A stretch of 64,000 nt of DNA, from positions 257,323 through 321,322 of the forward strand of contig CAVUOQ010000012.1 in assembly GCA_963743175.1 (NCBI GenBank), read 5' to 3'. This DNA is from an uncultured delta proteobacterium. GTDB taxonomy: Bacteria > Desulfobacterota > Syntrophia > Syntrophales > Fen-1087. A program made the translations under genes and the position numbers. The notes below the pieces were generated by a model that was not told the origin of the DNA, ran no database searches, and saw nothing but the letters and a program-made list of their open reading frames with translations. Of the stretch, positions 1 to 64,000 are shown one piece after another; positions within the stretch are counted from its first letter, which is position 1, and each line of letters opens with the position of its first letter.

Positions 1-691
1 TCCGATCTCTGAGGACCGCTGCGGCCTCAAATTGTAACGTTTCCGCTGCCCGCGCCATCCGCGTCTTCAGATCGGCGACCAGCGCATTCTCCCGTCCTTC
101 CAGAAAGGCCATGGAATCGCGGACCAGTTCGCGATAGGCCGCCGCTTCAATCCGACCCGCGCAGGGGGCCAGGCAGCGCCGGATCTGATGCTCCAGGCAT
201 GGCCTCCGGCGGGTGTTCATCTCCTGATCCCGGCAGGTGCGCAGCGGAAAGAGGGCCTGGAGAAACCGGAGGGTTTCCATGGCGGCGGCGCTGGACGGAT
301 AGGGACCGAAATACGAAGCCCCGTCCTTCCGGGGACGGCGGACCAGCTCAAACCGGGGAAAGGGCTTCGCCGGATCGATCCGGATATGGAAATAGGCCTT
401 GTCATCCCGGAAATCCACGTTGTAGCGGGGCCGGTGTTCCTTGATCAGGGTGTTTTCCAGGATCAGGGCCTCTTTTTCGGTCGCTGTGACGATAAATGCG
501 ACCTCCCGAACCCGGGAGACAAGAAAAGGAATCATGAAACGCCTGTCCGTTCCGCCGAAGTAGGCGCGTATCCGGGCGCGCAGGTTTTTGGCCTTGCCCA
601 CGTACAGGACCCTGTCATCGTCATCCTTCATGAGATAGACCCCCGGCGCGCGGGGGGCGTTCCGGATGCTGTCTTCGAACCCCTGGTTCAT
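1..691 (-). CDS. uvrC: excinuclease ABC subunit C, N-terminal part (gene continues beyond window start)
   Basis: The ORF runs off the window, so it is absent from the ORF track. Minus-strand translation from ATG 691-689 reads MNQGFEDSIRNAPRAPGVYLMKDDDDRVLYVGKAKNLRARIRAYFGG..., the GIY-YIG region typical of UvrC. Plus-strand ORF 188..748 is its shadow. Confidence 0.85.
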   Translation of the reverse strand, partial: MNQGFEDSIRNAPRAPGVYLMKDDDDRVLYVGKAKNLRARIRAYFGGTDRRFMIPFLVSRVREVAFIVTATEKEALILENTLIKEHRPRYNVDFRDDKAYFHIRIDPAKPFPRFELVRRPRKDGASYFGPYPSSAAAMETLRFLQALFPLRTCRDQEMNTRRRPCLEHQIRRCLAPCAGRIEAAAYRELVRDSMAFLEGRENALVADLKTRMARAAETLQFEAAAVLRDR

Positions 692-733
692 TCTGCCGAC
701 CCCCATAAAAAATCGGAAAAACGTTCAATGATA

Positions 734-859
734 GACGGCTCCGTATAAAGGTCCAGGGGCAAGGCGCACAATTCCTGAGGAATGAGGCGTACTTTTGCGT
801 ACACCGCAATGACGAAGGATGAAGTGCAACACCACATATGGCCTTTATACGGAGTCGTC
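734..859. repeat. palindromic intergenic repeat, family 2 (copy 1 of 3, inverted relative to the other two)
   Basis: GACGGCTCCGTATAAAGGTCC...GGCCTTTATACGGAGTCGTC. The termini are reverse complements of each other. The core matches the reverse complement of 58348-58475 and 7873-7998. Confidence 0.7.
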
Positions 860-2863
860 ATTCTGCTTCTCCCCCGAATTCCAGCATCAGCGCCATCAAT
901 TCCTTGATCTCGTCCCGCAGCTTCGCCGCTTTTTCAAAGTCGAGCTCTCCGGCGGCAGCTTTCATCTCCCCTTTCAGTCGCCCGATCATCGCCGGCAATT
1001 CCTCTTGAGAGGCATAGGCCATTTTTTCTTCCGAAATCAGCGGGACGCTTACATAATCCGCTTCGTAAATCGAGCCCAGAATATTGTGAATGGCTTTTTT
1101 GATCGACTCCGGGGTGATCCCGTTCTCCTGATTATACCGCTGCTGAACCGTCCGACGGCGGCCGGTTTCATCCAAACAGGCCCGGATCGATCCGGTAATG
1201 GCATCGGCATACATGATGACCTGCCCGGCGATATGCCGTGCCGCGCGGCCGCTGGTCTGGATCAGGGAGCGTTCGGACCGCAGAAAGCCCTCCTTGTCGG
1301 CATCAAGAATGGCGACGAGAGATACCTCGGGAATATCAAGGCCTTCACGTAAGAGATTCACACCCACCAGCACGTCGAACACCCCGAGCCGCAAATCCCG
1401 GATGATGCTGACCCGATCCAGTGTGTGCACGTCGGAATGCAGATAGCGCACCTTCACGCCCAGGTCCTCATAGTAGGCCGTCAGGTTTTCCGCCATGCGT
1501 TTCGTCAGGGTTGTAACAAGCACGCGTTCGTTCTTTCCCACACGATCGCGGATTTCCGCAAGGAGATCATCCACCTGGCCCTGAGCAGGCTTGACGACAA
1601 TCTCCGGATCCATCAGGCCCGTGGGACGGATGATCTGCTCCACCACGCGCCCCCCGGCCTTGTCCAACTCATACCGGGCCGGCGTGGCGGAGATGTACAG
1701 CCGGGGTTGCGGAAACCGCTCGAATTCATCGAAACGCAGGGGACGGTTGTCCAGGGCCGACAGCATCCGGAAACCGTACTCAACCAGGGTTTCCTTCCGG
1801 GACCGGTCCCCCCGGTACATCCCGATGAGCTGGGGGACCATCGCATGACTTTCATCAAGAACGATCAGGGCGTCCTTCGGCAGATATTCCAGCAGGGTGG
1901 GCGGCGGATCTCCGGGCCTGCGTCCCGTCAGATGCCGGGAATAATTTTCGATGCCCTGGCAGTAACCCATCTCTTCCATCATTTCAATATCAAAATTCGT
2001 TCGCTGTTCAAGGCGCTGCGCCTCCAGCAGTTTGTTCTGCCCCCGCAGTTCGTTGAGCCGTCCGCCCAGTTCCACCCGGATATCGGCAATGGCCCGCTTC
2101 AGATTATCCCGGGTGGTCACATAGTGGCTGCCGGGATAAATGGCGACCCTTTGCAGGGCCTGGAGTTTTTTGCCCCGCAGGGGGTCCACCGCGGTGATCG
2201 ATTCGATCTGATCGCCGAAGAATTCAACCCGAACGGCCCGTTCCTCCTCATACGGGGGAAAATTTCCACCACATCCCCCCGGACCCGAAATGTCCCCCGG
2301 TGAAAATCAATGTCGTTGCGCTCATACTGAATCTCCACAAGCCGCCGCAGCATCTCGTCGCGCGGAATGTCCATGCCTTGCTGGAGCACAAGCAGCATGC
2401 CCTGGTAGGCCTCGGGCGAGCCGAGACCATAGATGCAGGACACGCTGGCCACAATGATGACATCCGGCCGCTCCAGCAGCGAGTGCGTCGCCGCATGGCG
2501 CAGCTTGTCGATCTCGTCGTTGATGGCCGAATCCTTTTCAATATAGGTGTCCGTGCTGGGGATATAGGCCTCCGGCTGATAATAGTCGTAGTAGCTCACA
2601 AAATATTCCACGGCGTTTTCCGGAAAAAGGGTCTTGAATTCGCCGTAAAGCTGGGCCGCCAGGGTCTTGTTATGGGCCATGACGAGCGTGGGACGCTGGA
2701 CGGCCTGAATCACATTGGCAATGGTGAAGGTCTTGCCGGATCCGGTCACCCCCAGCAGGACCTGATGGTCTTCGCCCCGGCCCAGACCCGCGACGATCTG
2801 TTCAATGGCCCGGGGCTGATCTCCTCGGGGGATAAATTCCGTAACCATTTTAAATTGATTCAT
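858..2863 (-). pseudogene. uvrB: excinuclease ABC subunit B, split by one frameshift (possibly a sequence error)
   Basis: ORF 2117..2863 ([32 protein letters not shown]) and ORF 858..2189 (..VLDESH.., helicase C part, UVR tail) are the N- and C-parts of UvrB. The frames meet at the G5 run 2254-2258 (..VVEIFP | [18 protein letters not shown]..). Confidence 0.9.
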
Positions 2864-3031
2864 GGGATGAGACTAACCCGAATCTTTCCCTCCCTGCAAC
2901 AGAAAAATCACATGGGTCCGCACGCGCCGCGAGGCACTCAGTCCGTTCTGCTTAACCTAATTTAACCTTGACAAAACAATACGACTATGGTTTAGAGGGT
3001 CAGCTCATTACATTGTACCGGGGATGGATTG

Positions 3032-3169
3032 ATGAAAAAGAACTTGACCGCATTCAGCAACACCAAGAGGAAGAGAACCCACGGTTTTCTTGTGCGTATG
3101 GCCACCAAGGGCGGCAGGCGTGTCCTGAGCCGCCGGCGGGCCAAAGGACGAAAGAGTCTCACCGTTTAA
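3032..3169 (+). CDS. rpmH: 50S ribosomal protein L34
   Basis: Too short for the ORF track. My translation is [45 protein letters not shown]. The [16 protein letters not shown] signature is present and the gene lies directly upstream of rnpA. Confidence 0.9.
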
Positions 3170-3235
3170 GAACAGGGCAAAAGGCTCCGAAGACATGGTT
3201 CTGTCCGCCGGCTTTTTGCTTTTGTTTAGTGACGC

Positions 3236-3601
3236 ATGGACAGACGAACATTCGGAAAACATGAGCGGATTCGGAAAAAAAGGGATTATCTGGCCGTCTA
3301 TCAGCAGGGGGCGCGCAGCTATTCAAGTCATTTCACCCTCATCGCGCACCCGAATCCGTCAGGGACAGGAAGATTAGGCATCACGGTCAGTAAAAAGGTT
3401 GGAAACGCCGTAAAAAGAAACAGAATAAAAAGGCTGTTACGAGAGTTTTTCAGGTTGCATAAGGAGCAGTTTCCCCCCGCGCAGGACGTTGTCATCATGG
3501 CCAGGTGGGCCAAGGGGGCCAAAGGGGCCTTGCCCCCCCTGAATTACCGGGATCTCTGCCTGGAACTGGAAAGTCTTCTGAAAAAAATACCCCATGCTTA
3601 A
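3236..3601 (+). CDS. rnpA: ribonuclease P protein component
   Basis: 121-aa basic ORF directly after rpmH, containing ..[25 protein letters not shown]... Confidence 0.9.
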
Positions 3602-3830
3602 AGACCTGTGCAAACATATTCTGGAAAAAGGTTTTATCGGTTTGATCAGGCTTTACCAGATCGGTTTATCCCCCCTTTTCGGTCCATGCTGCCGTTTTTT
3701 CCCCACCTGTTCCGACTATGCGATCATGGCCATCAGGCGCCACGGGCCCTTGCGGGGACCGTTCATGGCGGGCATGCGCCTGCTCCGCTGCCATCCCCTG
3801 AATCCCGGCGGGTATGACCCGGTGAGCTGA
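3594..3830 (+). CDS. yidD: membrane protein insertion efficiency factor YidD
   Basis: [12 protein letters not shown] and [12 protein letters not shown] motifs. Overlaps the rnpA stop by 8 nt and precedes yidC. Confidence 0.85.
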
Positions 3831-3857
3831 ATTAAATCAATACCTTCGGAGGTCTAA

Positions 3858-5553
3858 ATGGACAAGAAGTCCCTTATTGCCATTGTTTTGTCTATTCTGG
3901 TGGTTTTTATCTACCAGACGTATTTTGCACCACCGCGGCCACCCAAACAGCCGGACCCCACAATCAAGGAAACCCCCGCAGCGCCGGATGCCAAGCAGGT
4001 TATGGCGCCCGCGACCGGCTGCCAAGCAGACCATGGCAGCCGCGCCGGAACGGAAAGCGCCGGCCTTGGCCAAAGCCAAACCGGCCGCTGTGCCGGTAGT
4101 CATCCCGGAAAAAGAGATCACCGTCGATGCCAAACTCTACAGGGCCGTTTTTACGACGAAAGGCGCTGTGCTGAAATCGTTCAAATTAAAGGACTACCGC
4201 AAAACACCGGCCAAAGATGCGGAATTGATCGAACTGGTCCGGATCAAAGAGGGCATGCCCGGACCGCTTGGCATGACCTTTTCCGAATCCGATATCGCTA
4301 TCCCCGCCGACGGAATGTATGAAACGGACACCACGGCTCTGGACCTGAGCAAGGCACCCGAGCGGAACCGTTTGACGCTTTCCCGGACCTATCCCGATCA
4401 GATAAAAGTGGAAAAGATTTATACGTTCAATCCGTCCGGGTATAACTTGGAACTGGAGGTCCGGGTTTACAATCTCTCCGGCGCCCCCATCAACCAGAAC
4501 GCCCTGTTGAGCTGGCACGAATATGTGGATCCCAAGGCCAAGACGGACAGCTACACCCACGAAGGCCCCGTGATCTTTGTCGCAAAAAGCGTCGAACGCG
4601 AAGAGGTCAAGAACATCACCAAGGAAAAAAGCTTCGGACCGGACGTGTCCTGGGGCGGATTCGAAACCAAGTACTTCATCGCCGCGATGATCCCCCAGAA
4701 TCCGTCGCTGACCAGCCTCGTTGTGTCTCAGGACAGCCGGAATATGGTTTCCACGAGCCTGAAAGGCCCGAAACATCTGATCCCCGCCGGGCAGGCCGGG
4801 TCGTTCAGTTACACGCTTTTCCTCGGTCCGAAGGATCACAGCATCCTCAAGGCCCTGGGCGTCGGCCTGGAAGACGCCATCGACTTTGGATCATGGATGA
4901 AGTGGCTGGCCATGCCGATGCTTGTTATCCTCAAGTATATCAACAACTTCGTAAATAATTACGGCATCACGATCATCATCCTGACGATCCTGATCAAAAT
5001 CGCCTTCTGGCCCTTGGGAAACAAGAGCTACAAATCCATGAAGGAAATGCAGAAACTGCAACCCAAACTCCTGGAACTTCGCGAAAAGTATAAGGGCGAC
5101 AAGCAGAAAATCGGTCAGGAGACCATGGCCATGTACAAGACCCACAAGGTGAATCCCCTGGGGGGATGTCTTCCCATGGTGGTTCAGATCCCCGTCTTTT
5201 TCGGTCTTTACAAAACCCTGCTGTATGCCATCGAACTCCGCCATGCTCCATTATTCTTGTGGATACAAGATCTGTCAGCACCCGATACACTCTTCGGACA
5301 CATACCATCATGGATTCCTTTAATCGGAGGCTTTGCCCTGGGTCCATTACCCATAGTCATGGGGGCCACCATGTTCATCCAGCAGAAGATGAGCCCGCCT
5401 GCCGGCGATCCCATGCAGCAGAAAGTCATGCTCATCATGCCGGTGGTCTTTACGTTTCTCTTCCTGGACTTTCCCTCGGGGCTGGTCATCTACTGGCTGT
5501 TCAACAATATCCTGAGCATCGGCCAGCAATACTACATCCTGAAAAAAAAGTAA
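3858..5553 (+). pseudogene. yidC: membrane protein insertase YidC, N-terminal anchor in a different frame from the body
   Basis: The insertase core (..WPLGNKSYKSMKEMQKLQP..PLGGCLPMVVQIPVFFGLY..) is in ORF 3877..5553. The expected N-terminal signal anchor MDKKSLIAIVLSILVVFIYQ is in ORF 3858..4322. The frames meet around 4005-4020. Confidence 0.9.
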
Positions 5554-5570
5554 CTTGAGGAGAGGTTAAA

Positions 5571-6316
5571 ATGGAAACTCTCGAAATTGAAGGTAAAATC
5601 AATAGATGAGGCCATCGAAAAAGCCTGTCGCGACTTCGGCGTTTCGCGGGACAAACTGAACATCGAGATCCTTTCGGACGGATCATCCGGCTTCCTGGGG
5701 CTCATGGGCGCCAGAAAGGCCAGGATCAAAGCCGGTCTGCTTTCCATTGATGCGACCCTGAACATGACGCCCGCGCCGCCGCAACCGGAAACAACAGAAA
5801 AAATGCCGGAAGCGGACATCACCCCGGCTGCATTCGACCCGTCCGCCCGCGGCAGACGGCGCCGGGCTCGGCGAGCGGGCCAAGGCTGTTCTGGAGGGCA
5901 TTCTGGCTCATATGGGCATTGCCGCACCGGTCAGCGTTGAAGAAACGGAGGAATCGATCCTGCTGAATATCAAGGGCGATGGCGGCGGCCTGATCATCGG
6001 GCGACGCGGCCAGAATCTCGATGCGATTCAATACATTGTCAACAAGGCGGCAAACCGGTCCATCGATGGACGGAAGATGATTATTATCGACACCGAGGCC
6101 TATCGTAAAAGACGGGAAGAATCCCTGGTCACCCTGGCCGAGAAGTTAGGCGAGAAGGTCAAGAAAACAAAAAAGGCCGTCACCGTCAGTCATATGAATG
6201 CCCATGACCGCCGGATCATTCACATGGCGCTGCAGAACGACGAGTCGCTGACCACCAGAAGCAGGGGCGAAGGGGAATACCGGAAGATCGTCATCATTCC
6301 GGCGAAAAAGAATTAA
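5571..6316 (+). pseudogene. jag: Jag/KhpB-type RNA-binding protein (Jag_N + KH + R3H), two frame disruptions
   Basis: ATG 5571 follows the RBS GAGGAGAGG and gives METLEIEGK. After the A4 run 5595-5598, frame +1 gives KSIDEAIEKACRDFGVSRDKLNIEILSDGSSGFLGL. The KH/R3H part (GRRGQNLDAIQYIV.., HMNAHDRRIIHMAL) is in ORF 5912..6316, whose frame is open upstream to about 5822. Confidence 0.75.
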
Positions 6317-6322
6317 AATAAT

Positions 6323-6487
6323 AGCATTTTGCATCACTGCTGAAAAATGGTTCGCAAGCGGCGAATCAAATGTTTTCCGCCTTTCCAGAGAAAATGTTAA
6401 CGGGTTGTGAGATATCATGATTTTATCTCGTCGTCTTCTTAGCGGAAAAGATTTTTGAGCCGCGGCGAAGCCATTTTTCAAGGTCTC
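6323..6487 (+). repeat. long-hairpin intergenic repeat, family 1, copy A
   Basis: ..TTTTGCATCACTGCTGAAAAATGGTTCGCAAGCGGCGAATCAAATGTTTTCCGC...AGCGGAAAAGATTTTTGAGCCGCGGCGAAGCCATTTTTCAAGGTCTC. The two halves are imperfect reverse complements. Four more copies occur in this window. Confidence 0.8.
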
Positions 6488-6492
6488 AATAA

Positions 6493-7872
6493 ATGCCTTT
6501 TGACGACACCATCGCCGCCATTGCCACCCCTCCCGGCGTCGGCGGTATCGGGATCATCCGGATCAGCGGCCCGCTGGCCGAAACGATCGCCCGCCTCCTG
6601 TGTCGCTCCCCGAAGGGTGCAATTCCGCTGAAGTCCCATCAGCTTTACCACGCCGGGATCATCTCGCCGGCCACGGGCGCCATCCTCGATGAAGCGCTGA
6701 TCACCCTCATGCGGAAACCCCGTTCCTACACCGGCGAGGATCTGCTGGAGATCCAGGGCCACGGGAACCCGCTGATTCTGGAGACCGTGCTGACCGAAGT
6801 GGTCCGGGCAGGCGCGAGGCTGGCCGTACCCGGAGAATTCACACGACGGGCCTTTCTGAACAACCGGATCGACCTGACGCAAGCCGAGGCGCTCATGGGC
6901 CTGATGACGGCCAGAACCGGAAGGGGTCTGGAAATTGCCCACACGCAGCTGCAGGGCGCCCTGCACCGGCAGATTGAAGCCTTGCGCCAGACCCTGACTG
7001 AAATCCTGGCAACGCTGGAGGTTGCCATTGATTTCTCGGAAGACGAGGGAGAGCGCCATCACCCTGCCGACGCGGCGGCACAGCTCCAGAACGTTCTCGA
7101 CCGGATCCGGGAAATGCTGTCCACGTACCGGGAAGGCAGAATGATCCGGGAAGGCGCCAATGCCGTGATCATCGGCCGCCCGAACGTCGGCAAATCAAGC
7201 CTCCTCAACCGGCTGCTCGGGGAAAACCGGGCCATCGTGACGGCGATTCCAGGCACCACCCGTGACTTCATTGAAGAGTACATCGATATTCGCGGCATCG
7301 CCGTCAGGCTGACCGATACCGCCGGCCTCAGAAACCCCGCTAATATCATTGAAAAAGAGGGGATCGACCGGGTCTGGGGGAAATTATCCACAGCGGACCT
7401 CATCATTGCTGTTGCCGACGGCAGTACGCCTCTGACCGGGGAAGATTATGACATCCTGGAAAAAACCAGTTATCACAGCATCGTCCCGGTCATCAACAAA
7501 GCGGACCTGGATCACCGCCTGAGCGACCGGGAAATGCAGGTGTGGCTGCGCGACGCGAGACCGCTCTGGATCTCGGCAAAAACGGGCGCCGGCATCCCGG
7601 CCCTCAAGGAAGCCATTTACGAGCGACTGACCGGAGAGCAGACCGAGCAGGCCGCCGGCGTTGTGATCACCCAGATCCGTCACAAAACCGCTCTGGAAAA
7701 AACAATCGGGCATCTGCTGCAGGCCCGTGAGAGCCTGACCAATGCCATGTCCTTTGAATTTGTCGCCTTCGACCTCCGGGAAGCCTTGGACAGCCTCGGG
7801 GAAATCGTGGGCGTCACGACATCGGAGGATGTTCTGGACCGTATCTTTTCAACCTTCTGCATCGGCAAGTAG
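6493..7872 (+). CDS. mnmE: tRNA uridine-5-carboxymethylaminomethyl modification GTPase MnmE
   Basis: 459 aa. G-domain motifs GRPNVGKSSLLN, DTAG and NKAD, with the C-terminal FCIGK. Confidence 0.95.
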   Translation: MPFDDTIAAIATPPGVGGIGIIRISGPLAETIARLLCRSPKGAIPLKSHQLYHAGIISPATGAILDEALITLMRKPRSYTGEDLLEIQGHGNPLILETVLTEVVRAGARLAVPGEFTRRAFLNNRIDLTQAEALMGLMTARTGRGLEIAHTQLQGALHRQIEALRQTLTEILATLEVAIDFSEDEGERHHPADAAAQLQNVLDRIREMLSTYREGRMIREGANAVIIGRPNVGKSSLLNRLLGENRAIVTAIPGTTRDFIEEYIDIRGIAVRLTDTAGLRNPANIIEKEGIDRVWGKLSTADLIIAVADGSTPLTGEDYDILEKTSYHSIVPVINKADLDHRLSDREMQVWLRDARPLWISAKTGAGIPALKEAIYERLTGEQTEQAAGVVITQIRHKTALEKTIGHLLQARESLTNAMSFEFVAFDLREALDSLGEIVGVTTSEDVLDRIFSTFCIGK

Positions 7873-7998
7873 GACGGTTTCATAAAAAGTCCGGATGCTG
7901 CGTTGCGCTACATCCTTCGTCGTTGCGGCGTACGTCCAAGTACGCCTCTCTCCTCAGGATTTGCGCGCCTTGCCTGCGGAACTTTTTATGAAGCCGTC
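7873..7998. repeat. palindromic intergenic repeat, family 2 (copy 2)
   Basis: GACGGTTTCATAAAAAGTCCGGATGC...GCGGAACTTTTTATGAAGCCGTC. Begins directly after the mnmE stop codon. Confidence 0.75.
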
Positions 7999-8057
7999 TA
8001 ATGTGGATAGTTTTTTGACTTTTTATGAGTTCGGCAAGTAGGACGACTTCGCAGCGT

Positions 8058-8390
8058 ATGATTGAACACATCCACGAGCCGCCCGGAACGGAAGTCCGGT
8101 GTATCGGCGGTCACTATACGATCACTGAAGAGGGCAGGATGAGCCACCAGGGCAGGATATTGCTTTATTGGGTCGGCGTTGCCGCTGTCGACAGCTCCTG
8201 CTGCGGAATGGGCGGATGCCGGTTCATTCACGTTCCGGGCTATGTGAAGGCCTGGAAAAATCAAACCCGGCCAGACGGCCTGCCCGTCAGCACCGTGGAA
8301 CCCGTTGCCGACAGGGAAGACCAAAAAATCATCAAAGCGATTCTGGACCGGCAATTCCCACACTCCCAGGTTTCCTTCAGGGAAGCCTAA
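8058..8390 (+). CDS. hypothetical small Cys-rich protein
   Basis: ORF 8025..8390. I prefer the ATG at 8058 (MIEHIHEPPG..). Contains SSCCGMGGCRF. No family recognised. The antisense ORF 7998..8450 is the alternative. Confidence 0.45.
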   Translation: MIEHIHEPPGTEVRCIGGHYTITEEGRMSHQGRILLYWVGVAAVDSSCCGMGGCRFIHVPGYVKAWKNQTRPDGLPVSTVEPVADREDQKIIKAILDRQFPHSQVSFREA

Positions 8391-8477
8391 AGGCCTTATA
8401 TGGCCAACAATTATGTTTACAACGTCCCCCTTTTCAGTATATGAATCCATAATTCAAAAGCTGGAGGCGCAGTCATC

Positions 8478-9599
8478 ATGGCTAAAATTTGCAGCATTCT
8501 GATGGGAATTCTCCTCAGCGTGCTTTTTATTGCCGACGGATACGGTCAGCAGAAGTGCGTGAACGCCGAAGGCGAAGCGGCGATCGTCAACAGCGACGTC
8601 CCCTCGGCCAGAATGGAGTCCATCGCCCGGGCAAGATGGGCAGCGATCGAACAGGTCGTGGGTGTGGATGTCAAGGCGGGGAGTTTTGTACAGAATTTCA
8701 TGCTCGTGGATGACGTGATCAAAACCCAGGTCGGGGGCGTCGTCAGAAGCCATAAGATTTTGAAAGAGGAAAACAGGGGCGATACGCTGTTTGTGAAGAT
8801 CAATGCCTGCATCGAACCCGGCAAGGCGCAGCAGGCCGTCTCTTCCCTGGCGCTCAATAACGCCATTGCCGTCTTCATCCCGGCCAGGAAGTTGAGCCGG
8901 GAACTCGAGGAAACCAACATCGTCTCGGAGACCCTCATCGGCAATCTGATTGAGCAGGGTTATACGGTGACCGATATCGCCCCCTCCAGCGCCGTTGACG
9001 CCGCCGCCATCGACAACGCCGCCAGGACGGGCAACACCATGACGCTCAGAAGCGTCATGTACAAATTTCTTTCCAATGTCCTTATCATCGGCAAAATCGA
9101 CCCCAATATCTCCGTCCGCAAGGGTGAGGAAATCGGCTATGGATTGAAGATGCCTTTTGCCAATGTGACCGTGAGAATGACTTACCGCATTGTCGCCCGG
9201 AACAGCAAGACCGGCAGTATGGACATTCTGGCGGCCGGTACGGCAGAGGGAAAAGGCTTGGCCAACAGCGCCGATGATGCCGCTGCGGTCGGCCTCAAGG
9301 ATCTGGTGGAGAAGCTGACGCCCGTGATCCTGGACAAAATGGCCCAGTATATCCAGACAAATATGAAAAAGGTCCGGATCAAGGTCAACGGCGTAACCGA
9401 TCTGGATACGAACATGGAAGTAAAAAACATCCTGCAGAACGTTGTCTGGGTTTCAGGGGTGGAGGAAACGCAGATTGGCGAGTATACGGTGGGCTATCCG
9501 GAAAACAGTGTTTACCTGGCCAACAGCATCAAGCAAAAGGGTCGTTTTACCGTTGAGAATTTTACACCCTATTCCATCATATTCAAGTACGAGAAGTAA
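8478..9599 (+). CDS. secreted three-domain protein, FlgT/LPP20-like by eye
   Basis: Signal peptide MAKICSILMGILLSVLFIADGYG. N-terminal LPP20/FlgT_N-like segment (AEGEAAIVNSDVPSARMESIARARWAAIEQVVG), a middle alpha/beta segment, and a small C-terminal beta domain. Confidence 0.7.
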   Translation: MAKICSILMGILLSVLFIADGYGQQKCVNAEGEAAIVNSDVPSARMESIARARWAAIEQVVGVDVKAGSFVQNFMLVDDVIKTQVGGVVRSHKILKEENRGDTLFVKINACIEPGKAQQAVSSLALNNAIAVFIPARKLSRELEETNIVSETLIGNLIEQGYTVTDIAPSSAVDAAAIDNAARTGNTMTLRSVMYKFLSNVLIIGKIDPNISVRKGEEIGYGLKMPFANVTVRMTYRIVARNSKTGSMDILAAGTAEGKGLANSADDAAAVGLKDLVEKLTPVILDKMAQYIQTNMKKVRIKVNGVTDLDTNMEVKNILQNVVWVSGVEETQIGEYTVGYPENSVYLANSIKQKGRFTVENFTPYSIIFKYEK

Positions 9600-9610
9600 G
9601 GAGGCATAAA

Positions 9611-10681
9611 ATGTCCGTCAATCCCGTCAAGTATCATTGTCGGCACCTGGTAAAACTGGCCTTGTTGCTTTTCGTGATCCTTCTGATCACGGGCTGTGCA
9701 ACAAAAATCAAGGTGAACATGCTGAAACCCGCACAGTATCACCAGGCGTCCCTGATGAAGACCGTCGCCGTCCTGCCCTTTAGCGGACCGCACGGCAGCG
9801 AGTTTACGGCAGAACTGGAAGGGATCCTGGGCAGCATCAACATTGACGACAAGGCCTATTTTACACTGGTTGACCGGGCTGCCATCGATAAGACCCTGTC
9901 AGAGCAGAAACTGTCACAAAGCGGCCTGATTGACTCCAGAACGGCGGCCAGGATTGGTCAGATGGTGGGGGCGCAAGGTATTTACACCGGCATCGTCACG
10001 CTGGCAAAAGCCACGGACAGCCCCTATACGGAGAAGCGTTCCGAATGCGTCCAGCGGCAGATCAAAAGAGACGACAAGGGGAATCAATACGAGGGGAATT
10101 GCATCCGTTACCGGAATTACAACGTCAACTGCACGAAGCGACTGGCCCAGTTTGCCGCATCCCCCAAGCTGATCGAAGTGGCCACCGGTAAAATCATCTA
10201 TTCCAACAACCTGAAGGGTTCAGCCGCCTCCGCCGGCTGTGAAGACGGAACCGCCATCAAAGGGGCGGAGGAACTCCTGGAGACGGCAAAAAATACCGTA
10301 AAGCGGGACTTCCGCAAGGATATTGCACCCTTTTATGAAACACGGGAAGTCGCCCTGATGGATTCCACGGACGGCATCGATTCCAGTACGGCCAAGGAAA
10401 AGCTCAAACAGGGCATCCAATTTGCCGGGAAAGGCAGGATGGACAATGCCTGTGAACTCTGGGGAGAAGCCGGCAACCTTGCACCCAACGCGGTTTCCCT
10501 GGTCTATAACCTGGGGGTCTGCGCGGAAAGCCGCGGCGACGCGGAGGCTGCGCTGGTGTTGTACAGGAAGGCGGAAAGGCTCATAGGAAAGCCGGAGGAC
10601 AACATTATCCTGGCCATCACCCGGACCTCCGATGCGGTCAAAAACCAGAAGAAGTTGAAGGAACAAATGAAAAGCCCGTAA
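9611..10681 (+). CDS. lipoprotein with CsgG/FlgO/LpoB-like N-domain, Cys-rich insert and TPR-like C-terminus
   Basis: Lipobox LLITGC, then TVAVLPFSG...LSEQKLSQSGLIDSRTAARIGQMVGAQGIYTG. The C-terminal helical repeats resemble TPR. Starts 12 nt after the previous gene. Confidence 0.75.
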   Translation: MSVNPVKYHCRHLVKLALLLFVILLITGCATKIKVNMLKPAQYHQASLMKTVAVLPFSGPHGSEFTAELEGILGSINIDDKAYFTLVDRAAIDKTLSEQKLSQSGLIDSRTAARIGQMVGAQGIYTGIVTLAKATDSPYTEKRSECVQRQIKRDDKGNQYEGNCIRYRNYNVNCTKRLAQFAASPKLIEVATGKIIYSNNLKGSAASAGCEDGTAIKGAEELLETAKNTVKRDFRKDIAPFYETREVALMDSTDGIDSSTAKEKLKQGIQFAGKGRMDNACELWGEAGNLAPNAVSLVYNLGVCAESRGDAEAALVLYRKAERLIGKPEDNIILAITRTSDAVKNQKKLKEQMKSP

Positions 10682-10767
10682 GCTTTGACTGAAGGGTAGG
10701 TTCGTACGCAAAGCTCTCAGCACCATGAAACTCGAATGGGGTGGTTTGATATTCGCGGGGTTTCAGG

Positions 10768-11781
10768 TTAGAGAAATATGCTATTTACATCGCAACTGCT
10801 TCTCTTGCCTATCTTTTCGTAATGTTCCCGGATCCATGCGTCTGCCTTGGTCCGTCCGTTCTCCCTGAGATAACACAGCCAGTCCCAGTCGACATTCGCC
10901 TTGCTGCTGCCGCTGTAATGATTCATGAGATCGCCCGTGCTGATGTAATGGATGTTGGTTTTGATAAGCCGCCCGTCGTCGTCAAAGCCCTTTTCGATGA
11001 TCTTCGTGACAAAACTGATGGCGCGCATCTCACGCATCAGGCTGGAATTGAAGCTGATGTCCGTGGCCCTGTCAACGATTTCCGACATCTTCGTGGGCAC
11101 CTTGTTGTAGTCGATGTTGTCAATCTGGATCAGCATGAGGTCCGTACACTGTGTTTGCTCAAAAAGCGGGAACATGGCCGGATTGCCGATATAGCCGCCA
11201 TCCCAGTAAAATTCTCCGTCTATTTCAACCGCCTGAAATACATGAGGCAGACAGGCGGACGCACAGACGGCGTCCGCGGTGATTTCGGGATTGTGAAAGA
11301 TCTTGACCTTGGATGTACGGATGTTGGTGGCCGTCAGGAAGAGCTTGTGCTTACGCTCTTTTTGAATGGCATCAAAATCAATGACATCGAGAAGCAAGTC
11401 CTTCAAATGATTTTTCATGAGCGGATTCCACTGATACGGTGAAAGGGATTTGGAAATCATGGAAAAAAACCAGAAAAACGGATTGAAATCAATATTTCCA
11501 TTGCTCAACATTTTGTCGAAGATCGTCGGCTGCAAGGGAGAATATTGCTGGGATTCCGAATTTTTCCGCCAGAACTCGCTTAATACGTCCCTGGCTGCCT
11601 CGTTTCCCCCCTGAGTGAGCCCATAGATCAGACATGCGCCATTGACCGCTCCGGCACTGGTGCCCGAAACACCGACAATTTCCAGGCCTTTTTCCTCCAG
11701 CAGACGATCCAGGACCCCCCAGGTGAAGGCGCCATGCGCCCCGCCGCCCTGCAACGCCAGGTTCAGTTTTCTTTTTTTCAT
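10768..11781 (-). CDS. patatin-like phospholipase
   Basis: GGGAHGAF oxyanion motif and GTSAG nucleophile elbow. Confidence 0.9.
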   Translation of the reverse strand: MKKRKLNLALQGGGAHGAFTWGVLDRLLEEKGLEIVGVSGTSAGAVNGACLIYGLTQGGNEAARDVLSEFWRKNSESQQYSPLQPTIFDKMLSNGNIDFNPFFWFFSMISKSLSPYQWNPLMKNHLKDLLLDVIDFDAIQKERKHKLFLTATNIRTSKVKIFHNPEITADAVCASACLPHVFQAVEIDGEFYWDGGYIGNPAMFPLFEQTQCTDLMLIQIDNIDYNKVPTKMSEIVDRATDISFNSSLMREMRAISFVTKIIEKGFDDDGRLIKTNIHYISTGDLMNHYSGSSKANVDWDWLCYLRENGRTKADAWIREHYEKIGKRSSCDVNSIFL

Positions 11782-11906
11782 AATGTGACAATCCTTTTAA
11801 AGCGCGCCTTTTCTATCAGGATTCCCATCCGAAATCCACAATTAAAGCAAACTCGCACCAGGCGTTGTCTTGTGCAACGGATGCTTTCATGTTTTTTTCG
11901 GGCTAT

Positions 11907-12659
11907 TCAACCCAAGGGCACATCCATTCCTTCGATAAAGGCCTTCACGTTTTTGCCGAGCACACCGTGGTTATATCCGCCCTCCAGGATGCCGAAACAT
12001 CCCCCCTTGTTCTTCTGGCTGGCCTCCCGGACCATGCGTCCCATATCCTGATAATCCTGAGTGGAAAGGAGCCCTCCCCAGTCGTTGATGTGATTATCAA
12101 ATCCGGCGGAGACGCCGATGATATCGACGGATCTTGAGAAAAGCCATTTTTCGACGCTGCTGACATAGTCCCTGCGGCTGGACGCAGCGGGATTGTAGAG
12201 ATCGACATAGCCCCGGCTGCCCAGGATATTGACGGTGCCGTCGCCAAAATGAAGGTCAAAGTCAAGCACGAGCGCGGTCTTGATTTTATTGTCCCGTTTG
12301 AGTTTTTCCAAGGCAATGGCCATGTTGTTGAAATAGCAGAATCCCCAGTAGCTGCCTGCGGAAGCGTGGTGCCCCGGCGGCCGGATCAGGGCGAAACAGG
12401 GCTCGCTCAAACCGATTTCGGCGGACTGAATGGCGCCGCCCGCCGCCAGCGCGGCAATGTCATAAACCCCGTCCCTTCTGACCATCTCTACATGTGAACG
12501 GGTATGGACCGCGGCAATGTCCTTCTCGGCGGCCGGAACTGCATCAACAAAGGTCACCCGGTCCTGAATTTCCTTGAGCACGGCATCGATGCGGCCTTCC
12601 GCCGCCGCGGGGTCCATGGTGTAACTCGGCAAGAAATCCTTGTGATAGATCACTTTCAC
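11907..12659 (-). CDS. histone deacetylase-family (Zn-dependent) deacetylase
   Basis: IRPPGHHA, FCYFNN and LDFDLHFGDG motifs. Confidence 0.85.
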   Translation of the reverse strand: MKVIYHKDFLPSYTMDPAAAEGRIDAVLKEIQDRVTFVDAVPAAEKDIAAVHTRSHVEMVRRDGVYDIAALAAGGAIQSAEIGLSEPCFALIRPPGHHASAGSYWGFCYFNNMAIALEKLKRDNKIKTALVLDFDLHFGDGTVNILGSRGYVDLYNPAASSRRDYVSSVEKWLFSRSVDIIGVSAGFDNHINDWGGLLSTQDYQDMGRMVREASQKNKGGCFGILEGGYNHGVLGKNVKAFIEGMDVPLG

Positions 12660-12745
12660 GGCAACACCTCCTGAAAAAAAATTATGTGAATTCCCCTCAC
12701 CCTCATCTCCTCACACCGGGGAAGGGGTCAAGACACATCAGGGCC

Positions 12746-13195
12746 TCAATGTTCTTGCTTTTTTATGAATCCAATAGCCTGCAATAGCCTTATCGTATTT
12801 TGCGAAACCGGCAGATGATCAAGATCCGCCGGCGCCAGCCAGCGGGCGTCGAGGGCATCGTCAGCGCCCTTCGCATCGCCGCTGATATAATCGGCGGCAA
12901 CATCGACGATCACAAAATGGAACCGGATGCGGCCGTCCTCCTTCCGTTCGAAAAAATCAAAAGCGTAGATGGGTTCCCGCGCCCGGATCGTCACGCCCGT
13001 CTCTTCGAAAATTTCCCGCTCCGCCGCCTGCTGGAGGGTTTCGCCCAGTTCAAGGGAGCCGCCCGGGATCGCCCATAATCCTTTGCTCGGTGCAACACCA
13101 CGTTTGATCAATAGAATTTCACCCTCCCGGATCACCACCGCACCGACTCCGACGACGGGACGATCCGGGTATTCACGTTTCGACATGACGCGCAC
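12746..13195 (-). CDS. NUDIX hydrolase
   Basis: Nudix box GGSLELGETLQQAAEREIFEETG. The start may be the ATG at 13186. Overlaps the upstream NRDE gene. Confidence 0.9.
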   Translation of the reverse strand: MRVMSKREYPDRPVVGVGAVVIREGEILLIKRGVAPSKGLWAIPGGSLELGETLQQAAEREIFEETGVTIRAREPIYAFDFFERKEDGRIRFHFVIVDVAADYISGDAKGADDALDARWLAPADLDHLPVSQNTIRLLQAIGFIKKQEH

Positions 13196-13961
13196 TCCCC
13201 GCGATTCCGAACTGAAATTTCGCCGTCACCCAGGGCTCGGACCCGCCGTTGTAAATCCGTTCCATAAACGTGACACGCCGCTGACGGTTGACCAGCAGCA
13301 GGCTTGAGGAACGGGTGCCGTAAACGGGGCTCGTGATGAACATTGAAGACAGAATCCGTTCCCATTCCAGACCGATGCCCGTATCGGGCAATTGCCGGTC
13401 CTCAGGCCGGGTCTGATCCTTCAGGATGGAGAACAGCTCCTCCGGAAGGGGGTCGCCGGTTTGCGACAGGAGTGCGCCAAGCCGCTGTTTCCCCCTTTCG
13501 ACTTTGGACCAGGGGGTATTGAGCAGACTGTTGCTCAGACCGTACAGACCGGGCGTTAATTCAATCGTCCCGTTCCGGTTGGAAAAATAATACAGGTGAG
13601 ACGGATCCCCCAGAATCACGCTGAACCCATTATATTGATCCGCCTGCTTTTCCAGTTTTTTCAAATAGGCATCGGCATCTTCCTGAGAGCAGAGATAATC
13701 CCTGACCAGCCAGCCGCGCGATGGGGCCTGCAATTTCACGGAAGCGGGGTCGCGGAAGTTGGTCAGCGCCGCCATCCTGCCCCCTCGGGTGATTCCCAAC
13801 CATGTGCCGCCCTCCTTGAGGTCGCGGCCGGCCAGCAGATCAGGCCTGTCTTCCCAGAATGACGCCGGCGCCGACGGCCGATCATAAAATTCATCCCGAT
13901 TCGCCGCAAATACAAGCGGGTAAACAGGGTGCTGTTTATAGGAAAAAAGGATCAGGCACAT
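13173..13961 (-). CDS. NRDE-family (TANGO2-like) protein
   Basis: N-terminal MCLILF..., the FAANRDEFYDRP motif, and GGTWLG. Confidence 0.85.
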   Translation of the reverse strand: MCLILFSYKQHPVYPLVFAANRDEFYDRPSAPASFWEDRPDLLAGRDLKEGGTWLGITRGGRMAALTNFRDPASVKLQAPSRGWLVRDYLCSQEDADAYLKKLEKQADQYNGFSVILGDPSHLYYFSNRNGTIELTPGLYGLSNSLLNTPWSKVERGKQRLGALLSQTGDPLPEELFSILKDQTRPEDRQLPDTGIGLEWERILSSMFITSPVYGTRSSSLLLVNRQRRVTFMERIYNGGSEPWVTAKFQFGIAGSARHVET

Positions 13962-13999
13962 TGTTGTCTTTCATGATGAGCAACCATTTAAGTCCCCGG

Positions 14000-14788
14000 T
14001 CATGAGGTTGCAGATCGCGTCTTGACCATCTCCAGAATCCCGGACATCGCCTCCCCCGCCGAATGGTTGATGACCACATCGGCACTGCCGTCATAAGGGG
14101 TGTCATCCCGATTGATGATCACGAGTCTCGCCCCGGCGTTCTTGGCGTACATCGGCATATAGGCCGCCGGATAGACCACGAGCGACGACCCGACGACCAT
14201 GAGCAGATCGCAGTTGCAGGCATGATGCGTGGCCTGGGAGAGGGTTTCCGGGGGCAGGGATTCTCCGAAAAAGACGACATCGGGTTTCAGGATGCCCCGG
14301 CAACGCTCGCAAGCCGGGACGTCGTCCGCCGGCAGGGGCTTCGCCAGAATATCCTCAAGACGATAGGCTTCATGGCAGTCCAGGCACCTGAGCCAGTTCA
14401 TATTGCCGTGCAGCTCATAGACATGTTTCGGATCGTTGCCTGCCTTCTGGTGCAAGTTATCGATGTTCTGCGTGATCACACAAGTCAGTTTGCCCAGCCT
14501 TTCCAGCTCGGCAATGGCCAGATGGGCGCGGTTCGGTTCGGCCTGCGCGAAGAGCCCTCCTTCCATGAGGATACGCCATTGTTTCTTTCTTGTTTCCGCG
14601 CTGTAAAGAAATCGTTCAATCGTAAAATCTTCCGGATCGAATTTCGTCCAGATCCCGCCCGGGCTGCGGAAATCGGGAATGCCGGATTCCGTGCTCACCC
14701 CGGCGCCGGTAAAAACCACCACCCTTCGGGCCGCGACAATCATCGCCGCCACGTCCTTTATTTTCTGACCCAAAGAAACATCCTTCAT
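14000..14788 (-). CDS. cobB: NAD-dependent protein deacylase (Sir2/CobB family)
   Basis: GAGVSTESGIPDFRS, QNIDNLH, ELHGN, and a Zn ribbon CLDC..CERC. Start chosen at ATG 14788 (MKDVSLGQ) after the RBS GGAGAGG, rather than the ORF-track start at 14908. Confidence 0.9.
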   Translation of the reverse strand: MKDVSLGQKIKDVAAMIVAARRVVVFTGAGVSTESGIPDFRSPGGIWTKFDPEDFTIERFLYSAETRKKQWRILMEGGLFAQAEPNRAHLAIAELERLGKLTCVITQNIDNLHQKAGNDPKHVYELHGNMNWLRCLDCHEAYRLEDILAKPLPADDVPACERCRGILKPDVVFFGESLPPETLSQATHHACNCDLLMVVGSSLVVYPAAYMPMYAKNAGARLVIINRDDTPYDGSADVVINHSAGEAMSGILEMVKTRSATS

Positions 14789-14940
14789 GTCCTCTCCTGC
14801 CGGGAAGAAATAATGTGCGTAAACACCAACGTCCTGCATGATATCGGACGTTTTAAAATGCTCTGAGCGAAAGGCGGATAACGATACACGATTCCGGGTA
14901 AAAAACAAAACGAAAAGGTGCGACGGCTTGAGAGCTTATT

Positions 14941-15717
14941 CTAAAAACGACCGTGTTTCCCTATTCCCTGCGAAAACTTTTTCACCCCTGCCTGCAGCTC
15001 ACCCGCAGCAATCACCTCCATACCCAGGCGAAACTCCAGATCCATTGCCTCATCCATCGACAGATCAAAGCCCCGATGTACGGACTGACGGTCACTGCGC
15101 ATGCATGTCTGGGGGTAGGCAGCGATCTGAAAAGCCAATGCTTCCGATGCTTCTCTCGCTTTTCCCCGTTCAACGAGTCGGTTGGCAAGTCCCATGACAA
15201 GGGCTTCCTCACCGCTCACAGGGCGGCCGGTGAGAATCATGTCTAACGCGCGGCTCATCCCAATCAATCGGGGGAGGCGTTGCGTACCGCCATCGATGAG
15301 AGGGACACCGTAGCGCCGGCAAAAGACCCCGAAAACGGCGTCCCGCTCCACGACCCGCAGGTCACACCAGCAAGCCAGCTCCAATCCTCCAGCTACGGCA
15401 TAACCGGATACGGCCGCAATGACAGGCTTGGATGTTCTCATTCGACTTGGACCCATCGGACCTGGCTTGGACATGTCGGAATCAAGGTTGTTGACCGCGT
15501 TCAGATCACCTCGGGCTATGGCTTTGAGATCAGCTCCGGCGCAAAAGTTTCCCCCTTCACCATACAACACGGCCGCAAGCAGGCTGCCGTCCTGTTCAAA
15601 ATCTTCGAAGGCCTCGACAAGTTGTGTCGCTGTTTCCCGGTCTACGGCATTTCTGCTCTCGGGTCTATTGATGATGACCGTGCAGATCACACCCTTTTTT
15701 TCCACCAGAACTTTCAT
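14941..15717 (-). CDS. enoyl-CoA hydratase/isomerase (crotonase) family protein
   Basis: INRPESRNAV, GNFCAGADLK and GYAVAGGLELA. Start at 15717 (MKVLVEKKG) after the RBS GGAGGA. The ORF-track start is 15732. Confidence 0.9.
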   Translation of the reverse strand: MKVLVEKKGVICTVIINRPESRNAVDRETATQLVEAFEDFEQDGSLLAAVLYGEGGNFCAGADLKAIARGDLNAVNNLDSDMSKPGPMGPSRMRTSKPVIAAVSGYAVAGGLELACWCDLRVVERDAVFGVFCRRYGVPLIDGGTQRLPRLIGMSRALDMILTGRPVSGEEALVMGLANRLVERGKAREASEALAFQIAAYPQTCMRSDRQSVHRGFDLSMDEAMDLEFRLGMEVIAAGELQAGVKKFSQGIGKHGRF

Positions 15718-16052
15718 GTCTGTATCCTCCATTCTTGGATAAATTTTCTTATTAAAAAAGTTGGGATAGAATCGTCTTCATCCGTATTGTGGCCTCGTCG
15801 GAAGGTGATCCTTTTTTTCAAAAAAAATCAATGGATTTTATTCCGTCGATAATGGATAAATAAGCCACTCTTCTGATTCAAATACAAGCCGTCCATTTCG
15901 ATCGGCAGCCCTGATTATTGATTGCGGGCTGAAACATGCAAGGCTGATCTGTTTATTTTCCCACAAAAAAACGCATGTCTTCCTTGAAGTCGTTAATTGA
16001 CAATATCTGAGAAGTATGCAAGATTTCAAACACAAAGCAGAAGGAGGGATCC

Positions 16053-16505
16053 ATGAAAAAATTTACATTAGTCAGCCTGATGGTCAGTTTGTGTATCTTT
16101 AGCAGTGGTATGGTAAATGCGTCGGATCAACTGCAAATCATATTCCATGATGGTACCTCTCAAACCGTTAATCTGAATAAACCTACTCGCAGTATAAGAA
16201 GTATCAATTTCCGTGGAGATCTCACAGCATCATCTCAGGGCACAATTGCTGTGGTTGCCGGCACATACGGTAAGAATTGCGGGGCATCTTATGGAAACAA
16301 GACAGAACATTTAGCCAGCGCCTGCAACAATCGATCTCAGTGCGAATATATCATCGATTATCGGGTAATAGGTGATCCAGTTGTCGGTTGTGGGAAGGAT
16401 TACGTGGCCGAGTGGCGTTGCGGAAACGATGCGACCACTCATCGGACTTCGGCATCTCCCGAAGCGGGTTTCGGTAAAAAGATTAGTCTCTCCTGTCCAC
16501 GGTGA
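16053..16505 (+). CDS. small secreted Cys-rich protein, SUEL/rhamnose-binding-lectin-like by eye
   Basis: Signal peptide, then IAVVAGTYGKNCGASYGNKTEHLASACNNRSQCEYIIDYRVIGDPVVGCGKDYVAEWRCG. RBS GAAGGAGGG. Confidence 0.7.
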   Translation: MKKFTLVSLMVSLCIFSSGMVNASDQLQIIFHDGTSQTVNLNKPTRSIRSINFRGDLTASSQGTIAVVAGTYGKNCGASYGNKTEHLASACNNRSQCEYIIDYRVIGDPVVGCGKDYVAEWRCGNDATTHRTSASPEAGFGKKISLSCPR

Positions 16506-16753
16506 TCGTGCGACAAATTGTTGGCATCGGAGGACTAACACCGTGGATTTTATGGCTTAAGCATTCTCGCAAGACAACAGCTGGATCATTTACGGGTAAG
16601 GCAGACGTTATGGAACAGTAGAGAAGAGGTTCCTTCAACCCAAGCGTACTTGTCACAAATGCACAACTTCCTGTTGTCAATAGAAATCGGATCGCCGAGG
16701 GGATACAATATTTTTATCGCAAATCAATAGACACTTTTTGGCGTAAACTTTTT

Positions 16754-17038
16754 ATGAAAGACGCAATCGAGCTTCGAGGCTTTATGTGGTTGACGGATCT
16801 GTTTCGGGAAAGAAACTGGCCCAACCCCTACCATTTTCACATAACCGGGAAGCTCACGGGGGAACAGCTTTTGGCCATGCTTGATATACCCAGGGAGAAG
16901 GTGGAAGGAATTTTTGTGAACGGCCGTGTATCCCCAGTGCAATTTACATTGATCAACCCGGGAGACCGTGTAGCCCTGCTTCCCCCCGGCACACCCGGTC
17001 CGTACAGGGTGCTTCTGGGCATAAGAAGTATAAGGTGA
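16754..17038 (+). CDS. ThiS/MoaD-like beta-grasp (ubiquitin-fold) protein
   Basis: ..LDIPREKVEGIFVNGRVSPVQFTLINPGDRVALLPP.. resembles ThiS/MoaD/Ub-Mut7C domains. There is no C-terminal GG. Confidence 0.5.
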   Translation: MKDAIELRGFMWLTDLFRERNWPNPYHFHITGKLTGEQLLAMLDIPREKVEGIFVNGRVSPVQFTLINPGDRVALLPPGTPGPYRVLLGIRSIR

Positions 17039-17263
17039 ACTGGATTGCGCAAATCCGGGGACGTCTTACTGATTTCAGCTTTGCAATGTAGCCCGTAACT
17101 TCCTGAAATGCTGTTTTCCTAATTCAGCCCATCCGTCCAATATTTCTAATGAAAATCGTTAATCTTGATTTCAATTGTAATATTACAAAAAAAGGTTAAA
17201 ATGACTATCTAAAACAGAAGACAATCCGAAGATGCTCACCTTAAAAAAGACGGGAGAAACGTC

Positions 17264-18577
17264 ATGAAAACAACCATCCGTTTATTCATGTCTGTCATTT
17301 TTGTAGCTTTTTTACTTTCTTCGTGTGCCACCATGCCGGCGGGAAAAACCGAGCCCGTATCTCTTATGTATATTGAGGGCGTTGTTCAAGGGATTTCAGG
17401 AAATGAACTCGTATTAGAATTGAAATTGCCAGAGTTTAAAAAAACACCGGAATCCCCCGTTAGTGAAATCGCCCAGCAGGTGGCTCAAAAGAGTATCCTG
17501 ATTGAAGGCGTAAAAACGAATGTGGATGGAAAGTCTGCCCTCGTCAAGGAGATCCGTGGTAACACCGTTATAATCACGTTGGAAACGCCCTTCCCTTATC
17601 CCGTCGGTTCCATACTGAAATTGAAGATTCCGAAAAAAACGATCGCGATCGTGGATTTCGAGGTCATCAGGGGAAAAGAAAAAGAGATTGGAAGGGTAAC
17701 CATGGAAAACCTGGCCTCGGCCCTGATCGACTCGGGCCAGTTCATTGTCGTTGAACGATCCAAGCTGAAAACCATTATGAACGAGCTACAGCTCAGCGCC
17801 AGTGGGCTGACGCGAGAAAAGCCGGAGCAGGTGATTGGCAATCTGTTTGTCGCCGATCTGATCCTGACGGGAACATTTGCAGAGATAAAAGGGGAGTGGG
17901 ACATCAACCTGAGGCTCGTCAATGTCCGGACCGGCCAGGCCATGGCGGCAATTCCGTTCCGCACGAGGCTGTTCGCCCCGACGGAGATGCGGGATGCAGG
18001 TTCGTTGAATGAGGACTTTGAAGACCTAAACCTGAATCCTTCTTGGATTCAGAGAAGCGGTAAGGGAGGCGGCGGACGGGGGGGAAAAGGAAAAAAACCA
18101 GCCTATCTTGAGATATTGACCGACCGCCAGGAGGGCGCCGTCGGATCCAAGCATTCTGTAAGAATAGACTTCAACTTCAATGAAGACATGAAACAAATGA
18201 TGGCGGCCATCGATAACCGGAAAAAGCGTGATTTGTCTCTGTACAGTGGCGTTGAATTTTATATAAAGGCAACAGAACCCCTGAATGGCCAGTTTGATGT
18301 CCTGACCTCGTTTCCGGAAGATCCCAATAGAATGGATCGTTGGTTTGGCACTTTTAAGATCGATACAACTTGGCAAAAGGTCAGGGTACCATTCGACAAC
18401 TTGGTAATTGCTCGTGGGTGGATCAGGGCGGGGGCTCAAAAACAAGCTGCGAAGCTTGGTGATCAAATTTTAAGGATAGACCGCGTAGAGGGCTTCCGGA
18501 TAGGAATCAACAGTGATAAAAATCAAACAATCTCAGGAAAAGTCTGGATAGACCAGATCATGTTTTACGGTGATTGA
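17264..18577 (+). CDS. lipoprotein: CsgG/FlgO-like module fused to a CIA30/CBM11-like beta-sandwich
   Basis: Lipobox LLSSC. IAIVDFEV...VVERSKLKTIMNELQLSASGL...DLILTGT. Gly-rich linker GKGGGGRGGKGKK. C-terminal ..VEFYIKATEP..FRIGINSD..GKVWIDQIMFYGD. Confidence 0.8.
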   Translation: MKTTIRLFMSVIFVAFLLSSCATMPAGKTEPVSLMYIEGVVQGISGNELVLELKLPEFKKTPESPVSEIAQQVAQKSILIEGVKTNVDGKSALVKEIRGNTVIITLETPFPYPVGSILKLKIPKKTIAIVDFEVIRGKEKEIGRVTMENLASALIDSGQFIVVERSKLKTIMNELQLSASGLTREKPEQVIGNLFVADLILTGTFAEIKGEWDINLRLVNVRTGQAMAAIPFRTRLFAPTEMRDAGSLNEDFEDLNLNPSWIQRSGKGGGGRGGKGKKPAYLEILTDRQEGAVGSKHSVRIDFNFNEDMKQMMAAIDNRKKRDLSLYSGVEFYIKATEPLNGQFDVLTSFPEDPNRMDRWFGTFKIDTTWQKVRVPFDNLVIARGWIRAGAQKQAAKLGDQILRIDRVEGFRIGINSDKNQTISGKVWIDQIMFYGD

Positions 18578-18613
18578 AGTTACCGGCCACTCGGTTTCTT
18601 ATCTGGGGGGTAT

Positions 18614-18871
18614 TTGTTTTACTTTCTGTACTACATAATCATTCATGGCAATATGGCTTGCGGCATCATAAACGATCATCTGATTGTCCGGGTTGGCTTG
18701 GAAAGATACGAGGCTTCTCTGAAATTGCCGCATGCCGGAAAATTTGATATTACCGGCAAACCAATGAAGGGGTGGGTAATGGTTTCATCCGAGGGGTACG
18801 AAACGGACGATGATTTGTTTGAGTGGGTTCAACATGGCTTTCAATATGCGTCGTCTCTGCCCCCCAAATAG
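18614..18871 (+). CDS. TfoX N-terminal-domain-like protein, apparently N-terminally truncated
   Basis: ..GNMACGIINDHLIVRVGLERYEASLKLPHAGKFDITGKPMKGWVMVS..DDDLFEWVQHGFQYA. Only a TTG at 18614 or the ATG at 18653 is available as a start. Confidence 0.45.
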   Translation: MFYFLYYIIIHGNMACGIINDHLIVRVGLERYEASLKLPHAGKFDITGKPMKGWVMVSSEGYETDDDLFEWVQHGFQYASSLPPK

Positions 18872-18898
18872 CGAAAGATTCATTGGAGTATTGCCCCT

Positions 18899-19609
18899 TT
18901 GAGAGCTTCAGATATATGCAGTAAACTGCAGGTGCTTGGCGATAGAGAAAGAGCACGGGTAGCACAAAGATTCTTTAAAACAGCCCCTGGTGAATATGGT
19001 GAAGGGGATGTATTTGTCGGTCTCCGTGTTCCGGAGATAAGGAGATTGGCCAAACAGTACCAATCTCTCCCTTTTTCAGAGATAGCCAACTTGCTTCAGT
19101 CTTCCATCCATGAAGCAAGACTGCTGGCACTCCTCATTTTAGTTCGTGTGTATATGCAAGGAGACACTGCTCTTCAAGAGCCGATTTACAATCTGTACCT
19201 TCAGAATACCCGGTTTGTCAATAACTGGGACTTGGTAGATGCCTCGGCTGAACACATTGTAGGTTCTCATTTGAGATATCGCAGTAAATCTCCACTGGAT
19301 GCTTTAGCGCAATCTAAACTGCTTTGGGACCGAAGGATTTCGATTATGGCAACATTCCATTATATAAAGCATGGAGAATTTGCTGAGACATTGCATATTG
19401 CAAAACAATTGCTCCGAGATCCGGAGGATCTTATTCATAAAGCTGTTGGGTGGATGCTTCGGGAAATTGGTAAACGTGATCATCTTGCTGAAGAGGAGTT
19501 CCTGAAAACATACCACAAAACCATGCCACGGATTATGCTCCGGTATGCCATTGAGAAATTTCCAGAGAAATTGAGGCAGCGGTATTTGCGAGGAGAAGTT
19601 CCGTATTAA
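18899..19609 (+). CDS. DNA alkylation repair protein (AlkD-like HEAT repeat)
   Basis: RFFKTAPGEYGEGDVFVGLRVP, VNNWDLVD and HKAVGWMLREIGKRD. TTG start. Confidence 0.85.
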   Translation: MRASDICSKLQVLGDRERARVAQRFFKTAPGEYGEGDVFVGLRVPEIRRLAKQYQSLPFSEIANLLQSSIHEARLLALLILVRVYMQGDTALQEPIYNLYLQNTRFVNNWDLVDASAEHIVGSHLRYRSKSPLDALAQSKLLWDRRISIMATFHYIKHGEFAETLHIAKQLLRDPEDLIHKAVGWMLREIGKRDHLAEEEFLKTYHKTMPRIMLRYAIEKFPEKLRQRYLRGEVPY

Positions 19610-19725
19610 CAAAGTTCTTCCGAGAAGCCAGTCAGGAGGAGAAAAAGGATATCTTCTTCAATATGCAAGCACTCGGTCGTTAATCAATAAGTGTTTTTTA
19701 TCGAAGACCCTTAAGGAGTAATAAC

Positions 19726-20568
19726 ATGGCCATTCGTCGCAGTTTATTGCTGATAGTGTCGTTAGTATGTTTTTTAATTCCTAAAATTGCCATATGCGCA
19801 GAAAAGCCTCTCTGGGAATTAGGGGTGGGGTTAGGCTTTCTCCAAATGCCCGATTATCGCGGCTCTGATAAGATCCGATCTTATTTTCTTCCTTATCCTT
19901 ATGTTGTTTATCGCGGTGGTATTCTAAAAGTAGAAGAGCAGCGTATTTCCGGGCGGATTTTTAAAACGGAAAGGGTTACATTAGATTTTAGCGGCTACGG
20001 TGCTGTCCCGGTAAAGAGTTCCGATAACTCCGCCCGTGCCGGCATGCCTGATTTGGATCCAACCTTTGAATTAGGTCCAGCCCTAATGATAAAGATTATG
20101 GAAAACAAAGAACAAAAATATAAGTTAAGCATGGCTTTGCCTGTGCGTGCTTTTTTTTCCACGGATTTTTCTTCTGTGCGTGGAGAAGGGTGGGTGTTCA
20201 GTCCACGAATCAATTTTGAAAAGAACGATGTAATCCCTCAAACGGGTTTAAATTTAGGAATCTCAGCGGGACCGATGTTTGCCGACAGCGGCTATCATGC
20301 TTATTTTTATACTGTCAATCCGGTTTATGCGACTGCTACACGTCCTGCATATTCCGCAGATGGCGGCTATAGCGGTTCGACACTGACAATAGGTTTAAGT
20401 AAAAAATATAAGCAATTTATTTTCAGTACCTTCGTTAGTGCTGATTTTCTTCAAGGTGCTGCATTTGCAGATAGCCCACTTGTGAAAACCAATACTTCCA
20501 TAATGAGCGGCTTCAGTGTTACATGGGTCTTTCTTAAATCAACAAAGAATGTAACTTACGATGAATAG
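19726..20568 (+). CDS. MipA/OmpV family outer-membrane protein
   Basis: Signal peptide, then LWELGVGLGFLQMPDYRGSD..YFLPYPYVVYRG. Confidence 0.85.
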   Translation: MAIRRSLLLIVSLVCFLIPKIAICAEKPLWELGVGLGFLQMPDYRGSDKIRSYFLPYPYVVYRGGILKVEEQRISGRIFKTERVTLDFSGYGAVPVKSSDNSARAGMPDLDPTFELGPALMIKIMENKEQKYKLSMALPVRAFFSTDFSSVRGEGWVFSPRINFEKNDVIPQTGLNLGISAGPMFADSGYHAYFYTVNPVYATATRPAYSADGGYSGSTLTIGLSKKYKQFIFSTFVSADFLQGAAFADSPLVKTNTSIMSGFSVTWVFLKSTKNVTYDE

Positions 20569-21154
20569 AAGTTTCTCCTTTCTTTTTGGGTTGGTGCTTG
20601 TCTTTTTCCTGATCGCTCCTGTTGAGCCCCATCAGGCACAAGTGATTTTTTCCATGGAGGCCGGGAAATGTTCACTCACTGTTGAGTCAGACAATCAGTC
20701 GCATACATTGAGGCTGCGCGTTCACCCCGAATACAATGACTGTCATATCAGTAAAGACGCGATGTTATCGGCCCTGAAAACGGCATTTTCAAAGACCGAT
20801 CCGCCGAAACCGGAAGGGAGTTATTCGTCATTATACATCGGCAGGCTCATTGACTACCCGTGGTTGTCGCAATACCTCGCCACTGCCGCATACAGAGATA
20901 CGCGGTGGAACAAGAAGAGAGGGAGGCCCATAGCCCTGGATATAAATAAGTATGTTGCGAATATCCTCTCCAGAAAAGAGATAACCGCGCAGATAGAAGA
21001 GGCTTTAGCGGCGAGCGGTTACCGAGTAATTTCCACCACCGTCGAGAAAGTTCTTACAGGGGATTTTCGCTCTGTGCCCCTGTATCAGGGAGAAATGCCC
21101 CCCGGAAAGGTGCCCTATGATGCACAGGTCTGGTTCAGGCTTGAAAAAAATTAA
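20561..21154 (+). CDS. hypothetical secreted protein
   Basis: Signal-like N-terminus. Overlaps the MipA stop by 8 nt, suggesting translational coupling. No family recognised. Confidence 0.6.
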   Translation: MNRSFSFLFGLVLVFFLIAPVEPHQAQVIFSMEAGKCSLTVESDNQSHTLRLRVHPEYNDCHISKDAMLSALKTAFSKTDPPKPEGSYSSLYIGRLIDYPWLSQYLATAAYRDTRWNKKRGRPIALDINKYVANILSRKEITAQIEEALAASGYRVISTTVEKVLTGDFRSVPLYQGEMPPGKVPYDAQVWFRLEKN

Positions 21155-21272
21155 AGTGGCCAGTCAGAGAATCCGTTTCAGCTGTGCTTCTTGCTTATTA
21201 TTCATGGAAACAACTTAGAAAGGGGAGTATAAGGGTCATAACAAATTTGCCGAAGCAATCAGGAGGTGAAAT

Positions 21273-21752
21273 ATGAAGAAAGTTGCCTGCGCGATGCTTA
21301 TTCTCACAATGGCCATCTTTCTTATAAGCCCATTGTCCAGTGAAGCAAGGGGGGGCCATGGAGGCGGTCATCGTGGTTGGTGGGTGCCCTGGGCGGTAAT
21401 AGGAGGTGCAGCAGTTCTGGCGGCACCTTATTATTATGCGCCATATTACGGACCTCCAACGATGATCATCCGTGAACAGCCTCCGGAGTATTTTCAACCG
21501 GCACCATCTGTAACGCCACCATCGACCGAAAGAATCTTTGTCTATCCCCGACAAGGCCAGAGTGAAGAGCTACAGGCGAAGGATCGTTACGAATGCCACA
21601 ATTGGGCTGTGAGTCAGACATGGCGAGAGCCCCGGAAAGTCAGTATAGAGGAATGGACCTTGATTATCAGATCCATGCCGGAAGCCCAACGTGCAGACTA
21701 TCTGCGTGCACAGAGTGCCTGTCTTGATGGTCGCGGGTACACCGTGAAGTAG
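21273..21752 (+). CDS. hypothetical secreted Gly/Tyr-rich protein with C-terminal ..DRYECHNWAV..ACLDGRGYTVK motif
   Basis: Signal peptide and RBS AGGAGG. The C-terminal motif resembles small periplasmic glycine-zipper-type proteins. Confidence 0.6.
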   Translation: MKKVACAMLILTMAIFLISPLSSEARGGHGGGHRGWWVPWAVIGGAAVLAAPYYYAPYYGPPTMIIREQPPEYFQPAPSVTPPSTERIFVYPRQGQSEELQAKDRYECHNWAVSQTWREPRKVSIEEWTLIIRSMPEAQRADYLRAQSACLDGRGYTVK

Positions 21753-21848
21753 CCACCCTTGCTGCCTTAAGCTGGCTTCACCCGGCAGGATATAACAGCT
21801 ATTTGATGAGTCAATCAGGTTTGAAGGAAACCCGCAAGGAGGAAGTCC

Positions 21849-22139
21849 ATGTACACGGTGATCGCCACGCTCAAGGTTAAAGAGGGAAAAATGGATGAGG
21901 CCATCCAGATATTGAAAGAAGATATTCCGAAATTGATGAAGAACGAACCGGGGTGCCTGGCATATATCCCCCACACGGTGAAGGGCGAGGGGAACAGCAC
22001 AACAATAATGATATACGAGAAATACGCCGACAAGGATGCGCTGAAGTTGCATTCGGCGAACCTGATGACCTCCATGGGCAGGCTCTTTGCACTCCTCGAT
22101 CCGCAAATGGACATCAAGACCTGCACGGAAATCCTCTGA
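21849..22139 (+). CDS. antibiotic-biosynthesis-monooxygenase (ABM) domain protein
   Basis: 96 aa. MYTVIATLKVKEGKMDEA...IMIYEKYADKDALKLH. Confidence 0.8.
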   Translation: MYTVIATLKVKEGKMDEAIQILKEDIPKLMKNEPGCLAYIPHTVKGEGNSTTIMIYEKYADKDALKLHSANLMTSMGRLFALLDPQMDIKTCTEIL

Positions 22140-22270
22140 TGCGAATGGGTCAGGAAAATCATCCCGCGGAGGCTCCTTTCAAAAATCTTGAATCAGCGCT
22201 CAAGGCAGCAAAGCCGGGTGATAAAATTCTTGTGGCCCAAGGCAACTACTTCGGCCTGATTGTTCTTTAG
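22139..22270 (+). pseudogene. 43-codon remnant resembling the N-terminus of a right-handed beta-helix (DUF1565-like) protein
   Basis: ..APFKNLESALKAAKPGDKILVAQGNYFG.. then a stop. The ATG overlaps the ABM stop. Confidence 0.35.
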
Positions 22271-22281
22271 ATGGAATTCTG

Positions 22282-23733
22282 ATGATCGACAACCTTCTGA
22301 CAGTTTTTAACAACCTCCGGATTCAGGACATCTTTGATATCCTGATCATCTGGATCATGACATCGGTGGTACTGATCTGGTTCAAGGAGCGGGCGTCCCG
22401 CTTTGTCTTCATTGGAATCGGCCTGCTGGGAGTTGTCTATCTGACGGCCCGCTTCTTCCAGCTTTACCTGACAACGGTCGTCCTGCAGGGCTTCTTTGCC
22501 ATCCTGCTGTTCGTTTTGGTCGTTATTTTCCAGGAAGACCTCCGGCGGTTTTTTGAACAACTGGCCATGTGGGGCCGCCTCCGGCAGAAATTCTTCGACA
22601 AGCAGCCTGTTCATCAGGCCGCCGAAACGATCGCCCAGGCCGTTTCCAATCTGGTCCGGAAACACATCGGCGCCCTGATCGTTGTCACAGGAGAAGATCC
22701 CCTCGACCGTCATCTCAACGGCGGCACTCTGTTGAACGGCGCCCTGAGCCAGCCCCTGCTGGAGAGCATTTTTGATCCTCATTCCACCGGACATGACGGC
22801 GCCGTCGTGATCGAAGGCGACCGGGTGCTGCAGTTCGGCTGTCACCTGCCGCTGTCCATAAACGCCGGCCGCTTTGGCCCGCTGGGTCTCCGGCATACGG
22901 CGGCACTGGGCCTGTCGGAACGCTGCGACGCCCTGTGCATCGTGGTCTCCGAGGAAAGGGGAACGATCAGTCTTGCCAAGGGGGAGCATATTCGCGAGCT
23001 CGTCAATGCCGCCCATCTGCGGGTCGAACTCGAATCCTTTTACGCCCAGCAGGCGCCAAAACGGGAAACCAGACCGGTCGTCCACTGGCTCAGGGAAAAT
23101 TCCCGGGAAAAGATCATCGCCCTTCTGCTGTCCTGTATCCTCTGGGTTGCTTTCGGTTATCAGAAGGACTCCGTACGGCGGGATTTCACCGTTCCCGTGG
23201 AATACCTGAACGTCTCACCGGACTGGGTGATCGAAAAACCGAAAATCATCGGTGTCAAGATCATGCTCATGGGCCCGCCGCAGGCCTTTCAGCTGCTCAA
23301 TCCGGATACGCTGAAGGTCTCTGTCGATCTGTCCCAGGTCCGGGAAGGGTCGCACGAAATCGCTCTGTCGAAGGATATGGTCAAAAAGCCCAACAGCCTG
23401 ACCGTGGTGGAGATCAGTCCCGCACAAATCGGGATGACTGCATCCCGGCTGATCCAGGCATCCCTGCCCATCCAGGTGATCACGGAGGGCCGCCCGCCGG
23501 CCGGCCTGTCTGTGCAGAAAATCAGCGCGGCGCCCCCTGACGTCAGGGTTTTGATTCCAGGTAAATTAAATCAGAACGGTATCCGGATCAGAACGGAGCC
23601 GATTGATCTGGGGAAGGTGACTTCCACCACCACGCAGGAAGTCAGGCTGATTTTCCCTTCGCACGTCCAATTCGCAGGGGGGAGGCCGCCCGTCATCAAG
23701 GTCACGATCAAGCTCAAAAAAGAGAAACATTAA
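22282..23733 (+). CDS. cdaA: diadenylate cyclase CdaA fused to a YbbR/CdaR-like domain
   Basis: Three N-terminal TM helices and a DAC domain (HDGAVVIEGD, GLRHTAALGLSE). An additional TM (IIALLLSCILWVAF) and YbbR-like repeats follow in the same 483-aa ORF. Confidence 0.85.
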   Translation: MIDNLLTVFNNLRIQDIFDILIIWIMTSVVLIWFKERASRFVFIGIGLLGVVYLTARFFQLYLTTVVLQGFFAILLFVLVVIFQEDLRRFFEQLAMWGRLRQKFFDKQPVHQAAETIAQAVSNLVRKHIGALIVVTGEDPLDRHLNGGTLLNGALSQPLLESIFDPHSTGHDGAVVIEGDRVLQFGCHLPLSINAGRFGPLGLRHTAALGLSERCDALCIVVSEERGTISLAKGEHIRELVNAAHLRVELESFYAQQAPKRETRPVVHWLRENSREKIIALLLSCILWVAFGYQKDSVRRDFTVPVEYLNVSPDWVIEKPKIIGVKIMLMGPPQAFQLLNPDTLKVSVDLSQVREGSHEIALSKDMVKKPNSLTVVEISPAQIGMTASRLIQASLPIQVITEGRPPAGLSVQKISAAPPDVRVLIPGKLNQNGIRIRTEPIDLGKVTSTTTQEVRLIFPSHVQFAGGRPPVIKVTIKLKKEKH

Positions 23734-23766
23734 GAACCTGAAGGAAGAGGCAAAGGATAGAGGAAT

Positions 23767-24843
23767 ATGCCCAGACGGACAAAATCCAGATCAAAAAAGG
23801 CGGGTTTGCTGCCGGGATCCCTGGTCCATATCGGCGAAAAATTGAGTGACACCTCGAAGGTCACGCTGATCGATTATGACGGGGATCACCATCTTGAAAA
23901 AAACATTGATCAGATTGAAGAGCTGCGCGCTTTCAAGGACCTGCAGACGGTTTCCTGGGTGCATATCGAAGGCATTCACGATACCCGCGTCCTGGAACAG
24001 CTGGGCGATGTATTCGGGCTTCACCCCCTCATCATGGAGGATATCCTGAACACGGATCAGCGCCCCAAAATTCAGGACATGGGCGACTATATGTTCATCG
24101 TCCTCAAACGATTCTGCAATACCTGCGATGAACACAGCGATATCTCGGCGGAGCAGATCAGCGTCGTCCTGGGACCTAATTATGTGATCTCCTTTCAGGA
24201 ACGGGCAGACACCCTGCTCGATCCGATACGCGAGCACATCAAGACATCCAAGGGACGGATCCGCAAAGCCGGCGCCGATTATCTGGCTTATTCCATCGTC
24301 GATATGGTTCTCGATTCCTATTTCGGCATTCTCGAAACGCTGGGCGACAAAATCGAGATTGAGGAGGAGGCCCTGGTAAATAACCCCAAGCCGGCCACAT
24401 TACGGGTTATCCAGCATCTGAAGCGGGACATGATCTTTCTGAGGAAATCGATCTGGCCGTTGCGGGAGACCATCAGCGCTCTCGAGCGCAGTGAATCACC
24501 GTTGATTCAGGACACAACGAGCGTCTACCTGAAGGACATCTACGACCATGCCATCCAGGTCATCGACACCGTGGAAACCTACCGGGAGATACTCTCCGGC
24601 ATGATTGATATTTACCTGTCCAGCATCAGCAACCGGATGAACCAGGTCATGAAGGTGCTCACCATCATCGCCACGATTTTCATGCCCATGACCTTCCTGG
24701 CGGGCGTCTACGGGATGAACTTCAAGCATCTCCCGGAGCTTGAATGGCACTGGGGTTATCTGTTCTTCTGGATGATTAACCTGACCATCGCCGTAGTCAT
24801 GTTGATTCTTCTTCAAACGAAAAAAATGGCTCTGATCCTTTGA
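23767..24843 (+). CDS. corA: magnesium/cobalt transporter CorA
   Basis: C-terminal two TM helices with GVYGMNF. Confidence 0.9.
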   Translation: MPRRTKSRSKKAGLLPGSLVHIGEKLSDTSKVTLIDYDGDHHLEKNIDQIEELRAFKDLQTVSWVHIEGIHDTRVLEQLGDVFGLHPLIMEDILNTDQRPKIQDMGDYMFIVLKRFCNTCDEHSDISAEQISVVLGPNYVISFQERADTLLDPIREHIKTSKGRIRKAGADYLAYSIVDMVLDSYFGILETLGDKIEIEEEALVNNPKPATLRVIQHLKRDMIFLRKSIWPLRETISALERSESPLIQDTTSVYLKDIYDHAIQVIDTVETYREILSGMIDIYLSSISNRMNQVMKVLTIIATIFMPMTFLAGVYGMNFKHLPELEWHWGYLFFWMINLTIAVVMLILLQTKKMALIL

Positions 24844-24947
24844 CGAGCCGGCGATCATGATTATTTTGCTTTATAAATGATACGAATTCCGATAAGGGAA
24901 CTGCTGTTGAACGCGACAAGAAACCATATAGACGAAGGAGGCTTGAC

Positions 24948-25430
24948 ATGAGTGTTTTTACAGCCAGCGACATTGTTGAATTTGCCATCAGAATTGAAGA
25001 GAACGGGGCCAATTTTTACCGGTTTGCCGTGCAGATCGCCAAGGATGAAGGCACGAAAACCCTTTTTGACCAGTTAGCGAACGCCGAACTCCACCACAAG
25101 AAGACTTTCGAAAAAATCTTTGCGGCGATGGATAAGGACGCCCCGCCCGAGAGTTACACCGGAGAATACGCCGCCTATCTGCATAATTACGTCGATAACG
25201 CCATCATCTTCAAAAAAGAGACGCTGGACCAGGAACTGACGAAAGTCAAGGATTCGGCCTCAGCGCTGGATTTCGCCCTTCAGCGCGAGATGGATTCTAT
25301 TTTGTACTATCACGAAATCAAGGGACTCGTCCCCGCCCATGAACATGCCACGGTCGATAAAATCATCGAAGAAGAACGCAGGCATGTAGCCATGCTCTCG
25401 GCCATGAAACAGAAGCAATACGGCTGCTGA
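24948..25430 (+). CDS. ferritin-like (rubrerythrin-type four-helix bundle) protein
   Basis: IEENGANFY, AELHHKK, REMDSILYYHE and EERRH metal-ligand-like pairs. Confidence 0.8.
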   Translation: MSVFTASDIVEFAIRIEENGANFYRFAVQIAKDEGTKTLFDQLANAELHHKKTFEKIFAAMDKDAPPESYTGEYAAYLHNYVDNAIIFKKETLDQELTKVKDSASALDFALQREMDSILYYHEIKGLVPAHEHATVDKIIEEERRHVAMLSAMKQKQYGC

Positions 25431-25461
25431 CGACAATGGAGTTAAAAAAATAGTTTGACCG

Positions 25462-26826
<1,365 letters not shown>

Positions 26827-26875
26827 GCCTGATCCTTTCCTTTCAACCCTTCCCGCTTTGACTCTCTCTCGCCTC

Positions 26876-28759
26876 TTACCCTCTTTCCGCCGGCAGAACG
26901 ATTTCAAAGGTCGTCCCCGACCCCTGATCGCTGAAGACAAGGATTTCGCCGCTGTGTCCTCGGATGATCTCATGCGCAAGCGAAAGTCCCAGGCCCAGGC
27001 CCTTTTCCTTCGTCGTATATTCGGGGCTGAAGATGCGCTCCACTTCCTCGGCGGTCATGCCGCATCCCGTATCGGCGATCTTGACGCTGATTTTCTCTCT
27101 GGACTTCCTTTCCACGGCAATATCGATCGCCCCCCCGCTATCGATCGATTCCATTGCATTTTTTATGATATTCAGCAGCGCCTGCTGGAGCTTGTCCATA
27201 TCCATCGGCACGACGGTCCCGTCACTTCCCCAATGAGTGCGGATTTGAATGCCCTTGGCGGCGGCCTCTTCCCGGAGCAGGTTTACGATTTTCTGCAGCA
27301 CCTCGGTCACCGGGTAATCGTGAAACTCCAGCCGCCGGCTCTTCGAAAACGTCAGAAACTCCTCTATGATCCCGTTCAAACGCCGGATTTCGTCCCGAAT
27401 GACGCCTGCCAGCGATTGAAATTCTTTCGCCTTGGTTTCATCGGCCGGCAGAAATTCACGCTTCAGCCTCTGACTGGCCATGCTGACGGCGTTGAGCGGG
27501 TTGCGGATTTCATGGGCCACCCCGGCGGCAAGCTGGCCCAACACAGACAGACGCTCCGCCTTGTCCAGTTGTCTTTCCATCTCCACAATGCCCGCCAGAT
27601 GCCGGTTCTGATTATGGAACAACAGCCACATGGCCAACAGGGCAATCAGGACGATCAGTATGGAAAAAATGTACATATTTCTCCGGTTTTCTTCAAGAAT
27701 TCGGTCCATGCTCTCCCGCTCCAGGCCGATCCGGACAATGCCGGCAATTTTGTCATTCATGACAAAGGGCGCCGCCATGTCGAGCAGGCTCCTGCCTGAG
27801 TGGACGACCTTTCGGCTTTCAATCTTCCGTTTGCCGGCCCAGATTTCCGACAGCGGCATATCTCCTGCCCGCCATTTCTCCGGTACGCTTCCCGTAGCGC
27901 CGAGGATCGCACCCTGTTCATCCGTAATAACGACATACGCGAACCCCTGGCTCTGACCTTCCCCTAACTTTTCAAGGGCCTTTTCAATAGATACCTTGGT
28001 TCCCCAGTACTTCAGTTGTTCTCGATCCAGGGCAATCAGGATTGTGCCGCTGCCATCCCTGCGCTTGAGTCCGATATAACCAATGCTCAAGCGGTCAAGG
28101 GTCTCAACCAGTGTCAAGGGAATGTCCTGACGGCCGACACCCGAACTGCTTCTGACCTCGGAAGCGGACAGCACCGCTTGCCGGTAAAAATCAAGCTGCG
28201 TGACGAGTTGGGTGAAAAGACCGATGCCGATGTCTTTTTCCGTTTCTTTGATTTTAACGGCCGATCGCTGTACGGTTTGCCTGGCCGGCAGCGACCGGCT
28301 CTGGTAAACGACCCCCCCCTTGGCATTTAGAACGGCCACCATCCATAATCCTTTGTCAACGGCGAATTTCTGCAGGTATTCATCGCTGATCCGATTGGCC
28401 TTCCAGGCTTCATCGATTTCCAGCCCCAGATCGGCAAGTGCGATTGTCAGCATTTTCTGGGGTGAAAAGGCGGCATCCTTGAGAGGAACGTAGGACCTCT
28501 CCCGATCCCGCTGAAAGGCCTGAACCAGATTGTTCAGGTTATCCTGAGACAGTCGTTGAACAACGCCGACAATGCTCATGGCCTGATTCTGCATGAATCC
28601 CACAAGAATCCGGTTGCTGCGCTGGAGATCCATGACTCCCATGATCAGGATCAGGGCAATGAATACGGCGCAGACGATCGCGACGGCAATCGGCTGGAGG
28701 AAAAACCGGTCTTCCGGCCGGGAGTGGTACTGCCAGATCTTTTTCTTGTACGGACTCAT
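26876..28759 (-). CDS. sensor histidine kinase
   Basis: Two TM segments flank a large extracytoplasmic region. H-box VAHEIRNPLNAV. HATPase_c motifs DTGCGM and GLGLSLAHEII. Confidence 0.9.
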   Translation of the reverse strand: MSPYKKKIWQYHSRPEDRFFLQPIAVAIVCAVFIALILIMGVMDLQRSNRILVGFMQNQAMSIVGVVQRLSQDNLNNLVQAFQRDRERSYVPLKDAAFSPQKMLTIALADLGLEIDEAWKANRISDEYLQKFAVDKGLWMVAVLNAKGGVVYQSRSLPARQTVQRSAVKIKETEKDIGIGLFTQLVTQLDFYRQAVLSASEVRSSSGVGRQDIPLTLVETLDRLSIGYIGLKRRDGSGTILIALDREQLKYWGTKVSIEKALEKLGEGQSQGFAYVVITDEQGAILGATGSVPEKWRAGDMPLSEIWAGKRKIESRKVVHSGRSLLDMAAPFVMNDKIAGIVRIGLERESMDRILEENRRNMYIFSILIVLIALLAMWLLFHNQNRHLAGIVEMERQLDKAERLSVLGQLAAGVAHEIRNPLNAVSMASQRLKREFLPADETKAKEFQSLAGVIRDEIRRLNGIIEEFLTFSKSRRLEFHDYPVTEVLQKIVNLLREEAAAKGIQIRTHWGSDGTVVPMDMDKLQQALLNIIKNAMESIDSGGAIDIAVERKSREKISVKIADTGCGMTAEEVERIFSPEYTTKEKGLGLGLSLAHEIIRGHSGEILVFSDQGSGTTFEIVLPAERG

Positions 28760-28874
28760 AAAACCCTCAGAATATGATAAAAAGCAAGGTCAGCATGATA
28801 GGTCATAATGGTAAAAAGTCAATGAATTCTTGATCTGCTTCACCACCCGTTTCATGAAGCGTGATGCGTATCTC

Positions 28875-29043
28875 GAGACCTTTGAAAAATGGACAACGCC
28901 CGCGTCTTAAAAATATTTTCTGCTAAGAAGACGACCAGGCGTAATCATGATTCATGACAAGCCGTTAACGTAATCGCTGGAAAGGCGGAAAACATTTGAT
29001 TCGCCGCTTGCGAACCATTTTTCAGCGATTATGCAAAGCTCTC
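28875..29043 (-). repeat. long-hairpin intergenic repeat, family 1, copy B (inverted)
   Basis: Reverse complement of the copy at 36482-36648 with a few mismatches. Confidence 0.8.
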
Positions 29044-29163
29044 ATCTTGTACATCGACAATTCTGTCGATTCGAGAACCATTCCTGTCTATCAAGTAACA
29101 AATCGTTATTATTTGATTATTTTTTTATTCCTCCCTGACGGTCCGACAATCTTTGCCTGATTC

Positions 29164-29186
29164 GCATCCTGGACCTGATAGGATGC
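29164..29186 (+). promoter_or_regulatory. perfect inverted repeat GCATCCT-N9-AGGATGC, candidate enhancer (UAS) site
   Basis: Lies about 60 nt upstream of the -24/-12 element, with an AT-rich tract between them. Confidence 0.35.
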
Positions 29187-29247
29187 TCTAAGCGAAAATA
29201 CACAATATCTCTTTGATAACAGAAACTTATAAATCATTATCCGTCAG

Positions 29248-29263
29248 TGGCACAGGATGTGCA
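29248..29263 (+). promoter_or_regulatory. candidate sigma-54 (-24/-12) promoter TGGCAC-AGGAT-GTGCA
   Basis: GG (29249-50) and GC (29261-62) are 12 nt apart, close to the consensus TGGCAC-N5-TTGCA. An adjacent gene encodes a GAFTGA activator. Confidence 0.5.
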
Positions 29264-29273
29264 GATAAAGTTG

Positions 29274-29400
29274 TACAGAAAATGTCCTGCCGGTTAAGCA
29301 AACGGGCATGTTTATTCGGCAGTCGAATCCAAAGCTTCAGAAGGCGAAAAGCCTTCATCACTCCTGAATCAGGGGGAGGTCAACGACCTCCCTTTTTTTT
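29274..29400 (+). ncRNA. candidate sigma-54-dependent small RNA (about 125 nt)
   Basis: Bounded by the -24/-12 element and an intrinsic terminator. Internal hairpin GAAGGC-GAAAA-GCCTTC (29340-29356). No RBS-preceded ORF ends before the terminator. Confidence 0.4.
29372..29400 (+). terminator. Rho-independent terminator
   Basis: GGGAGGTC-AAC-GACCTCCC followed by T8. Confidence 0.65.
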
Positions 29401-29441
29401 GTTGAAAAGGCGCTCATCCGCCCTGTCCGCATCATTATATC

Positions 29442-29607
29442 GAGAGATTTACATCACCGGTGAAAAATGGTTCGCAAGCGGTGAATCAAAGATTTTTCGA
29501 CTTCCCAGAAATTAGATTAATTTATTGATTTCAATCATATTTATGCATTATCATCTCTTAAGCGAAAAAGATGTTGAGCCGCGGCGAAGCCGTTTTTCAA
29601 AGGGTTC
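29442..29607 (+). repeat. long-hairpin intergenic repeat, family 1, copy C (most diverged)
   Basis: ..GGTGAAAAATGGTTCGCAAGCGGTGAATCAAAGATTTTTCGA...AGCGAAAAAGATGTTGAGCCGCGGCGAAGCCGTTTTTCAAAGGGTTC. Confidence 0.75.
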
Positions 29608-29610
29608 ATA

Positions 29611-30948
29611 TCAGGGTTTTCGCTTTTCACGCAGCTTCCGCCACTGATCCATTCTTTCCCGGATGATTTTCTCATAACCCCTCTCTGTCGGGCTATAGTA
29701 AGATTGCCCCTTCAGGGACTCCGGCAGGTAGTCCTGGGGGATGTAGGCGTCTTCAAAATCGTGGGCATAGAGATAGCCCTTGCCGTAGCCGAGATCCTTC
29801 ATGAGCCCCGTGGGTGCATTGCGGATATGCAGCGGTACGGGTAGCGTGCCGGTACGACCGATGGTTTCCTTGACCCGGCCATAGCCTCTGTAAAGAGCGT
29901 TGCTTTTTGAGGCCGTGGCCAGATACACGGCTGCCTGGGCCAGGGCCAGCTCCCCTTCGGGAAGTCCGATAAACTGGAATGCCTGCATCGCCGAGACGCA
30001 GAGCGTCAGCGCCCTCGGATCGGCATTTCCCACATCCTCCGAGGCAAAGCGGACCATCCGGCGGGCAATAAAAAGGGGGTCTTCGCCGGCGGCCAGCATC
30101 CGGCCCAACCAGTAAAGGGCGGCATCCGGATCGGATCCCCGGAGGCTTTTATGGAAGGCCGAGATCAGGTTATAGTGCTCCTCTCCGCCTTTGTCATAGA
30201 GCAGAAATTTCTTCTGAAAGGCTTCCTCGACAACACTGCGGGTTATTTTTCTTTCGCCATCGTGCCCCGTATCGACCAGGGAGGCCACTGCTTCCATGGT
30301 GTTCAGTGCCGTGCGGGCGTCGCCGTCGGCGGACCAGACAATGGCCGACAGGGCTTCCTGCTCAACATCGAGGCTCAAGGCGCCCAGCCCCCGTTCATCG
30401 TCCGCAACCGCCCTTTTCAGGATCAATGAAAGGTCGTCATCGGAAAAGGGTTTCAGGAGCATGACCCGCGAGCGGGACAACAGCGGGGCGATGATTTCAA
30501 AGGAGGGATTTTCGGTGGTGGCGCCGATCAACGTGATCAGGCCGCTTTCCACGTGCGGCAGAAAGGCATCCTGCTGGGCCTTGTTGAAACGATGGATTTC
30601 ATCGACGAAAAGGAGCGTTTTTACCCGGTGATCCCGCCACTGTGTCCGGGCCTCATCCACGACGGAACGGATCTCCTTCACCCCGGACAACACTGCGGAA
30701 AAGCTGACGAAATGTGACTGTGTTTCCCGTGCGATCACTCTGGCCAGGGTCGTCTTGCCGGAGCCCGGCGGACCCCAGAAAATCATGGAAAAAAGGCGGT
30801 CCTCTTCAATAGCGCGACGGAGCAGGCCTCCTTCACCCAGCAAATGCGGCTGTCCCACGTATTCCGCAAGGGTGCGCGGCCGCATCCGGTCCGCCAGCGG
30901 CCGGGGATCATCACCGCTTTTCGTTTCCTGTTGGTCAAAAAGATCCAT
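29611..30948 (-). CDS. rarA: replication-associated recombination protein A (AAA+ ATPase)
   Basis: GPPGSGKTTLA, LFVDEIHRFNK, and the C-terminal MgsA domain. Start at MDLFDQQ (30948), because the upstream part of ORF 29611..31035 runs into repeat D. Confidence 0.9.
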   Translation of the reverse strand: MDLFDQQETKSGDDPRPLADRMRPRTLAEYVGQPHLLGEGGLLRRAIEEDRLFSMIFWGPPGSGKTTLARVIARETQSHFVSFSAVLSGVKEIRSVVDEARTQWRDHRVKTLLFVDEIHRFNKAQQDAFLPHVESGLITLIGATTENPSFEIIAPLLSRSRVMLLKPFSDDDLSLILKRAVADDERGLGALSLDVEQEALSAIVWSADGDARTALNTMEAVASLVDTGHDGERKITRSVVEEAFQKKFLLYDKGGEEHYNLISAFHKSLRGSDPDAALYWLGRMLAAGEDPLFIARRMVRFASEDVGNADPRALTLCVSAMQAFQFIGLPEGELALAQAAVYLATASKSNALYRGYGRVKETIGRTGTLPVPLHIRNAPTGLMKDLGYGKGYLYAHDFEDAYIPQDYLPESLKGQSYYSPTERGYEKIIRERMDQWRKLREKRKP

Positions 30949-31000
30949 AATAAAAGAGATTCTGTTTACGTCGCACTTGTAGAAATAAATTCGATTTCCC

Positions 31001-31168
31001 GAGACTTTCGTAAAAATGGCTTTGCCGCGACTCAAAAATCTTTTCCGCTAAGAGGACAACCAAGCGCAATCATGATTCAGGACAAACCGTTAACGTCATT
31101 TCTGGAAAGGCGGAAAACATTTGATTCGCCGCTTGCAAACCATTTTTCATCAGTTAAGCAAAGCCCTC
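31001..31168 (-). repeat. long-hairpin intergenic repeat, family 1, copy D (inverted)
   Basis: GAGACTTTCGTAAAAATGGCTTTGCCGCGACTCAAAAATCTTTTCCGCTAAGAGG...GGAAAACATTTGATTCGCCGCTTGCAAACCATTTTTCA. Confidence 0.8.
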
Positions 31169-31170
31169 TT

Positions 31171-31440
31171 TCACTCCGCCTTGCTTTTCACTCTTGCCTT
31201 TGCCTGCTCAATCAGATCGATGAGTGTCGTCAATTTGTCCCCTTGAATCTGCCGGGAAAAACGCTCCCATTCCGCCGTCGACATGTTTTCCCTTAGATAG
31301 GCTTCCACGGGGAAAAATGCCTGCCAGCATTTGATCGTCCGCTGACAGGGCAGATCCCCGGCTTCCCTGCGACAGTAGGAAAAATTGAGCTCGTGTCCAA
31401 GCCTCGGACATCGAATCTCCAGATGATCATATTGATCCAT
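31171..31440 (-). CDS. hypothetical small protein with four Cys
   Basis: 89-aa ORF MDQYDHLEIRCPRLGHELNFSYCRREAGDLPCQRTIKCW... No family recognised. Confidence 0.5.
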   Translation of the reverse strand: MDQYDHLEIRCPRLGHELNFSYCRREAGDLPCQRTIKCWQAFFPVEAYLRENMSTAEWERFSRQIQGDKLTTLIDLIEQAKARVKSKAE

Positions 31441-31526
31441 GGGCCTGCCCCTTTGAAGCTTCAGAAAAAATACCCCTCTCCTTTTCTCTGAAGGGGGCCA
31501 AGGGGGATTTTAAAATCAGCATGGCT

Positions 31527-31576
31527 AAAAACAGCAGAACCGTCAAGGAAAATCATGACTTTCCCTGGCGGTTCTG
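31527..31576 (-). terminator. Rho-independent terminator downstream of trpB2
   Basis: The minus strand reads CAGAACCGCCAGGG-loop-CCTTGACGGTTCTG followed by CTGTTTTT, beginning 17 nt after the trpB2 stop. Confidence 0.55.
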
Positions 31577-31592
31577 TCTGAACGCAATCAAT

Positions 31593-32955
31593 TTACGGTT
31601 TCGGGAATCCTTCAATGGCCTTCAAGGCACGCTGAATCTCTTCATCGGGCAACTCATAGGGTGTCAGTTTCCCGGCAAAGTAGGCCTCATAGGACGCCAT
31701 ATCCACCAGGCCGTGACCGCTCCAGTTGAACAGGATGACCTTTTCCTTGCCCTCCTCTTTGGCGCGTCGGGCCTCGTCCACCACGGCAGCGATGACATGG
31801 TCCGTCTCCGGCGCCGGGATGAACCCCTCGCTCCTGGCCCACCTGACACCGGCCTCAAACGTCTCCAGCTGGTGGTAGGCCCTTGCCTCGACGAGATTCT
31901 CGTGGACCAGATGGCTGACAATGGGCGCCATGCCGTGATAACGGAGACCACCCGCATGGATGGGCGCAGGGACATAATCGTGTCCGAGGGTGTACATGGG
32001 CAGCAGGGGGGTCTTCTTGGCCAGATCGCCGAAGTCATAAGCAAAGGGACCCCGGGTCATGGTCGGACAGGACGTCGGTTCGGCGCCGACGATCCTCACT
32101 TTTTTCCCGTGGATCTTGTCGCGCACAAAGGGCATGGAGATACCGGCAAAGTTGCTGCCGCCGCCGGCGCACCCCATAACCACATCCGGATAGACGCCGA
32201 TCTTTTTCAGCTGTGCCTGAGCCTCCAGGCCGATGATGGTCTGGTGCAAGAATGACATGATTCAGCACGCTCCCGAGCGAATAACGCGATTCGTCGCGGC
32301 TGACGGCATCCTCGATCGCCTCGCTGATGGCGATGCCAAGGCTGCCCGGAGAATCCGGATGTTCCGCCAGGACCTGGCGACCGGCCTCGGTGACAGTGCT
32401 GGGGCTGGGGATGCATTCGGCGCCCCAGGTCTTCATCATCATTCGCCGATAGGGTTTCTGTTCATAACTCACCCTGACCATGAAGACGCGGCATTCCAGG
32501 CCGAACATCTGGCAGGCCATGGACAGAGCGCTCCCCCATTGCCCGGCGCCGGTTTCCGTGGAGATTCGCTTGATCCCGAATGCCTTGTTGTAATAGGCTT
32601 GCGGAATGGCTGTGTTCGGCTTGTGCGAACCGGCCGGGCTGTTTCCTTCCTTCTTGTAGTAGATCTTCACCGGGGCATTCAACAGTTTTTCGAAATTCCG
32701 CGCCCGGTATAACGGCGTGGGGCGCCAGAGCAGGTATTTCTGCAACACCTCGTCAGGGATATCAATCCAGCGCTCGGTGCTGACTTCCTGCTCGATGAGG
32801 TTCATGGGAAAAATGGGGGCCAGGTCCTCCGCAGCAACAGGTTTCCCCGTCCCCGGGTGGAGGGGGGGACTCATCGGCGTCGGCAGATCGGCCATGATGT
32901 TGTACCATTGCCGGGGTATCTCGTCATCGTTCAATAAGACTTTCATCTGTTCCAT
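31593..32955 (-). pseudogene. trpB: TrpB2-type tryptophan synthase beta chain, split by one frameshift (possibly a sequence error)
   Basis: ORF 32035..32955 (..[24 protein letters not shown]..) and ORF 31593..32258 (..[11 protein letters not shown]..) are the N- and C-parts. The frames meet at about 32245-32255 (SVLNHVIL | [10 protein letters not shown]). Confidence 0.9.
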
Positions 32956-33005
32956 AACTTCTCCTCCCTTTGTTTGTTCTTTTTATGGTTGTTTGCCGTT
33001 ATATG

Positions 33006-33038
33006 AAAACAAAAAAGCCATGGGATTTTCCCATGGCT
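33006..33038 (-). terminator. intrinsic terminator of the trpB2 leader (attenuator)
   Basis: The minus strand reads AGCCATGGG-AAAAT-CCCATGGCT followed by TTTTTTGTTTT, about 50 nt upstream of the trpB2 ATG. Confidence 0.65.
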
Positions 33039-33095
33039 TTTGATGATCGATCCGGAGTCATGGGAAGGTCTCCCCTGCCCACGGCTCATCTTATC

Positions 33096-33179
33096 TCAGA
33101 AAAAGAACACCGGCGGGCAGACGCTTTGAGCCTGCCACCACCAGGATAGATTTTTTCGACACTCACTTCGATTCATCAT
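33096..33179 (-). CDS. Trp-rich leader peptide (27 aa, MMNRSECRKNLSWWWQAQSVCPPVFFF)
   Basis: Hand translation. The RBS GAAGGTGAG lies 4 nt upstream of ATGATG. Three consecutive TGG codons at 33143-33135. TGA stop at 33098-33096. Confidence 0.65.
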   Translation of the reverse strand: MMNRSECRKNLSWWWQAQSVCPPVFFF

Positions 33180-33265
33180 CAGTCTCACCTTCACTTGCGG
33201 GTCCCGTAACACAAACAAAAAACGGATGTCAAGCCAAAACTTGTTGAAACCGTAAAAATTATTTT

Positions 33266-34468
33266 TTAGATTTCCATGTTCGACATGAAACCCTTGTGCC
33301 GCCGGTACCAGAGATTTGGAAATAAATAGTAGAAAAACCGCGAGAACGGACCGATGAATTCCCGGGTCCGCCGGTCAAACTGGCAGGCCTGAATAATCAT
33401 CTCCCGGATGTCATCCCGGGTGTTTCCCTCATTGAAAATCTTGTAGGCGCAGTGAAAGAGGGGGCTGTACATGTTCTTTTTTTCCAGATATTTGTGAACA
33501 TTGCGGATGGTATTCGGCCCTTCCGGAGTCCCGTCGATCCGTTCCAGCACCTTGAGATTGGTTTCAATGGGATTGCCTGTGAGCAGCTCATAATATAGTT
33601 TACCATACCGGTAATTTTTGCTGGCTTCCGACGAGACGGTCACATACATGTCGCCGACCCCCGCCTGAGAGTGAAAGGCCTGAAAACTGCCGCCAAGCAA
33701 TCTCGAAAGGGAGCGGATTTCCACACCGGATCTTGCAAAGATCGTCCCCGGAATGGAATCCCCCAGCATCAACGAATCCGTGAGTCCCTTGATATTGGCA
33801 ACGATATTCTTAAGGGAGCCGCAGGCCTCCACGCCGACAATGTCAACATTATAATAGACACTGAGTTCCCGACGGTTATACCGGATCAGTTCCTCCCTGA
33901 ACAGGGCGGATATCTTTTTCTTCCCGGCGACGGTGACGCAGATTGGATTTCCCATGGCAATATCGACGTCAAAGAAAGGCCCGCCGACGCACGCGATATG
34001 GTATTTGTGCCTGATGTTGTACAAGTAGCTGTTGATCAACTGGGACGGTGTGATCAGTTCTTTCGTGATTTCATCGGCAGTGAGTCCCTTGATCGGCGAA
34101 ATCAGGCAGGTATCCCCCGCCTTTTTCTCCAGCAGCGGCTTCAGATAGTTCAGAAATTCCGGAAGGCGCGGCATGGTAATGCAAAGCAGAATCAAATCGT
34201 TGTCTTCCACCACGCGCTCCAGGTTGTTCGTTGCCGTTACATTGGGCGGCAACAGCGGAACATGCTCCATTCCGCCCAGCTTCCTCGCCAGATCCTGGGT
34301 CAGATGCCGCGGATTGAGGTGCTGTTTGTTGATCTCCTGGCAGACGGCTGCGTCGTGATAATAAATGGTCACCCGTTTATGATCGCGCCCAAATTTATAG
34401 GCAAAGGACGTCCCGAGCCGGCCGGGACCGATAATGGCGATACGACTGGTATCCAGTTCTGAAATCAT
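33266..34468 (-). CDS. NAD(P)H-dependent glycerol-3-phosphate dehydrogenase-family protein (long form)
   Basis: N-terminal Rossmann motif IAIIGPGRLGT. Resembles GpsA by eye over its length but is about 400 aa. Confidence 0.7.
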   Translation of the reverse strand: MISELDTSRIAIIGPGRLGTSFAYKFGRDHKRVTIYYHDAAVCQEINKQHLNPRHLTQDLARKLGGMEHVPLLPPNVTATNNLERVVEDNDLILLCITMPRLPEFLNYLKPLLEKKAGDTCLISPIKGLTADEITKELITPSQLINSYLYNIRHKYHIACVGGPFFDVDIAMGNPICVTVAGKKKISALFREELIRYNRRELSVYYNVDIVGVEACGSLKNIVANIKGLTDSLMLGDSIPGTIFARSGVEIRSLSRLLGGSFQAFHSQAGVGDMYVTVSSEASKNYRYGKLYYELLTGNPIETNLKVLERIDGTPEGPNTIRNVHKYLEKKNMYSPLFHCAYKIFNEGNTRDDIREMIIQACQFDRRTREFIGPFSRFFYYLFPNLWYRRHKGFMSNMEI

Positions 34469-34764
34469 AAAGGCCAGGAACGAAAAAAAATATAAAATGA
34501 CATTAAGTGAAAATATTCAAATTCACTATGGCCGCACGGGCGGAAACCTGAAAATTCTAAATAGTATAGGAAAGCAAAGACCAAGTGTCAAGGAAAAATG
34601 AAAAATATCTAAATAAATCAATGACATAGAATTACTAATCCTTACTGTGACGACATCATCCCAGATTTCGTCACAGCAAGGATGATAAATTCGTAAAAAG
34701 TCAGGAATTCCCTCCCCCTCGACGGGGGAGGGTTCGGGTGGGGGTGGTAAATGACTTGATTCAA

Positions 34765-35601
34765 TCATCTCTTTTCCCCCTCCCCTTCATCCCCTCCCGC
34801 AAGGGGAGGGAAAAAGGGGTTTTTTACGCAGTCGTCAAGGATAAACCGGGTCATCTCCGCCAGTACCCTTTCCCGGGCCTGAAGATGCGGGACATGGCCG
34901 CAGTCCGCGATAATCAATGGTTCGGCCGGACCGGAAGCCCCGCTCACGATAGCTTCAATCTGCGCGGGTGTCCCGTATTCGTCGTCCCGCCCCTGGATCG
35001 CCAGAACAGGGCAACGGACGCCGGGCAGGTATTCCTCAATGTTCCAGTCCCGGAAAGCAGGGGAAAGCCAGGTGTCCGACCAGCCCCGGAAGGCCGTCTC
35101 GGTATTATTTCCATGATGCCTGGACAGGCGGTCCGGTAGGTCCGTGGAGGTGTAGATCCTGACGGCCTCGCGAATTCCCGCCAGCGTGACTTCCTCCACG
35201 AAGACGTGAGCCGCTTCTGTGATGATGCCGCGGACTTTTTCCGGCCGGACGGCCGCAAAGATGAGGGCAATCGAACCGCCGTCGCTGTGACCGATCAGGA
35301 TGGCGTCGTCGATCTGCAACTGCCGCAAGACTTCCGGCAGACTCTGCAGGGCTTCCTCATGGAGATACCGAGCTGAGCGCGGCACGTCCAGCGGATCGGC
35401 GTTTCCATAGCCCCGGCGTTCATAAATGACGGCAGGCAGACGGGTGGCCAGGCTGACCGCAAGCGGAAAATCGCGCCACTGTGAGATACTGCCCAGTCCT
35501 TCATGAAGAAAAATCAGTGTCGTCCCTGGTGCGTCTGCTGGACGCACAAACGGTTCGATGATTTCTACGGGGAGCCGGCAGCGACCGTCATGGATGTTCA
35601 A
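34765..35601 (-). CDS. alpha/beta hydrolase
   Basis: LIFLHEGLGS and the nucleophile elbow GHSDGG. The C-terminal tail is encoded by a GC-rich repeat module. Confidence 0.85.
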   Translation of the reverse strand: MNIHDGRCRLPVEIIEPFVRPADAPGTTLIFLHEGLGSISQWRDFPLAVSLATRLPAVIYERRGYGNADPLDVPRSARYLHEEALQSLPEVLRQLQIDDAILIGHSDGGSIALIFAAVRPEKVRGIITEAAHVFVEEVTLAGIREAVRIYTSTDLPDRLSRHHGNNTETAFRGWSDTWLSPAFRDWNIEEYLPGVRCPVLAIQGRDDEYGTPAQIEAIVSGASGPAEPLIIADCGHVPHLQARERVLAEMTRFILDDCVKNPFFPPLAGGDEGEGEKR

Positions 35602-35791
35602 TCTGCGATGCGCCGCCAGATTTCCGGCGCCGCGGGATATGAATGATTCTTCTTATTCATCTGTCACCCTAAGTTCGCTTGACAAGAGATTGCTTTTTCG
35701 CTTAGATTACAACCGTGTCTTCGCGAGAGCAATACAAATACGACAGAATCCGCGAAAAAATCAAGCTGGACGCAAAAAAGGGGAGCCCTTC

Positions 35792-36475
35792 ATGCCAGTT
35801 CCAAAAGAAAAAGAAGAGTTTTCGTACTATGAAAAGGGGCAACTCAGGGAAAGAAAACATTCCCTCAACGGAAAGCTCCATGGTGAATATACGTCATACT
35901 TCGGCAATGGTCAGATCATGGCACGGCTGTATTTTGTCAACGGCCTCCGCGAAGGAGCGGCCGAATCCTATTACAAGGATGGTCAAATCCGGGAAAAGGG
36001 GACCTATAAAAACGATAATTTTGTTGGCGAATATACAAACTATTATGAGGATGGTCAGCCAAGAGAACAGGAATTTTACAAGGACGGCAAGCTGGATGGC
36101 GAGTATATATTCTTTTACCGGGGCGGGCAGACCAGGGATAAGGAATTCTATCGGGACGGCAAGCTGGACGGCGAGTACCTGTCCTTTTTTAAAAACGGCC
36201 AGATCAAGGAAAAGGGGGCCTTCCGCAACGACCGGCGCAAGGGCGAATATGTCGCCTACTACCGGAACGGCCGGATCAGAGAAACGGCAAACTATGATAA
36301 CGGAAAAGTAAAAGGTAAATTCCTTTGTTACGATGAGTCCGGCGAGCCCGTCCGCGTGAAAGATCAGGAGAATATCGAATCCTCCTGTGAAACGGACGAC
36401 AATGCGGAGGATAAGGAAAAAAAGATTGACGATCTGCTGACGAGTCTGGGAAATTTTGAAAAAAAGACGGATTGA
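35792..36475 (+). CDS. MORN-repeat (YwqK-like) protein
   Basis: Repeated G(E)Y..YY.NGQ.. units. Start at ATG 35792 after the RBS AAGGGGAG. Confidence 0.8.
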   Translation: MPVPKEKEEFSYYEKGQLRERKHSLNGKLHGEYTSYFGNGQIMARLYFVNGLREGAAESYYKDGQIREKGTYKNDNFVGEYTNYYEDGQPREQEFYKDGKLDGEYIFFYRGGQTRDKEFYRDGKLDGEYLSFFKNGQIKEKGAFRNDRRKGEYVAYYRNGRIRETANYDNGKVKGKFLCYDESGEPVRVKDQENIESSCETDDNAEDKEKKIDDLLTSLGNFEKKTD

Positions 36476-36481
36476 CGGGAC

Positions 36482-36648
36482 GAGAGTTTTGCATAACCGC
36501 TGAAAAATGGTTCGCAGGCGGCGAATCAAATGTTTTCCGCTTTTCCAGAGATTACGTTAGCGACTTGTCATGAATCATGAATACGTCTGGTCGTCCTCTT
36601 AGCGGAAAAGATTTTTGAGACGCGGCGAAGCCATTTTTCAAAGGTCTC
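36482..36648 (+). repeat. long-hairpin intergenic repeat, family 1, copy E
   Basis: GAGAGTTTTGCATAACCGCTGAAAAATGGTTCGCAGGCGGCGAATCAAATGTTTTCCGC...AGCGGAAAAGATTTTTGAGACGCGGCGAAGCCATTTTTCAAAGGTCTC. Confidence 0.8.
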
Positions 36649-36676
36649 TGGACTGTCGCATCCAGAAGGAGGCTTT

Positions 36677-37516
36677 ATGGTCAAGACAATCCTGATCCCC
36701 ACGGACGGTTCTGAATACGGCAAAACCGCAATCGATTACGGCATCTATATCGCGAAGAAACTTGAGGCGCAACTCATCGGGCTGCATGTCGTCGATATCG
36801 GGCTGATGCGGGGACCGGTCTTCAGCGATATTTCCGGTTCCATCGGCCTGCCGCCTTATCAGGAATTTCTCCCCGTGATCGAAGCGGGCCTGGATGGACG
36901 AGCCGAAACCGTCCTGCACGCCTTCCGCCAGCGCTGCGAAGCCGCCGGCCTGCATCCGGATACCCTCAAGGCCGTCGGCATCATTGATGAAACCATTATC
37001 GAGGAGGGTAAAAAAACAGACTGGATTCTCCTGGCCCAGCGAGGTGAAAACTTTCATCTTGCCAAAGGCGGGATCCTGGGGTCCACGGCCGAACTGGTCG
37101 TCCGAAACTCGGGAAAGCCGGTCCTCGTAACGCCTGCGAAATATCAGGATATCGAAAGCATGGCCCTGGCCTATGATGGCTCGCCCCCGGCCCACAACGC
37201 CCTGAAGCTCGCGGTAAACCTTTCCGGAAAAGCCGCCTGGCCCCTCACGATTATCTGCATCACCGATGAGCAGGCCGTCGCCGACCGGCTCCAAGAAAAA
37301 ATCGAGGCCACACTTGAACCCTTCCAGATCGACTCTGAAACGATCGTCATCCGGGGCAAGGAAAACAGGGAAATTCTTAAATTCATTGAGGAAGGCTCCG
37401 TCGAACTGCTGGTCATGGGCGCCTACGGCCACAACCGGCTGCGGCAACTGTTCGTGGGCAGTACGACATCCGACGTCATCCGTAAAAGCAGGATACCCGT
37501 TCTGCTGACGCGTTAG
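36677..37516 (+). CDS. tandem-domain universal stress protein
   Basis: Two Usp domains (ILIPTDGSEYG.., ..LLVMGAYGHNRLRQLFVGSTTSDVIRKSRIPVLL). Confidence 0.9.
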   Translation: MVKTILIPTDGSEYGKTAIDYGIYIAKKLEAQLIGLHVVDIGLMRGPVFSDISGSIGLPPYQEFLPVIEAGLDGRAETVLHAFRQRCEAAGLHPDTLKAVGIIDETIIEEGKKTDWILLAQRGENFHLAKGGILGSTAELVVRNSGKPVLVTPAKYQDIESMALAYDGSPPAHNALKLAVNLSGKAAWPLTIICITDEQAVADRLQEKIEATLEPFQIDSETIVIRGKENREILKFIEEGSVELLVMGAYGHNRLRQLFVGSTTSDVIRKSRIPVLLTR

Positions 37517-38283
37517 ATGCCCTCTCCTTTGATGAGAGCGCCGAGTTCCGCCAGAACATCATGCCGGGTAAGATCATAATAAACCGGCGTAATGGTGACC
37601 ATGCCCTGTCGCAAGGCACAGGCATCGGAATGCGGGTCTTCGTGATCGGAAAGCTGCGTCTCTCCGGTCAGCCAGTAATAGATATTCTCGCGCGGATCCA
37701 CGCGCCTTTCATAACTCTCGATCAATCGCGCCCTTCCCTGCCTGGTAACAACCACTCCCTTGATCTCCTTTTCAGGAAGCGCCGGAACGTTGATGTTCAT
37801 GGGAATATTTTTCATGGGATGATCTTTCAACAGAAAGGCCGCTATTTTTCTGGCGAATTTTGCCGCAACGGTAAAATCCGCATTGTCGTCGAAGGAATCA
37901 AGGGAAACAGCCATGGACGGCACGCCCATGATGGCCCCTTCCGTGGCCGCCGAAACCGTGCCCGAATAAATCACGTTGATTCCCACATTGGCGCCCCGGT
38001 TGATCCCGGAGACCACGAGGTCCACGGGTTTGTCCGACAATTCCCGGATTCCGATTTTAACGCAGTCCGCCGGCGTTCCGGCCACGGCGTAACCCAGAAA
38101 ATGGCCGTTCTTTCTGGCCGGGCGGACCATGAGGGGACGGAAGACGGTAATGGCGTGGCCCACGGCGCTCTGTTCAATTTCAGGGGCGACAATCAGACAG
38201 TCGGCATCCTTCGACAGTTCCTGATACAGGGCGCTCAGCCCCTTCGCGTAAATGCCGTCATCGTTGGTCAATAGAAATCGCAT
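37513..38283 (-). CDS. surE: 5'/3'-nucleotidase SurE
   Basis: MRFLLTNDDGIYAKGL and SGINRGANVG. Confidence 0.9.
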   Translation of the reverse strand: MRFLLTNDDGIYAKGLSALYQELSKDADCLIVAPEIEQSAVGHAITVFRPLMVRPARKNGHFLGYAVAGTPADCVKIGIRELSDKPVDLVVSGINRGANVGINVIYSGTVSAATEGAIMGVPSMAVSLDSFDDNADFTVAAKFARKIAAFLLKDHPMKNIPMNINVPALPEKEIKGVVVTRQGRARLIESYERRVDPRENIYYWLTGETQLSDHEDPHSDACALRQGMVTITPVYYDLTRHDVLAELGALIKGEGI

Positions 38284-38292
38284 ATTTTGTCC

Positions 38293-38886
38293 TTAATAAA
38301 GATCCTTGATATAATTCAACGTTTTTTCCGCAACGGCCGGCGAATCGATCAGCACGGACAGTTCATTGTTATGTTTGAGCGCCGACTGCGTCAGGTTATG
38401 ACTGCCGACGAAGGTGTACCGCCCGTCGATGACGGCAAGCTTGGTATGCGTGGTCCTTTTCGGAGAATCAAAATAAATCTCCACACCGGCTTTTTTCAGT
38501 TGTTCGGACGAGCTCCGGTTATCCCGGTTGATAGTTGAGTCCGGCTTTGCATCCTGCTCCAGCACGAGGACCACACGGACGCCCCGCCGGGCGGCATTGC
38601 CCAGTTCCTGCAGAATGATTTCCGGATAACTGTTCGGATGTCCATTGGTTTTGAAGAGAAAAAAGGCCATGACAATCTGCGTGCGGGCATCCTGGATTCT
38701 TTCAGACAGGGTATGAAAGTACTCCCTGTTTTTAAGAAGCGTCAGGCGGCAGCCGTTCAGATCAATCGGCTTTTTCAAGGCCGGTTTTTGGTCCGCGGCC
38801 GCTGAAACGGATGGCACGGATACCTGTAAAACCGGCATCATTAAAATAAACAAGGCAACATAGGTCAATTTTCTCAGATGGAACAT
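38293..38886 (-). CDS. secreted phospholipase D-family (single HKD, Nuc-like) protein
   Basis: Signal peptide and the HKD motif HTKLAVIDGRYTFVGSHNLT. Confidence 0.85.
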   Translation of the reverse strand: MFHLRKLTYVALFILMMPVLQVSVPSVSAAADQKPALKKPIDLNGCRLTLLKNREYFHTLSERIQDARTQIVMAFFLFKTNGHPNSYPEIILQELGNAARRGVRVVLVLEQDAKPDSTINRDNRSSSEQLKKAGVEIYFDSPKRTTHTKLAVIDGRYTFVGSHNLTQSALKHNNELSVLIDSPAVAEKTLNYIKDLY

Positions 38887-38906
38887 ATTATCTTCCTTTG
38901 CGCATG

Positions 38907-40487
38907 TCAGTCAATCTGCCGGGCGGCCCGCATGCCGTCAAGCACTGAACTGATGATGCCGCCCGCGTAGCCAGACCCTTCCCCGCAGGGGTAGAGTCCC
39001 GCCATGTTCACGCTCTGGCCGTCCGGCCCCCTTGAGATCCTCACCGGCGAGGATGTCCGGGTTTCAACGCCGATCAGGTGCGCCTCGGCGGAAGCGAAGC
39101 CCGGCATTTTCTGCTCGAAGAGCCGGAACCCTTTTTTGAGCGCTTCCGCAACAAAACCGGGCAGGGTCTCCCGCAATGAAGCCGCCCGGACATCGGGCCG
39201 AAAACTGGTTGGTCCGACCATGCCGCTGTTGGTGTCGTTCAGAAAATCCACCAGCCGCTGGGCCGGGGCATGGTAATTTCCGCCCCCGCAGACAAAGGCC
39301 CGCTCTTCCCACTGCCTGCGAAAGATCAGTCCTGCCAGCGGCGCGTCGCCGCCAAAATCATCCACGCGGACATTGACGACCACCGCACTGTTGGCATAGG
39401 GGCCGTCCCGCCGGGAGACGCTCATCCCGTTCGTCACGACCCCTCCGGCCGACGCGCTGCACCCGATGATCTGGCCGCCGGGACACATGCAGAAGCTGTA
39501 AACGGATCGGTTCATGTCCTCGATCCTTGCCGTCAGAAAATAATCCGCCGGCGGCAATTCCGGATGTCGATGCCATTTTCCGTACTGGATTTCATTGATA
39601 AGCTCCTGGGGATGTTCCACGCGCAGGCCCATCGCGAAGGGCTTGGGTTCCAGCCGGACGCCCCTTTCGTGCAGCTTCTGATACGTATCGTCGGCGCTCT
39701 GACCGATCGCAAGGATCACGCGCTCCGTCCGAATTTCCTCATGCTCATTGATCACGACGCCGCCGATGCGGTTCCGGTCCATCAAGAAATCGGTTACCCT
39801 GGCCTCAAACCTGATTTCAGCGCCGAGCTCGACGAGTTTTTCTCTCATACGGACGACCACCGCGCGCAGCCTGTCTGTCCCGATATGGGGCCGGGCGTCC
39901 GTCAGGATGTCGGCAGGGGCGCCCAGTTCCACCAGTATGCTTTTAACCCGGGCGGTCAAGGGATTTTTGACCCGGGACGTGAGCTTTCCATCGGAAAAGG
40001 TTCCCGCGCCGCCCTCGCCGAAATGGACGTGACTTTCGGGATTCAGCCGGCCTTCCTCCCAGAAGCGGTTCACGTCAGGCACGCGCTGGGCCACGCTCTT
40101 ACCCCGTTCCAGCAGAAGCGGCGGCATGCCGCTTTCAGCCAGCGTCAATGCTGCAAAAAGACCCGCCGGGCCACAGCCGACCACAACCGGCCTAATCCCG
40201 GATTTCAAATGAACCTTTGGAAAAGACGGTCCCCTGCTTTCCTGTATTCGCCTGATCGTCACGCCTTTGAAAGGTTTTTCCGTCCACGAGGCCTCATCGG
40301 GCAGCGAAACCTCAACCACATAAATAAAACAGGGCGGCCGGCGGCGCCGGGCGTCGATGGACCTTCGGATGACGCGCAAGGATTCGATGCTCTCAGGCGG
40401 CACGCCGAGGATTGCAGCGGCTTTTCCCGGAAGGACACCCTCGCCCTCACCGAGCGAAACTGCTATGCCCGATATTTCCAATACCAT
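38907..40487 (-). CDS. FAD-dependent oxidoreductase (COG2509-like)
   Basis: Dinucleotide motif VVVGCGPAGLFAAL. 526 aa. Confidence 0.8.
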   Translation of the reverse strand: MVLEISGIAVSLGEGEGVLPGKAAAILGVPPESIESLRVIRRSIDARRRRPPCFIYVVEVSLPDEASWTEKPFKGVTIRRIQESRGPSFPKVHLKSGIRPVVVGCGPAGLFAALTLAESGMPPLLLERGKSVAQRVPDVNRFWEEGRLNPESHVHFGEGGAGTFSDGKLTSRVKNPLTARVKSILVELGAPADILTDARPHIGTDRLRAVVVRMREKLVELGAEIRFEARVTDFLMDRNRIGGVVINEHEEIRTERVILAIGQSADDTYQKLHERGVRLEPKPFAMGLRVEHPQELINEIQYGKWHRHPELPPADYFLTARIEDMNRSVYSFCMCPGGQIIGCSASAGGVVTNGMSVSRRDGPYANSAVVVNVRVDDFGGDAPLAGLIFRRQWEERAFVCGGGNYHAPAQRLVDFLNDTNSGMVGPTSFRPDVRAASLRETLPGFVAEALKKGFRLFEQKMPGFASAEAHLIGVETRTSSPVRISRGPDGQSVNMAGLYPCGEGSGYAGGIISSVLDGMRAARQID

Positions 40488-40527
40488 TTCAAATCCTTAT
40501 TGAAAAAAAATGGCCCTTGATATAGAC

Positions 40528-40658
40528 GAGAGCTGTGAATTACTCCTGAAATTCGGCAAATCGTCATTCCTGCGAAAGCAGGAATCCAGTCTTTTCAAGA
40601 CCTTTTGGATTCCCGCCTACGCGGGAATGACAAAGTGAGGGTATTTTTTAAAGCTCTC
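40528..40658. repeat. palindromic intergenic repeat, family 3 (single copy here)
   Basis: GAGAGC...TCGTCATTCCTGCGAAAGCAGGAATCC...GGATTCCCGCCTACGCGGGAATGACA...GCTCTC. Two internal hairpins and complementary ends. Confidence 0.6.
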
Positions 40659-40688
40659 ATCATATAAATTAAAAAAACAGGAAAATCA

Positions 40689-41192
40689 ATGCCCTGGTAT
40701 GCCGTCCACACAAGAAGCCGCCACGAGGACCGATCCTGCGAGCTGCTCCTGCAGAAATCCATTCATGCCTTCTTACCGAAGATGGAGGTCTGGAGCAAGC
40801 GGAAAGACAGGCGCAAGAAGATCATGATCCCCATGTTTCCGGGATACCTGTTTGTGGAAACGGCGATCCTCGATAATTACATCAGGCTTGAAATTCTCAA
40901 AACCTTCGGCGTCGTCCAGATCCTTGGAAAAGCAAGGGGGGCCGAACCGATTCCTGTGCCGGACGAGAAGATCGATGCGATTCGGCGCATCATTGAATCC
41001 CGGGTCGAAGTCCAGCAACTGCAATATCCGAAAGTCGGCGAGCCTGCGCGCATCATGGACGGCCCGTTCAAGGGCGTCGAGGGGCTTGTGATCAGCACGG
41101 ACTACGCCAGGGAACTGTTTGTCATCTCCATTGAACTGCTGCAGCGATCTGTGGCGATCAAGCTGGAGGGGTTCCAGATCGCCAGAATCTAA
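40689..41192 (+). CDS. NusG-paralogue transcription antiterminator (NGN + KOW; UpxY/LoaP/RfaH-like)
   Basis: MPWYAVHTRSRHE..MFPGYLFVE (NGN) and GEPARIMDGPFKGVEGLV (KOW). Confidence 0.85.
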   Translation: MPWYAVHTRSRHEDRSCELLLQKSIHAFLPKMEVWSKRKDRRKKIMIPMFPGYLFVETAILDNYIRLEILKTFGVVQILGKARGAEPIPVPDEKIDAIRRIIESRVEVQQLQYPKVGEPARIMDGPFKGVEGLVISTDYARELFVISIELLQRSVAIKLEGFQIARI

Positions 41193-41234
41193 ATTTATAC
41201 TTGACATTCTGCATGATTTGCGCAAGAAGGGCCG

Positions 41235-41262
41235 GGCGGGTCTCAAAACCCGCCTGTTTTTT
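41235..41262 (+). terminator. candidate intrinsic terminator between the NusG paralogue and the OFOR operon
   Basis: GGCGGG-TCTCAAAA-CCCGCC followed by TGTTTTTT. The stem is short (6 bp). Confidence 0.4.
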
Positions 41263-41269
41263 AAAAGGA

Positions 41270-41494
41270 ATGACAACCCCATTGAAAAAAGGCCGTATCA
41301 CAATCGACTTCGAACGCTGCAAGGAATGCCACCTTTGCATTTATGCCTGTAAAAACGGGCATATCCAGCCCGCCAATGATTACAATTCCAAGGGCTACCG
41401 CCCCGTCGTTTTTTGCGGAGGCGAAGATTGCACGGGCTGCACGCTGTGCGCCATCACCTGCCCGGAAATCGCCATCGAGGTTTACCGTGAATAA
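41270..41494 (+). CDS. 2-oxoacid:ferredoxin oxidoreductase delta subunit (2x[4Fe-4S] ferredoxin)
   Basis: CKECHLCIYAC and CTGCTLCAITCP. Start at ATG 41270 after the RBS AAAGGA. Confidence 0.85.
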   Translation: MTTPLKKGRITIDFERCKECHLCIYACKNGHIQPANDYNSKGYRPVVFCGGEDCTGCTLCAITCPEIAIEVYRE

Positions 41495-42560
41495 GATCCT
41501 GATGCAGGGCAACCGGGTCATCGGCGAGGCGGCCATCCGGGCAGGATGCCGCTTTTACGCCGGATACCCCATTACGCCCCAGAATGAGCTCACGGAATAT
41601 ATGGCCGAAAATCTCCGCAAAGTGGAGGGGGGCACCTTCATCCAGGCGGAAAGTGAAATCGCCGCGATCAACATGGTCCTGGGGGCTTCCGCTGCCGGCG
41701 CCCGGGCCATGACGTCCTCTTCCAGCCCCGGCATTTCCCTCAAACAGGAAGGCATCTCCGCGATGGCCGCCGACGAGCTTCCCGCCGTCATCGTCAATAT
41801 CATGCGGGGCAGCCCCGGCCTCGGGAATATCCTGCCCTCACAGGGGGATTACTTTCAGGCCACCCGGGGTGGCGGACACGGGGACTACCGCACGATGGTC
41901 CTGGCGCCCGCCTCCGTGCAGGAATTGGCCGACCTCACGATGGACGCCTTTGATCTGGCCGATCGCTATCGCAACCCGGTCATGATTCTGGCGGATGCCA
42001 TGATCGGACAGATGATGGAACCTCTCGTCTTCCGGAAGCCGCAACAACGCCAGTATGACGATTCCTATATGCTCAAGGGTGCTGGTCAGGGCCGGAGCCG
42101 GTTCATCCGGGGCCTCATTCTGGACGCCATCCGCATGGAAGAGCACAACTGGAAGCTCTATCGAAAATATCAGGTCATCACCAACAAGGAAATCCGGTAC
42201 GAAACATTCAAAACAGATGACGCCGACGTGTTGATCGTGGCTTACGGCACGGCCGCCAGGATTGCGAAGGGCGCCATTAAACGCTGCCGGGAAATGGGCA
42301 TCCGGGTTGGACTGATCCGCCCCATCACGCTCTGGCCTTATCCGGCCGAGGTGATCAAGCGTTTTTCTGAAAAGGTCGAAACCTTCATTGTCTTTGAAAT
42401 GAGCACCGGCCAGATGCTGGAAGATGTCCGGCTGGCGCTGGGCGGCGCCGGGACCATCCACTTTTACGGAAGGCCCGGCGGGGTGATTCCGACACCGGTG
42501 GAACTGGCCAGATTCATTGAACACCATACAAAGAATTCATGGGACCGCGGATCACAGTAA
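41487..42560 (+). CDS. 2-oxoacid:ferredoxin oxidoreductase alpha subunit
   Basis: [27 protein letters not shown]. The GTG at 41487 overlaps the delta stop (alternative start ATG 41502). Confidence 0.9.
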
Positions 42561-42567
42561 GGACGCG

Positions 42568-43318
42568 ATGATGAAAAAGATTTTTGGCAGACCGCAATAC
42601 CTGAAGGACAGCATATTCCATTACTGCGCCGGCTGCGGGCACAGCATTGCCCACCGCCTCATTGCGGAAGTCATTGAAGAGCTCAATATCCGGGGCCGGA
42701 CGATCGGGGTACCGCCCGCCGGATGCGCCGTCCTCGCCTATAACTATTTTGATATCGACATGCTGGAGGCTATGCACGGTCGGGGATGCGCAACAGCAAC
42801 GGGTATCAAGCGAACCTTGCCGGACCGGATCGTTTTTTCCTACCAGGGGGACGGCGACCTGGCAGCCATCGGCACGGCCGAGACCTTTCATGCCGCCAAC
42901 CGCGGCGAAAACATCACGGTTTTTTTCATTAACAACGCCGTTTACGGCATGACGGGCGGACAGATGGCGCCCACCACGCTGCTGGGACAGTTCTCGACTA
43001 CCTCTGCCACCTGCAAGAAACGCCATCCTGGATGGGCACCCGATCCGCATGAGCGAGATCCTCTCCCACCTTGAGGGAACCAAATACATCGAGCGTTGTG
43101 CCGTCAACACGCCGTCCAATATCCTCAAGGCCAAGCGGGCCATTAAAAAGGCATTCCAGTATCAGATGGATGACGTGGGTTTCACGCTGGTTGAATTACT
43201 GTCGCAATGCCCCACCAACTGGAAGATGACGCCCATCGATGCCTGTCGCTGGGTCGATGAGACCATGGCCAGGACGTTTCCCCTCGGCGTCATAAAAGAT
43301 ATCAGGACAAAGGGTTGA
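42568..43318 (+). pseudogene. 2-oxoacid:ferredoxin oxidoreductase beta (TPP) subunit, split by one frameshift (possibly a sequence error)
   Basis: ORF 42517..43074 (..[23 protein letters not shown]) and ORF 43049..43318 ([17 protein letters not shown]) are the N- and C-parts. The frames meet near the AAGAAAC at about 43015-43025. Confidence 0.85.
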
Positions 43319-43869
43319 TGGCCATGATCCATAAAACGATATTTGCCGGCTTCGGGGGACAGGGCGTGCTCATGATGGGCTACAGTTATGCCCATGCCGC
43401 CATGCATGAAGGCTATCATGTCACCTATCTGCCGTCCTACGGGGCGGAAATGCGCGGCGGCACGGCCAATTGCACCGTCGCCGTTGCCGATGACGAAATC
43501 GCCTCTCCGATCGCTTCGGAGCCGGATTTCCTGGTGGTCATGAACAACCCGTCGCTCTATACGTTTCAAAACCGCATTGCCCCGAACGGCGCCTTTTTCC
43601 TGAACGCATCCATCATCGAGGCGCGGCCCAGCCGGACGGATGTTCGGATTCATGAAATCCCGGCCGGCGAAATCGCCGATGGTCTCGGCCATTCCCGCGT
43701 TCAGAATATCGTGATGATGGGCGCCTATGTCTGCAAGACGGGGCTCGTGTCGGCAGAAACCTACTTAAAAAGCCTGAAGACCATCATCGGAGAAAAGAAG
43801 AAATCCCTGTTAGAGATGAACCGGAACGCCTTCACTGCCGGTTATGACTTCGCTGGAGGAACAGACTGA
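43318..43869 (+). CDS. 2-oxoacid:ferredoxin oxidoreductase gamma subunit
   Basis: FAGFGGQGVLMMG...SYGAEMRGGTANC. ATGA overlap with the beta stop. Confidence 0.9.
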   Translation: MAMIHKTIFAGFGGQGVLMMGYSYAHAAMHEGYHVTYLPSYGAEMRGGTANCTVAVADDEIASPIASEPDFLVVMNNPSLYTFQNRIAPNGAFFLNASIIEARPSRTDVRIHEIPAGEIADGLGHSRVQNIVMMGAYVCKTGLVSAETYLKSLKTIIGEKKKSLLEMNRNAFTAGYDFAGGTD

Positions 43870-43871
43870 TC

Positions 43872-44300
43872 ATGGCGGTTCTGCAGATTTCCATACAACT
43901 GGACAATGTTCCCGGCGCCCTGACGAAGCTGATCGATATCCTGGATAAGGAAGGCATCAGCATGAAGGCAATATCGGCTGCCAGCACCGAGGAAGTCAGC
44001 ACCCTGCGTCTGGTCGTCAATGATCCCGAGAAGGCCGTCACGGTCCTGAAAAGCTTCAATTTCAAATACGCGATTTATCCGGTTATTGCCGTGGAGGTCC
44101 CCTGCCATCCCGGCGGCATGAACGCCGTCGTCAAGCCCCTGAGCGATGGCAGTGTCAACATCCACTACATCTACACGACCATCGAGAGGCTCGGCAAGGA
44201 AACCATCCTGATTCTGGGCGTCGACAAAATCGACGAGGCCACGGCCATCCTGAAGCAACACTGGATCAACTTTGTCGGCGACCGCATTTACACCCTGTAA
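43872..44300 (+). CDS. ACT-domain protein
   Basis: Two ACT-like halves (ISIQLDNVPGALTKLIDIL.., VEVPCHPGGMNAVVKPL..). Starts 3 nt after the gamma stop. Confidence 0.8.
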   Translation: MAVLQISIQLDNVPGALTKLIDILDKEGISMKAISAASTEEVSTLRLVVNDPEKAVTVLKSFNFKYAIYPVIAVEVPCHPGGMNAVVKPLSDGSVNIHYIYTTIERLGKETILILGVDKIDEATAILKQHWINFVGDRIYTL

Positions 44301-44330
44301 TTTATCGAACCGGTTTAGCGGGCCGCAACC

Positions 44331-44762
44331 ATGAGCCTGTTCAATATTTCCCCCGAGAAAGAAACCGCTCTTCAGGCGCGCATGGAACATCTGGGCGTCG
44401 CCGAAAGCGACCTGCGCGAGACCTTTATCCGCTCCTCCGGTCCCGGCGGCCAGAAGGTCAACAAAACCGCCTCCTGCGTCTATCTTGTTCATGTCCCCAC
44501 GGGGCTTTCCGTCAAATGCCAGCAGGAACGCTCACAGGCCCTGAACCGCTTTCTGGCCAGACGTCTGCTTCTGGACCGCATTGAGCGTATCCAGACCGGC
44601 CGGGTCAGCGCCGAAAAACAGCGGACTGAAAAGATCCGGCGTCAGAAGCGCCGCCGCTCCAAACGCGCACAGGAAAAGATCCTGCAGCAGAAACACATCC
44701 AGTCGGACAAGAAGTCCCTGCGCGCCAAGGTCACCCCATCCCCCATCCGAGAAGATTCGTGA
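44331..44762 (+). CDS. RF-1-domain protein (ArfB-like peptidyl-tRNA hydrolase) with basic C-tail
   Basis: SGPGGQKVNKT (GGQ motif) and the tail RRQKRRRSKRAQEK. Confidence 0.85.
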   Translation: MSLFNISPEKETALQARMEHLGVAESDLRETFIRSSGPGGQKVNKTASCVYLVHVPTGLSVKCQQERSQALNRFLARRLLLDRIERIQTGRVSAEKQRTEKIRRQKRRRSKRAQEKILQQKHIQSDKKSLRAKVTPSPIREDS

Positions 44763-44830
44763 TAAGTTCACCGGCGGGGAGAGGGTTTATGATTCTTTAT
44801 TAGGCAAACGATGCCAACAGAGGGGATGTT

Positions 44831-45457
44831 ATGCGTAAACCATTACAACAGGGAGAGATGGATGGACTTTGTGGTATATATGCACTCGTCAATGCTATCC
44901 GTCGTCTTGCAGGAAAAAGATTGTCTGAGGAGGATGGAACTGATTTGTTCAAGGAACTGATCAGATCTATTTACAAACGGACTAATCGGAAACGTAAGAA
45001 AAAACCCAAAACACCTGTTGAATTTATCTGGGATGGGACAAGCACCCGAGAAATCTCATATATGCTAAATAAATCGAAGGAATTTCTGAAAGATAGAAAT
45101 CTCCATCTCGATTGGAAGAAACCGTTACAGGGCAGAAGCCGACCCAATAATATCGATCAATACTGGAAACGATTACAGGAGGCATTCCAAGAGTACGGTG
45201 GACAAGGTCAGTGTGTAGCAATCGTTGATTATAACTGGCAAATTAACAATAGTGAAAAAGATGGGCACTGGACGTGTGTAACAAACGTTACCGAAAAAAT
45301 CTTATTTCTTCATGACTCGTTTATAAAACGCGGCATCAAGTTCAAGAAAATGTATAAATCACGATGCACTCTCGGGAATCCTACTTCAGGCAGACCGCAT
45401 CGGCTGTTTGCCCACAATGTATTTCTGTTACGATTTAATGGCACCGACTTAAATTGA
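44831..45457 (+). CDS. hypothetical protein, possible papain-fold cysteine peptidase
   Basis: AT-rich gene with RBS GAGGGGA. The ordered motifs Q..(6)..C (QQGEMDGLCGIYALVNA), H (DGHWTCV) and D (FLHDS) appear in Q-C-H-D order. Confidence 0.6.
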   Translation: MRKPLQQGEMDGLCGIYALVNAIRRLAGKRLSEEDGTDLFKELIRSIYKRTNRKRKKKPKTPVEFIWDGTSTREISYMLNKSKEFLKDRNLHLDWKKPLQGRSRPNNIDQYWKRLQEAFQEYGGQGQCVAIVDYNWQINNSEKDGHWTCVTNVTEKILFLHDSFIKRGIKFKKMYKSRCTLGNPTSGRPHRLFAHNVFLLRFNGTDLN

Positions 45458-46028
45458 ATAATTCTATGGAAGCTGCCCCATTTTCAAACCGGATGATCGT
45501 TCTGGAAGCCGTATCGACACAGACCTTTCTGAACTGTGACAGGCTGACATTTTTGATCTTGCAGAGGATGGCGGCAATGGTGAAGTTATGGGAAACGACC
45601 AGGGCGCTCCCGGATTTAGCGACGATGCCTTCGATGACCTTCCATGCCCGATCCTGCAGTTCGATGAACGATTCACCATTGGGCATCTGCACGGAGGCGG
45701 GATCCGACATCCATTTCTGCAGAAAATCCTTCTCACAGGCCATGAGCTCCTGAAAAGTCAGACCTTCGAAATCGCCTTGGTCCATTTCCATCAAGCCCGG
45801 CTCGATGTAGAGGGGCGCATGGTGGTACTCGTTGATGATCCGGGCCGTCTTCTGAGCCCGGATCAGGGGACTGGAGTAGATCGAAAGGATGGAGGCATCC
45901 CTCAGGGACAGGGCAAGCTGCCGGGCCTGCTGCACGCCGACATCGCTCAAATCGATATCGCTGAAACCCTGGACCCTGCCCTCTCTGTTCCAGATGGTCT
46001 CACCGTGCCGGACGAGAATCAGTTCCAC
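45435..46028 (-). CDS. histidine phosphatase (phosphoglycerate mutase-like) family protein
   Basis: LVRHGET.WN...QG motif. Confidence 0.85.
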   Translation of the reverse strand: MELILVRHGETIWNREGRVQGFSDIDLSDVGVQQARQLALSLRDASILSIYSSPLIRAQKTARIINEYHHAPLYIEPGLMEMDQGDFEGLTFQELMACEKDFLQKWMSDPASVQMPNGESFIELQDRAWKVIEGIVAKSGSALVVSHNFTIAAILCKIKNVSLSQFRKVCVDTASRTIIRFENGAASIELFNLSRCH

Positions 46029-46718
46029 CTAAAAACCCAGAAGGGCCGGAAGATCCGCGAGGGATTTGATTTCCACATCCGGTTGCGACGGCATTCGCTC
46101 CCGGCGCTGGCCGAAGCGATTAATCCAGGCGACATGCAGGCCGGCATTGGCGGCTCCCACGGCATCCCAGGCATTGGCGGACAGAAAAACAATCTGTTTC
46201 GCCTTTAGCTTCAGCCGTTTTGTGGCCAGACGATAGACACGGGGATCCGGTTTGTAGATGCCGACTTCCTCCACGGACAACAGCGGATCAATGAGTTTCT
46301 TAAGGCCGCTGCTTTTGACGGCCGCCTCGAGCATGGCCGGCGTGCCGTTGGACAGAATGGCAAGCTGTATTCCGTGCTTCTTCAGCGTGTTCAGGGTGGC
46401 TTTGACATCGGGATAACAATCGAGCTTCAGATAGGTATTGATCAGATCATTGCGCAATTTCCGGTCCGAGACCCCGAAGGCGTCGAGGGCGTAATCCAGA
46501 CCATCCTGCGTGACCTGCCAGAACGGCACGTAGCACCTCATCAGGCTTCGTTGCCAGGTGTACTCAAGCTGCTTGGTGCGCCACAGCGCGGAAACCTGAT
46601 CGGCGACGGCGCCCAGCCGTTCCCGGTGTTTTCCCACGGCGGAATTGAAATCGAACAGCGTGCCATAGGCGTCAAACACACAGGCCTTCACATTTTGAAA
46701 CACGAATTTTTCAGCCAT
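46029..46718 (-). CDS. haloacid dehalogenase type II (HAD superfamily)
   Basis: CVFDAYGTLFD, LEYTW, ILSNG and SANAWD. Confidence 0.85.
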   Translation of the reverse strand: MAEKFVFQNVKACVFDAYGTLFDFNSAVGKHRERLGAVADQVSALWRTKQLEYTWQRSLMRCYVPFWQVTQDGLDYALDAFGVSDRKLRNDLINTYLKLDCYPDVKATLNTLKKHGIQLAILSNGTPAMLEAAVKSSGLKKLIDPLLSVEEVGIYKPDPRVYRLATKRLKLKAKQIVFLSANAWDAVGAANAGLHVAWINRFGQRRERMPSQPDVEIKSLADLPALLGF

Positions 46719-46772
46719 TTTCCCCCTCCTTTCAAACTATTTTAAATATTTGTTTCGTGACGTCCCTGCCGC

Positions 46773-47429
46773 TCAATCAAGGGAGAGCATCCACTGGTAG
46801 ACCGGCGCCAGGTCTTTTGCGACCTGACCTTTCCGAGGGATCATAAAGATGAAGCACTTTTTTTGATCGGGAAGCAGTGCAATATGCCTGATGACTCCCG
46901 GATCGTCTATTTTATCAATGAGCTCCCTGAATCTCTCATACGTTTTTTTGCTCTTGTAGTACATATTGTAATCGTATTTTCCCCATTTTACGAATACCTT
47001 GTTGAACTGATCGGCGTTCACTATCTTTGCCGTCCTGGCCTCGGCATAGTCGGCCTCGATGATATGGCCCTCATCGCGCAGTTTTTCCTTGAAATGGAGC
47101 GCCATTAACAGCCTGTCGGACTTGTCGATGAGCAACGCAATGGGCAAATAGGGCAACAGTTGCCTCGGAAGAAATGTGAATCTTGCGTCAATCCGGGCAA
47201 GGGGGCTTTCTTTTTGCAGCGTGAAATCGGTATAATATTCTTTTGATCCTCCGATATTGCCATATTCTTTATGTTCCGGTTTGATAACCGCAGCCAGTTC
47301 TTCAAAGATAGCCAGAAACAGTTGTTTATTTTTTCGATTGCCCCAATAATAACCGATTGTTAGAACAGCACTGATCAGGGCAAGAACAAAGAAAACGGGC
47401 TGCTGTGAAACCTGCTCATGTCCAACCAT
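46773..47429 (-). CDS. hypothetical membrane-anchored protein
   Basis: One N-terminal TM (PVFFVLALISAVLTIGYYW). AT-rich. No family recognised. Confidence 0.6.
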   Translation of the reverse strand: MVGHEQVSQQPVFFVLALISAVLTIGYYWGNRKNKQLFLAIFEELAAVIKPEHKEYGNIGGSKEYYTDFTLQKESPLARIDARFTFLPRQLLPYLPIALLIDKSDRLLMALHFKEKLRDEGHIIEADYAEARTAKIVNADQFNKVFVKWGKYDYNMYYKSKKTYERFRELIDKIDDPGVIRHIALLPDQKKCFIFMIPRKGQVAKDLAPVYQWMLSLD

Positions 47430-47653
47430 TGTAAGACAACTCCTTCGGATCTCAGATTTTGAGGCCGGAATTTACCCTTCTTGAGATTTAATGTCAAATG
47501 TTCTTATTGCAGAGGTGGCTCGTCAGGACAGCGCAAGAAAAAAGGAGTCTCGCAAGGGGGACGCTAACTTGAAGATTGTCCCCCAGTCATGTCCATTGAC
47601 ACCCATAAAAAAGCATGTTAAACGGCGCAATCCTTTCATCTGATCCATCGAAT

Positions 47654-47730
47654 GCCCCCGTAGCTCAGTAGGATAGAGCAACGGATTCCTAATCCGTGTG
47701 CCGCGCGTTCGAATCGCGCCGGGGGTACCA
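47654..47730 (+). tRNA. tRNA-Arg (anticodon CCT), CCA encoded
   Basis: Hand-folded cloverleaf: acceptor GCCCCCG/CGGGGGT, D arm GCTC..GAGC, anticodon stem ACGGA/TCCGT with loop TTCCTAA, T arm GCGCG-TTCGAAT-CGCGC, discriminator A, CCA. Confidence 0.9.
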
Positions 47731-47738
47731 ATAAAAAT

Positions 47739-47769
47739 CAAGGGGTTAGGCAAATTGCTTAACCCCTTG
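47739..47769 (+). other. near-perfect 31-nt hairpin 8 nt after the tRNA
   Basis: CAAGGGGTTAGGCAA-A-TTGCTTAACCCCTTG. No T tract follows. Confidence 0.5.
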
Positions 47770-47844
47770 TGACCATGGAAAAGAAACGGAGCAAATCAGC
47801 CAAGCAAGGGCGCAGGGTTCGTAACTTGAGAAAGGAAGGAAAAG

Positions 47845-48603
47845 ATGAATAATCTTCTTGCCGGTAAAACAGCTATTATAACCGGCGCCAGTTCGGGTAT
47901 AGGGCGTGCCACAGCTTTGAATCTGGCACAGGCGGGCGCTGCTGTGGTGGTTCACGCCCGGCGTAAAGACCGGCTTGATGAACTGTCTTCCGAAATTGCT
48001 GCCCGAGGTGGCAAGGCTCTCGCTATAGCGGGTGACGCAGGGATGCAATCCGACATTGATTTACTCCTGGAGCGTGCCTTATCCTGGACTGGAGGCGGGT
48101 GCAGGTATGACATCGTCGTTGTCAATGCTGGCCGCGGACTTGCGGGTGGCATACTCAACAGTGAAGAATCTAAGTGGCAGGAGCTTTACCAAGTAAACGT
48201 TCTTGGTGCCACCCATCTGTTGCGTCAGGCGGGACGTCACATGGCTCAACAAAAAAGCGGTGATATTGTGGTTATCGGATCGGTAGTCGGAAGGCACATC
48301 TCGCCTTTCAGCGATTTTTATGGTTCAAGCAAATTCGCCATCGGCGCTATAGCAGAAGGTCTCCGCCGTGAAATCTGCCCACATGGCGTACGCGTCTCTT
48401 TGGTCATGCCCGGTATTGTACTCAGTGAATTCCAGGATATAGCTGGCTACAATGAGGAAAACTTCGGCAAGGGGATTGCTCAATTTGGCAAGTTGCTTGA
48501 ACCCCAAGCCATCGCTGACGGCATTCAATGGCTGCTTACTTTACCACCGCATGTCAATGTCAATGAAATCATGATCCGACCCACCGGTCAGAGCTACCCG
48601 TAA
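47845..48603 (+). CDS. SDR-family oxidoreductase
   Basis: TGASSGIGRA, NAG, and YGSSK. Confidence 0.9.
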   Translation: MNNLLAGKTAIITGASSGIGRATALNLAQAGAAVVVHARRKDRLDELSSEIAARGGKALAIAGDAGMQSDIDLLLERALSWTGGGCRYDIVVVNAGRGLAGGILNSEESKWQELYQVNVLGATHLLRQAGRHMAQQKSGDIVVIGSVVGRHISPFSDFYGSSKFAIGAIAEGLRREICPHGVRVSLVMPGIVLSEFQDIAGYNEENFGKGIAQFGKLLEPQAIADGIQWLLTLPPHVNVNEIMIRPTGQSYP

Positions 48604-48725
48604 CAGAATAAAACTTGCTTGCGCAACCCATTGAGTACGGTGGACAGCCACTCCAGTGCAGGGTGGATCTTCTCTCCTCTGCTGTCCCGATGACGATTCT
48701 TTAAGCTTCCTGTTTCTTCATTGCC

Positions 48726-49616
48726 TCACGAGACCATCTCGTCAATGATGACCTTGACAGGCTTGATCTCCTTGATGAGTGCGGCCACCTGGCCGGCTCC
48801 GGCCGGGAAGAGATCGAAGTCACCGCTCATCCAGCCCTTCGGGGCATTCATCAGATTGTATTCCTGCGATAGATCGAAGGTCGGATCTGCTGACAGGTCG
48901 ATCAGTTTCTTGTTGGGAATGACGCGCATCTTCATGTTTTTCAGGGGCACCAACGTCGTGCCGCCGTCGCCGCAGGCCAGAATGGCTTCTTTCCATCCCT
49001 GCGGGGCGGGCGCTTCTTCTGAGGCAATGAAGCGCGTCCCGACCTGCACCCCCTGCGCCCCCAAGGCCAGTGCCGCACGGTAACCACGTCGGTCGGCGAT
49101 GCCGCCCGCCGCCACGATGGGAATTTTCACATGATCGGCCACTAAAGGCACCAGGACCATCGTGGAGGACTCGGAGCCCATGGAACGTAAGCCGCCCGAC
49201 TCCGATCCGGAAACCACGAGTCCGTCCGCACCTTCACCGGCTGCCCGGATTGCGTGGGAAAATGCCAGGAGTACGTGCAACCCATTCATGCCCAGGTCGT
49301 GAATGAGGGGATAGATTCGCGCCGGCGATCCGGCCGAGGTCGTGACGGTCTTTACACCCGCTTCGGCCAGGATTTTCAGGATCTCAGGATTGGCGGGATT
49401 CATGATCATGATGTTGGCCCCGAAGGGCTTATCCGTGAGCTCTCGCACCCCGTCCACAAGCTTTCTCGTTTCCTCGGGGCTGCTGAACCCCAGTGCGAGC
49501 ATCCCGAAAGCACCCGCTTCGCAAACGGCAGCGGTCAGCCGCGGACTGTTCATGGCCGCAATGGGCCCCTGAATGATGGGATAACGGCAACCTAACATTC
49601 CCGCTAACGTTGACAT
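48726..49616 (-). CDS. nitronate monooxygenase / FabK-like enoyl reductase family protein
   Basis: YPIIQGPIAAM..., VAAGGIADRRG, GAQGVQVGTRF. Confidence 0.85.
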   Translation of the reverse strand: MSTLAGMLGCRYPIIQGPIAAMNSPRLTAAVCEAGAFGMLALGFSSPEETRKLVDGVRELTDKPFGANIMIMNPANPEILKILAEAGVKTVTTSAGSPARIYPLIHDLGMNGLHVLLAFSHAIRAAGEGADGLVVSGSESGGLRSMGSESSTMVLVPLVADHVKIPIVAAGGIADRRGYRAALALGAQGVQVGTRFIASEEAPAPQGWKEAILACGDGGTTLVPLKNMKMRVIPNKKLIDLSADPTFDLSQEYNLMNAPKGWMSGDFDLFPAGAGQVAALIKEIKPVKVIIDEMVS

Positions 49617-49777
49617 AGCATTTCCTCCTCGGTTTTATTCTGAATTCATCGTTCCCCTGCGCCTCTATTCAGCCGGAATATAAAGGTAAATACACCGTAT
49701 GTCAACAGTATTCAGGTCAACGGGGCAAAGCGTTATGCCCGGATGTATTTGTCCCAGGAATATTCAGCGGAAAATAT

Positions 49778-49795
49778 TGATTGACAAGTCAATCA
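49778..49795. promoter_or_regulatory. inverted repeat TGATTGAC-AA-GTCAATCA, candidate TetR operator overlapping a TTGACA -35-like hexamer
   Basis: Perfect 8-bp arms, 22 nt upstream of the TetR ATG, in the divergent FabK-like/TetR intergenic region. Confidence 0.5.
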
Positions 49796-49816
49796 GTTGC
49801 TGATAGCCAGCCCGTC

Positions 49817-50410
49817 ATGGACAGGACAGACCGCGAAAAAATCATTATCGACGCCGCGTTGAAGGTTTTCAGCACCAAAGGTTACGCCAGCACGCGCATG
49901 GCCGATATCGCCAAAGAGGCCGACATGTCTTACGGGTTGGTCTATCACTATTTTGAAAACAAGGAAAAGCTCTTCGACGCCATTGTGGAAGACTGGTGGA
50001 GCGGCTTCTACGACGCGCTGGACATACTGAAGCTAAGCGACATCAGCACGGAGGAAAAGCTGGTGGAAATCATCCGTTATATCCTCAAGGTCTACGAAAA
50101 CAAGCCGAATCAGCTTTCCATTTTCATCACCGAAGTCTCCCGGGGATTTGTCTATCATGCCAACTCCAAAGGAAAGGACAAGTTCAAGAAACTCTTTTCG
50201 CTCTGCAAGGACATTATGACGGAAGGGCAGCAGAGGGGTTTTCTGAGGAACGATATCCAGGCCAATTATCTGACCTACCTGTTCCTCGGCTCCATCGACT
50301 CCTTCCTGTCGGTTTTGATTCTCGGCAATGAAAAACTCAACGCGGCCAGGCAAAAACGCTTCACCGACGGCATTACGAGTGTATTTCTGAATGGGTCGGT
50401 GTCAAGATAA
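49817..50410 (+). CDS. TetR/AcrR family transcriptional regulator
   Basis: HTH region YASTRMADIAKEADMSYGLVYHYFENKEKLF. Start at ATG 49817 (the ORF-track TTG is at 49781). Confidence 0.9.
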   Translation: MDRTDREKIIIDAALKVFSTKGYASTRMADIAKEADMSYGLVYHYFENKEKLFDAIVEDWWSGFYDALDILKLSDISTEEKLVEIIRYILKVYENKPNQLSIFITEVSRGFVYHANSKGKDKFKKLFSLCKDIMTEGQQRGFLRNDIQANYLTYLFLGSIDSFLSVLILGNEKLNAARQKRFTDGITSVFLNGSVSR

Positions 50411-50426
50411 AGGACGCTCCACGGAT

Positions 50427-51029
50427 ATGATGCTCAAGGGCCAGCTACATACCCACACCACCTTTTCGGATGGCACGCTGACGCCGCAGGAAGTGGCTGA
50501 CGTTTACGCCTCTTTAGGCTTTGACTTCTTGGCCTTTACCGACCACGATCACCTGTTGAAACCCGCCGATTTGCAATTGCTCCGTGAGGTCAAATCCGAC
50601 ATGATCCTCTTTTTCGGCATCGAACTGACCGTGCGCTGCAGCAAGGGATATGTCCATGTCAACCGCATCGACGGCGACCGTGATGTCCTTCATATCTTCA
50701 ATCATCCGGCGGATTACGATCTGACGCTGAAAAAAACCATGGACTGCTTGGAAGAAGTCGCCGGCCTCTATGCCCTGGACGCTGTGGAGGTCACGCACCA
50801 TGGCTTTTACACCCCCCCGTTCGACATCGACGCGATCCCCTACCCCAAGGTGGCGGCGGATGATTCCCACAACCGTCTGGCCTGCGGGCGCGGCTGGGTT
50901 GAAATGGACTGCGAGCAAAACCGGGACGCCATTATCGCCGCCATTCGCAGCGGCAATTTCCGGAACCGCTATGCGGGCGGCACTTATAAAAGGAGACCCG
51001 CCGGTTTGCAGCGGATGCAACTGGCATAG
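50427..51029 (+). CDS. PHP-domain metal-dependent phosphoesterase
   Basis: LHTHTTFSDG and FTDHDH. Confidence 0.8.
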   Translation: MMLKGQLHTHTTFSDGTLTPQEVADVYASLGFDFLAFTDHDHLLKPADLQLLREVKSDMILFFGIELTVRCSKGYVHVNRIDGDRDVLHIFNHPADYDLTLKKTMDCLEEVAGLYALDAVEVTHHGFYTPPFDIDAIPYPKVAADDSHNRLACGRGWVEMDCEQNRDAIIAAIRSGNFRNRYAGGTYKRRPAGLQRMQLA

Positions 51030-51074
51030 CCTCTAAATTTGTATAAACATTCAAAGGAGGAAGGAGATGTTTTT

Positions 51075-52223
51075 ATGGCTGCTAAAAAAGTGGCAATCTG
51101 TGCGGTCGCCCAGCACAGGAACGAATCCGATCTCTGGCACAAGCGGTTTCAGGGCATGCTTCTGGACGTGCTCGAGGATCTGCAGGCCCAGACGGGATTC
51201 GACTTCAACGAAGAGACCGGCGTCAATACCATCGTGAGCTGCTCCGATGATTTTTTTGACGCCCGGACGATTTCCAACAACGGCGTCACCGACGTTCTGG
51301 GCGGCCATTATCGCGCCGAGGAAAAAATGGCCCAGGAAGGTCTCAACGCCATCGGCTACGCCATGTCAGTGATCCTGTCCGGCCATAGCGACCTGGTGCT
51401 TGTCATGGGCCACTGCAAGGAGTCGCAGTCCGAAAGCCGCAACATGATCACCAACATGGGCTTCGATCCTTTCTACGGCCGCGCGGTCGGGCTGGACTAC
51501 ATGAATGCGGCGGCGCTGCAGGCCCGCGCCTACATGACGAAAGCGGGCGTCACGGACGAACACCTGGCCCGGGTCGTGGTGCGCGCCCGTCAGTGGGCCG
51601 CCAAGAATCCCTATGCCAACGCCCGCGAAGTCGTTGAAGGCGGAAAGGTCATGGCTTCCCCCATGATCTGCGATCCCATCCGGCAGCTCCATGCTTACCC
51701 CGTCTCGGACGGCGCCGTGGGCATGCTCCTGGCCTCGGAAGCGCGGGCACGGGAATTTACAAAAAAACCCGTCTGGATCACAGGCTTTGCCAACTGCATG
51801 GACAGTTATTTTTTCGGCGACCGCGACCTGACGAGCAACTTCGCCCTGAAAAAAGCGGCGGAACGCGCCTATCAAAAAGCCGGAATCAAGGACCCGAAAA
51901 AGGCGATCGACGTGGTCGAAGTCTCGGACGCCTACGCCTATCAGCAGCCCCTGTGGATGGAAGGGCTGGGCTTTAGTGAAGCGGGACAGGGCGGCCGGTT
52001 CATCGAGGAGGGCGGACCCGAAAAATACAAGGTAAATCAATCCGGCGGCATGCTGGCGGGCAACCCCGTGATCATTTCCGGATTGTACCGGGCCGCGGAA
52101 GCCGCGCTTCAGCTCCGGGGCGAGGCGGGAGACCATCAGGTCCCGGATGCGAAGCGCGCGCTGGCGCAATCAACAACCGGAGCGGCCGGACAGTTTCACT
52201 CCGTGTTAATTCTTGAGGCATAG
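51075..52223 (+). CDS. thiolase-fold (SCP-x-like) protein, catalytic Cys/His apparently absent
   Basis: Thiolase-like length and motifs (..GHSDLVLVMGHCKES.., NQSGGMLAGNPVIISG, LQLRGEAG). Start at MAAKKVAI after the RBS AGGAGGAAGGAG. Confidence 0.85.
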   Translation: MAAKKVAICAVAQHRNESDLWHKRFQGMLLDVLEDLQAQTGFDFNEETGVNTIVSCSDDFFDARTISNNGVTDVLGGHYRAEEKMAQEGLNAIGYAMSVILSGHSDLVLVMGHCKESQSESRNMITNMGFDPFYGRAVGLDYMNAAALQARAYMTKAGVTDEHLARVVVRARQWAAKNPYANAREVVEGGKVMASPMICDPIRQLHAYPVSDGAVGMLLASEARAREFTKKPVWITGFANCMDSYFFGDRDLTSNFALKKAAERAYQKAGIKDPKKAIDVVEVSDAYAYQQPLWMEGLGFSEAGQGGRFIEEGGPEKYKVNQSGGMLAGNPVIISGLYRAAEAALQLRGEAGDHQVPDAKRALAQSTTGAAGQFHSVLILEA

Positions 52224-52232
52224 GGAGGTCCA

Positions 52233-53450
52233 ATGATGAAAAAACATAAAAAGAATAGAAATGTCGCGATTATCGGCATCGGCCAGACCAGCCTGTCCTC
52301 TCACAAGGAAGACCAGAACCAGGTGGAAATGGTCCAGGAGGCCGTGATCAATGCCCTGCAGGATGCCAATCTCACGATCAACGACATTGACTGCATCGTC
52401 CACGGCAACATGGAGCTTTTTGAAATGCAGTTTGCCCCGGATTTATGGCATTCTTTGGGAACCGGCGCCCGCGGCAAGGACGAATATCGGATCACGACCG
52501 GCGGCACGACCGGGATGACCCTGGTCTGTGCAGCCGACAACCTCGTGGCCTCCGGGCTTTATGATACGGTGCTTGCCATCGGAATGGAGAAACTGCAGGA
52601 GGGCAACACCACCGGCGGCATTACCAACATGGCCGATCCGCTGTGGTTCAGAAATCTGCAGACGGGCGCCCTGACCGGCACGACCGCCACGGAAATGATT
52701 AATGAATTCGGAGAGGAACGGGCAAAACGCGCCGCCATAAAATACCGCATCATGATGGACAAGCACGCCATGCTCAATCCCCGCGCGCATCGCCGCTTCG
52801 GCCTGGAATATGAACAGGGTCCAGAGCTGGCGGCCACCTCTCCGCAACTGGTGGGAGAGCTCCGGCTCATTCACATGTGCTCCCAGTCGGACGGCGCTTG
52901 CGCCATGATCTTCACGTCCGAGCAAAAGGTCAAAAAAGGGACCGCCAAGCCGCCCGTCTGGATTCGCGACCACCTTCAGACCCACCGTGAAGAAACGATC
53001 CCCAATCTTTTCGGTCGCATCAAGCCGGAGATGACCCACCATTACTGCGCCCGAAAGCTCTATGAGCGCAACGGCATTGCCGACCCGGTTGACTATTTTG
53101 ATGTGTTCGAAATGTACGACCCTTCCGCCTGGTGGGCCATGGACTGGCTGCGGGAATTCTTCTTGCTGAAAGGCGATGAACACCTCCAGATGCTCGAACG
53201 CGGCGATTTTGATCTGGACGGCAAGATTCCCATCAACCCGTCCGGCGGCGTGATTGCCAGCAACCCCATCGGCGCAACGGCCATGCTGAGGCCGGCGGAG
53301 GCTGCCCTGCAGATCCGCGGAGACGCCGGTCCGCACCAGATCAAAAAAGAGGTGAAACATGCACTGGCATCCGGTTTCGGGGGCACGTTATGGACTACGC
53401 TGATGATTTTAGAAAAAGACCTTAATTGGCAGGAGGTTGAAAATGGCTGA
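52233..53450 (+). CDS. thiolase-fold (SCP-x-like) protein, catalytic Cys/His apparently absent
   Basis: NVAIIGIGQT, VLAIGMEKL, NPSGGVIASNPIGAT and LQIRGDAG. Confidence 0.85.
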   Translation: MMKKHKKNRNVAIIGIGQTSLSSHKEDQNQVEMVQEAVINALQDANLTINDIDCIVHGNMELFEMQFAPDLWHSLGTGARGKDEYRITTGGTTGMTLVCAADNLVASGLYDTVLAIGMEKLQEGNTTGGITNMADPLWFRNLQTGALTGTTATEMINEFGEERAKRAAIKYRIMMDKHAMLNPRAHRRFGLEYEQGPELAATSPQLVGELRLIHMCSQSDGACAMIFTSEQKVKKGTAKPPVWIRDHLQTHREETIPNLFGRIKPEMTHHYCARKLYERNGIADPVDYFDVFEMYDPSAWWAMDWLREFFLLKGDEHLQMLERGDFDLDGKIPINPSGGVIASNPIGATAMLRPAEAALQIRGDAGPHQIKKEVKHALASGFGGTLWTTLMILEKDLNWQEVENG

Positions 53451-54603
53451 ATATTATGGGGCAACCGTTGCGGATATCTTCAATACCATGCCCAAACGCT
53501 TCAAGCCCGAAGAGGCGAAGGACGTGGATATTATCATCGGATACGAGGCGACCGGCGAAGGGGGCGGCATGTGGACGGCCCACATCAAGCACGGAACCCT
53601 GACCGTCAACAAAGTCGAAGAACTCAAGGGGTGCAAGACCACCATTCACGCCAATGCGGAAACGTTTGTGGGCGTGACACTCGGGAAAATCACCGCCATC
53701 GACGCCTTGACCTCACAGAAGCTGCGCGTGGTCGGGGACGCCCGGCTGCTCATGACGCTGCTGCCGAAGGTCTTCGTTCCGTTCACGGTCATTCCCAAGA
53801 AAAAAGCGGTCAGTGCCCGGGACATCCTGACGACCGTGGAATCGCGCTTCCGTCCCGAGAAGGCCGAAGGCGTCGCCATGAATGTCGGTTACGACCTCAC
53901 CGGTCCGGAGGGCGGTCAGTGGACCCTGCAGATCAAGGATGAACAATGCAAGGTTCGCGAAGGATTTTCGGATAACCTGACCGTCAAGCTCATCATGGAT
54001 GCGGGCGTCTATGCCGGCATGATGCTCGGAACCATCGACGGTGCGTCGGCGTTTACGTCCGGACAGGTCAAGATCGAAGGGGATATGATGGCCGCGGCGG
54101 CGACGGGAAAATTCTTTCACAAGTATGTGGATCCAGGCGCAAAGGAAGCGGAGGAACTGATCTGCCTGCGGGTCACCAATGCCCTCGAACAGCGATTCGC
54201 ATCGGGTCCCGTCATGGGAAAGTGGTTTGCCGGACTGCGCGAAAAGAAATTCCTGGCAAACAAGTGTCCCGAATGCGGCCGGACGCAGATCCCGCCCCGT
54301 GAAATCTGCGCGATCTGCCGGGTCCGCGTCAATGAATTCGTCGAACTGGGACCGGCCGGCACGGTGACCAACTATGACATCGTCTATTTTGCGAGCCCCG
54401 ATCCGCTTACAGGCGCTGGCCGGGATACGCCCTACGCCCCTATATACGTGGTGCTGGACGGCGCCAGCGAAAGTGAGGCCTTTGCCTTTGAACTCAAGAA
54501 GGAGGACATCAGCCGGATCAAGGTAGGGGCTCGGGTGAGGCCGGTCTGGGCGGACAAGCCCGTCGGCAGCTTCAGGGACGTGCTCTGCTTTGAAATGGAA
54601 TAG
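53443..54603 (+). CDS. two SCP2-like domains fused to a DUF35 zinc-ribbon/OB-fold domain
   Basis: SCP2-like repeats (..LTVNKVEELKGCKTTIHANAETFVGVTLGKI..QKLRVVGD.. and ..LIMDAGVYAGMMLGTIDGASAFTSGQVKIEGD..), then CPECGRTQIPPREICAICR and an OB part. The ATG at 53443 follows the RBS AGGAGG. Confidence 0.8.
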   Translation: MAEYYGATVADIFNTMPKRFKPEEAKDVDIIIGYEATGEGGGMWTAHIKHGTLTVNKVEELKGCKTTIHANAETFVGVTLGKITAIDALTSQKLRVVGDARLLMTLLPKVFVPFTVIPKKKAVSARDILTTVESRFRPEKAEGVAMNVGYDLTGPEGGQWTLQIKDEQCKVREGFSDNLTVKLIMDAGVYAGMMLGTIDGASAFTSGQVKIEGDMMAAAATGKFFHKYVDPGAKEAEELICLRVTNALEQRFASGPVMGKWFAGLREKKFLANKCPECGRTQIPPREICAICRVRVNEFVELGPAGTVTNYDIVYFASPDPLTGAGRDTPYAPIYVVLDGASESEAFAFELKKEDISRIKVGARVRPVWADKPVGSFRDVLCFEME

Positions 54604-54622
54604 AATCAGGAGGAAACGACGT

Positions 54623-55078
54623 ATGAAAGAAGACACCAATAACTGCTTTGTCCTGGAAGGGAAAATGGCCCTTCCGAATCAGTATTTTGCCGGACGGCTT
54701 GGATCGCAATTCATCATCGCCCTGCGGGACAAGAAAAAGATCAAGGGCGTCCGCTGTGAGAAATGCAGCACAACCTTCATCCCGCCCAGAGAATACTGTG
54801 AGCATTGCTGGACGAAGATCGCCGACAACTGGGTGGATCTGGGCAATGAAGGGGAACTGGTCAATTATACCGTCGTGCGCTACAACGACAAGCATCTCCC
54901 GAAAAAGGCGCCCTATATCCTGGGACAGATCAAATTGACCGGTGCGGATACGCCGCTGACGCATATCGTCACGGGCGTCGATCCCAGGGATGTGCGTGTG
55001 GGCATGAAGGTCAAGGCGGTTTTTGCAGAAAAGACGACCAACACGATCATGGATCTGGATCATTTTGAGCCGGTGTAA
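54623..55078 (+). CDS. DUF35 zinc-ribbon/OB-fold protein
   Basis: CEKCSTTFIPPREYCEHC followed by an OB-fold part. RBS AGGAGG. Confidence 0.85.
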   Translation: MKEDTNNCFVLEGKMALPNQYFAGRLGSQFIIALRDKKKIKGVRCEKCSTTFIPPREYCEHCWTKIADNWVDLGNEGELVNYTVVRYNDKHLPKKAPYILGQIKLTGADTPLTHIVTGVDPRDVRVGMKVKAVFAEKTTNTIMDLDHFEPV

Positions 55079-55146
55079 AGGAAATCCGGAGCAAAAGCGT
55101 CTTAACCATATCTCGATGAATTTTCTGACAGAAGGAGGAACACATC

Positions 55147-56019
55147 ATGGCAAAGGAAGCGAATCCCGTCATCATCTGCGCGGCGCTGACCGGGGCGGCG
55201 ACCGCGAAAAACAACAACCCCAGCACTCCCTATACGATTCAGGAATTTGCCGAGGAGGCCTATAAATGCCGGCAGGCCGGGGCGGCGATGGTCCATGTCC
55301 ATGCCCGGACGGACGACGGCCAGCCGACGCATGAAATCGACCGGATTCAGGCCGTTTACGACGCCATCAAGCAGAAAAGTCCGGACCTGCTCATCTGCCT
55401 GAGCTCTGCCGTTGGCATCTTCAAGACACCGGAAGAGCGTCTGGCCCAAATCATCGCCGTCAAGCCGGAGATGGCCTCCTACAACACCAACAGCATGAAT
55501 TTCAGCATCATCGACCGAAATACGGGGATGATCTTTTTCGATTATATTTTCGACAACACCTTCACGATGCTGCAGGACTTCGGCAAGGCCTTTGAAGAGA
55601 ACAAGGTCAAGCCCGAGATCGAGTGTTATGACGTCAGCGGCATCGACAACACCATGATCATCTCCAAGCAGGGCTTTTTCACGCAGCCCATGAATTTCAA
55701 TTTTGTCTGGGGTGTCACGGGCGGCCAGCATTTCCGGCCCGAGATGATGATCGCCATGAAGAACGCCCTGCCGCCGGGCTCCAATTTCACCACGTGCGCC
55801 GTCGGCGTAGAGCAGTTTCCCGCCAACATGATGTCCTGCATCCTGGGCGGCAACATGCGCGTAGGGATGGAGGACAACACCCGCATGCCCAACGGCGATC
55901 TGGCCAAAGGCAGCTACGAACAGGTGGAATGGTGCGTGAAAGTGGCCGCCGCCCTGAACCGGGAACCGGCGACACCGGCAGAAGCCCGTGAAATTATGGG
56001 TATCCGGAAAGAATCATAA
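55147..56019 (+). CDS. BKACE-family (3-keto-5-aminohexanoate cleavage enzyme-like, DUF849) protein
   Basis: IICAALTGA...AGAAMVHVHARTDDG. Confidence 0.85.
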   Translation: MAKEANPVIICAALTGAATAKNNNPSTPYTIQEFAEEAYKCRQAGAAMVHVHARTDDGQPTHEIDRIQAVYDAIKQKSPDLLICLSSAVGIFKTPEERLAQIIAVKPEMASYNTNSMNFSIIDRNTGMIFFDYIFDNTFTMLQDFGKAFEENKVKPEIECYDVSGIDNTMIISKQGFFTQPMNFNFVWGVTGGQHFRPEMMIAMKNALPPGSNFTTCAVGVEQFPANMMSCILGGNMRVGMEDNTRMPNGDLAKGSYEQVEWCVKVAAALNREPATPAEAREIMGIRKES

Positions 56020-56030
56020 AGGAAAAAATC

Positions 56031-57179
56031 ATGGATTTTTCATTCAACGATGAACAGCGCATGTTCCGGGAAACCGTGTACCGATTCGTCAAGGAAGAGA
56101 TCGCGCCGCTTTGCGAGGAAGCCGATCTCAAGGGCGAGTTCAGTTTCGACGTCTGGCGGAAAATGGGCGAGATGGGCCTGCTGGGCCTGCCCATTCCGGA
56201 ACAATACGGCGGACAGGGGGCGGATATTGTAACCTGCTGCCTGGCCGGCGAGGCCGTGGGGCACGCGGGCGCGGATGGCGGCCACACGTTGGCCTGGGGC
56301 GCCCATACCTATCTGTGCGCCGCCAATATCATGCAACACGGAACGGAGGCGCAAAAAAAGAAATATCTGCCCAAACTGGCCACCGGCGAATGGATCGGCT
56401 GCATGGGACTGACCGAACCGGGGTGTGGATCGGATGCCGCCGCCCTGACGACGACCGCCGTCAGAAAAGGGGACAAGTATATCCTGAACGGCTCCAAGAC
56501 GTTTATCACCAACGCCCCTCTGTCGGAAGTTTTCGTCGTCTTTGCCACGCTCGACAAGGCACAGAAACACAAGGGCATTACGACATTCATTGTGGAAAAG
56601 GGCTTCCCGGGAATTTCCACCGGAAAGCCGATGCACAAGATGGGCTGCAGAGCTTCCGTAACCTCCGAGGTTTTCTTTGAAGACTGCGAGGTCCCCATGG
56701 AAAACTGTCTCGGTGGGGAAGGCCTGGGTTGGCTCATCGCCCTGGGCGGCGTCGAGTGGGATCGCAGCACGCTGCTTTCGCCGTTTCTCGGGGGCGGCAT
56801 GTTTATGCTGGAAAACTGTGCACGTTACGCCAATCAGCGCCGGGCCTTCAACCGGCCAATCCGTGACTTTCAGTCCATTCAGAACCGCATCGCCGACATG
56901 AAAGTCTATATCGAGGCCTCCAAGCTGGCCGTTTACCGCGTGGCCGCCTCCAAGGACAACGGTATGGCCCTGAACCCGCTCTATGCAGGCGTGAGCAAGG
57001 TTTACATGGGCGACAAGGGTTTCGAGATGTCCTCGGCGGCCGTCGATCTCTTCGGCGGATACGGCTACATCCATGAGTATCCTGTCGAGCGCGGATTGCG
57101 GGATGCAAAGCTGGGACAGTTGGGCGGCGGCACGTCGGATATCATGCGCATGATCGTTGCCCGGATCATGATGATGTAG
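56031..57179 (+). CDS. acyl-CoA dehydrogenase
   Basis: GCMGLTEPGCGSDAA, FITNA, and the C-terminal YEGTSDI-like GGGTSDIM. Confidence 0.9.
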   Translation: MDFSFNDEQRMFRETVYRFVKEEIAPLCEEADLKGEFSFDVWRKMGEMGLLGLPIPEQYGGQGADIVTCCLAGEAVGHAGADGGHTLAWGAHTYLCAANIMQHGTEAQKKKYLPKLATGEWIGCMGLTEPGCGSDAAALTTTAVRKGDKYILNGSKTFITNAPLSEVFVVFATLDKAQKHKGITTFIVEKGFPGISTGKPMHKMGCRASVTSEVFFEDCEVPMENCLGGEGLGWLIALGGVEWDRSTLLSPFLGGGMFMLENCARYANQRRAFNRPIRDFQSIQNRIADMKVYIEASKLAVYRVAASKDNGMALNPLYAGVSKVYMGDKGFEMSSAAVDLFGGYGYIHEYPVERGLRDAKLGQLGGGTSDIMRMIVARIMMM

Positions 57180-57193
57180 GGAGGGAAAAATCA

Positions 57194-58336
57194 ATGAACT
57201 TTGAACTCAACGAGACACAGAAAAATCTGCAGAAAACGATGGCCGCCTTCTGCCAGACAGAGATTCTGCCGGGCGCCGCCGCGCTGGATGCAATGCCGAA
57301 AGAACAGGTCGCCGCCGCGCTCAAAGCCAATCTGAAAAAACTGGGGGCTGCCGGTTATCTGAATCTTCTCCTTGAAGGTGATCTGGTCGGCCAGTGCGTA
57401 GCCGGCGAGGAAGCGGCCCGGGCCTGTCCGGCCACCTTTGTCTGTGCCATGTCCACGGCGACGGCCTTCGGCCTTCCCGTGAAACGATTCGGCGCCCCGG
57501 CCCAACAGGAGAAATATCTGCCCGGCGTCATCCGGGGGGAGTTCATCGGCGGCCTGGCCTGCACCGAAGCCGACGCAGGCTCTGATCTGTCCGGCATCCG
57601 GACGACCGCGGAAAAGAAGGGCCCCGGCTGGATTCTCAACGGATCTAAATATCTGGTCACCAATGCACCGATCGCCGACGCCCTGCTGGTGCTGGCCTGG
57701 ACCGACCGCGCCGCCGGGCTGGACAAAGGCCTGACATTTTTTATCATTGAAAAAGAGGCAACGGGCTTGAACATCGGACCACCGCTGGAAACCATGGGGC
57801 TGCGCGGCGCCCTGATCTCGGAAATCACATTTGATAACTGTGAACTCTCTGATGATGCGGTCCTCGGTCATGAAGCCGGCCATGGTTACGCTCAGTTTAC
57901 GCAGGTGATGGAGTATGTAAAGCTGGCGCTGTCCGCCATGTCCGTGGGACTCGGAACGGCCTGCATGGAAGATTCGACGACATACGCCAAGACCAGAAAA
58001 GCCTTCGGAAAACCTATCGGTTTGTTCGAAGGGGTCGGCGCCAAGCTGGCGACGATGTTCACCGCCAATGACGTGGGTCGGATGCTGGCCTATCGGGCGG
58101 CCTGGGCCATGGAACAACAGGACCCGGAAAGTGCGGTGCTGACCGCCTGCGCCAAGCTTTTCACGAGTGAAGCCGTGAATGAAATCGCCGACCTGGCCAT
58201 GCAGGTGTACGGCGGGCACGGTTATCTGAAGGGCTCGACGGTGGAACGGCTTTACCGGGATGCCCGGTATGCGGTCATCGCTTATGGCACATCGGAAATG
58301 CAGCGGGCCGCGATCGCCAGGGACAGCTCTGGATAA
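57194..58336 (+). CDS. acyl-CoA dehydrogenase
   Basis: GGLACTEADAGSDLS, LVTNA and QVYGGHGY. Confidence 0.9.
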   Translation: MNFELNETQKNLQKTMAAFCQTEILPGAAALDAMPKEQVAAALKANLKKLGAAGYLNLLLEGDLVGQCVAGEEAARACPATFVCAMSTATAFGLPVKRFGAPAQQEKYLPGVIRGEFIGGLACTEADAGSDLSGIRTTAEKKGPGWILNGSKYLVTNAPIADALLVLAWTDRAAGLDKGLTFFIIEKEATGLNIGPPLETMGLRGALISEITFDNCELSDDAVLGHEAGHGYAQFTQVMEYVKLALSAMSVGLGTACMEDSTTYAKTRKAFGKPIGLFEGVGAKLATMFTANDVGRMLAYRAAWAMEQQDPESAVLTACAKLFTSEAVNEIADLAMQVYGGHGYLKGSTVERLYRDARYAVIAYGTSEMQRAAIARDSSG

Positions 58337-58347
58337 GTTCACGTCAT

Positions 58348-58475
58348 GACGACTTCGTAAAAAGTCCGGATGCTTCGTTGCGCGGCATCATTACGTCATT
58401 GCGGTGTATGTCGGTATACGCCTCATTCCTCATGATTTGCGCGCCTCGCCTGCGGAGCTTTTTTTCGAAGCCGTC
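58348..58475. repeat. palindromic intergenic repeat, family 2 (copy 3)
   Basis: GACGACTTCGTAAAAAGTCCGGATGC...GCGGAGCTTTTTTTCGAAGCCGTC. Begins 11 nt after the acyl-CoA dehydrogenase stop. Confidence 0.75.
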
Positions 58476-58533
58476 TTAAATGCAACTTTTTGACATTTTA
58501 CAAATTCATCAAGCCATAAGAGGGGAAAGCGAC

Positions 58534-59673
58534 ATGTACGAGGAATATTTTTCAGAGGAGCATCATATTTTTCGGGCCAGCGTCCGCAAATTCGTGGAAA
58601 AGGAAATCAAACCCCACATCGATCACTGGGAGGACGAGGAACTTTTCCCCGTTGAACTTTATCGGAAATCCGCCGCTGCGGGCCTCCTGGGCCTGGAGTA
58701 TCCGGAAATCTATGGCGGCACGCCCTGTGATAAGTTCATGAATATCGTCTACACGGAAGAGATGATCGGAAGCGGGTCGGTCGGGCTGGTGGCCGGGTTG
58801 GGGAGCTACAGCATCGCCATGCCGCCCGTCCTGAATCTTGGCACGGAAGCACAGAAGCAGAAATTTCTCGTTCCCGTTCTGAAAGGCGAAAAAATTGCCG
58901 CCCTGGGCATCACGGAGCCTAACGCCGGCTCCGATGTCGCCAATATCCGGACGCGGGCCGTGCGCGACGGCGATGATTATATCGTCAACGGCGCCAAGAC
59001 CTTCATCACGAGCGGCTGTCGCGCCCATTTTGTCACGACCGCCGTGCGGACGGGCGGTCCCGGTTACAAGGGGGTGAGCCTGCTGATGATCGACACCTCC
59101 ACCCCTGGGTTTTCCGTCGCCAAAAAAATCCGGAAAATGGGCTGGAACGCCTCCGATACAGCCGAATTAAGCTTTGTGGATTGCCGCGTTCCCGCCGAGA
59201 ACATCCTGGGCGACGAGGGACAGGGATTTGTGGGCATCATGATAAACTTCCAGAATGAGCGCCTGGCTTTGGCCGTCATGGCCCATGCCGTGGCCGCGCT
59301 GGCCCTGGAGGAATCTATCCGGTACGCCAAAACCCGTGAAGCCTTCGGCCGGACCCTGAGCGGCTTCCAGGTCACGCGCCACAAGCTCGTGGACATGGCC
59401 ACAAAAGTCGAAGTGGCCCGGCAGTTCAACTACCGGGTCGCCGCAAAAATGCAGGCCGGCCAGGACGCGATCCGGGATGTTTCCATGGCGAAGAATTTTG
59501 CCTGCGAGGTCTGCGACAAGGTGGTCTATGACGCCGTCCAGATTCATGGCGGCTACGGCTACGCCCGCGAGTACATGGTCGAGCGGCTTTACCGGGATTC
59601 CCGTATCCTGAGCATCGGCGGGGGCACGACGGAAATCATGAAAGAGATCATCAGCAAGGTTTCCCGGTTCTGA
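58534..59673 (+). CDS. acyl-CoA dehydrogenase
   Basis: LGITEPNAGSDVA, FITSG, QIHGGYGY and GGGTTEIM. Start at MYEEYF after the RBS AGAGGGGA. Confidence 0.9.
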   Translation: MYEEYFSEEHHIFRASVRKFVEKEIKPHIDHWEDEELFPVELYRKSAAAGLLGLEYPEIYGGTPCDKFMNIVYTEEMIGSGSVGLVAGLGSYSIAMPPVLNLGTEAQKQKFLVPVLKGEKIAALGITEPNAGSDVANIRTRAVRDGDDYIVNGAKTFITSGCRAHFVTTAVRTGGPGYKGVSLLMIDTSTPGFSVAKKIRKMGWNASDTAELSFVDCRVPAENILGDEGQGFVGIMINFQNERLALAVMAHAVAALALEESIRYAKTREAFGRTLSGFQVTRHKLVDMATKVEVARQFNYRVAAKMQAGQDAIRDVSMAKNFACEVCDKVVYDAVQIHGGYGYAREYMVERLYRDSRILSIGGGTTEIMKEIISKVSRF

Positions 59674-59732
59674 TCCCCCTGCCCCGAATGATATAATATG
59701 ATCATACCGGGTTAGCGAGGTTCTAAAGGGCC

Positions 59733-60698
59733 ATGAAATGGAGGGGTAAGCGGACAGGGCTGGTTCTGGGCGGCGGCGGCGTCCGGGGATTTTCCCACAT
59801 CGGCGTATTGAAGATTCTTGAGCAGGAAAATATTTTCCCGGACGTTATCGTGGGTTCCAGCGCCGGGGCGCTCATCGGCGGGGCGTACGCGAGCGGCGCA
59901 TCCCCGAGAGAAATCGAAAGGCGCGTCGACGCCTACCTGAACTCTCCGGAGTTTAAATCCTCCGCCTTACGGTCGATCGGCTTGGCCATGATCCCCCATG
60001 ACCGAACCGCATGGGAAAAGACTCAGCAATTCATAACCCATCGGTATTACACGCTTCGTGGTTTGTTCAAACCGGCAGTTGTCTCCGTGAAGGATTTTCA
60101 GTCCCTCGTCAATTACTTCATTCCCGATATGGATATGCGCGACACCCGGATACCCTTTCATGCCGTCGCAACGGATCTGATCACGGGAGAAAAAATTGTC
60201 ATATCCGATGGTTCTTTGAGGCAGGCGGTTTTGGCCAGTTGCGCCGTCCCGGGTGCGGTCGAACCGGTTCGCATAGGGGAATGGCTGCTTGCCGACGGCG
60301 GGATCACAAGCCTGGCTCCCGTTCAGGTTGCCCGGCAGAAAGGGGCGGATGTCGTCATTGCCGTCGTGGTCGGACGTCATATCGATATGCAGGGGCCTTT
60401 TGAAACAGCCCAGGATGTTTTTTTCCGGGCCGGGGAAATAACCTCAGATAAACTTGAAGAAATAGAGCTCCGGGAAGCGGACGTCGTGATTCGGCCGAAC
60501 GTCGGCGGTCTGCACTGGATGGATTTTACAAGGGGAAAAGGCCTGATCCGGGAGGGCGAAATCGCTACCCGGAAAGCTCTGGATCAGATCTATGGGGCTC
60601 TGCCGCTGTACAAGCGGGTTTTGCGTTTCGCCAAACGATTCAAGTCCCGCAAAGATGAAAAAACGGACAAAAATCAGGAAGGGATTTCAGGGTCATAA
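59733..60698 (+). CDS. patatin-like phospholipase
   Basis: GGGGVRGF, GSSAG, and the DGG catalytic Asp region (LADGGI). Confidence 0.9.
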   Translation: MKWRGKRTGLVLGGGGVRGFSHIGVLKILEQENIFPDVIVGSSAGALIGGAYASGASPREIERRVDAYLNSPEFKSSALRSIGLAMIPHDRTAWEKTQQFITHRYYTLRGLFKPAVVSVKDFQSLVNYFIPDMDMRDTRIPFHAVATDLITGEKIVISDGSLRQAVLASCAVPGAVEPVRIGEWLLADGGITSLAPVQVARQKGADVVIAVVVGRHIDMQGPFETAQDVFFRAGEITSDKLEEIELREADVVIRPNVGGLHWMDFTRGKGLIREGEIATRKALDQIYGALPLYKRVLRFAKRFKSRKDEKTDKNQEGISGS

Positions 60699-60814
60699 TC
60701 TGCACTGCTTCAATGGGGGAAAATCCAAAACCATTGAATTATAATCATTGACGCAACAAAATTCATCCTGCTATAAGATAAGAAATTGAAAATAATAAGA
60801 ACTGGAGGTGGAAC

Positions 60815-61306
60815 ATGAGACGCTTTGAACTCACGGATGATCTGCTAACAGGGATTCAGGCCATAGATAGTCATCACCGAAGATTAATTGAACTTGGCAA
60901 TGCAGTTATTGACCCATCTGCAATCAAAGGGGATGCATTGAACTTTGAGGATGCACTCAAATTTCTTACCGACTATGTGATCTATCACTTTGCTGCAGAG
61001 GAGGATGTGATGGTTGAGTCCGGTTTCCCGCATTATGAAACGCATCGCCAATGGCATGAACGTTTTAAGCAGGATATTATGGAATACGCCAATCAAGCAA
61101 GGGTCGTAGGGGTGCCAAAAGACATCAAGCTAAGGATCTCGTTTGCTATAGAAAACTGGCTGCTGGAGCATATTCGAATTACAGATCGAAGTCTCGCTAA
61201 ATATCTTCAGGAACAGACAGGCGGCACTGATATACGTCTTTCCAGCATTCAAACCCTTAAGAAAAAAGGTAAACTTCCAGACACATTTAATGGGCGATTG
61301 AGTTAG
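60815..61306 (+). CDS. bacteriohemerythrin-like protein
   Basis: TGIQAIDSHHRRL, HFAAEE and HRQWHERF His/Glu ligand pattern. Confidence 0.85.
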   Translation: MRRFELTDDLLTGIQAIDSHHRRLIELGNAVIDPSAIKGDALNFEDALKFLTDYVIYHFAAEEDVMVESGFPHYETHRQWHERFKQDIMEYANQARVVGVPKDIKLRISFAIENWLLEHIRITDRSLAKYLQEQTGGTDIRLSSIQTLKKKGKLPDTFNGRLS

Positions 61307-61368
61307 ATCATATCAGGCGAGATAAAACAGCTCTTACTTTCCAACAATGTTAATTTGATGGACGAATC

Positions 61369-61774
61369 ATGTATCCGAAAATATCTGTGAAACTCGGAAA
61401 TCTCATCCCCTCCCTCTCAGACGCTTTGGATCTGGAGTTCCCTTCGCTTGCCATGCACCAGCAGCGCACGGCGTTTATCGCCTGGGAGCTGGCAAAACGG
61501 GCAAAGTTGGCGGAAAAAAGGATTCAGAACGTTTTCATTGCCGGATTACTTCACGACCATATTTACGGCGATAGCCGAGGATCGTCCTTATCGCAAGGGC
61601 ATGGGGGCAGAGCGCATTAAAGCAATCCTTCAAGGGCAGGCTGATCATGGCATCCAAGATCCACGCATCATCAAACTCTTGCTGGAGAACATTGAGGACG
61701 TGCGCAAGGCTGTAGCAGAAAGGCAGGGGCAGGCTCGACACGACTATCAGTCTGAGGTTGAGAAGTCAGAATAA
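61369..61774 (+). pseudogene. HD-GYP-domain remnant with internal deletion and frame change
   Basis: ORF 61369.. gives ..HQQRTAFIAWELAKRAKL..IAGLLHD. At about 61558 the sequence continues in frame +1 as IFTAIAEDRPYRKGMGAERIKAIL... The segment that normally carries HHE..GYP between these two parts is missing. Confidence 0.5.
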
Positions 61775-61838
61775 TTCCGGGAACACCAGATTGAAATCCG
61801 ATTACGAAATGCCATCCATCCTTCTAATGGGTGACCTT

Positions 61839-64000
61839 ATGAAAGATGATAAGAAGACAAAAAAGCAGCTCATAGATGAACTGACGGGATTACGCTCGCA
61901 AAATGCCGCGCTGGAAAAATCAGAAAGCGCAGAGAAATACCGGAGCCTGGTGGAAAACATCAGGGATGTCATCTATGAATTGGACAGTCAGGGGGTGGTC
62001 CTCTATATCAGTCCGGCTGTCAGGGATATGCTGGGATACAGCTCGGCTGAAATCGTCGGGAAGCACTTCACCGAGTTGGCGTATAAAGATGATCTGAGTC
62101 GTCTGGAAGAATGGTTTTCTGAACTCCGCAAAGGTAGAGAATCCCCATCTGAATATAGAGTCAGCGACAAATCCGGTGAGATCAAATGGGCGCAGACGAA
62201 AACCAGACCCATCATGGAAGACGGCCTGTTTAAGGGCGCCCGCGGAATACTCATAGACGTTACGGCCCAAAAGCGGATGGCTGAGGCGCTCTTGAAGAGT
62301 GAGGAGAAATTCAGGACCATTTTTGACAGGGCCAGTGACGGGATTCTGATTGCTGATCCTATAACAAAAAAATTTCTTCAGGGGAATACGACCATATGTT
62401 CCATGCTGGGATATACAAAAGAAGAGATTGAAAATCTTACCATCTGCGATATCCACCCACCGAAGGATATCTCCCGTGTTCTTGATGAGTTTAAAAAAAT
62501 GGTTATTGGGGAGATCGTTGTTGCCGAGGATCTGCCGGTATTGAGAAAAGACGGGTCCATCTTCTATGCCGATATAAGCGCTGCCCATACCACCCTTGGG
62601 GGAATAAATTATCTGATTGGCATCTTCCGCGACATCAGTGAGCGCAAAAAGGCGGAAGAAGTGCTGCGGGACAGCGAAGAGAAATATCGCAGCCTTATCG
62701 AGAATGCCAACGAGGCCATTTTTGTGGCTCAGGATGGCAAGCTGGTATTTCTCAATCCGATGACCGCCGGAATGACAGGTTACTCCACTAAGGAACTCAT
62801 GGCAAAGCCGTTTATTGAGTTCATTCATCCGGATGATCGGGAGATGGTTGTCGACCGGCATGTCAGGCGCATGAAGGGCGAGGGGCTTGCTCACCAATAT
62901 CCCTTCCGGATTATCCATAGAGACGGCAGCGTCAGGTCGGTTGAGCTGAACGCCGTATTGATAAATTGGAATGGAAAGGCCGCCACGCTGAATTTTATGA
63001 GTGACATCACCGACCGCAAGCGGGCGGAGGATGCACTGAAGGAAAGCGAGGAAAGATACCGGTCCATTCTGGAGGAGATCGAGGACGGTTATCAGGAGGT
63101 TGATCTTTCGGGTAACTTCACTTTTTTCAATAAATCCTTTCGCAAGATATTCGGGTACAGTGAAAATGAGCTGATGGGCTCGAACTTCCGGCGCTACGCC
63201 GCAGACGAAGAAAATGCCGACAAGGTCTATCGAGCCTACAATCAGATGTTCAAGACGGGAGATCCCCTCAAAAGATTTGAATGGGATATTATCACCAAGG
63301 CCGGCGCCAGAAGATCGATTGAATTTTTCGCCTCTCTGCTGCGGGATGGGGAAGGCCGTCGCCGGGGATTCCGGGGGATTGTCCGTGACGTCACCGATCG
63401 AAAAATTATGGAAGACCAATATCGGACGATGGCGAACAGTTCCCAGACCGGGGTCTATATTGTACAAGACGGCAAGCTGTGCTTTGTAAATCCACACATC
63501 CCGAACTACTCCGGCTATTCGGAAGAAGAGCTGATTGGTGAATGGACCATGCACTTTGTCTATCCCGACGATCGGGATATGGTCCGGAAAATGGCCGGGA
63601 AGATGCTTGCAGGAAATCTGACAGCCTCCTATGAATACCGGATCGTGGACAAGAACAACCAGGTCAAGTGGCTCATGGAAACAGTCACATCCATTTCCTA
63701 TAAGGGGAGATCGGCAGTCCTGGGCAACACGATGGATGTCACCGAGCGCAAGCAGGCTGAGGAAAACTTCAGGGAGACCCTTGAAAGGCTCAGGAAAGCG
63801 GTTGACGCGACCATTCAGGTCATGGTATCCGCTGTAGAGGCGAGAGACCCATACACGGCCGGTCACCAGATCCGGTCCGCGAATCTTGCCCGTGCCATTG
63901 CCACGGAGATGGGATTGCCCCAGGAGAAAATCGATGGAATCCGCATGGCAGGTTCCATTCATGACATTGGAAAATTGTCCATCCCCGCGGAGATATTGTC
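61839..64000 (+). CDS. multi-PAS signalling protein with C-terminal HD-GYP domain (3' end beyond window)
   Basis: Absent from the ORF track because no stop lies in the window. Hand translation from ATG 61839 (alternative 61827) is open to 64000. It shows repeated PAS linkers (SE(E)KYRSL.., DITDRKRAE.., DVTERKQAE..) and ends ..EARDPYTAGHQIRSANLARAIA..GSIHDIGKLSIPAEIL. Confidence 0.85.
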   Translation, partial: MKDDKKTKKQLIDELTGLRSQNAALEKSESAEKYRSLVENIRDVIYELDSQGVVLYISPAVRDMLGYSSAEIVGKHFTELAYKDDLSRLEEWFSELRKGRESPSEYRVSDKSGEIKWAQTKTRPIMEDGLFKGARGILIDVTAQKRMAEALLKSEEKFRTIFDRASDGILIADPITKKFLQGNTTICSMLGYTKEEIENLTICDIHPPKDISRVLDEFKKMVIGEIVVAEDLPVLRKDGSIFYADISAAHTTLGGINYLIGIFRDISERKKAEEVLRDSEEKYRSLIENANEAIFVAQDGKLVFLNPMTAGMTGYSTKELMAKPFIEFIHPDDREMVVDRHVRRMKGEGLAHQYPFRIIHRDGSVRSVELNAVLINWNGKAATLNFMSDITDRKRAEDALKESEERYRSILEEIEDGYQEVDLSGNFTFFNKSFRKIFGYSENELMGSNFRRYAADEENADKVYRAYNQMFKTGDPLKRFEWDIITKAGARRSIEFFASLLRDGEGRRRGFRGIVRDVTDRKIMEDQYRTMANSSQTGVYIVQDGKLCFVNPHIPNYSGYSEEELIGEWTMHFVYPDDRDMVRKMAGKMLAGNLTASYEYRIVDKNNQVKWLMETVTSISYKGRSAVLGNTMDVTERKQAEENFRETLERLRKAVDATIQVMVSAVEARDPYTAGHQIRSANLARAIATEMGLPQEKIDGIRMAGSIHDIGKLSIPAEIL

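Follow-up and report, generated by a model that had tools for sequence, protein, structure and literature searches.

A conserved RNA element with a predicted sigma-54 promoter, divergent from a sensor kinase/activator operon in Syntrophus/Smithella relatives, as a candidate trans-acting small RNA gene

What does the sigma-54 activator encoded in this 64,000-nucleotide stretch of DNA (hereafter the window) control at its own locus? The operon lies on the minus strand and comprises a sensor histidine kinase of 627 amino acids with a large periplasmic domain (26876-28759; Pfam HisKA and HATPase_c, with a weak match to sCache_3_2) and a response regulator of the REC-AAA+-HTH_8 type with 454 amino acids (25462-26826; Pfam REC-Sigma54_activat-HTH_8, PF00158 at 1.6e-71). 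Alignment with E. coli ZraR, to which the regulator is 49% identical, places GHEKGAFTGA in its sequence. Its start lies at about 26826, which gives the 454 residues seen in orthologues, and not at the start of the 505-amino-acid open reading frame. Pfam and alignment thereby bear out the original prediction of a divergent operon with a histidine kinase and a GAFTGA activator, and the comparative tests described below support its further proposal that the local output of this pair would be a sigma-54-dependent small RNA (sRNA) of about 125 nt. A sigma-70-like sequence (TTGACT-16-TATCAT, 28795-28822, minus strand; 10/12 consensus positions) is the predicted promoter of the kinase operon and lies in a block that is conserved in orthologues. 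We put the probability at roughly 75% that a real sRNA gene stands opposite this operon, that it is the sigma-54-dependent output of the kinase and activator, and that its product probably pairs in trans with ribosome-binding sites.

The predicted promoter, TGGCACAGGATGTGCA (TGGCAC-AGGAT-GTGCA), is found on the plus strand at 29248-29263, where it had been placed originally, and has the GG/GC spacing of the -24/-12 consensus TGGCAC-N5-TTGCW with one mismatch. No further -24/-12 element was found across the window: a scan of the 64 kb that allowed up to one mismatch returned one match against 2.2 expected. As such an element alone is within chance, the weight of the sRNA finding rests on conservation, and YGGCAY-N5-xTGC occupies the equivalent position in all orthologous loci compared. 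From this element, transcription is predicted to start at about 29274, giving an RNA of approximately 127 nt (29274-29400, plus strand) that would end at an intrinsic terminator (29374-29400). The terminator, recognised by terminator scan and folding, consists of an 8-bp G+C-rich stem with a 3-nt loop (GGGAGGTC-AAC-GACCTCCC, 29374-29392) followed by T8 in the DNA (29393-29400; U8 in the RNA). Both it and the preceding hairpin GAAGGC-GAAAA-GCCTTC (29340-29356) are present as first described, as is an open reading frame of 100 amino acids at 29213-29515, which has no Pfam match. The element has the layout of an independent unit, with its own promoter and terminator and with no gene downstream on the same strand, the next gene, rarA, running convergently towards the terminator. 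The 131 nt from 29270 to 29400 fold better than 200 of 200 shuffled sequences (z = -3.7).

According to the structural model, an A-rich 5' tail precedes hairpin 1 (29287-29322), whose 8-nt loop CGGGCAUG (29303-29310) is invariant. An A-rich linker leads to hairpin 2 (29340-29356), identified by sequence and covariation, and the single-stranded CACUCCUGA (29359-29367; family consensus UCCUCCUG) separates hairpin 2 from the terminator. Two unpaired motifs of the RNA are conserved, the hairpin-1 loop sequence CGGGCAUG and, in the gap before the terminator, (U)CCUCCUG. The latter is complementary to Shine-Dalgarno sequences; the window copy reads ACUCCUG and, compared with the family consensus CCUCCUG, is weaker by one base. 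The 3' arm of the terminator has a sequence similar to this CU-rich motif, which may for that reason take part in an alternative fold. In an alignment of 18 sequences, 91.8% of the cells are paired and both sides have changed in 14 of the 26 base pairs; none of 500 shuffles was as good, and slid controls reached 35-57%. Covariation is seen in all three helices, including compensatory changes in the three apical pairs of the terminator stem. An independent metagenome set (32 matches, 21 distinct sequences) gave 91.4% paired cells, nine covarying pairs and, again, 0/500 shuffles. The conservation of the RNA, with compensatory changes and invariant loops, points to purifying selection.

A covariance model (R1) assigned 124.8 bits to 29274-29400, the single copy in the window. 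The search beside orthologous activators that had been suggested at the outset returned exactly one RNA per locus, including a locus (L005) that was detected although it lay outside the training set of the model; additional copies, as in Qrr1-5, were found neither in the window nor in any locus. Searches with the 4227 Rfam models at the gathering score identified no sRNA family in the window, a tRNA being the sole match. At E <= 10, only chance-level matches to unrelated families were obtained over 28700-29700, 15 related loci gave no matches, and the RNA was not matched by the Qrr, GlmY/GlmZ, Pxr or CrcZ models. By sequence, this looks like a previously uncatalogued RNA gene of Syntrophus/Smithella relatives.

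The comparison covered about 50 orthologous loci, of which 18 were found via the kinase and 32, all metagenome contigs, via the RNA sequence alone. In one contig scan the best kinase identity among the matches listed was no higher than 58%, and closer relatives came from a separate contig search. The gene order rarA - intergenic region - kinase - activator is kept in relatives with 44-98% kinase identity, and in the syntenic loci the promoter and the downstream ~107-130 nt hold the equivalent place opposite the kinase strand. The 18 kinase-found loci agree in where promoter, RNA and terminator lie and in their sequences, and promoter and RNA are present in the 32 metagenome contigs as well; the original prediction had made its case depend on the conservation of the -24/-12 element and the hairpins beside orthologous regulators, and both are conserved there. 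In the RNA-seeded contigs, a divergent kinase orthologue is present in each one that reaches the neighbouring gene, and in those extending upstream the promoter and the two enhancer sites stand at a fixed spacing, with one exception (L116). The RNA is conserved to a kinase divergence of about 51% identity. At 44-45% kinase identity, a structurally different RNA with CCUCC(UG) in both hairpin loops lies behind an equivalent promoter (L006, L018), and one locus with a kinase/activator orthologue (L094) contains no such RNA within 4 kb.

The conserved sites upstream of the promoter are not the one first proposed. The perfect inverted repeat GCATCCT-N9-AGGATGC (29164-29186) is present as described, but we rejected it as the activator site because it is not conserved: in the alignment it is specific to the window and lies outside the conserved system, being broken in the closest relative (L086), and the surrounding region (29159-29216) shows 41-64% identity in all relatives but the closest. 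The conserved elements are instead found at 29055-29068 and 29144-29157. The distal enhancer UAS1 is the palindrome CGACAATTCTGTCG (CGACA-N4-TGTCG, 29055-29068), 193 nt upstream of TGGCAC; it is unique in the window (0.05 expected), recurs between -188 and -194 in most loci, those of the ZraP type included, and is likely to be an activator-binding site. The proximal enhancer UAS2, CGACAATCTTTGCC (CGACA-N4-TTGCC, 29144-29157), lies 104 nt upstream of TGGCAC, is also unique in the window, and keeps a position between -103 and -105 in nearly all loci of the sRNA type. A putative IHF site, TAACAGAAACTTA (29217-29229, plus strand), lies 31 nt upstream of TGGCAC and differs from WATCAANNNNTTR at two positions; matches to this AT-rich consensus with 0-2 mismatches occur at -30/-31 in many orthologues and are perfect in L004, L010, L011, L013, L081 and L091. 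The spacing of -193, -104 and -31 from TGGCAC is retained in nearly all loci. Other CGACA-N4-TGTCG sites, sought in the window as a sign of further regulon members, were not found. The elements stand out as islands of conservation (UAS1 83-100%, UAS2 75-88%, promoter 69-94%, RNA 69-90% identity) from intervening stretches of 36-56% identity (76% and 96% in the two closest relatives) and from flanks of the RNA with 29-63%.

Based on this arrangement, we propose the following hypothetical multistep mechanism, in which (i) the kinase (26876-28759) would phosphorylate the GAFTGA activator (25462-26826); (ii) the activator would bind at 29055-29068 and 29144-29157, approximately 212 and 123 nt ahead of the start, with the DNA bent at the IHF-like site around -50; (iii) it would remodel the sigma-54 RNA polymerase on TGGCAC-N5-GTGCA (29248-29263), so that transcription begins near 29274 and ends at the terminator (29374-29400) to yield an RNA of about 127 nt; and (iv) this RNA would pair in trans with the ribosome-binding sites of target mRNAs, repressing their translation. 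Action in trans at ribosome-binding sites appears most likely because the unpaired (U)CCUCCUG is complementary to the Shine-Dalgarno sequence. The regulon is probably an envelope or periplasmic stress response, since distant relatives use the same promoter scaffold for a ZraP/CpxP-like protein. CCUCC alone cannot identify the targets, as pairing with it is expected of every strong Shine-Dalgarno sequence. The complement of the loop motif CGGGCAUG has no other occurrence in the window. Across 1.18 Mb of related loci it recurs in one match, at AGGAG-N-AUGCCCG of a syntenic acyl-CoA-synthetase-like gene, a candidate target that we consider unconvincing given a pairing of approximately 8 bp and copies that are not independent. 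Feedback pairing with the translation start of the kinase was rejected, the duplex energies being no better than those of shuffled sequences in most loci.

The RNA could also be real and sigma-54-dependent and yet bind or titrate a protein, or mimic the 3' end of 16S rRNA, rather than pair with mRNA. This reading draws on the invariant 8-nt loop CGGGCAUG, which is kept more strictly than a typical pairing seed, and on the lack of an mRNA target in the window or the 1.18 Mb of related loci. However, the loops contain neither repeated GGA nor other known protein-binding motifs, each motif is present as a single copy whereas sponge RNAs usually carry many, and the recurrence of CCUCC in the loops of the structurally unrelated L006 and L018 RNAs fits a pairing seed. 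We consider such a role unlikely, at odds well below one in five, and favour mRNA pairing.

The remaining alternatives concern the nature of the transcription unit. If the main products of the promoter were transcripts that run convergently or antisense into the 3' end of rarA, the RNA would be a leader and regulation would occur in cis, by transcriptional interference or antisense pairing; rarA does converge on the RNA, and its stop codon lies ~30-50 nt past the terminator in relatives without the repeat. This is nevertheless very improbable, as the strong terminator is conserved and covaries, the sequence behind it is poorly conserved (29-63%), and the RNA is unchanged in loci that lack rarA as a neighbour (L134, L118, L115, L126). 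Even less credible is a small peptide encoded from the AUG in the hairpin-1 loop (29308-29310). This AUG is nearly invariant, and the frame of 19 amino acids in the window (MFIRQSNPKLQKA...) is kept in close relatives, but across 37 distinct family members its length varies from 2 to 25 amino acids, mostly 4-5, no Shine-Dalgarno sequence precedes the AUG, indels shift the frame, and substitutions keep base pairs and not codons; no conserved open reading frame was found in the RNA of these 37 members. That the module is the cargo of a mobile element or an artefact of one, with 134-nt inverted repeats on either side (28910-29043 and 29442-29575; a real repeat with 72% identity over 134 nt and a near-identical 29-nt core), is for practical purposes refuted, since both arms are copies of a palindromic repeat that is also dispersed elsewhere in the window, and promoter and RNA are present without repeats in all orthologous loci. 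This MITE/ERIC-like repeat of ~170 nt, with one copy between the kinase promoter and UAS1 (28868-29042, plus strand), a second, inverted copy between the sRNA terminator and the rarA stop codon (29443-29612, minus strand) and further copies at ~6341, 31121 and 36501, is absent from all orthologous loci and is unrelated to the RNA system. Equally negligible is the idea that the conserved block is a functionless, decaying untranslated remnant of a lost ZraP-like gene: a ZraP/CpxP-like coding sequence does stand directly behind the scaffold in distant relatives, but the RNA is unlike ZraP-type leaders in sequence and retains compensatory changes and invariant loops down to ~51% kinase identity.

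An sRNA is the probable output of the kinase and activator, and the distant relatives offer a view of where it may have come from. In L012-L017, L019 and L025, a gene for a ZraP/CpxP-like LTXXQ periplasmic protein lies directly behind the promoter scaffold, and the RNA has no sequence similarity to the leaders of these ZraP-type loci. A tblastn search for ZraP-like coding sequences found none, either in the window or within 4 kb in the sRNA-type loci. In L010, a ZraP-like gene lies inside the kinase operon and the RNA is divergent from it; this locus appears to be an intermediate form between the two types, as do L006 and L018. We tentatively suggest, at somewhat less than even odds, that Syntrophales have put to a new use, the production of an anti-Shine-Dalgarno sRNA, an enhancer and sigma-54 promoter scaffold that serves a ZraP/CpxP-like periplasmic stress protein in Desulfobacterales and Syntrophobacterales. 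If so, a regulatory RNA would have taken the place of a protein as the local output of a conserved two-component system, while activator sites, spacing and promoter were retained. Such a replacement would clearly illustrate, from nature, how the output of a two-component system can pass from a periplasmic protein to post-transcriptional control, and would indicate an envelope-stress role for the RNA.

In methanogenic systems, the relatives of Syntrophus and Smithella play a key part in the syntrophic degradation of fatty acids and alkanes; they are hard to grow, and we found no paper in the literature on small RNAs in either genus. The locus provides a testable module of kinase, activator, two predicted activator sites, sigma-54 promoter and sRNA, and the covariance model detects the RNA in dozens of metagenome contigs.

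Several characterised systems resemble this arrangement in part. The Vibrio Qrr sRNAs are LuxO- and sigma-54-dependent, and qrr1 adjoins luxO. As at qrr1, an NtrC-type regulator and a sigma-54 promoter would here give rise to a terminator-ended, trans-acting sRNA of ~100 nt beside the regulator; in contrast to Qrr, the RNA has no Rfam Qrr match at E <= 10, occurs as one copy per locus and not as a multigene family, carries other conserved motifs, and shows no sign of feedback pairing with the mRNA of the regulator operon. E. coli GlmY belongs to a cascade of two RNAs, in which it works by protein mimicry or titration. It shares with the present locus the position of an sRNA beside a kinase/sigma-54 activator operon (GlrK-GlrR); several activator sites and an IHF site precede its -24/-12 promoter, where the window has two predicted activator sites and a putative IHF site. 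Its sites and structure differ, however, and the RNA does not match the Rfam models of GlmY/GlmZ. CpxQ, MicA and RybB depend on sigma-E or on CpxR/sigma-70 and lie at other loci, CpxQ being physically linked to cpxP. The resemblance to these RNAs is confined to the proposed logic, an envelope stress sRNA that lowers the synthesis of target proteins at ribosome-binding sites; there is no homology, and the envelope role suggested here derives from the gene neighbourhood of distant relatives.

The ZraP-ZraS-ZraR envelope stress systems of E. coli and D. vulgaris (DVU3381-3384) likewise combine a kinase and a sigma-54 activator with a divergent, activator-dependent sigma-54 promoter under the control of two upstream palindromes, but the divergent product here would be an RNA and not ZraP. 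The sensor domain of the kinase is unrelated to that of ZraS, only the kinase core being alignable, and the NCBIfam scores for ZraS (201.7, cut-off 479) and ZraR (469.5, cut-off 760) fall far short of the cut-offs; the AtoS and AtoC models score above ZraS and ZraR, yet below their own cut-offs. The E. coli ZraR sites are GAGTAAAAATGACTCGC inverted repeats and the D. vulgaris DVU3381 motif is GTATA-N5-TATAC, compared with CGACA-N4-TGTCG in the window. Identity with ZraSR was rejected on these differences in binding motifs and sensor domain. A further parallel may be drawn with Desulfovibrio vulgaris, in which four sigma-54/activator-dependent ncRNAs adjoin their regulator genes (PMC4641369, PMC3333781), among them Dv_sRNA2 downstream of the response regulator DVU0679 and another ncRNA downstream of DVU0653 (PMC3333781, PMC4641369). 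As in that organism, which also belongs to the former Deltaproteobacteria, the local target of a sigma-54-class response regulator would be an adjacent small ncRNA with palindromic sites upstream of a -24/-12 promoter. The motif differs (CGTGCG-N4-CGCACG for DVU0679), as does the arrangement, since the D. vulgaris ncRNA lies downstream of its regulator whereas the RNA described here is divergent and upstream of the kinase, in the lineage Syntrophales. Because activator- and sigma-54-dependent sRNAs beside their regulators are a well-known kind, our finding extends an established pattern rather than breaking it.

The proposed small RNA lies in an intergenic region of 851 nt (28760-29610). On its left are the minus-strand genes for a histidine kinase (26876-28759) and, next in line, a REC-AAA+-HTH_8 sigma-54 activator (25462-26826); on its right, rarA/mgsA (29611-30948, minus) has its 3' end towards the region. 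Every feature on which the original prediction was built is in place: the -24/-12 element TGGCAC-AGGAT-GTGCA (29248-29263), the hairpin GAAGGC-GAAAA-GCCTTC (29340-29356), the terminator (stem-loop 29374-29392, T8 run 29393-29400), also picked up by a terminator scan, and the GAFTGA motif of the adjacent activator. A promoter scan placed a sigma-70-like promoter of the kinase operon at 28822..28795 (minus), which is conserved in orthologues. At one mismatch, the -24/-12 pattern matches once in the 64 kb, with 2.2 matches expected; the promoter match alone is within chance, which leaves comparison with other genomes to carry the case. Downstream of the activator, the window encodes rubrerythrin and CorA (24948-25430 and 23767-24843), and the genes at this position differ among relatives, with a BKACE enzyme and an aminotransferase in some and Fur and catalase-peroxidase in others (L089/L090, 7488-9965). 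These varied genes may point to a connection with metal or oxidative stress, though they are not conserved.

Kinase homologues were found in Syntrophus, Smithella, Syntrophaceae and Syntrophales metagenome-assembled genomes, and orthologous loci were gathered by scanning genomes with a kinase alignment (L001-L080, among the matches listed) and by exact look-ups of kinase homologues (L081-L094). These loci share the order rarA, intergenic region, kinase, activator. In every relative down to about 51% kinase identity, intergenic alignment and motif scans place YGGCAY-N5-xTGC at an unchanged position, on the opposite strand to the kinase; the next 107-130 nt are conserved and close with a G+C-rich hairpin and a U-run. 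Conservation takes the form of islands: identity to the window is 83-100% for a distal candidate enhancer (UAS1), 75-88% for a proximal one (UAS2), 69-94% for the promoter and 69-90% for the RNA, falling to 36-56% in the segments between them (76% and 96% in the two closest relatives) and 29-63% after the terminator. One orthologous pair (L094; kinase 4001-5776, activator 77% identical) has no RNA copy within 4 kb and no upstream intergenic region, the kinase/activator operon starting 13 nt behind an operon for thiolase, ferredoxin and 2-oxoacid:ferredoxin oxidoreductase.

Independently of the kinase, a metagenome collection was scanned with a 19-nt pattern drawn from the RNA itself, and 32 of the 52 matches were true family members. 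With one exception, members with upstream contig sequence have a sigma-54 element and the two upstream sites at constant distances, and wherever the contig reaches the next upstream-side gene, this is a kinase orthologue with the RNA divergently upstream of it. In the exception, a 1.1-kb contig (L116, 400-800), the RNA is intact and a murC-like coding sequence replaces everything upstream of the -12 element, which would reflect a contig chimera or a genuine rearrangement that removes the -24 element. Two contigs end one base past the RNA's predicted 5' end (L105, 954-1057 of 1058; L125, 8797-8900 of 8901); we rejected these ends as a sign of transcription start, an assembly break where the conserved RNA meets strain-variable spacer being the likely cause. 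The claim of a small RNA of about 125 nt as output of the divergent kinase and activator is supported by promoter, RNA and synteny kept across the relatives, and we put the probability of a real activator- and sigma-54-dependent sRNA gene at this locus at about 0.75.

For the predicted transcript (29274-29400, plus strand), an alignment of 18 sequences supports three helices: hairpin 1 (29287-29322), whose loop holds the invariant CGGGCAUG, hairpin 2 (29340-29356), absent from a short subtype of about 107 nt, and the terminator. In this alignment 91.8% of cells are paired and 14 of 26 pairs are changed on both sides; none of 500 shuffles was as good, and slid controls had 35-57% of cells paired. 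The 32 metagenome matches (21 distinct sequences) gave 91.4% paired cells and nine pairs changed on both sides, again with 0/500 shuffles as good and slid controls at 39-55%. Searching the equivalent intergenic regions with a covariance model, as the original prediction had proposed, recovered the RNA beside orthologous regulators, with a lone match in the window (124.8 bits) and a single copy per related locus, including one outside the training set (L005). Rfam gave no family for the RNA at gathering scores in the window and 15 related loci, and only chance-level matches at E <= 10 over 28700-29700. The only open reading frame noted originally (100 aa) exists and had no match in a family search; a small protein is a very unlikely product, since the 37 distinct RNA members share no conserved reading frame and the frame from the invariant AUG spans 2 to 25 codons.

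UAS1 is the palindrome CGACA-N4-TGTCG (29055-29068), 193 nt upstream of TGGCAC, and UAS2 the half-palindrome CGACA-N4-TTGCC (29144-29157), 104 nt upstream. Each occurs once in the window, and the spacing is kept in almost every locus. The inverted repeat GCATCCT-N9-AGGATGC (29164-29186), earlier put forward as the activator site, is present but window-specific and already broken in the closest relative. In many loci a WATCAANNNNTTR-like match precedes TGGCAC by 30-31 nt (perfect in six, two mismatches in the window), which is at most suggestive of an IHF site upstream of the promoter. The 134-nt inverted repeats that bracket the module (28910-29043 and 29442-29575) were rejected as part of the system: they are two of five window copies of a dispersed intergenic element of about 170 nt (~6322-6492, 28868-29042, 29443-29612, 30992-31167 and 36483-36655), which is missing from orthologous loci. 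This element folds as a single long imperfect palindrome with a near-identical 29-nt core, TTGATTCGCCGCTTGCGAACCATTTTTCA, resembles MITE or ERIC sequences and has no Rfam match; some copies occupy nearly the entire intergenic gap. Its insertion explains the 851 nt of the intergenic region, compared with about 485-540 nt in most close relatives. L081 and L088 have their own lineage-specific insertions (extra sequence and G+C-rich palindromes, respectively); in the intergenic alignment none of these falls within the block of UAS, promoter and RNA. The region looks like a hot spot for insertions in which the core is protected.

Computation shows that enhancer, promoter, RNA structure, terminator and synteny are conserved; for the rest of the mechanism, we infer that the activator, once phosphorylated, would occupy both CGACA sites, that DNA bending and the bound activator would together activate sigma-54 polymerase, and that the RNA of about 127 nt would repress target mRNAs by base-pairing with their ribosome-binding regions. 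Pairing would proceed via an accessible CU-rich motif (ACUCCUG in the window, UCCUCCUG in the family consensus), possibly joined by the CGGGCAUG loop. The best argument for this motif as the functional core is that CCUCC recurs in loops of RNAs of unrelated structure behind the same promoter; an anti-Shine-Dalgarno mechanism specifically is a tentative proposal, at slightly under even odds. No mRNA targets were identified within the sequence at hand. Lying 5-6 kb away from the short-type RNA, an acyl-CoA-synthetase-like gene (MPEKHLALM...) begins AGGAG-N-(U)AUGCCCG (L103 6535, L112 10137, L117 9334, L127 8292, L135 9443 and L144 9024, plus; L125 3081, minus), complementary over about 8 bp to the invariant CGGGCAU(G) loop. 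It could be an RNA target or a coincidence, and its copies are not independent because they are orthologous.

Among the matches listed, distant relatives with 30-37% kinase and 57-67% activator identity (Desulfobacterales, Syntrophobacteraceae, Desulfosoma, Desulforhabdus) have the same architecture of CGACA-N4-TGTCG, usually CGACA-N4-TTGCC, and a divergent sigma-54 promoter. Most of them (L012-L017, L019, L025) carry, 30-190 nt behind the promoter, a gene for a small secreted protein of the ZraP/CpxP/Spy group (Pfam Metal_resist and LTXXQ; best NCBIfam match ZraP, below cut-off); L021 has three tandem ZraP-like matches. Neither the window nor the 4 kb around any RNA-type locus contains a ZraP-like gene. 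In L010 (45% kinase identity; ~3125 downwards, minus), such a gene lies inside the kinase operon, and the divergent predicted sigma-54 transcript of about 185 nt contains UCUCCUCCUU. In L006 (~3581 downwards, minus) and L018 (~2618 downwards, minus), at 44-45% kinase identity, a differently folded RNA stands behind the same promoter, with two hairpins, CCUCC(UG) in both loops and compensatory stem changes between the loci. These three loci appear intermediate between the ZraP and RNA types. A conserved enhancer scaffold on which an RNA occupies the place of the ZraP-like gene is plausible, given presumed orthology, and the ZraP-type relatives suggest envelope or periplasmic stress as the regulon of the window's system.

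The layout of the distant relatives is that of E. coli zraP-zraSR and of D. vulgaris DVU3384-DVU3382/3381 (PMC3333781). The window's system is nevertheless not a strict ZraSR orthologue: its kinase and regulator score below the NCBIfam ZraS/ZraR cut-offs, with AtoS/AtoC scoring higher, its sensor domain bears no relation to the one in ZraS, and the binding motifs are unlike those of E. coli ZraR and the D. vulgaris system. Sigma-54/activator-dependent sRNAs encoded beside their own regulators are a well-established kind, as in Qrr1-LuxO and GlmY-GlrKR. D. vulgaris has four such ncRNAs beside regulators, including Dv_sRNA2 adjoining DVU0679 (PMC3333781, PMC4641369). Since this kind is established, and we came across no publication about small RNAs of Syntrophus or Smithella or about an sRNA under ZraPSR control, we regard the predicted RNA as a new family of a known kind.

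Follow-up and report, generated by a model that had tools for sequence, protein, structure and literature searches.

We found that trpB2 in the 64-kb stretch of DNA analysed here (the window) is preceded by a leader that is very probably a ribosome-mediated (leader-peptide) transcription attenuator, making transcription of trpB2 depend on how much charged tRNA-Trp is available. Judged from its conservation and predicted folding, the switch most likely turns trpB2 on only when the cell is short of Trp, with transcription and translation presumably coupled along the leader and read-through presumably responding to Trp. Within classical ribosome-mediated attenuation, the leader represents a new family, both its clade and its target being new as well.

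Stand-alone TrpB2 is widespread, and whether its physiological role is indole salvage, that of a back-up synthase, or another is under debate. A conserved leader that senses the charging of tRNA-Trp would place TrpB2 in the Trp-starvation response across an order of syntrophic bacteria, and would be regulatory evidence for TrpB2 serving Trp supply. It would also extend classical leader-peptide attenuation to Thermodesulfobacteriota. The leader family, which comprises more than 100 sequences, is missing from Rfam and is therefore currently missed by genome annotation.

The trpB2 gene and the anatomy of its leader

The regulated gene encodes a TrpB-like PLP enzyme. Its reading frame is not intact in the window, where two overlapping ORFs were found (32035-32955 and 31593-32258), and an apparent extra G at 32248 splits the gene in the assembled sequence when the closest relatives (L001, L134, and L043) are taken as reference. 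The frame-repaired protein scored 745 bits against NF009057 (cutoff 366) and 654 bits against TIGR01415 (cutoff 519), while the TrpB1 model TIGR00263 gave 151 bits, below its cutoff of 392. By these profile scores, the predicted product is of the TrpB2 family and not TrpB1. The frame-repaired TrpB2 matched proteins at up to 96% identity, which were labelled Syntrophales, Smithella, Syntrophus, or "Deltaproteobacteria".

A tblastn search with E. coli TrpA, B, C, D, and E found no other trp-pathway gene in the window, as the initial annotation of this DNA had stated. The same search over 200 orthologous trpB2 loci returned only one other trp gene, a TrpC homologue in L066, and the gene order GPDH-like (glycerol-3-phosphate-dehydrogenase-like), trpB2, rarA/mgsA was common to many relatives. 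The label of stand-alone trpB2 is correct because no other trp gene is present in the window and because this gene order is shared. TrpB2 genes outside operons form the largest TrpB2 group (PMC1854888). Since the TrpB2-family target makes Trp from indole, the three Trp codons of the leader described below are a cognate signal.

The 310-nt spacer between the GPDH-like gene and trpB2, when read on the minus strand, contains a promoter, a Shine-Dalgarno (SD) sequence, a Trp-codon ORF, and a terminator, in that order. The features are listed below in the direction of transcription.

33266-34468, minus strand: GPDH-like gene, the upstream neighbour, ending at 33266
33227-33232, minus strand: -35 hexamer TTGACA of the predicted leader promoter, read in the sequence and from conservation
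33203-33211, minus strand: extended -10 element TG-T-TACGGG, with an 18-nt spacer, read in the sequence and from conservation
33184-33192, minus strand: SD-like GAAGGTGAG, 4 to 7 nt 5' of two ATGs, read in the sequence
33096-33179, minus strand: leader ORF (ATG ATG AAT ... TGA), 27 codons plus stop, predicted product MMNRSECRKNLSWWWQAQSVCPPVFFF
33135-33143, minus strand: UGG UGG UGG, the putative regulatory Trp codons, read in the sequence and in orthologues
33130-33143, minus strand: segment 1, UGGUGGUGGCAGGC, 5' arm of hairpin 1:2, overlapping the Trp codons
33110-33122, minus strand: segment 2, GUCUGCCCGCCGG, predicted partner of segment 1 or segment 3
33098-33096, minus strand: stop codon of the leader ORF
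33072-33087, minus strand: segment 3, GAGCCGUGGGCAGGGG, predicted partner of segment 4 (anti-antiterminator) or segment 2
33055-33068, minus strand: segment 4, CCUUCCCAUGACUC, predicted partner of segment 3 or segment 5 (antiterminator)
33041-33013, minus strand: terminator hairpin AAAAGCCATGGG-AAAAT-CCCATGGCTTTT, with a T-run to 33006
33030-33041, minus strand: segment 5, AAAAGCCAUGGG, 5' arm of the terminator
33006-33024, minus strand: segment 6, CCCAUGGCUUUU, 3' arm of the terminator, running into the U-tract UUUUUUGUUUU
31593-32955, minus strand: trpB2, the regulated gene, found by profile search, with the SD AAGGGAGGAG just upstream

The initial annotation had described a ribosome-binding site followed by a 27-codon leader ORF, three consecutive TGG codons ahead of the stop codon, and a GC-rich hairpin with a T-run about 50 nt before trpB2. 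Reading the minus strand bore these out, with GAAGGTGAG at 33192-33184, the ORF at 33179-33096, the TGG codons at 33143-33135, and the stop at 33098-33096. It had also proposed a competing pairing between 33066-33059 and 33035-33028, and UUCCCAUG and CAUGGGAA at these positions are indeed complementary. A further proposed pairing, from the end of the leader ORF, exists between CUGCCCGC (33120-33113) and GUGGGCAG, but the latter lies at 33082-33075, one base off the 33081-33074 given before. The one-base insertion at 32248 in trpB2, the conserved promoter, and the middle hairpin 3:4 had not been described earlier.

The terminator has a 12-bp stem directly 5' of UUUUUUGUUUU, the form of a canonical intrinsic terminator, and this hairpin (33041-33013) was the only terminator-like site on the minus strand between 31400 and 34600. 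It ends 51 nt 5' of the trpB2 start codon; the distance to the trpB2 SD, which is not sequestered, is about 35 nt. This arrangement bears on whether control is exerted mainly on the translation of trpB2 or the stability of its mRNA, and not by premature termination of transcription. Some leader ORFs do act by translational coupling or reinitiation (PMC4833913). Nevertheless, because the SD is not occluded and the terminator has a canonical, conserved U-tract, transcription termination is more likely than translational control, and we consider the latter highly unlikely.

We then asked how far the leader departs from chance. The sequence TGGTGGTGG was expected 0.0016 times in a 310-nt spacer. 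The 211-nt leader folded at -75.5 kcal/mol, compared with -60.0 +/- 4.7 kcal/mol for shuffled sequences (z = -3.3), and was better than all 200 shuffles. A chance origin is excluded by the rarity of TGGTGGTGG, by the fold relative to the shuffles, and by the more than 100 independent sequences in which the leader recurs 5' of trpB2.

Of 109 distinct upstream regions from orthologues, 97 contained the promoter motif TTGnnn-N(13-16)-TGnTAnnnn, with TTGACA as the -35 hexamer in 87, and the motif ended about 57-63 nt 5' of the first Trp codon. In the window, a simple consensus scanner missed the leader promoter because the -10 hexamer is not TATAAT-like; the promoter was recovered by the conservation analysis. 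This conservation suggests that the leader has its own active promoter, which makes it a transcription unit in its own right and not an extension of the GPDH-like gene.

The hairpin might still be the mere intrinsic terminator of the GPDH-like gene, with the Trp ORF arising by chance in the spacer, since the GPDH-like gene is on the same strand with no other terminator-like site after it and the hairpin is so palindromic that it scores on either strand. However, about 225 nt separate the stop codon of the GPDH-like gene from the hairpin, and the conserved TTGACA/extended -10 promoter lies in this interval. More than 100 sequences also share the reading frame of the leader ORF, its Trp run, and the position of its stop. 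The leader was also found to track trpB2 and not the GPDH-like gene: it is present with other upstream genes and absent from several loci that keep the GPDH-like gene. The conservation of alternative pairings described below is likewise at odds with this explanation. It is excluded by the conserved promoter that lies between the GPDH-like gene and the hairpin and by the linkage of the leader to trpB2, and we regard it as scarcely conceivable.

Conservation of the leader in Syntrophales-like genomes

We searched species-representative genomes with TrpB2 and obtained 80 loci with 68-96% identity. In 27 of the 80, TGGTGGTGG was found 157-381 nt 5' of trpB2 and inside a short ORF, whose typical product was M-x(about 9)-WWW(W)-Q-x3-[V/I]-C-P-stop. 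We then built a covariance model from the leader family and searched it against the window and the 80 loci. The window contained a single match (106 bits, 33010-33149). Matches were found in 26 of the 80 genomes, all of them Syntrophales-like and 10 of them not in the training set, and every match was located immediately 5' of trpB2. The model had no matches in 37 more distant loci from Desulfomonilales, Desulfobacterales, and others.

To the genomes we added a scan of metagenomes with a pattern derived from segments 1-3, parts of which were fixed, so that the apparent conservation of those segments is inflated in this set. Of the 120 matches, 101 had trpB2 downstream at a distance of about 100-400 nt, 8 were on contigs too short to tell, and 11 were chance matches in high-GC coding sequence. 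None of the 120 placed the leader before a gene other than trpB2. The initial annotation had named conservation of the leader ORF and its Trp codons upstream of orthologous trpB2 genes as a test of its proposal, and both are conserved, in the 26 genomes as well as the 101 metagenome contigs. As matches were only 5' of trpB2 and only in Syntrophales-like sequences, the leader is specific to trpB2 and to Syntrophales-like genomes. Its distribution there is patchy: of the 42 Syntrophales-like loci that could be evaluated, about 16 lack it, syntenic ones included.

The reading frame of the leader ORF is also conserved. An in-frame ATG ORF through the TGG run was found in 92 of 111 distinct leaders, compared with 3 and 8 in the other two frames, and 76 of these 92 had a purine-rich SD-like triplet 5' of the in-frame ATG. 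In the modal geometry, 9 codons separate the ATG from the first Trp codon and the stop is located 10 codons after the start of the run. The Trp run comprises 3 or 4 codons in orthologues, except for the diverged members L012 and L017, which have 2.

The C-terminal motif WWWQxxx[VI]CP-stop is widely kept, and its Pro before the stop resembles TnaC. This could indicate that the leader peptide is itself functional, either through TnaC-like stalling at high free Trp, which would give the opposite polarity, or in trans as a peptide or leader RNA, as documented for the RNA and peptide of the trp attenuator in Sinorhizobium (PMC6614838, PMC7298713). However, the conserved residues W-Q and V-C-P map exactly onto the two arms of hairpin 1:2 (segments 1 and 2), while the residues encoded by the loop vary freely; the peptide is thus not conserved independently of RNA pairing, as would be expected of a TnaC-like arrest peptide. 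The N-terminal residues are not conserved and vary freely, a few leaders stop right after WWWQ, and others extend past the Pro, as does the ORF of the window with PPVFFF. The pairing logic also runs the other way, since a stall at the Trp codons would lead to read-through, which is biosynthetic polarity. We therefore consider a functional peptide very unlikely as the primary mechanism, although the released RNA or peptide may have a trans role alongside attenuation. Read across the orthologues, the pattern fits selection on the frame, the Trp codons, and the RNA pairing, and not on the peptide.

Two kinds of natural variants were found. In L001, the closest genome, whose TrpB2 is 96% identical, a clean deletion of about 221 nt takes in everything from the promoter through the ORF and segments 1-4 up to and including the terminator 5' arm, leaving only GGGAAAATCCCATGGCTTTTTT. 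The exactness of this deletion shows that the leader is separable, as a module would be. In a diverged subfamily (L022, L029, L030, and others), a U-tract was found after hairpin 3:4 as well, which gives these leaders two terminators in tandem. On folding, a stall at the Trp codons in the L022/L029/L030 subfamily opened both terminators through 2:3 and 4:5, in L022 even at equilibrium. The deletion variant and the tandem-terminator subfamily provide ready-made comparisons.

Alternative pairings and the predicted switch

We analyzed the structure of 17 genome-derived leaders with RNAalifold, which independently predicted three hairpins, 1:2, 3:4 (the middle hairpin), and 5:6 (the terminator), the first of which reaches into the last two Trp codons. 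Pairs were then counted in a MAFFT alignment of 98 sequences. In the terminator-state scheme (1:2, 3:4, and 5:6), 98.5% of cells were paired, compared with 44-50% when the partners were slid; in the antiterminator-state scheme (2:3 and 4:5), 94.6% were paired, compared with 40-56% when the partners were slid. By helix, 1:2 was 99.0% paired (in 96 distinct sequences), 2:3 was 97.5% paired, 4:5 was 91.8% paired with a weak outermost pair, and 5:6 was 99.6% paired with a conserved U-tract. In the window, the duplex energies were -16.9 kcal/mol for 1:2, -17.9 for 2:3, -17.6 for 3:4, -13.4 for 4:5, and -21.5 for 5:6.

Compensatory changes were observed in both schemes. For example, at one pair of 2:3 that the search pattern did not fix, U-A was replaced by C-G in 27 sequences. 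The covariation was modest because most stem positions are nearly invariant, and near-invariant columns are expected where one segment has two partners. By these pairing counts, the wiring of the leader is one of six segments, three hairpins, and two alternative pairings, in which two mutually exclusive schemes are both preserved.

A structured leader of this kind is compatible with sensing that does not involve translation, whether by RNA alone (a T-box for uncharged tRNA-Trp, or a riboswitch) or by an RNA-binding protein such as TRAP, and Trp genes in other phyla are under RNA-only or TRAP-type control. We searched Rfam over 31000-35000 with permissive filters (E <= 10) and over the whole window at gathering thresholds, and neither search found a family match to the leader, RF00513 Trp_leader and T-box included. 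Two chance-level results were discarded: the terminator hairpin matched rli61 (E 0.74), and a GC-rich repeat unrelated to the leader matched miRNA models. The lack of any family match argues against a known RNA-only sensor. The T-box core sequence is absent from the 310-nt spacer, which also lacks even three consecutive (G/U)AG triplets with 2-3 nt spacers, while a TRAP array has 9-11. In addition, the leader has only three simple hairpins and no conserved multi-helix ligand pocket, and the conserved SD, ATG, reading frame, and Trp codons would be needless for an RNA-only sensor. Translation-independent sensing is therefore extremely improbable, and attenuation through the translating ribosome is the reading we follow below.

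To model the switch, we folded transcripts truncated before segment 6 with a ribosome mask, mimicking the co-transcriptional decision point. For the window leader without a ribosome, 1:2 and 3:4 formed and segment 5 was free. With the ribosome on the second or third Trp codon, 2:3 and 4:5 formed. Across 98 leaders, the Trp-codon mask gave both 2:3 and 4:5 in 80 and 4:5 in 84, with 18 failing to give the full switch, and the stop-codon mask gave 3:4 in 73, with 25 failing. The initial annotation had suggested that folding the leader and its orthologues would define the terminator and antiterminator alternatives; they could be defined in this way, and the masks gave the expected switch in most leaders. 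The window leader itself gave 4:5 rather than 3:4 with the stop-codon mask, its extended ORF placing the stop 8 nt before segment 3. There, 1:2 presumably re-forms behind a ribosome at the stop and would still favour termination. The full-length window leader at equilibrium kept the terminator even with a stalled ribosome, and antitermination must therefore be kinetic (co-transcriptional), as in classical attenuators.

We propose the following mechanism. Transcription would start at the leader's own promoter, and a ribosome would translate the 27-codon ORF while RNA polymerase makes the six segments. With ample Trp-tRNA, the ribosome would pass the Trp codons and reach the stop, where it covers segment 2 or 1:2 re-forms behind it; 3:4 would then pair, segment 5 would be left free to form the 5:6 terminator, and transcription would end about 50 nt 5' of trpB2. 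With scarce Trp-tRNA, the ribosome would stall on UGG-UGG-UGG, masking segment 1 and leaving segment 2 exposed. Segment 2 would capture segment 3, and the freed segment 4 would capture segment 5 before segment 6 is made, so that the terminator could not form and trpB2 would be transcribed. Without translation, 1:2, 3:4, and 5:6 would all form, and transcription would therefore terminate in this case too.

A broader and more speculative picture, which we think rather unlikely when taken as a whole, is that the leader controls a starvation-induced TrpB2 route from external indole. Such a route may depend on cross-feeding in methanogenic consortia, and TrpB2 may even be the main final step in some lineages. 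The terminated leader RNA or peptide, if abundant, might additionally act in trans, by analogy with rnTrpL/peTrpL of Sinorhizobium. If this were true, the lesions in the clade of the window (the leader deletion in L001, the trpB2 frameshift in the window, and an internal loss in L043) would mark lineages in which the route is being given up.

Comparison with known attenuators and trpB2 regulators

The literature that we covered, incompletely, contained no earlier Trp leader before a stand-alone trpB2 and none in Syntrophales, which is an absence of evidence only. Tryptophan is not mentioned in a 2004 paper on delta-proteobacteria regulons.

The initial annotation had called the leader an E. 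coli trpL-type attenuator. This holds for the hallmarks of the mechanism, which are conserved: a promoter-proximal SD and a short ORF with consecutive Trp codons, a terminator before the structural gene, a stalled ribosome that would select the antiterminator over the terminator, and biosynthetic polarity. It does not hold for the architecture. The leader has six segments, whereas trpL has four, and three Trp codons where trpL has two. It precedes a single stand-alone trpB2 in Syntrophales (Thermodesulfobacteriota), whereas trpL precedes trpEDCBA in Gammaproteobacteria. As it has no sequence or structure match to Rfam Trp_leader (RF00513), the leader would work like trpL but is not a member of Trp_leader.

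In its wiring, the leader resembles the his operon leader of Salmonella and E. coli (Rfam His_leader), in which A:B, C:D, and E:F alternate with B:C and D:E. The relay logic is alike, with a stalled ribosome freeing the second segment and two successive alternative helices reaching the terminator, and in both cases all three hairpins form without translation, leading to termination. The codons differ, however, being Trp here and seven His in the his leader, as do the sequence, target, and taxon, and no homology is implied.

Stand-alone trpB2 is also under tryptophan-responsive control in Methanothermobacter, where it is reportedly repressed by TrpY. TrpY is an archaeal DNA-binding repressor that senses free Trp, whereas here the ribosome would sense the charging of tRNA-Trp.

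Trp attenuators with UGG-containing leader peptides and terminator/antiterminator structures have been predicted in Actinobacteria by comparative genomics (Seliverstov et al. 2005, PMC1262725). One of these precedes a second trpB copy, trpB2A in C. diphtheriae, which is in an operon with trpA (PMC1262725). In contrast, the gene regulated here is a stand-alone gene of the TrpB2 family (TIGR01415), and the sequences and clade are unrelated.

The trpL of Sinorhizobium is likewise a ribosome-dependent Trp attenuator that precedes only one trp gene, and its termination yields a short released RNA (PMC6614838, PMC7298713). It differs in preceding trpE(G) and in that the trans roles of rnTrpL/peTrpL are documented, whereas a trans role of the leader described here is conjectural.

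Lesions in the leader-trpB2 module

The stand-alone trpB2 gene of the window (31593-32955, minus strand) was found to be broken into two frames by one extra G at position 32248. This G lies outside any homopolymer and is missing at the same site in four relatives, loci L001, L134, L094, and L043 (L-numbers denote trpB2 loci fetched from other genomes, with coordinates within each locus). The gene could be a true pseudogene, or the extra G could be an assembly error. Among 180 trpB2 loci, the frame was also disrupted in three further cases, L043, L095, and L168. In L043 (93% identical), the Trp leader is present while trpB2 has lost about 30 codons and changes frame (L043:5122-5127).

The leader itself is missing from L001, the closest genome to the window, in which TrpB2 is 96% identical. 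A clean loss of approximately 221 nt, at L001:3912-4000, has removed the predicted leader promoter, the leader-peptide ORF, and the terminator 5' arm, leaving 88 nt between the upstream gene and trpB2; L001 is a natural variant without the attenuator. Counting L043, the window, and L001, this shows several lesions of the leader-trpB2 module in the window's own clade. Two Desulfobacterales-like genomes (L074 and L077) carry a second trpB2-like copy inside the same 9-kb locus, and the leader was absent from both copies in each.

Other features of the window

A long GC-rich inverted repeat (GGGAGGG...CCCTCCC) was observed at 34706-34814, between an alpha/beta-hydrolase gene and the glycerol-3-phosphate-dehydrogenase-like gene upstream of trpB2. 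It could act as a terminator in both directions or belong to a repeat element; its miRNA matches in Rfam were at chance level. The only Rfam match at gathering score in the window was a single tRNA gene (47654-47727).

Terminators and predicted promoter of the leader

In a diverged subfamily of leaders, a U-tract also follows the middle hairpin (segments 3 and 4), and two tandem terminators therefore lie under a single Trp leader. The subfamily includes:

L022:168-314, diverged leader
L029:3833-3979, diverged leader
L030:3834-3979, diverged leader
L031, L034, L026, and L028, further diverged leaders

The predicted leader promoter (window 33203-33232, minus strand, and orthologues) combines a perfect TTGACA with an extended -10 element, TGnTA(C/G)G.., that is not TATAAT-like. 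It is kept in 97 of 109 leaders and may offer clues to how sigma-70 promoters look in Syntrophales.

Follow-up and report, generated by a model that had tools for sequence, protein, structure and literature searches.

Beta-keto-acid cleavage enzymes (BKACEs) convert a beta-keto acid and acetyl-CoA into an acyl-CoA and acetoacetate, and both this reaction and the aldol reaction are reversible. Side chains of steroids and bile acids are cleaved by the retro-aldolases Ltp2-ChsH2 (PDB 6ok1) and Sal-Shy (PDB 9myr), in which ChsH2 and Shy are DUF35 proteins. The tyrosine of the Ltp2 YDHF and Sal YDCY motifs is the catalytic base of these enzymes, and the backbone amide of Sal Gly89 touches the substrate hydroxyl (PMC12329534). 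The aldol-lyases Ltp3 and Ltp4 act on C24-branched sterol side chains in Rhodococcus and Mycobacterium (Wilbrink 2012, as cited in PMC6593523).

We analyzed a 64,000-nucleotide stretch of DNA (the window) from an uncultured delta proteobacterium of the Syntrophales. It contains a putative operon of ten genes, all on the plus strand, in the order TetR-PHP-Thl1-Thl2-(SCP2-SCP2-DUF35)-DUF35-BKACE-ACAD1-ACAD2(-ACAD3), where ACAD denotes an acyl-CoA dehydrogenase fold. The features of this region are as follows.

47845-48603: SDR gene, adjoining the operon
48726-49616: NMO/FabK-like gene, adjoining the operon
49778-49795, no strand: operator-like perfect palindrome of TetR, TGATTGAC-AA-GTCAATCA
49801-49809, plus: -10-like TGnTAnnnn element (TGATAGCCA), read from the sequence 17 nt past TTGACA, putative operon promoter
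49817-50410, plus: TetR regulator, FadR(Bacillus)/YsiA-like (Pfam TetR_N, E 1.4e-18; TetR_C_4)
50427-51029 (alternative start 50391), plus: compact PHP-family metallo-phosphoesterase, about 200 aa (Pfam PHP)
51075-52223 (alternative start 51039), plus: Thl1, SCPx/archaeal-type thiolase-fold protein (Thiolase_C_1)
52233-53450, plus: Thl2, thiolase-fold protein (Thiolase_C_1)
53443-54603 (alternative start 53437), plus: fusion of SCP2-like (Alkyl_sulf_C), SCP2 and DUF35 (zf-ChsH2, OB_ChsH2_C) domains
54623-55078 (alternative start 54590), plus: stand-alone DUF35 protein, zinc ribbon C56/59/70/73 and OB fold
55147-56019, plus: BKACE (DUF849; Pfam, 297 bits)
56031-57179, plus: ACAD1, isovaleryl-CoA-dehydrogenase (IVD)-like, three ACAD domains
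57194-58336, plus: ACAD2, ACAD fold, three ACAD domains
58346-58463, no strand: hairpin repeat (REP/MITE-like), about 117 nt, in the ACAD2-ACAD3 spacer
58480-59673, plus: ACAD3, three ACAD domains

The ten genes, the palindrome and the dispersed repeat lie at the positions first claimed for them, and open reading frames and Pfam matches confirmed the domains. Intergenic gaps range from -8 to 68 nt; only the ACAD2-ACAD3 spacer is longer, at 143 nt. The repeat in this spacer has 70 more blastn matches across the genome (83-91% identity, with roughly half extending over nearly the full element) and folds as a long hairpin (-47 kcal/mol, z -2.6). It is absent from an orthologous locus of the same genus (L013), where the ACAD2-ACAD3 gap is about 20 nt.

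Gene order is kept in about 20 loci from metagenome-assembled genomes (MAGs) of uncultured Syntrophaceae or "Deltaproteobacteria", and the syntenic block, whose flanks vary, persists in loci where the fusion protein is as little as 54% identical. Lack of co-conservation had been named as a refutation of the original prediction, and synteny across these differing flanks therefore fails to refute it. MAGs of Spirochaetota and of other uncultured bacteria likewise have the core PHP-Thl1-Thl2-fusion-DUF35; BKACE is absent from some loci (L036, L038, L043 and L047), and related loci carry extra ECH, AMP-ligase and acetoacetate-type CoA-transferase A/B genes within the operon. The operon in the window encodes neither a hydratase nor a 3-hydroxyacyl-CoA dehydrogenase, in keeping with the proposal that it is not a standard beta-oxidation operon. 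It also still stands without assignment to a known pathway, as no protein of the cluster reaches an NCBIfam equivalog cut-off and full-text literature searches found no paper on such a pathway, on assignment of this module or on the combination of BKACE/DUF849 with DUF35; a 2026 comparative-genomics paper on Smithellaceae does not mention the cluster. We consider it likely that this is a conserved, uncharacterized acyl-CoA catabolic operon encoding a non-thiolytic complex of thiolase-fold, DUF35 and BKACE proteins.

Among the NCBIfam models the TetR protein matches FadR best, with a score of 70 bits against a cut-off of 200. The palindrome upstream of its gene is present and perfect, as predicted, at a distance of 21 nt from the ATG rather than 22, and a TTGACA -35 box (49781-49786) lies inside it. 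When the upstream regions of 17 related loci were aligned, the operator core ATTGACA[AT]GTCAAT was the only conserved block in 16, situated 21-24 nt upstream of the TetR start codon, and the TG.TA of the -10-like element was conserved across the alignment. Two palindrome matches occurred in no shuffle of the window, and the 2.5-Mb genome holds no second exact copy of the core. We propose that TetR would bind the palindrome overlapping its own -35 box and turn the whole block off; as a regulator of the FadR/YsiA kind, it is probably released by acyl-CoA.

The two thiolase-fold proteins have lost the thiolase Cys/His/Cys set. In all Thl1 orthologues the nucleophilic Cys is replaced by Ala, HDCF by SDAY and GHP by GNP (Ala98, S296-D-A-Y and G-N341-P, numbered from the TTG at 51039), while all Thl2 orthologues have Gly90/91 for the Cys, Y295-D-P-S for HDCF and S-N344-P for GHP. 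Because neither protein should be capable of forming an acyl-enzyme, the complex is predicted to be non-thiolysing. The Tyr-Asp of Thl2 can be equated to that of the Ltp2 and Sal motifs (PMC12329534). Thl2 is a candidate retro-aldolase subunit, and Thl1 is probably its non-catalytic partner. The second catalytic residue that the two known aldolases have (Cys304 in Sal, Tyr344 in Ltp2) is not conserved in Thl2, where Pro297 occupies the position of Sal Cys304 and Ltp2 His296 and Asn344 replaces the His of GHP; Ltp2 Tyr344 could not be aligned to Thl2 with the tools used. Its scores are higher with true SCP2/archaeal thiolases (182/172 bits) than with Ltp2 (112) or Sal (99), and for Thl2 Foldseek does not separate thiolases from these aldolases, the active-site loops of the AF2 model being of low confidence.

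The loss of every thiolase catalytic residue from both proteins, the unmatched second residue in Thl2 and the clear adaptor action of the DUF35 proteins would all be expected if Thl1 and Thl2 were dead enzymes that hold the SCP2 domains and BKACE, with BKACE and the ACADs doing all of the chemistry. We regard this alternative as unlikely, since no other protein of the block is as strongly conserved as Thl1 and Thl2 (70-80% identity in loci where the adaptor has 54-62%), a constraint unexpected of pure scaffolds. Furthermore, E293-x-Y295-x-P297 and N344-P-I-G-A-T of Thl2 do not vary, not even in the second, paralogous cassette of related loci, and several loci have the core without BKACE.

Two distinct DUF35 genes pair one to one with the two distinct thiolase-fold genes. 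The DUF35 part of the fusion has a C4 zinc ribbon (C277/280/291/294) and an OB fold, and the fusion protein, whose 366 relatives are all uncultured, may act as an adaptor with its SCP2 domains as lipid-binding modules. BKACE keeps the HxH and E zinc ligands (PDB 3lot, 2y7d) and scores 258 bits with the Kce model (cut-off 382). The orthologues of the stand-alone DUF35 protein and of BKACE form a single polypeptide in Spirochaetota MAGs, with 59% identity to the window DUF35 and 70% to the window BKACE, and BKACE therefore probably docks on the thiolase-fold/DUF35 complex, an arrangement described in no paper that we found. No source of free beta-keto acid was identified, and no acetone-carboxylase-type gene was found in the 86%-complete genome.

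The MCAD-type Glu is missing from all three ACADs. ACAD1, which matches IVD structures with 329 bits, has GGG at that position and an invariant Asp (W-D244-R) at the position of the IVD catalytic Glu on helix G, and ACAD3, which is 39% identical to the ACAD of the same genome's Atu-like cluster, has GGG and an IVD/LCAD-type catalytic Glu (Q-N-E260-R-L). ACAD2, always adjacent to ACAD1, has Tyr (His in some orthologues, Glu in distant ones) where MCAD has its Glu, and it lacks a base on helix G. The three acyl-CoA dehydrogenases of the original prediction are thus three by fold, one of them without a recognizable catalytic base.

From these comparisons we infer an architecture for the complex, a retro-aldol chemistry, a direction of flux and a substrate class. 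On our best reading, the module carries out non-thiolytic (aldol/Claisen-type) degradation of a hydrophobic, probably beta-branched acyl-CoA. ACAD1 (perhaps with ACAD2) and ACAD3 would desaturate a bulky or beta-branched chain at the 2,3 position; the genes for the hydratase and the CoA ligase lie outside the operon in this genome. Thl1 and Thl2 would form a heterodimer, with one DUF35 staple bearing the two SCP2 domains and the other recruiting BKACE. Tyr295 of Thl2, together with the Gly that stands in for the Cys, would promote retro-aldol cleavage of a hindered 3-hydroxyacyl-CoA, and BKACE would then turn the beta-keto acid and acetyl-CoA into a shortened acyl-CoA and acetoacetate. This repressor-controlled scheme is the best overall explanation, and we judge it evenly poised between right and wrong; the combination of retro-aldol and BKACE chemistry is a tentative proposal, and a beta-methyl-branched (isoprenoid-like) substrate is doubtful. 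The IVD-type active sites of ACAD1 and ACAD3 and the aldolase-like Gly/Tyr signature of Thl2 lend support to the earlier suggestion of a bulky or branched substrate. If this reading is true, uncultured syntrophic anaerobes cut C-C bonds with thiolase-shaped non-thiolases and a BKACE.

The PHP protein is universally linked to the cluster, and its ligands (HxH, DHDH, E, H, NH, DDxH) are invariant in 14-20 orthologues; its AF2 model (pLDDT 89) has TM0559, RNase AM and the Cv1693 pAp phosphatase as nearest PDB structures. The proposed mechanism gives it no role, which counts against that mechanism, as do the lack of a hydratase in the operon, the loci without BKACE and the failure to find a source of free beta-keto acid.

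Given the reversibility of BKACE and aldol reactions, the operon could instead run in a condensing direction (reverse beta-oxidation), with reduction by the ACADs, the NMO/FabK-like reductase and the SDR yielding a branched lipid or keto acid. Genes similar to the latter two also lie near L027, L028 and L047, but they are non-adjacent in same-genus loci, and the FadR/YsiA-like regulator and the AMP-ligase, CoA-transferase and ECH of related loci, the usual company of catabolic operons, make biosynthesis rather improbable.

A true steroid side-chain system (Ltp2/Sal or Ltp3-Ltp4 type), acting anoxically on sterol or hopanoid side chains, would share the paired ACADs, thiolase fold, DUF35, 'sterol carrier' domains and TetR. 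The best NCBIfam matches are the 'lipid-transfer protein / thiolase domain' models PRK07937 and PRK08313, which may correspond to Ltp3/Ltp4, but the scores are far under the cut-offs (170 vs 419; 252 vs 514 bits). The ltp3 and ltp4 aldol-lyase genes are likewise adjacent (PMC6593523), yet Ltp2 and Sal are farther from Thl2 than real thiolases are, neither the block nor its immediate surroundings contain genes for steroid ring degradation, and no MaoC hydratase is fused to DUF35, so we find this quite improbable. That Thl1 and Thl2 are ordinary branched-chain thiolases with an unrecognized nucleophile, as their database names ('acetyl-CoA acetyltransferase / thiolase domain'), fold, nearest sequence neighbors and the Cys in the nucleophile loop of the second cassette might suggest, is highly improbable, as no Thl1 or Thl2 orthologue has this Cys and the two oxyanion/catalytic His residues are replaced too, together with the acid/base Cys.

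The favored non-thiolytic module combines traits of several known systems. ACAD1 and ACAD3 resemble isovaleryl-CoA dehydrogenase (1ivh, 4o5m) and LCAD in that Gly takes the place of the MCAD Glu and helix G carries an acidic residue, which in ACAD1 is Asp and not Glu. ACAD2, base-less in this clade, recalls the alpha2beta2 ChsE-type heteromeric steroid ACADs but keeps Glu in distant orthologues. Like Kce of lysine fermentation (2y7d) and the 3-oxoadipate and triacetate BKACEs, the BKACE is a TIM-barrel zinc enzyme; unlike them, it adjoins a DUF35 gene. In Foldseek the nearest structures are DUF35-stapled channelling complexes of the thiolase superfamily (TM 0.70-0.77), but all keep the catalytic Cys and none includes BKACE, SCP2 or PHP. 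Ltp3/Ltp4 are likewise encoded by a pair of neighboring but distinct thiolase-fold genes, which genetic evidence assigns to aldolytic branch removal, but they are not known to have SCP2-DUF35, BKACE or PHP partners. With Ltp2-ChsH2 and Sal-Shy the locus shares an SCPx-type thiolase fold that lacks the nucleophilic Cys and has Tyr-Asp in the place of HDCF, a DUF35 partner (obligatory there) with a C4 zinc ribbon, and a nearby ACAD pair and TetR. It differs from them in its low Thl2 similarity, in a probable heterodimer with two distinct DUF35 proteins, in DUF35 joined to SCP2-SCP2 (or, in Spirochaetota, to BKACE) rather than to a MaoC hydratase, and in its strictly anaerobic hosts, which have no steroid ring genes.

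Open reading frame calls and domain searches identified ten genes on the plus strand between 49.8 and 59.7 kb of the window. Their domains match exactly those named in the original prediction, which had described a TetR-headed cluster combining thiolase-fold and DUF35 proteins with SCP2 domains, a beta-keto-acid cleavage enzyme (BKACE, DUF849) and three acyl-CoA dehydrogenases (ACADs). The window corresponds to C12:257323-321322 of its genome (G000), which is 2.5 Mb in size and 86% complete. Ortholog alignments shifted four of the gene starts inward, and the features of this module are, in order:

49778-49795: palindrome TGATTGAC-AA-GTCAATCA, 21 nt upstream of the TetR ATG
plus strand: TetR regulator
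start 50427, plus strand: PHP-family protein (start revised)
start 51075, plus strand: Thl1, thiolase-fold protein with a Thiolase_C_1 domain (start revised)
plus strand: Thl2, second Thiolase_C_1 protein
start 53443, plus strand: SCP2 fusion (the adaptor), with Alkyl_sulf_C (SCP2-like), SCP2, zf-ChsH2 and OB_ChsH2_C domains (start revised)
start 54623, plus strand: plain DUF35 protein (start revised)
plus strand: BKACE
plus strand: ACAD1, three-domain
57194-58336, plus strand: ACAD2, three-domain
58346-58463: dispersed repeat of ~117 nt
plus strand: ACAD3, three-domain

With the revised starts, the junctions within the module range from -8 to 68 nt, the exception being the 143 nt ahead of ACAD3. 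We found no excess of terminators within the block, and the sole Rfam match near it is a tRNA (47654-47727). The 143-nt spacer contains the hairpin-forming repeat, an imperfect palindrome that folds at -47 kcal/mol. A blastn search of the genome gave 70 further matches to it at 83-91% identity, of which roughly half are close to full length (another copy lies at window positions 7883-7999, C12:265205-265321). This element, which here sits inside the predicted operon, looks REP/MITE-like. It is absent from the same-genus locus L013 and is therefore a recent insertion and no part of the system.

The original prediction treated these genes as one cluster, and this held across genomes: the order TetR-PHP-Thl1-Thl2-fusion-DUF35-BKACE-ACAD1-ACAD2(-ACAD3) is repeated in genomes of the same genus, family and order. 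Among public sequences, 18 metagenome-assembled genome (MAG) loci share this order; they carry the labels Syntrophaceae, Deltaproteobacteria or Thermodesulfobacteriota and originate from fens, from lake and marine sediments, and from aquifers and bioreactors. The order persists even where the fusion proteins share no more than 54% identity. The nearest public loci come from MAGs given as uncultured Syntrophaceae or as "delta proteobacterium". The SCP2-SCP2-DUF35 protein has 366 relatives, without exception from uncultured organisms and with generic names only. Neither L013 nor a second related locus, L014, has a counterpart of the short-chain dehydrogenase gene (SDR, 47845-48603), of the divergent NMO/FabK-like gene (48726-49616) or of the patatin gene downstream of the module. 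By gene order, the module block behaves as a unit while its flanks vary. The NMO/FabK-like flavoprotein gene lies on the minus strand, and a strong promoter-like site (TTGACA-17-TATATT) is present at 49677-49705; NMO-like genes also occur near the module in three related loci (L027, L028 and L047) and in an Atu-like cluster on contig C8 of the same genome, and are not found in same-genus loci.

Other loci elaborate on or reduce this arrangement. In several, BKACE and ACAD1 are separated by additional genes: an AMP-ligase, a CoA-transferase of two subunits and a second Thl/Thl/DUF35/DUF35 cassette. The order in Spirochaetota MAGs is PHP, Thl1, Thl2, the SCP2 fusion (513 aa), a DUF35::BKACE fusion (473 aa), an enoyl-CoA hydratase (ECH), an optional AMP-ligase and a CoA-transferase. 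The uncultured-bacterium MAG ADurb.Bin236 keeps only the four core genes, which adjoin an acetyl/acetoacetyl-CoA-synthetase-like ligase, a canonical thiolase and an FAA-hydrolase, and in L047 the core occurs together with NMO, an OYE-type reductase, SDR and ECH.

We typed the residues of the two thiolase-fold proteins using HMMER alignments to solved thiolases and alignments of all orthologs. The thiolase nucleophilic Cys of the N-terminal C-x-S/T-G loop is missing from both proteins in all orthologs: Thl1 has Ala98 (M-A98-Q-E-G) and Thl2 has Gly90/91 (T-T-G90-G91-T-T-G). The acid/base Cys (HDCF, SCP2-type) and the His of G-H-P are also replaced in both, the HDCF position reading S296-D-A-Y in Thl1 and Y295-D-P-S in Thl2, and the G-H-P position G-N-P and S-N344-P, respectively. 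As judged from these alignments, neither Thl1 nor Thl2 has the thiolase catalytic set.

In the retro-aldolases Ltp2 (steroid; Y294-D-H-F) and Sal (bile acid; Y302-D-C-Y), the motif Tyr is the catalytic base, Ltp2 uses Tyr344 and Sal uses Cys304 as the acid, and the backbone amide of a Gly (Gly89 in Sal) contacts the substrate hydroxyl (PMC12329534). Like these enzymes, Thl2 has an invariant Tyr-Asp motif (Y295-D) and Gly at the former nucleophile site (G90/91). Unlike them, it has Pro297 at the position of Cys304 in Sal and His296 in Ltp2, and Asn344 in place of the His of GHP. Thl2 therefore has the Gly/Tyr-Asp half of the aldolase signature and, at the positions that could be aligned (Ltp2 Tyr344 not among them), no known acid; Thl1, with Ser296 at the position of the base Tyr, has neither half. 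The pair are the best-conserved proteins of the module (70-80% identity where the adaptor shows 54-62%), and the E293-x-Y295-x-P297 and N344-P-I-G-A-T motifs of Thl2 are invariant, the second cassette included, which argues for catalysis or very tight assembly.

Profile searches place Thl2 outside the Ltp2/Sal clade: it scores 182 bits with SCP2-thiolase, 172 with archaeal thiolase, 139 with BbsB, 112 with Ltp2 and 99 with Sal, and so lies closer to the true SCP2 and archaeal thiolases. A Foldseek search with an AF2 model (pLDDT 78, active-site loops of low confidence) retrieved the whole DUF35-associated group at TM 0.70-0.77, and so does not discriminate between aldolase and thiolase. Given the aldolase half-signature on a sequence nearer to thiolases, we infer that Thl2 is a candidate lyase that would work like the Ltp2/Sal aldolases, and we do not file it in that family. 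The best full-length NCBIfam matches of the pair, PRK07937 and PRK08313 (170 and 252 bits), are far below their cut-offs; these models, which may correspond to Ltp3 and Ltp4, recall the ltp3/ltp4 gene pair. The latter are adjacent aldol-lyase genes of C24-branched sterol degradation (PMC6593523).

A 787-aa open reading frame on contig C11 (131967-134330; L054 11510-13831) was considered as a natural Thl1-like::Thl2-like fusion and rejected as a frameshift or assembly artifact. Its junction has out-of-frame Arg/Gly/Pro-rich sequence in place of the conserved C-terminus of the first half, so we dropped it as Rosetta-stone evidence for a Thl1/Thl2 heterodimer. The two thiolase-like genes joined there belong to a second Thl/Thl/DUF35 cassette, in which the error probably arose, and the Thl2-type half of that cassette has a nucleophile-loop Cys (E-T-C-G-S-T-G).

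Both DUF35 modules have a canonical CxxC-x10-CxxC ribbon, and their genes lie directly downstream of the two thiolase-fold genes in a conserved arrangement. Two distinct DUF35 proteins for two distinct Thl subunits agree with the solved structures of the Ltp2 and Sal complexes, which have an alpha-beta-beta-alpha layout, and by this analogy Thl1, Thl2 and the two DUF35 proteins may assemble in the same way. The BKACE is a family member (297 bits against a PF05853 cut-off of 24.8) that keeps the HxH and Glu zinc ligands (V-H-V-H and M-E-D, alignment to 3lot); it reaches no equivalog cut-off, scoring 258 bits against the model of Kce, the 3-keto-5-aminohexanoate cleavage enzyme of lysine fermentation (NF052387), which requires 382. 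In Spirochaetota, BKACE and DUF35 are joined in one protein that is orthologous to both window genes: its residues 6-153 share 59% identity with the window's DUF35, and its residues 192-472 share 70% with the window's BKACE. Of all the evidence, this fusion points most strongly to BKACE probably docking on the Thl/DUF35 complex. The genome encodes four BKACE paralogs in all (C11, C1, C19 and the window). The one on C11 is the last of three consecutive genes (120757-124682; L054 258-4183), after an HpaB-family gene and an ACAD, with a sigma-54 activator nearby.

PHP is almost always the first structural gene of the module, and its His, Asp and Glu metal ligands are all invariant. The nearest structures to its AF2 model (pLDDT 89) are TM0559, RNase AM and the pAp phosphatase Cv1693 (E-values 1e-6 to 1e-10). 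By predicted fold and ligands, it is a PHP-family metallo-phosphoesterase; that it acts on a nucleotide- or CoA-type phosphoester is a guess.

The MCAD-type Glu is missing from all three ACADs. In ACAD1 the MCAD-Glu position reads GGG and the helix-G position, where isovaleryl-CoA dehydrogenase (IVD) has its Glu, is an invariant Asp244 (W-D-R); the protein scores 329 bits to IVD structures. ACAD2 has Tyr at the MCAD-Glu position and no base in helix G. The change of Glu to Tyr, or to His in some close orthologs, is confined to the clade nearest the window, and distant orthologs keep E-G-T-S-E (compared with L035, L018 and L019), which suggests that the dehydrogenase function was lost or altered recently. 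ACAD3 also reads GGG at the MCAD-Glu position and is 39% identical to the ACAD of the genome's Atu-like cluster; its helix-G Glu260 is of the IVD/LCAD type and so puts a carboxylate at the IVD-E254 position, which with MCAD-E376 is one of the two known sites of the catalytic carboxylate. IVD/LCAD-type sites serve beta-branched or bulky substrates. ACAD2 always adjoins ACAD1, and this constant pairing with a base-less partner recalls the alpha2beta2 ChsE enzymes, so that the two proteins may likewise pair.

Hydration of a 3-methyl-2-enoyl-CoA gives a tertiary alcohol that is not oxidizable, a problem that steroid side-chain degradation solves by retro-aldol cleavage. The same problem would link the IVD-type ACADs, the Cys-less, Tyr-bearing thiolase-fold lyase and the missing 3-hydroxyacyl-CoA dehydrogenase. 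BKACE enzymes convert a beta-keto acid and acetyl-CoA to an acyl-CoA and acetoacetate, and activation of this acetoacetate would suit the CoA-transferases encoded in related loci. Cleavage of the HMG-CoA-lyase type would yield acetyl-CoA and a beta-keto acid, the two substrates of BKACE, and could therefore explain its tethering, an unproven and attractive idea. We considered a two-step channeling machine, which we think rather improbable: Thl1/Thl2 stapled by DUF35 would cleave a tertiary 3-hydroxyacyl-CoA, formed as an HMG-CoA-like intermediate from a long, beta-branched chain of isoprenoid type, to acetyl-CoA and a labile free beta-keto acid, which docked BKACE would convert to the shortened acyl-CoA and acetoacetate. 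Such channeling could account for both the BKACE tethering and the accompanying acetoacetate CoA-transferase genes, and if true would be an undescribed, thiolysis-free anaerobic passage of a beta-branch.

The idea that ketone carboxylation supplies the beta-keto acid is unsupported: a search of the genome, at 86% completeness, for Hydantoinase_B (acetone-carboxylase type) genes found none, and a literature search on isoprenoid-ketone carboxylation yielded nothing usable. HMGL-type lyases are encoded elsewhere in the genome, as is the Atu/Liu-like cluster (C8:24122-35570; L055 7123-18570), with a carboxyltransferase, biotin carboxylase, ECH, AtuA, AMP-ligase, ACAD, an NMO-like reductase 32% identical to the window's NMO, and a TetR. 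AtuA is present in 7 of 13 module-bearing relatives and shows no convincing co-variation with the module; an AtuA-like gene near the module in another genome (G010) has no carboxylase adjoining it. The C8 AtuA gene is split by an in-frame TGA or frameshift (29088-29558 and 29554-30396).

The TetR protein has a TetR HTH and a TetR_C_4 domain and is closest to Bacillus FadR/YsiA, scoring 70 bits against a FadR model with a cut-off of 200. The palindrome at its promoter is beyond chance expectation for the window, and its core has no second exact copy in the rest of the genome. In an alignment of the sequence upstream of TetR from the window with that from 16 related loci, ATTGACA[AT]GTCAATCA was the sole conserved block, 21-24 nt from the ATG and followed by TG.TA; a match was not found in L047, the 17th related locus checked. 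The palindrome includes TTGACA, and 17 nt further on is TGATAGCCA. The simplest reading is a putative operator that overlaps the -35 box of the predicted operon promoter and would be bound by TetR. Two one-mismatch sites (C10 and C17) were rejected as regulon members, as they adjoin unrelated genes, and the regulator appears local. So sharply conserved an operator offers a direct experimental handle on the inducing metabolite.

Together, these analyses indicate that the module is a real, conserved predicted operon that is described in no paper we found; our literature search returned none combining BKACE/DUF849 with DUF35 or treating the cluster. The description that suits it best is a TetR-controlled, non-thiolytic thiolase-fold/DUF35/BKACE module whose substrate would be a hydrophobic acyl-CoA, probably with a beta-branch, and it is widespread among uncultured syntrophs living in fens, sediments, aquifers and digesters. 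If this is true, anaerobes would have a so far unknown route for recalcitrant lipids with branches, isoprenoid or sterol-like chains for example. Proteins of the Thl1/Thl2 type appear misannotated at present as acetyl-CoA acetyltransferases, and the module may be a source of new aldolase and BKACE biocatalysts. To our knowledge, few pathways have thiolase-fold/DUF35 complexes, namely archaeal mevalonate synthesis, benzylsuccinate degradation, steroid side chains and acylphloroglucinols. To these the module would add a heteromeric, cysteine-less version, whose adaptors are predicted to carry lipid-binding domains and a beta-keto-acid cleavage enzyme.
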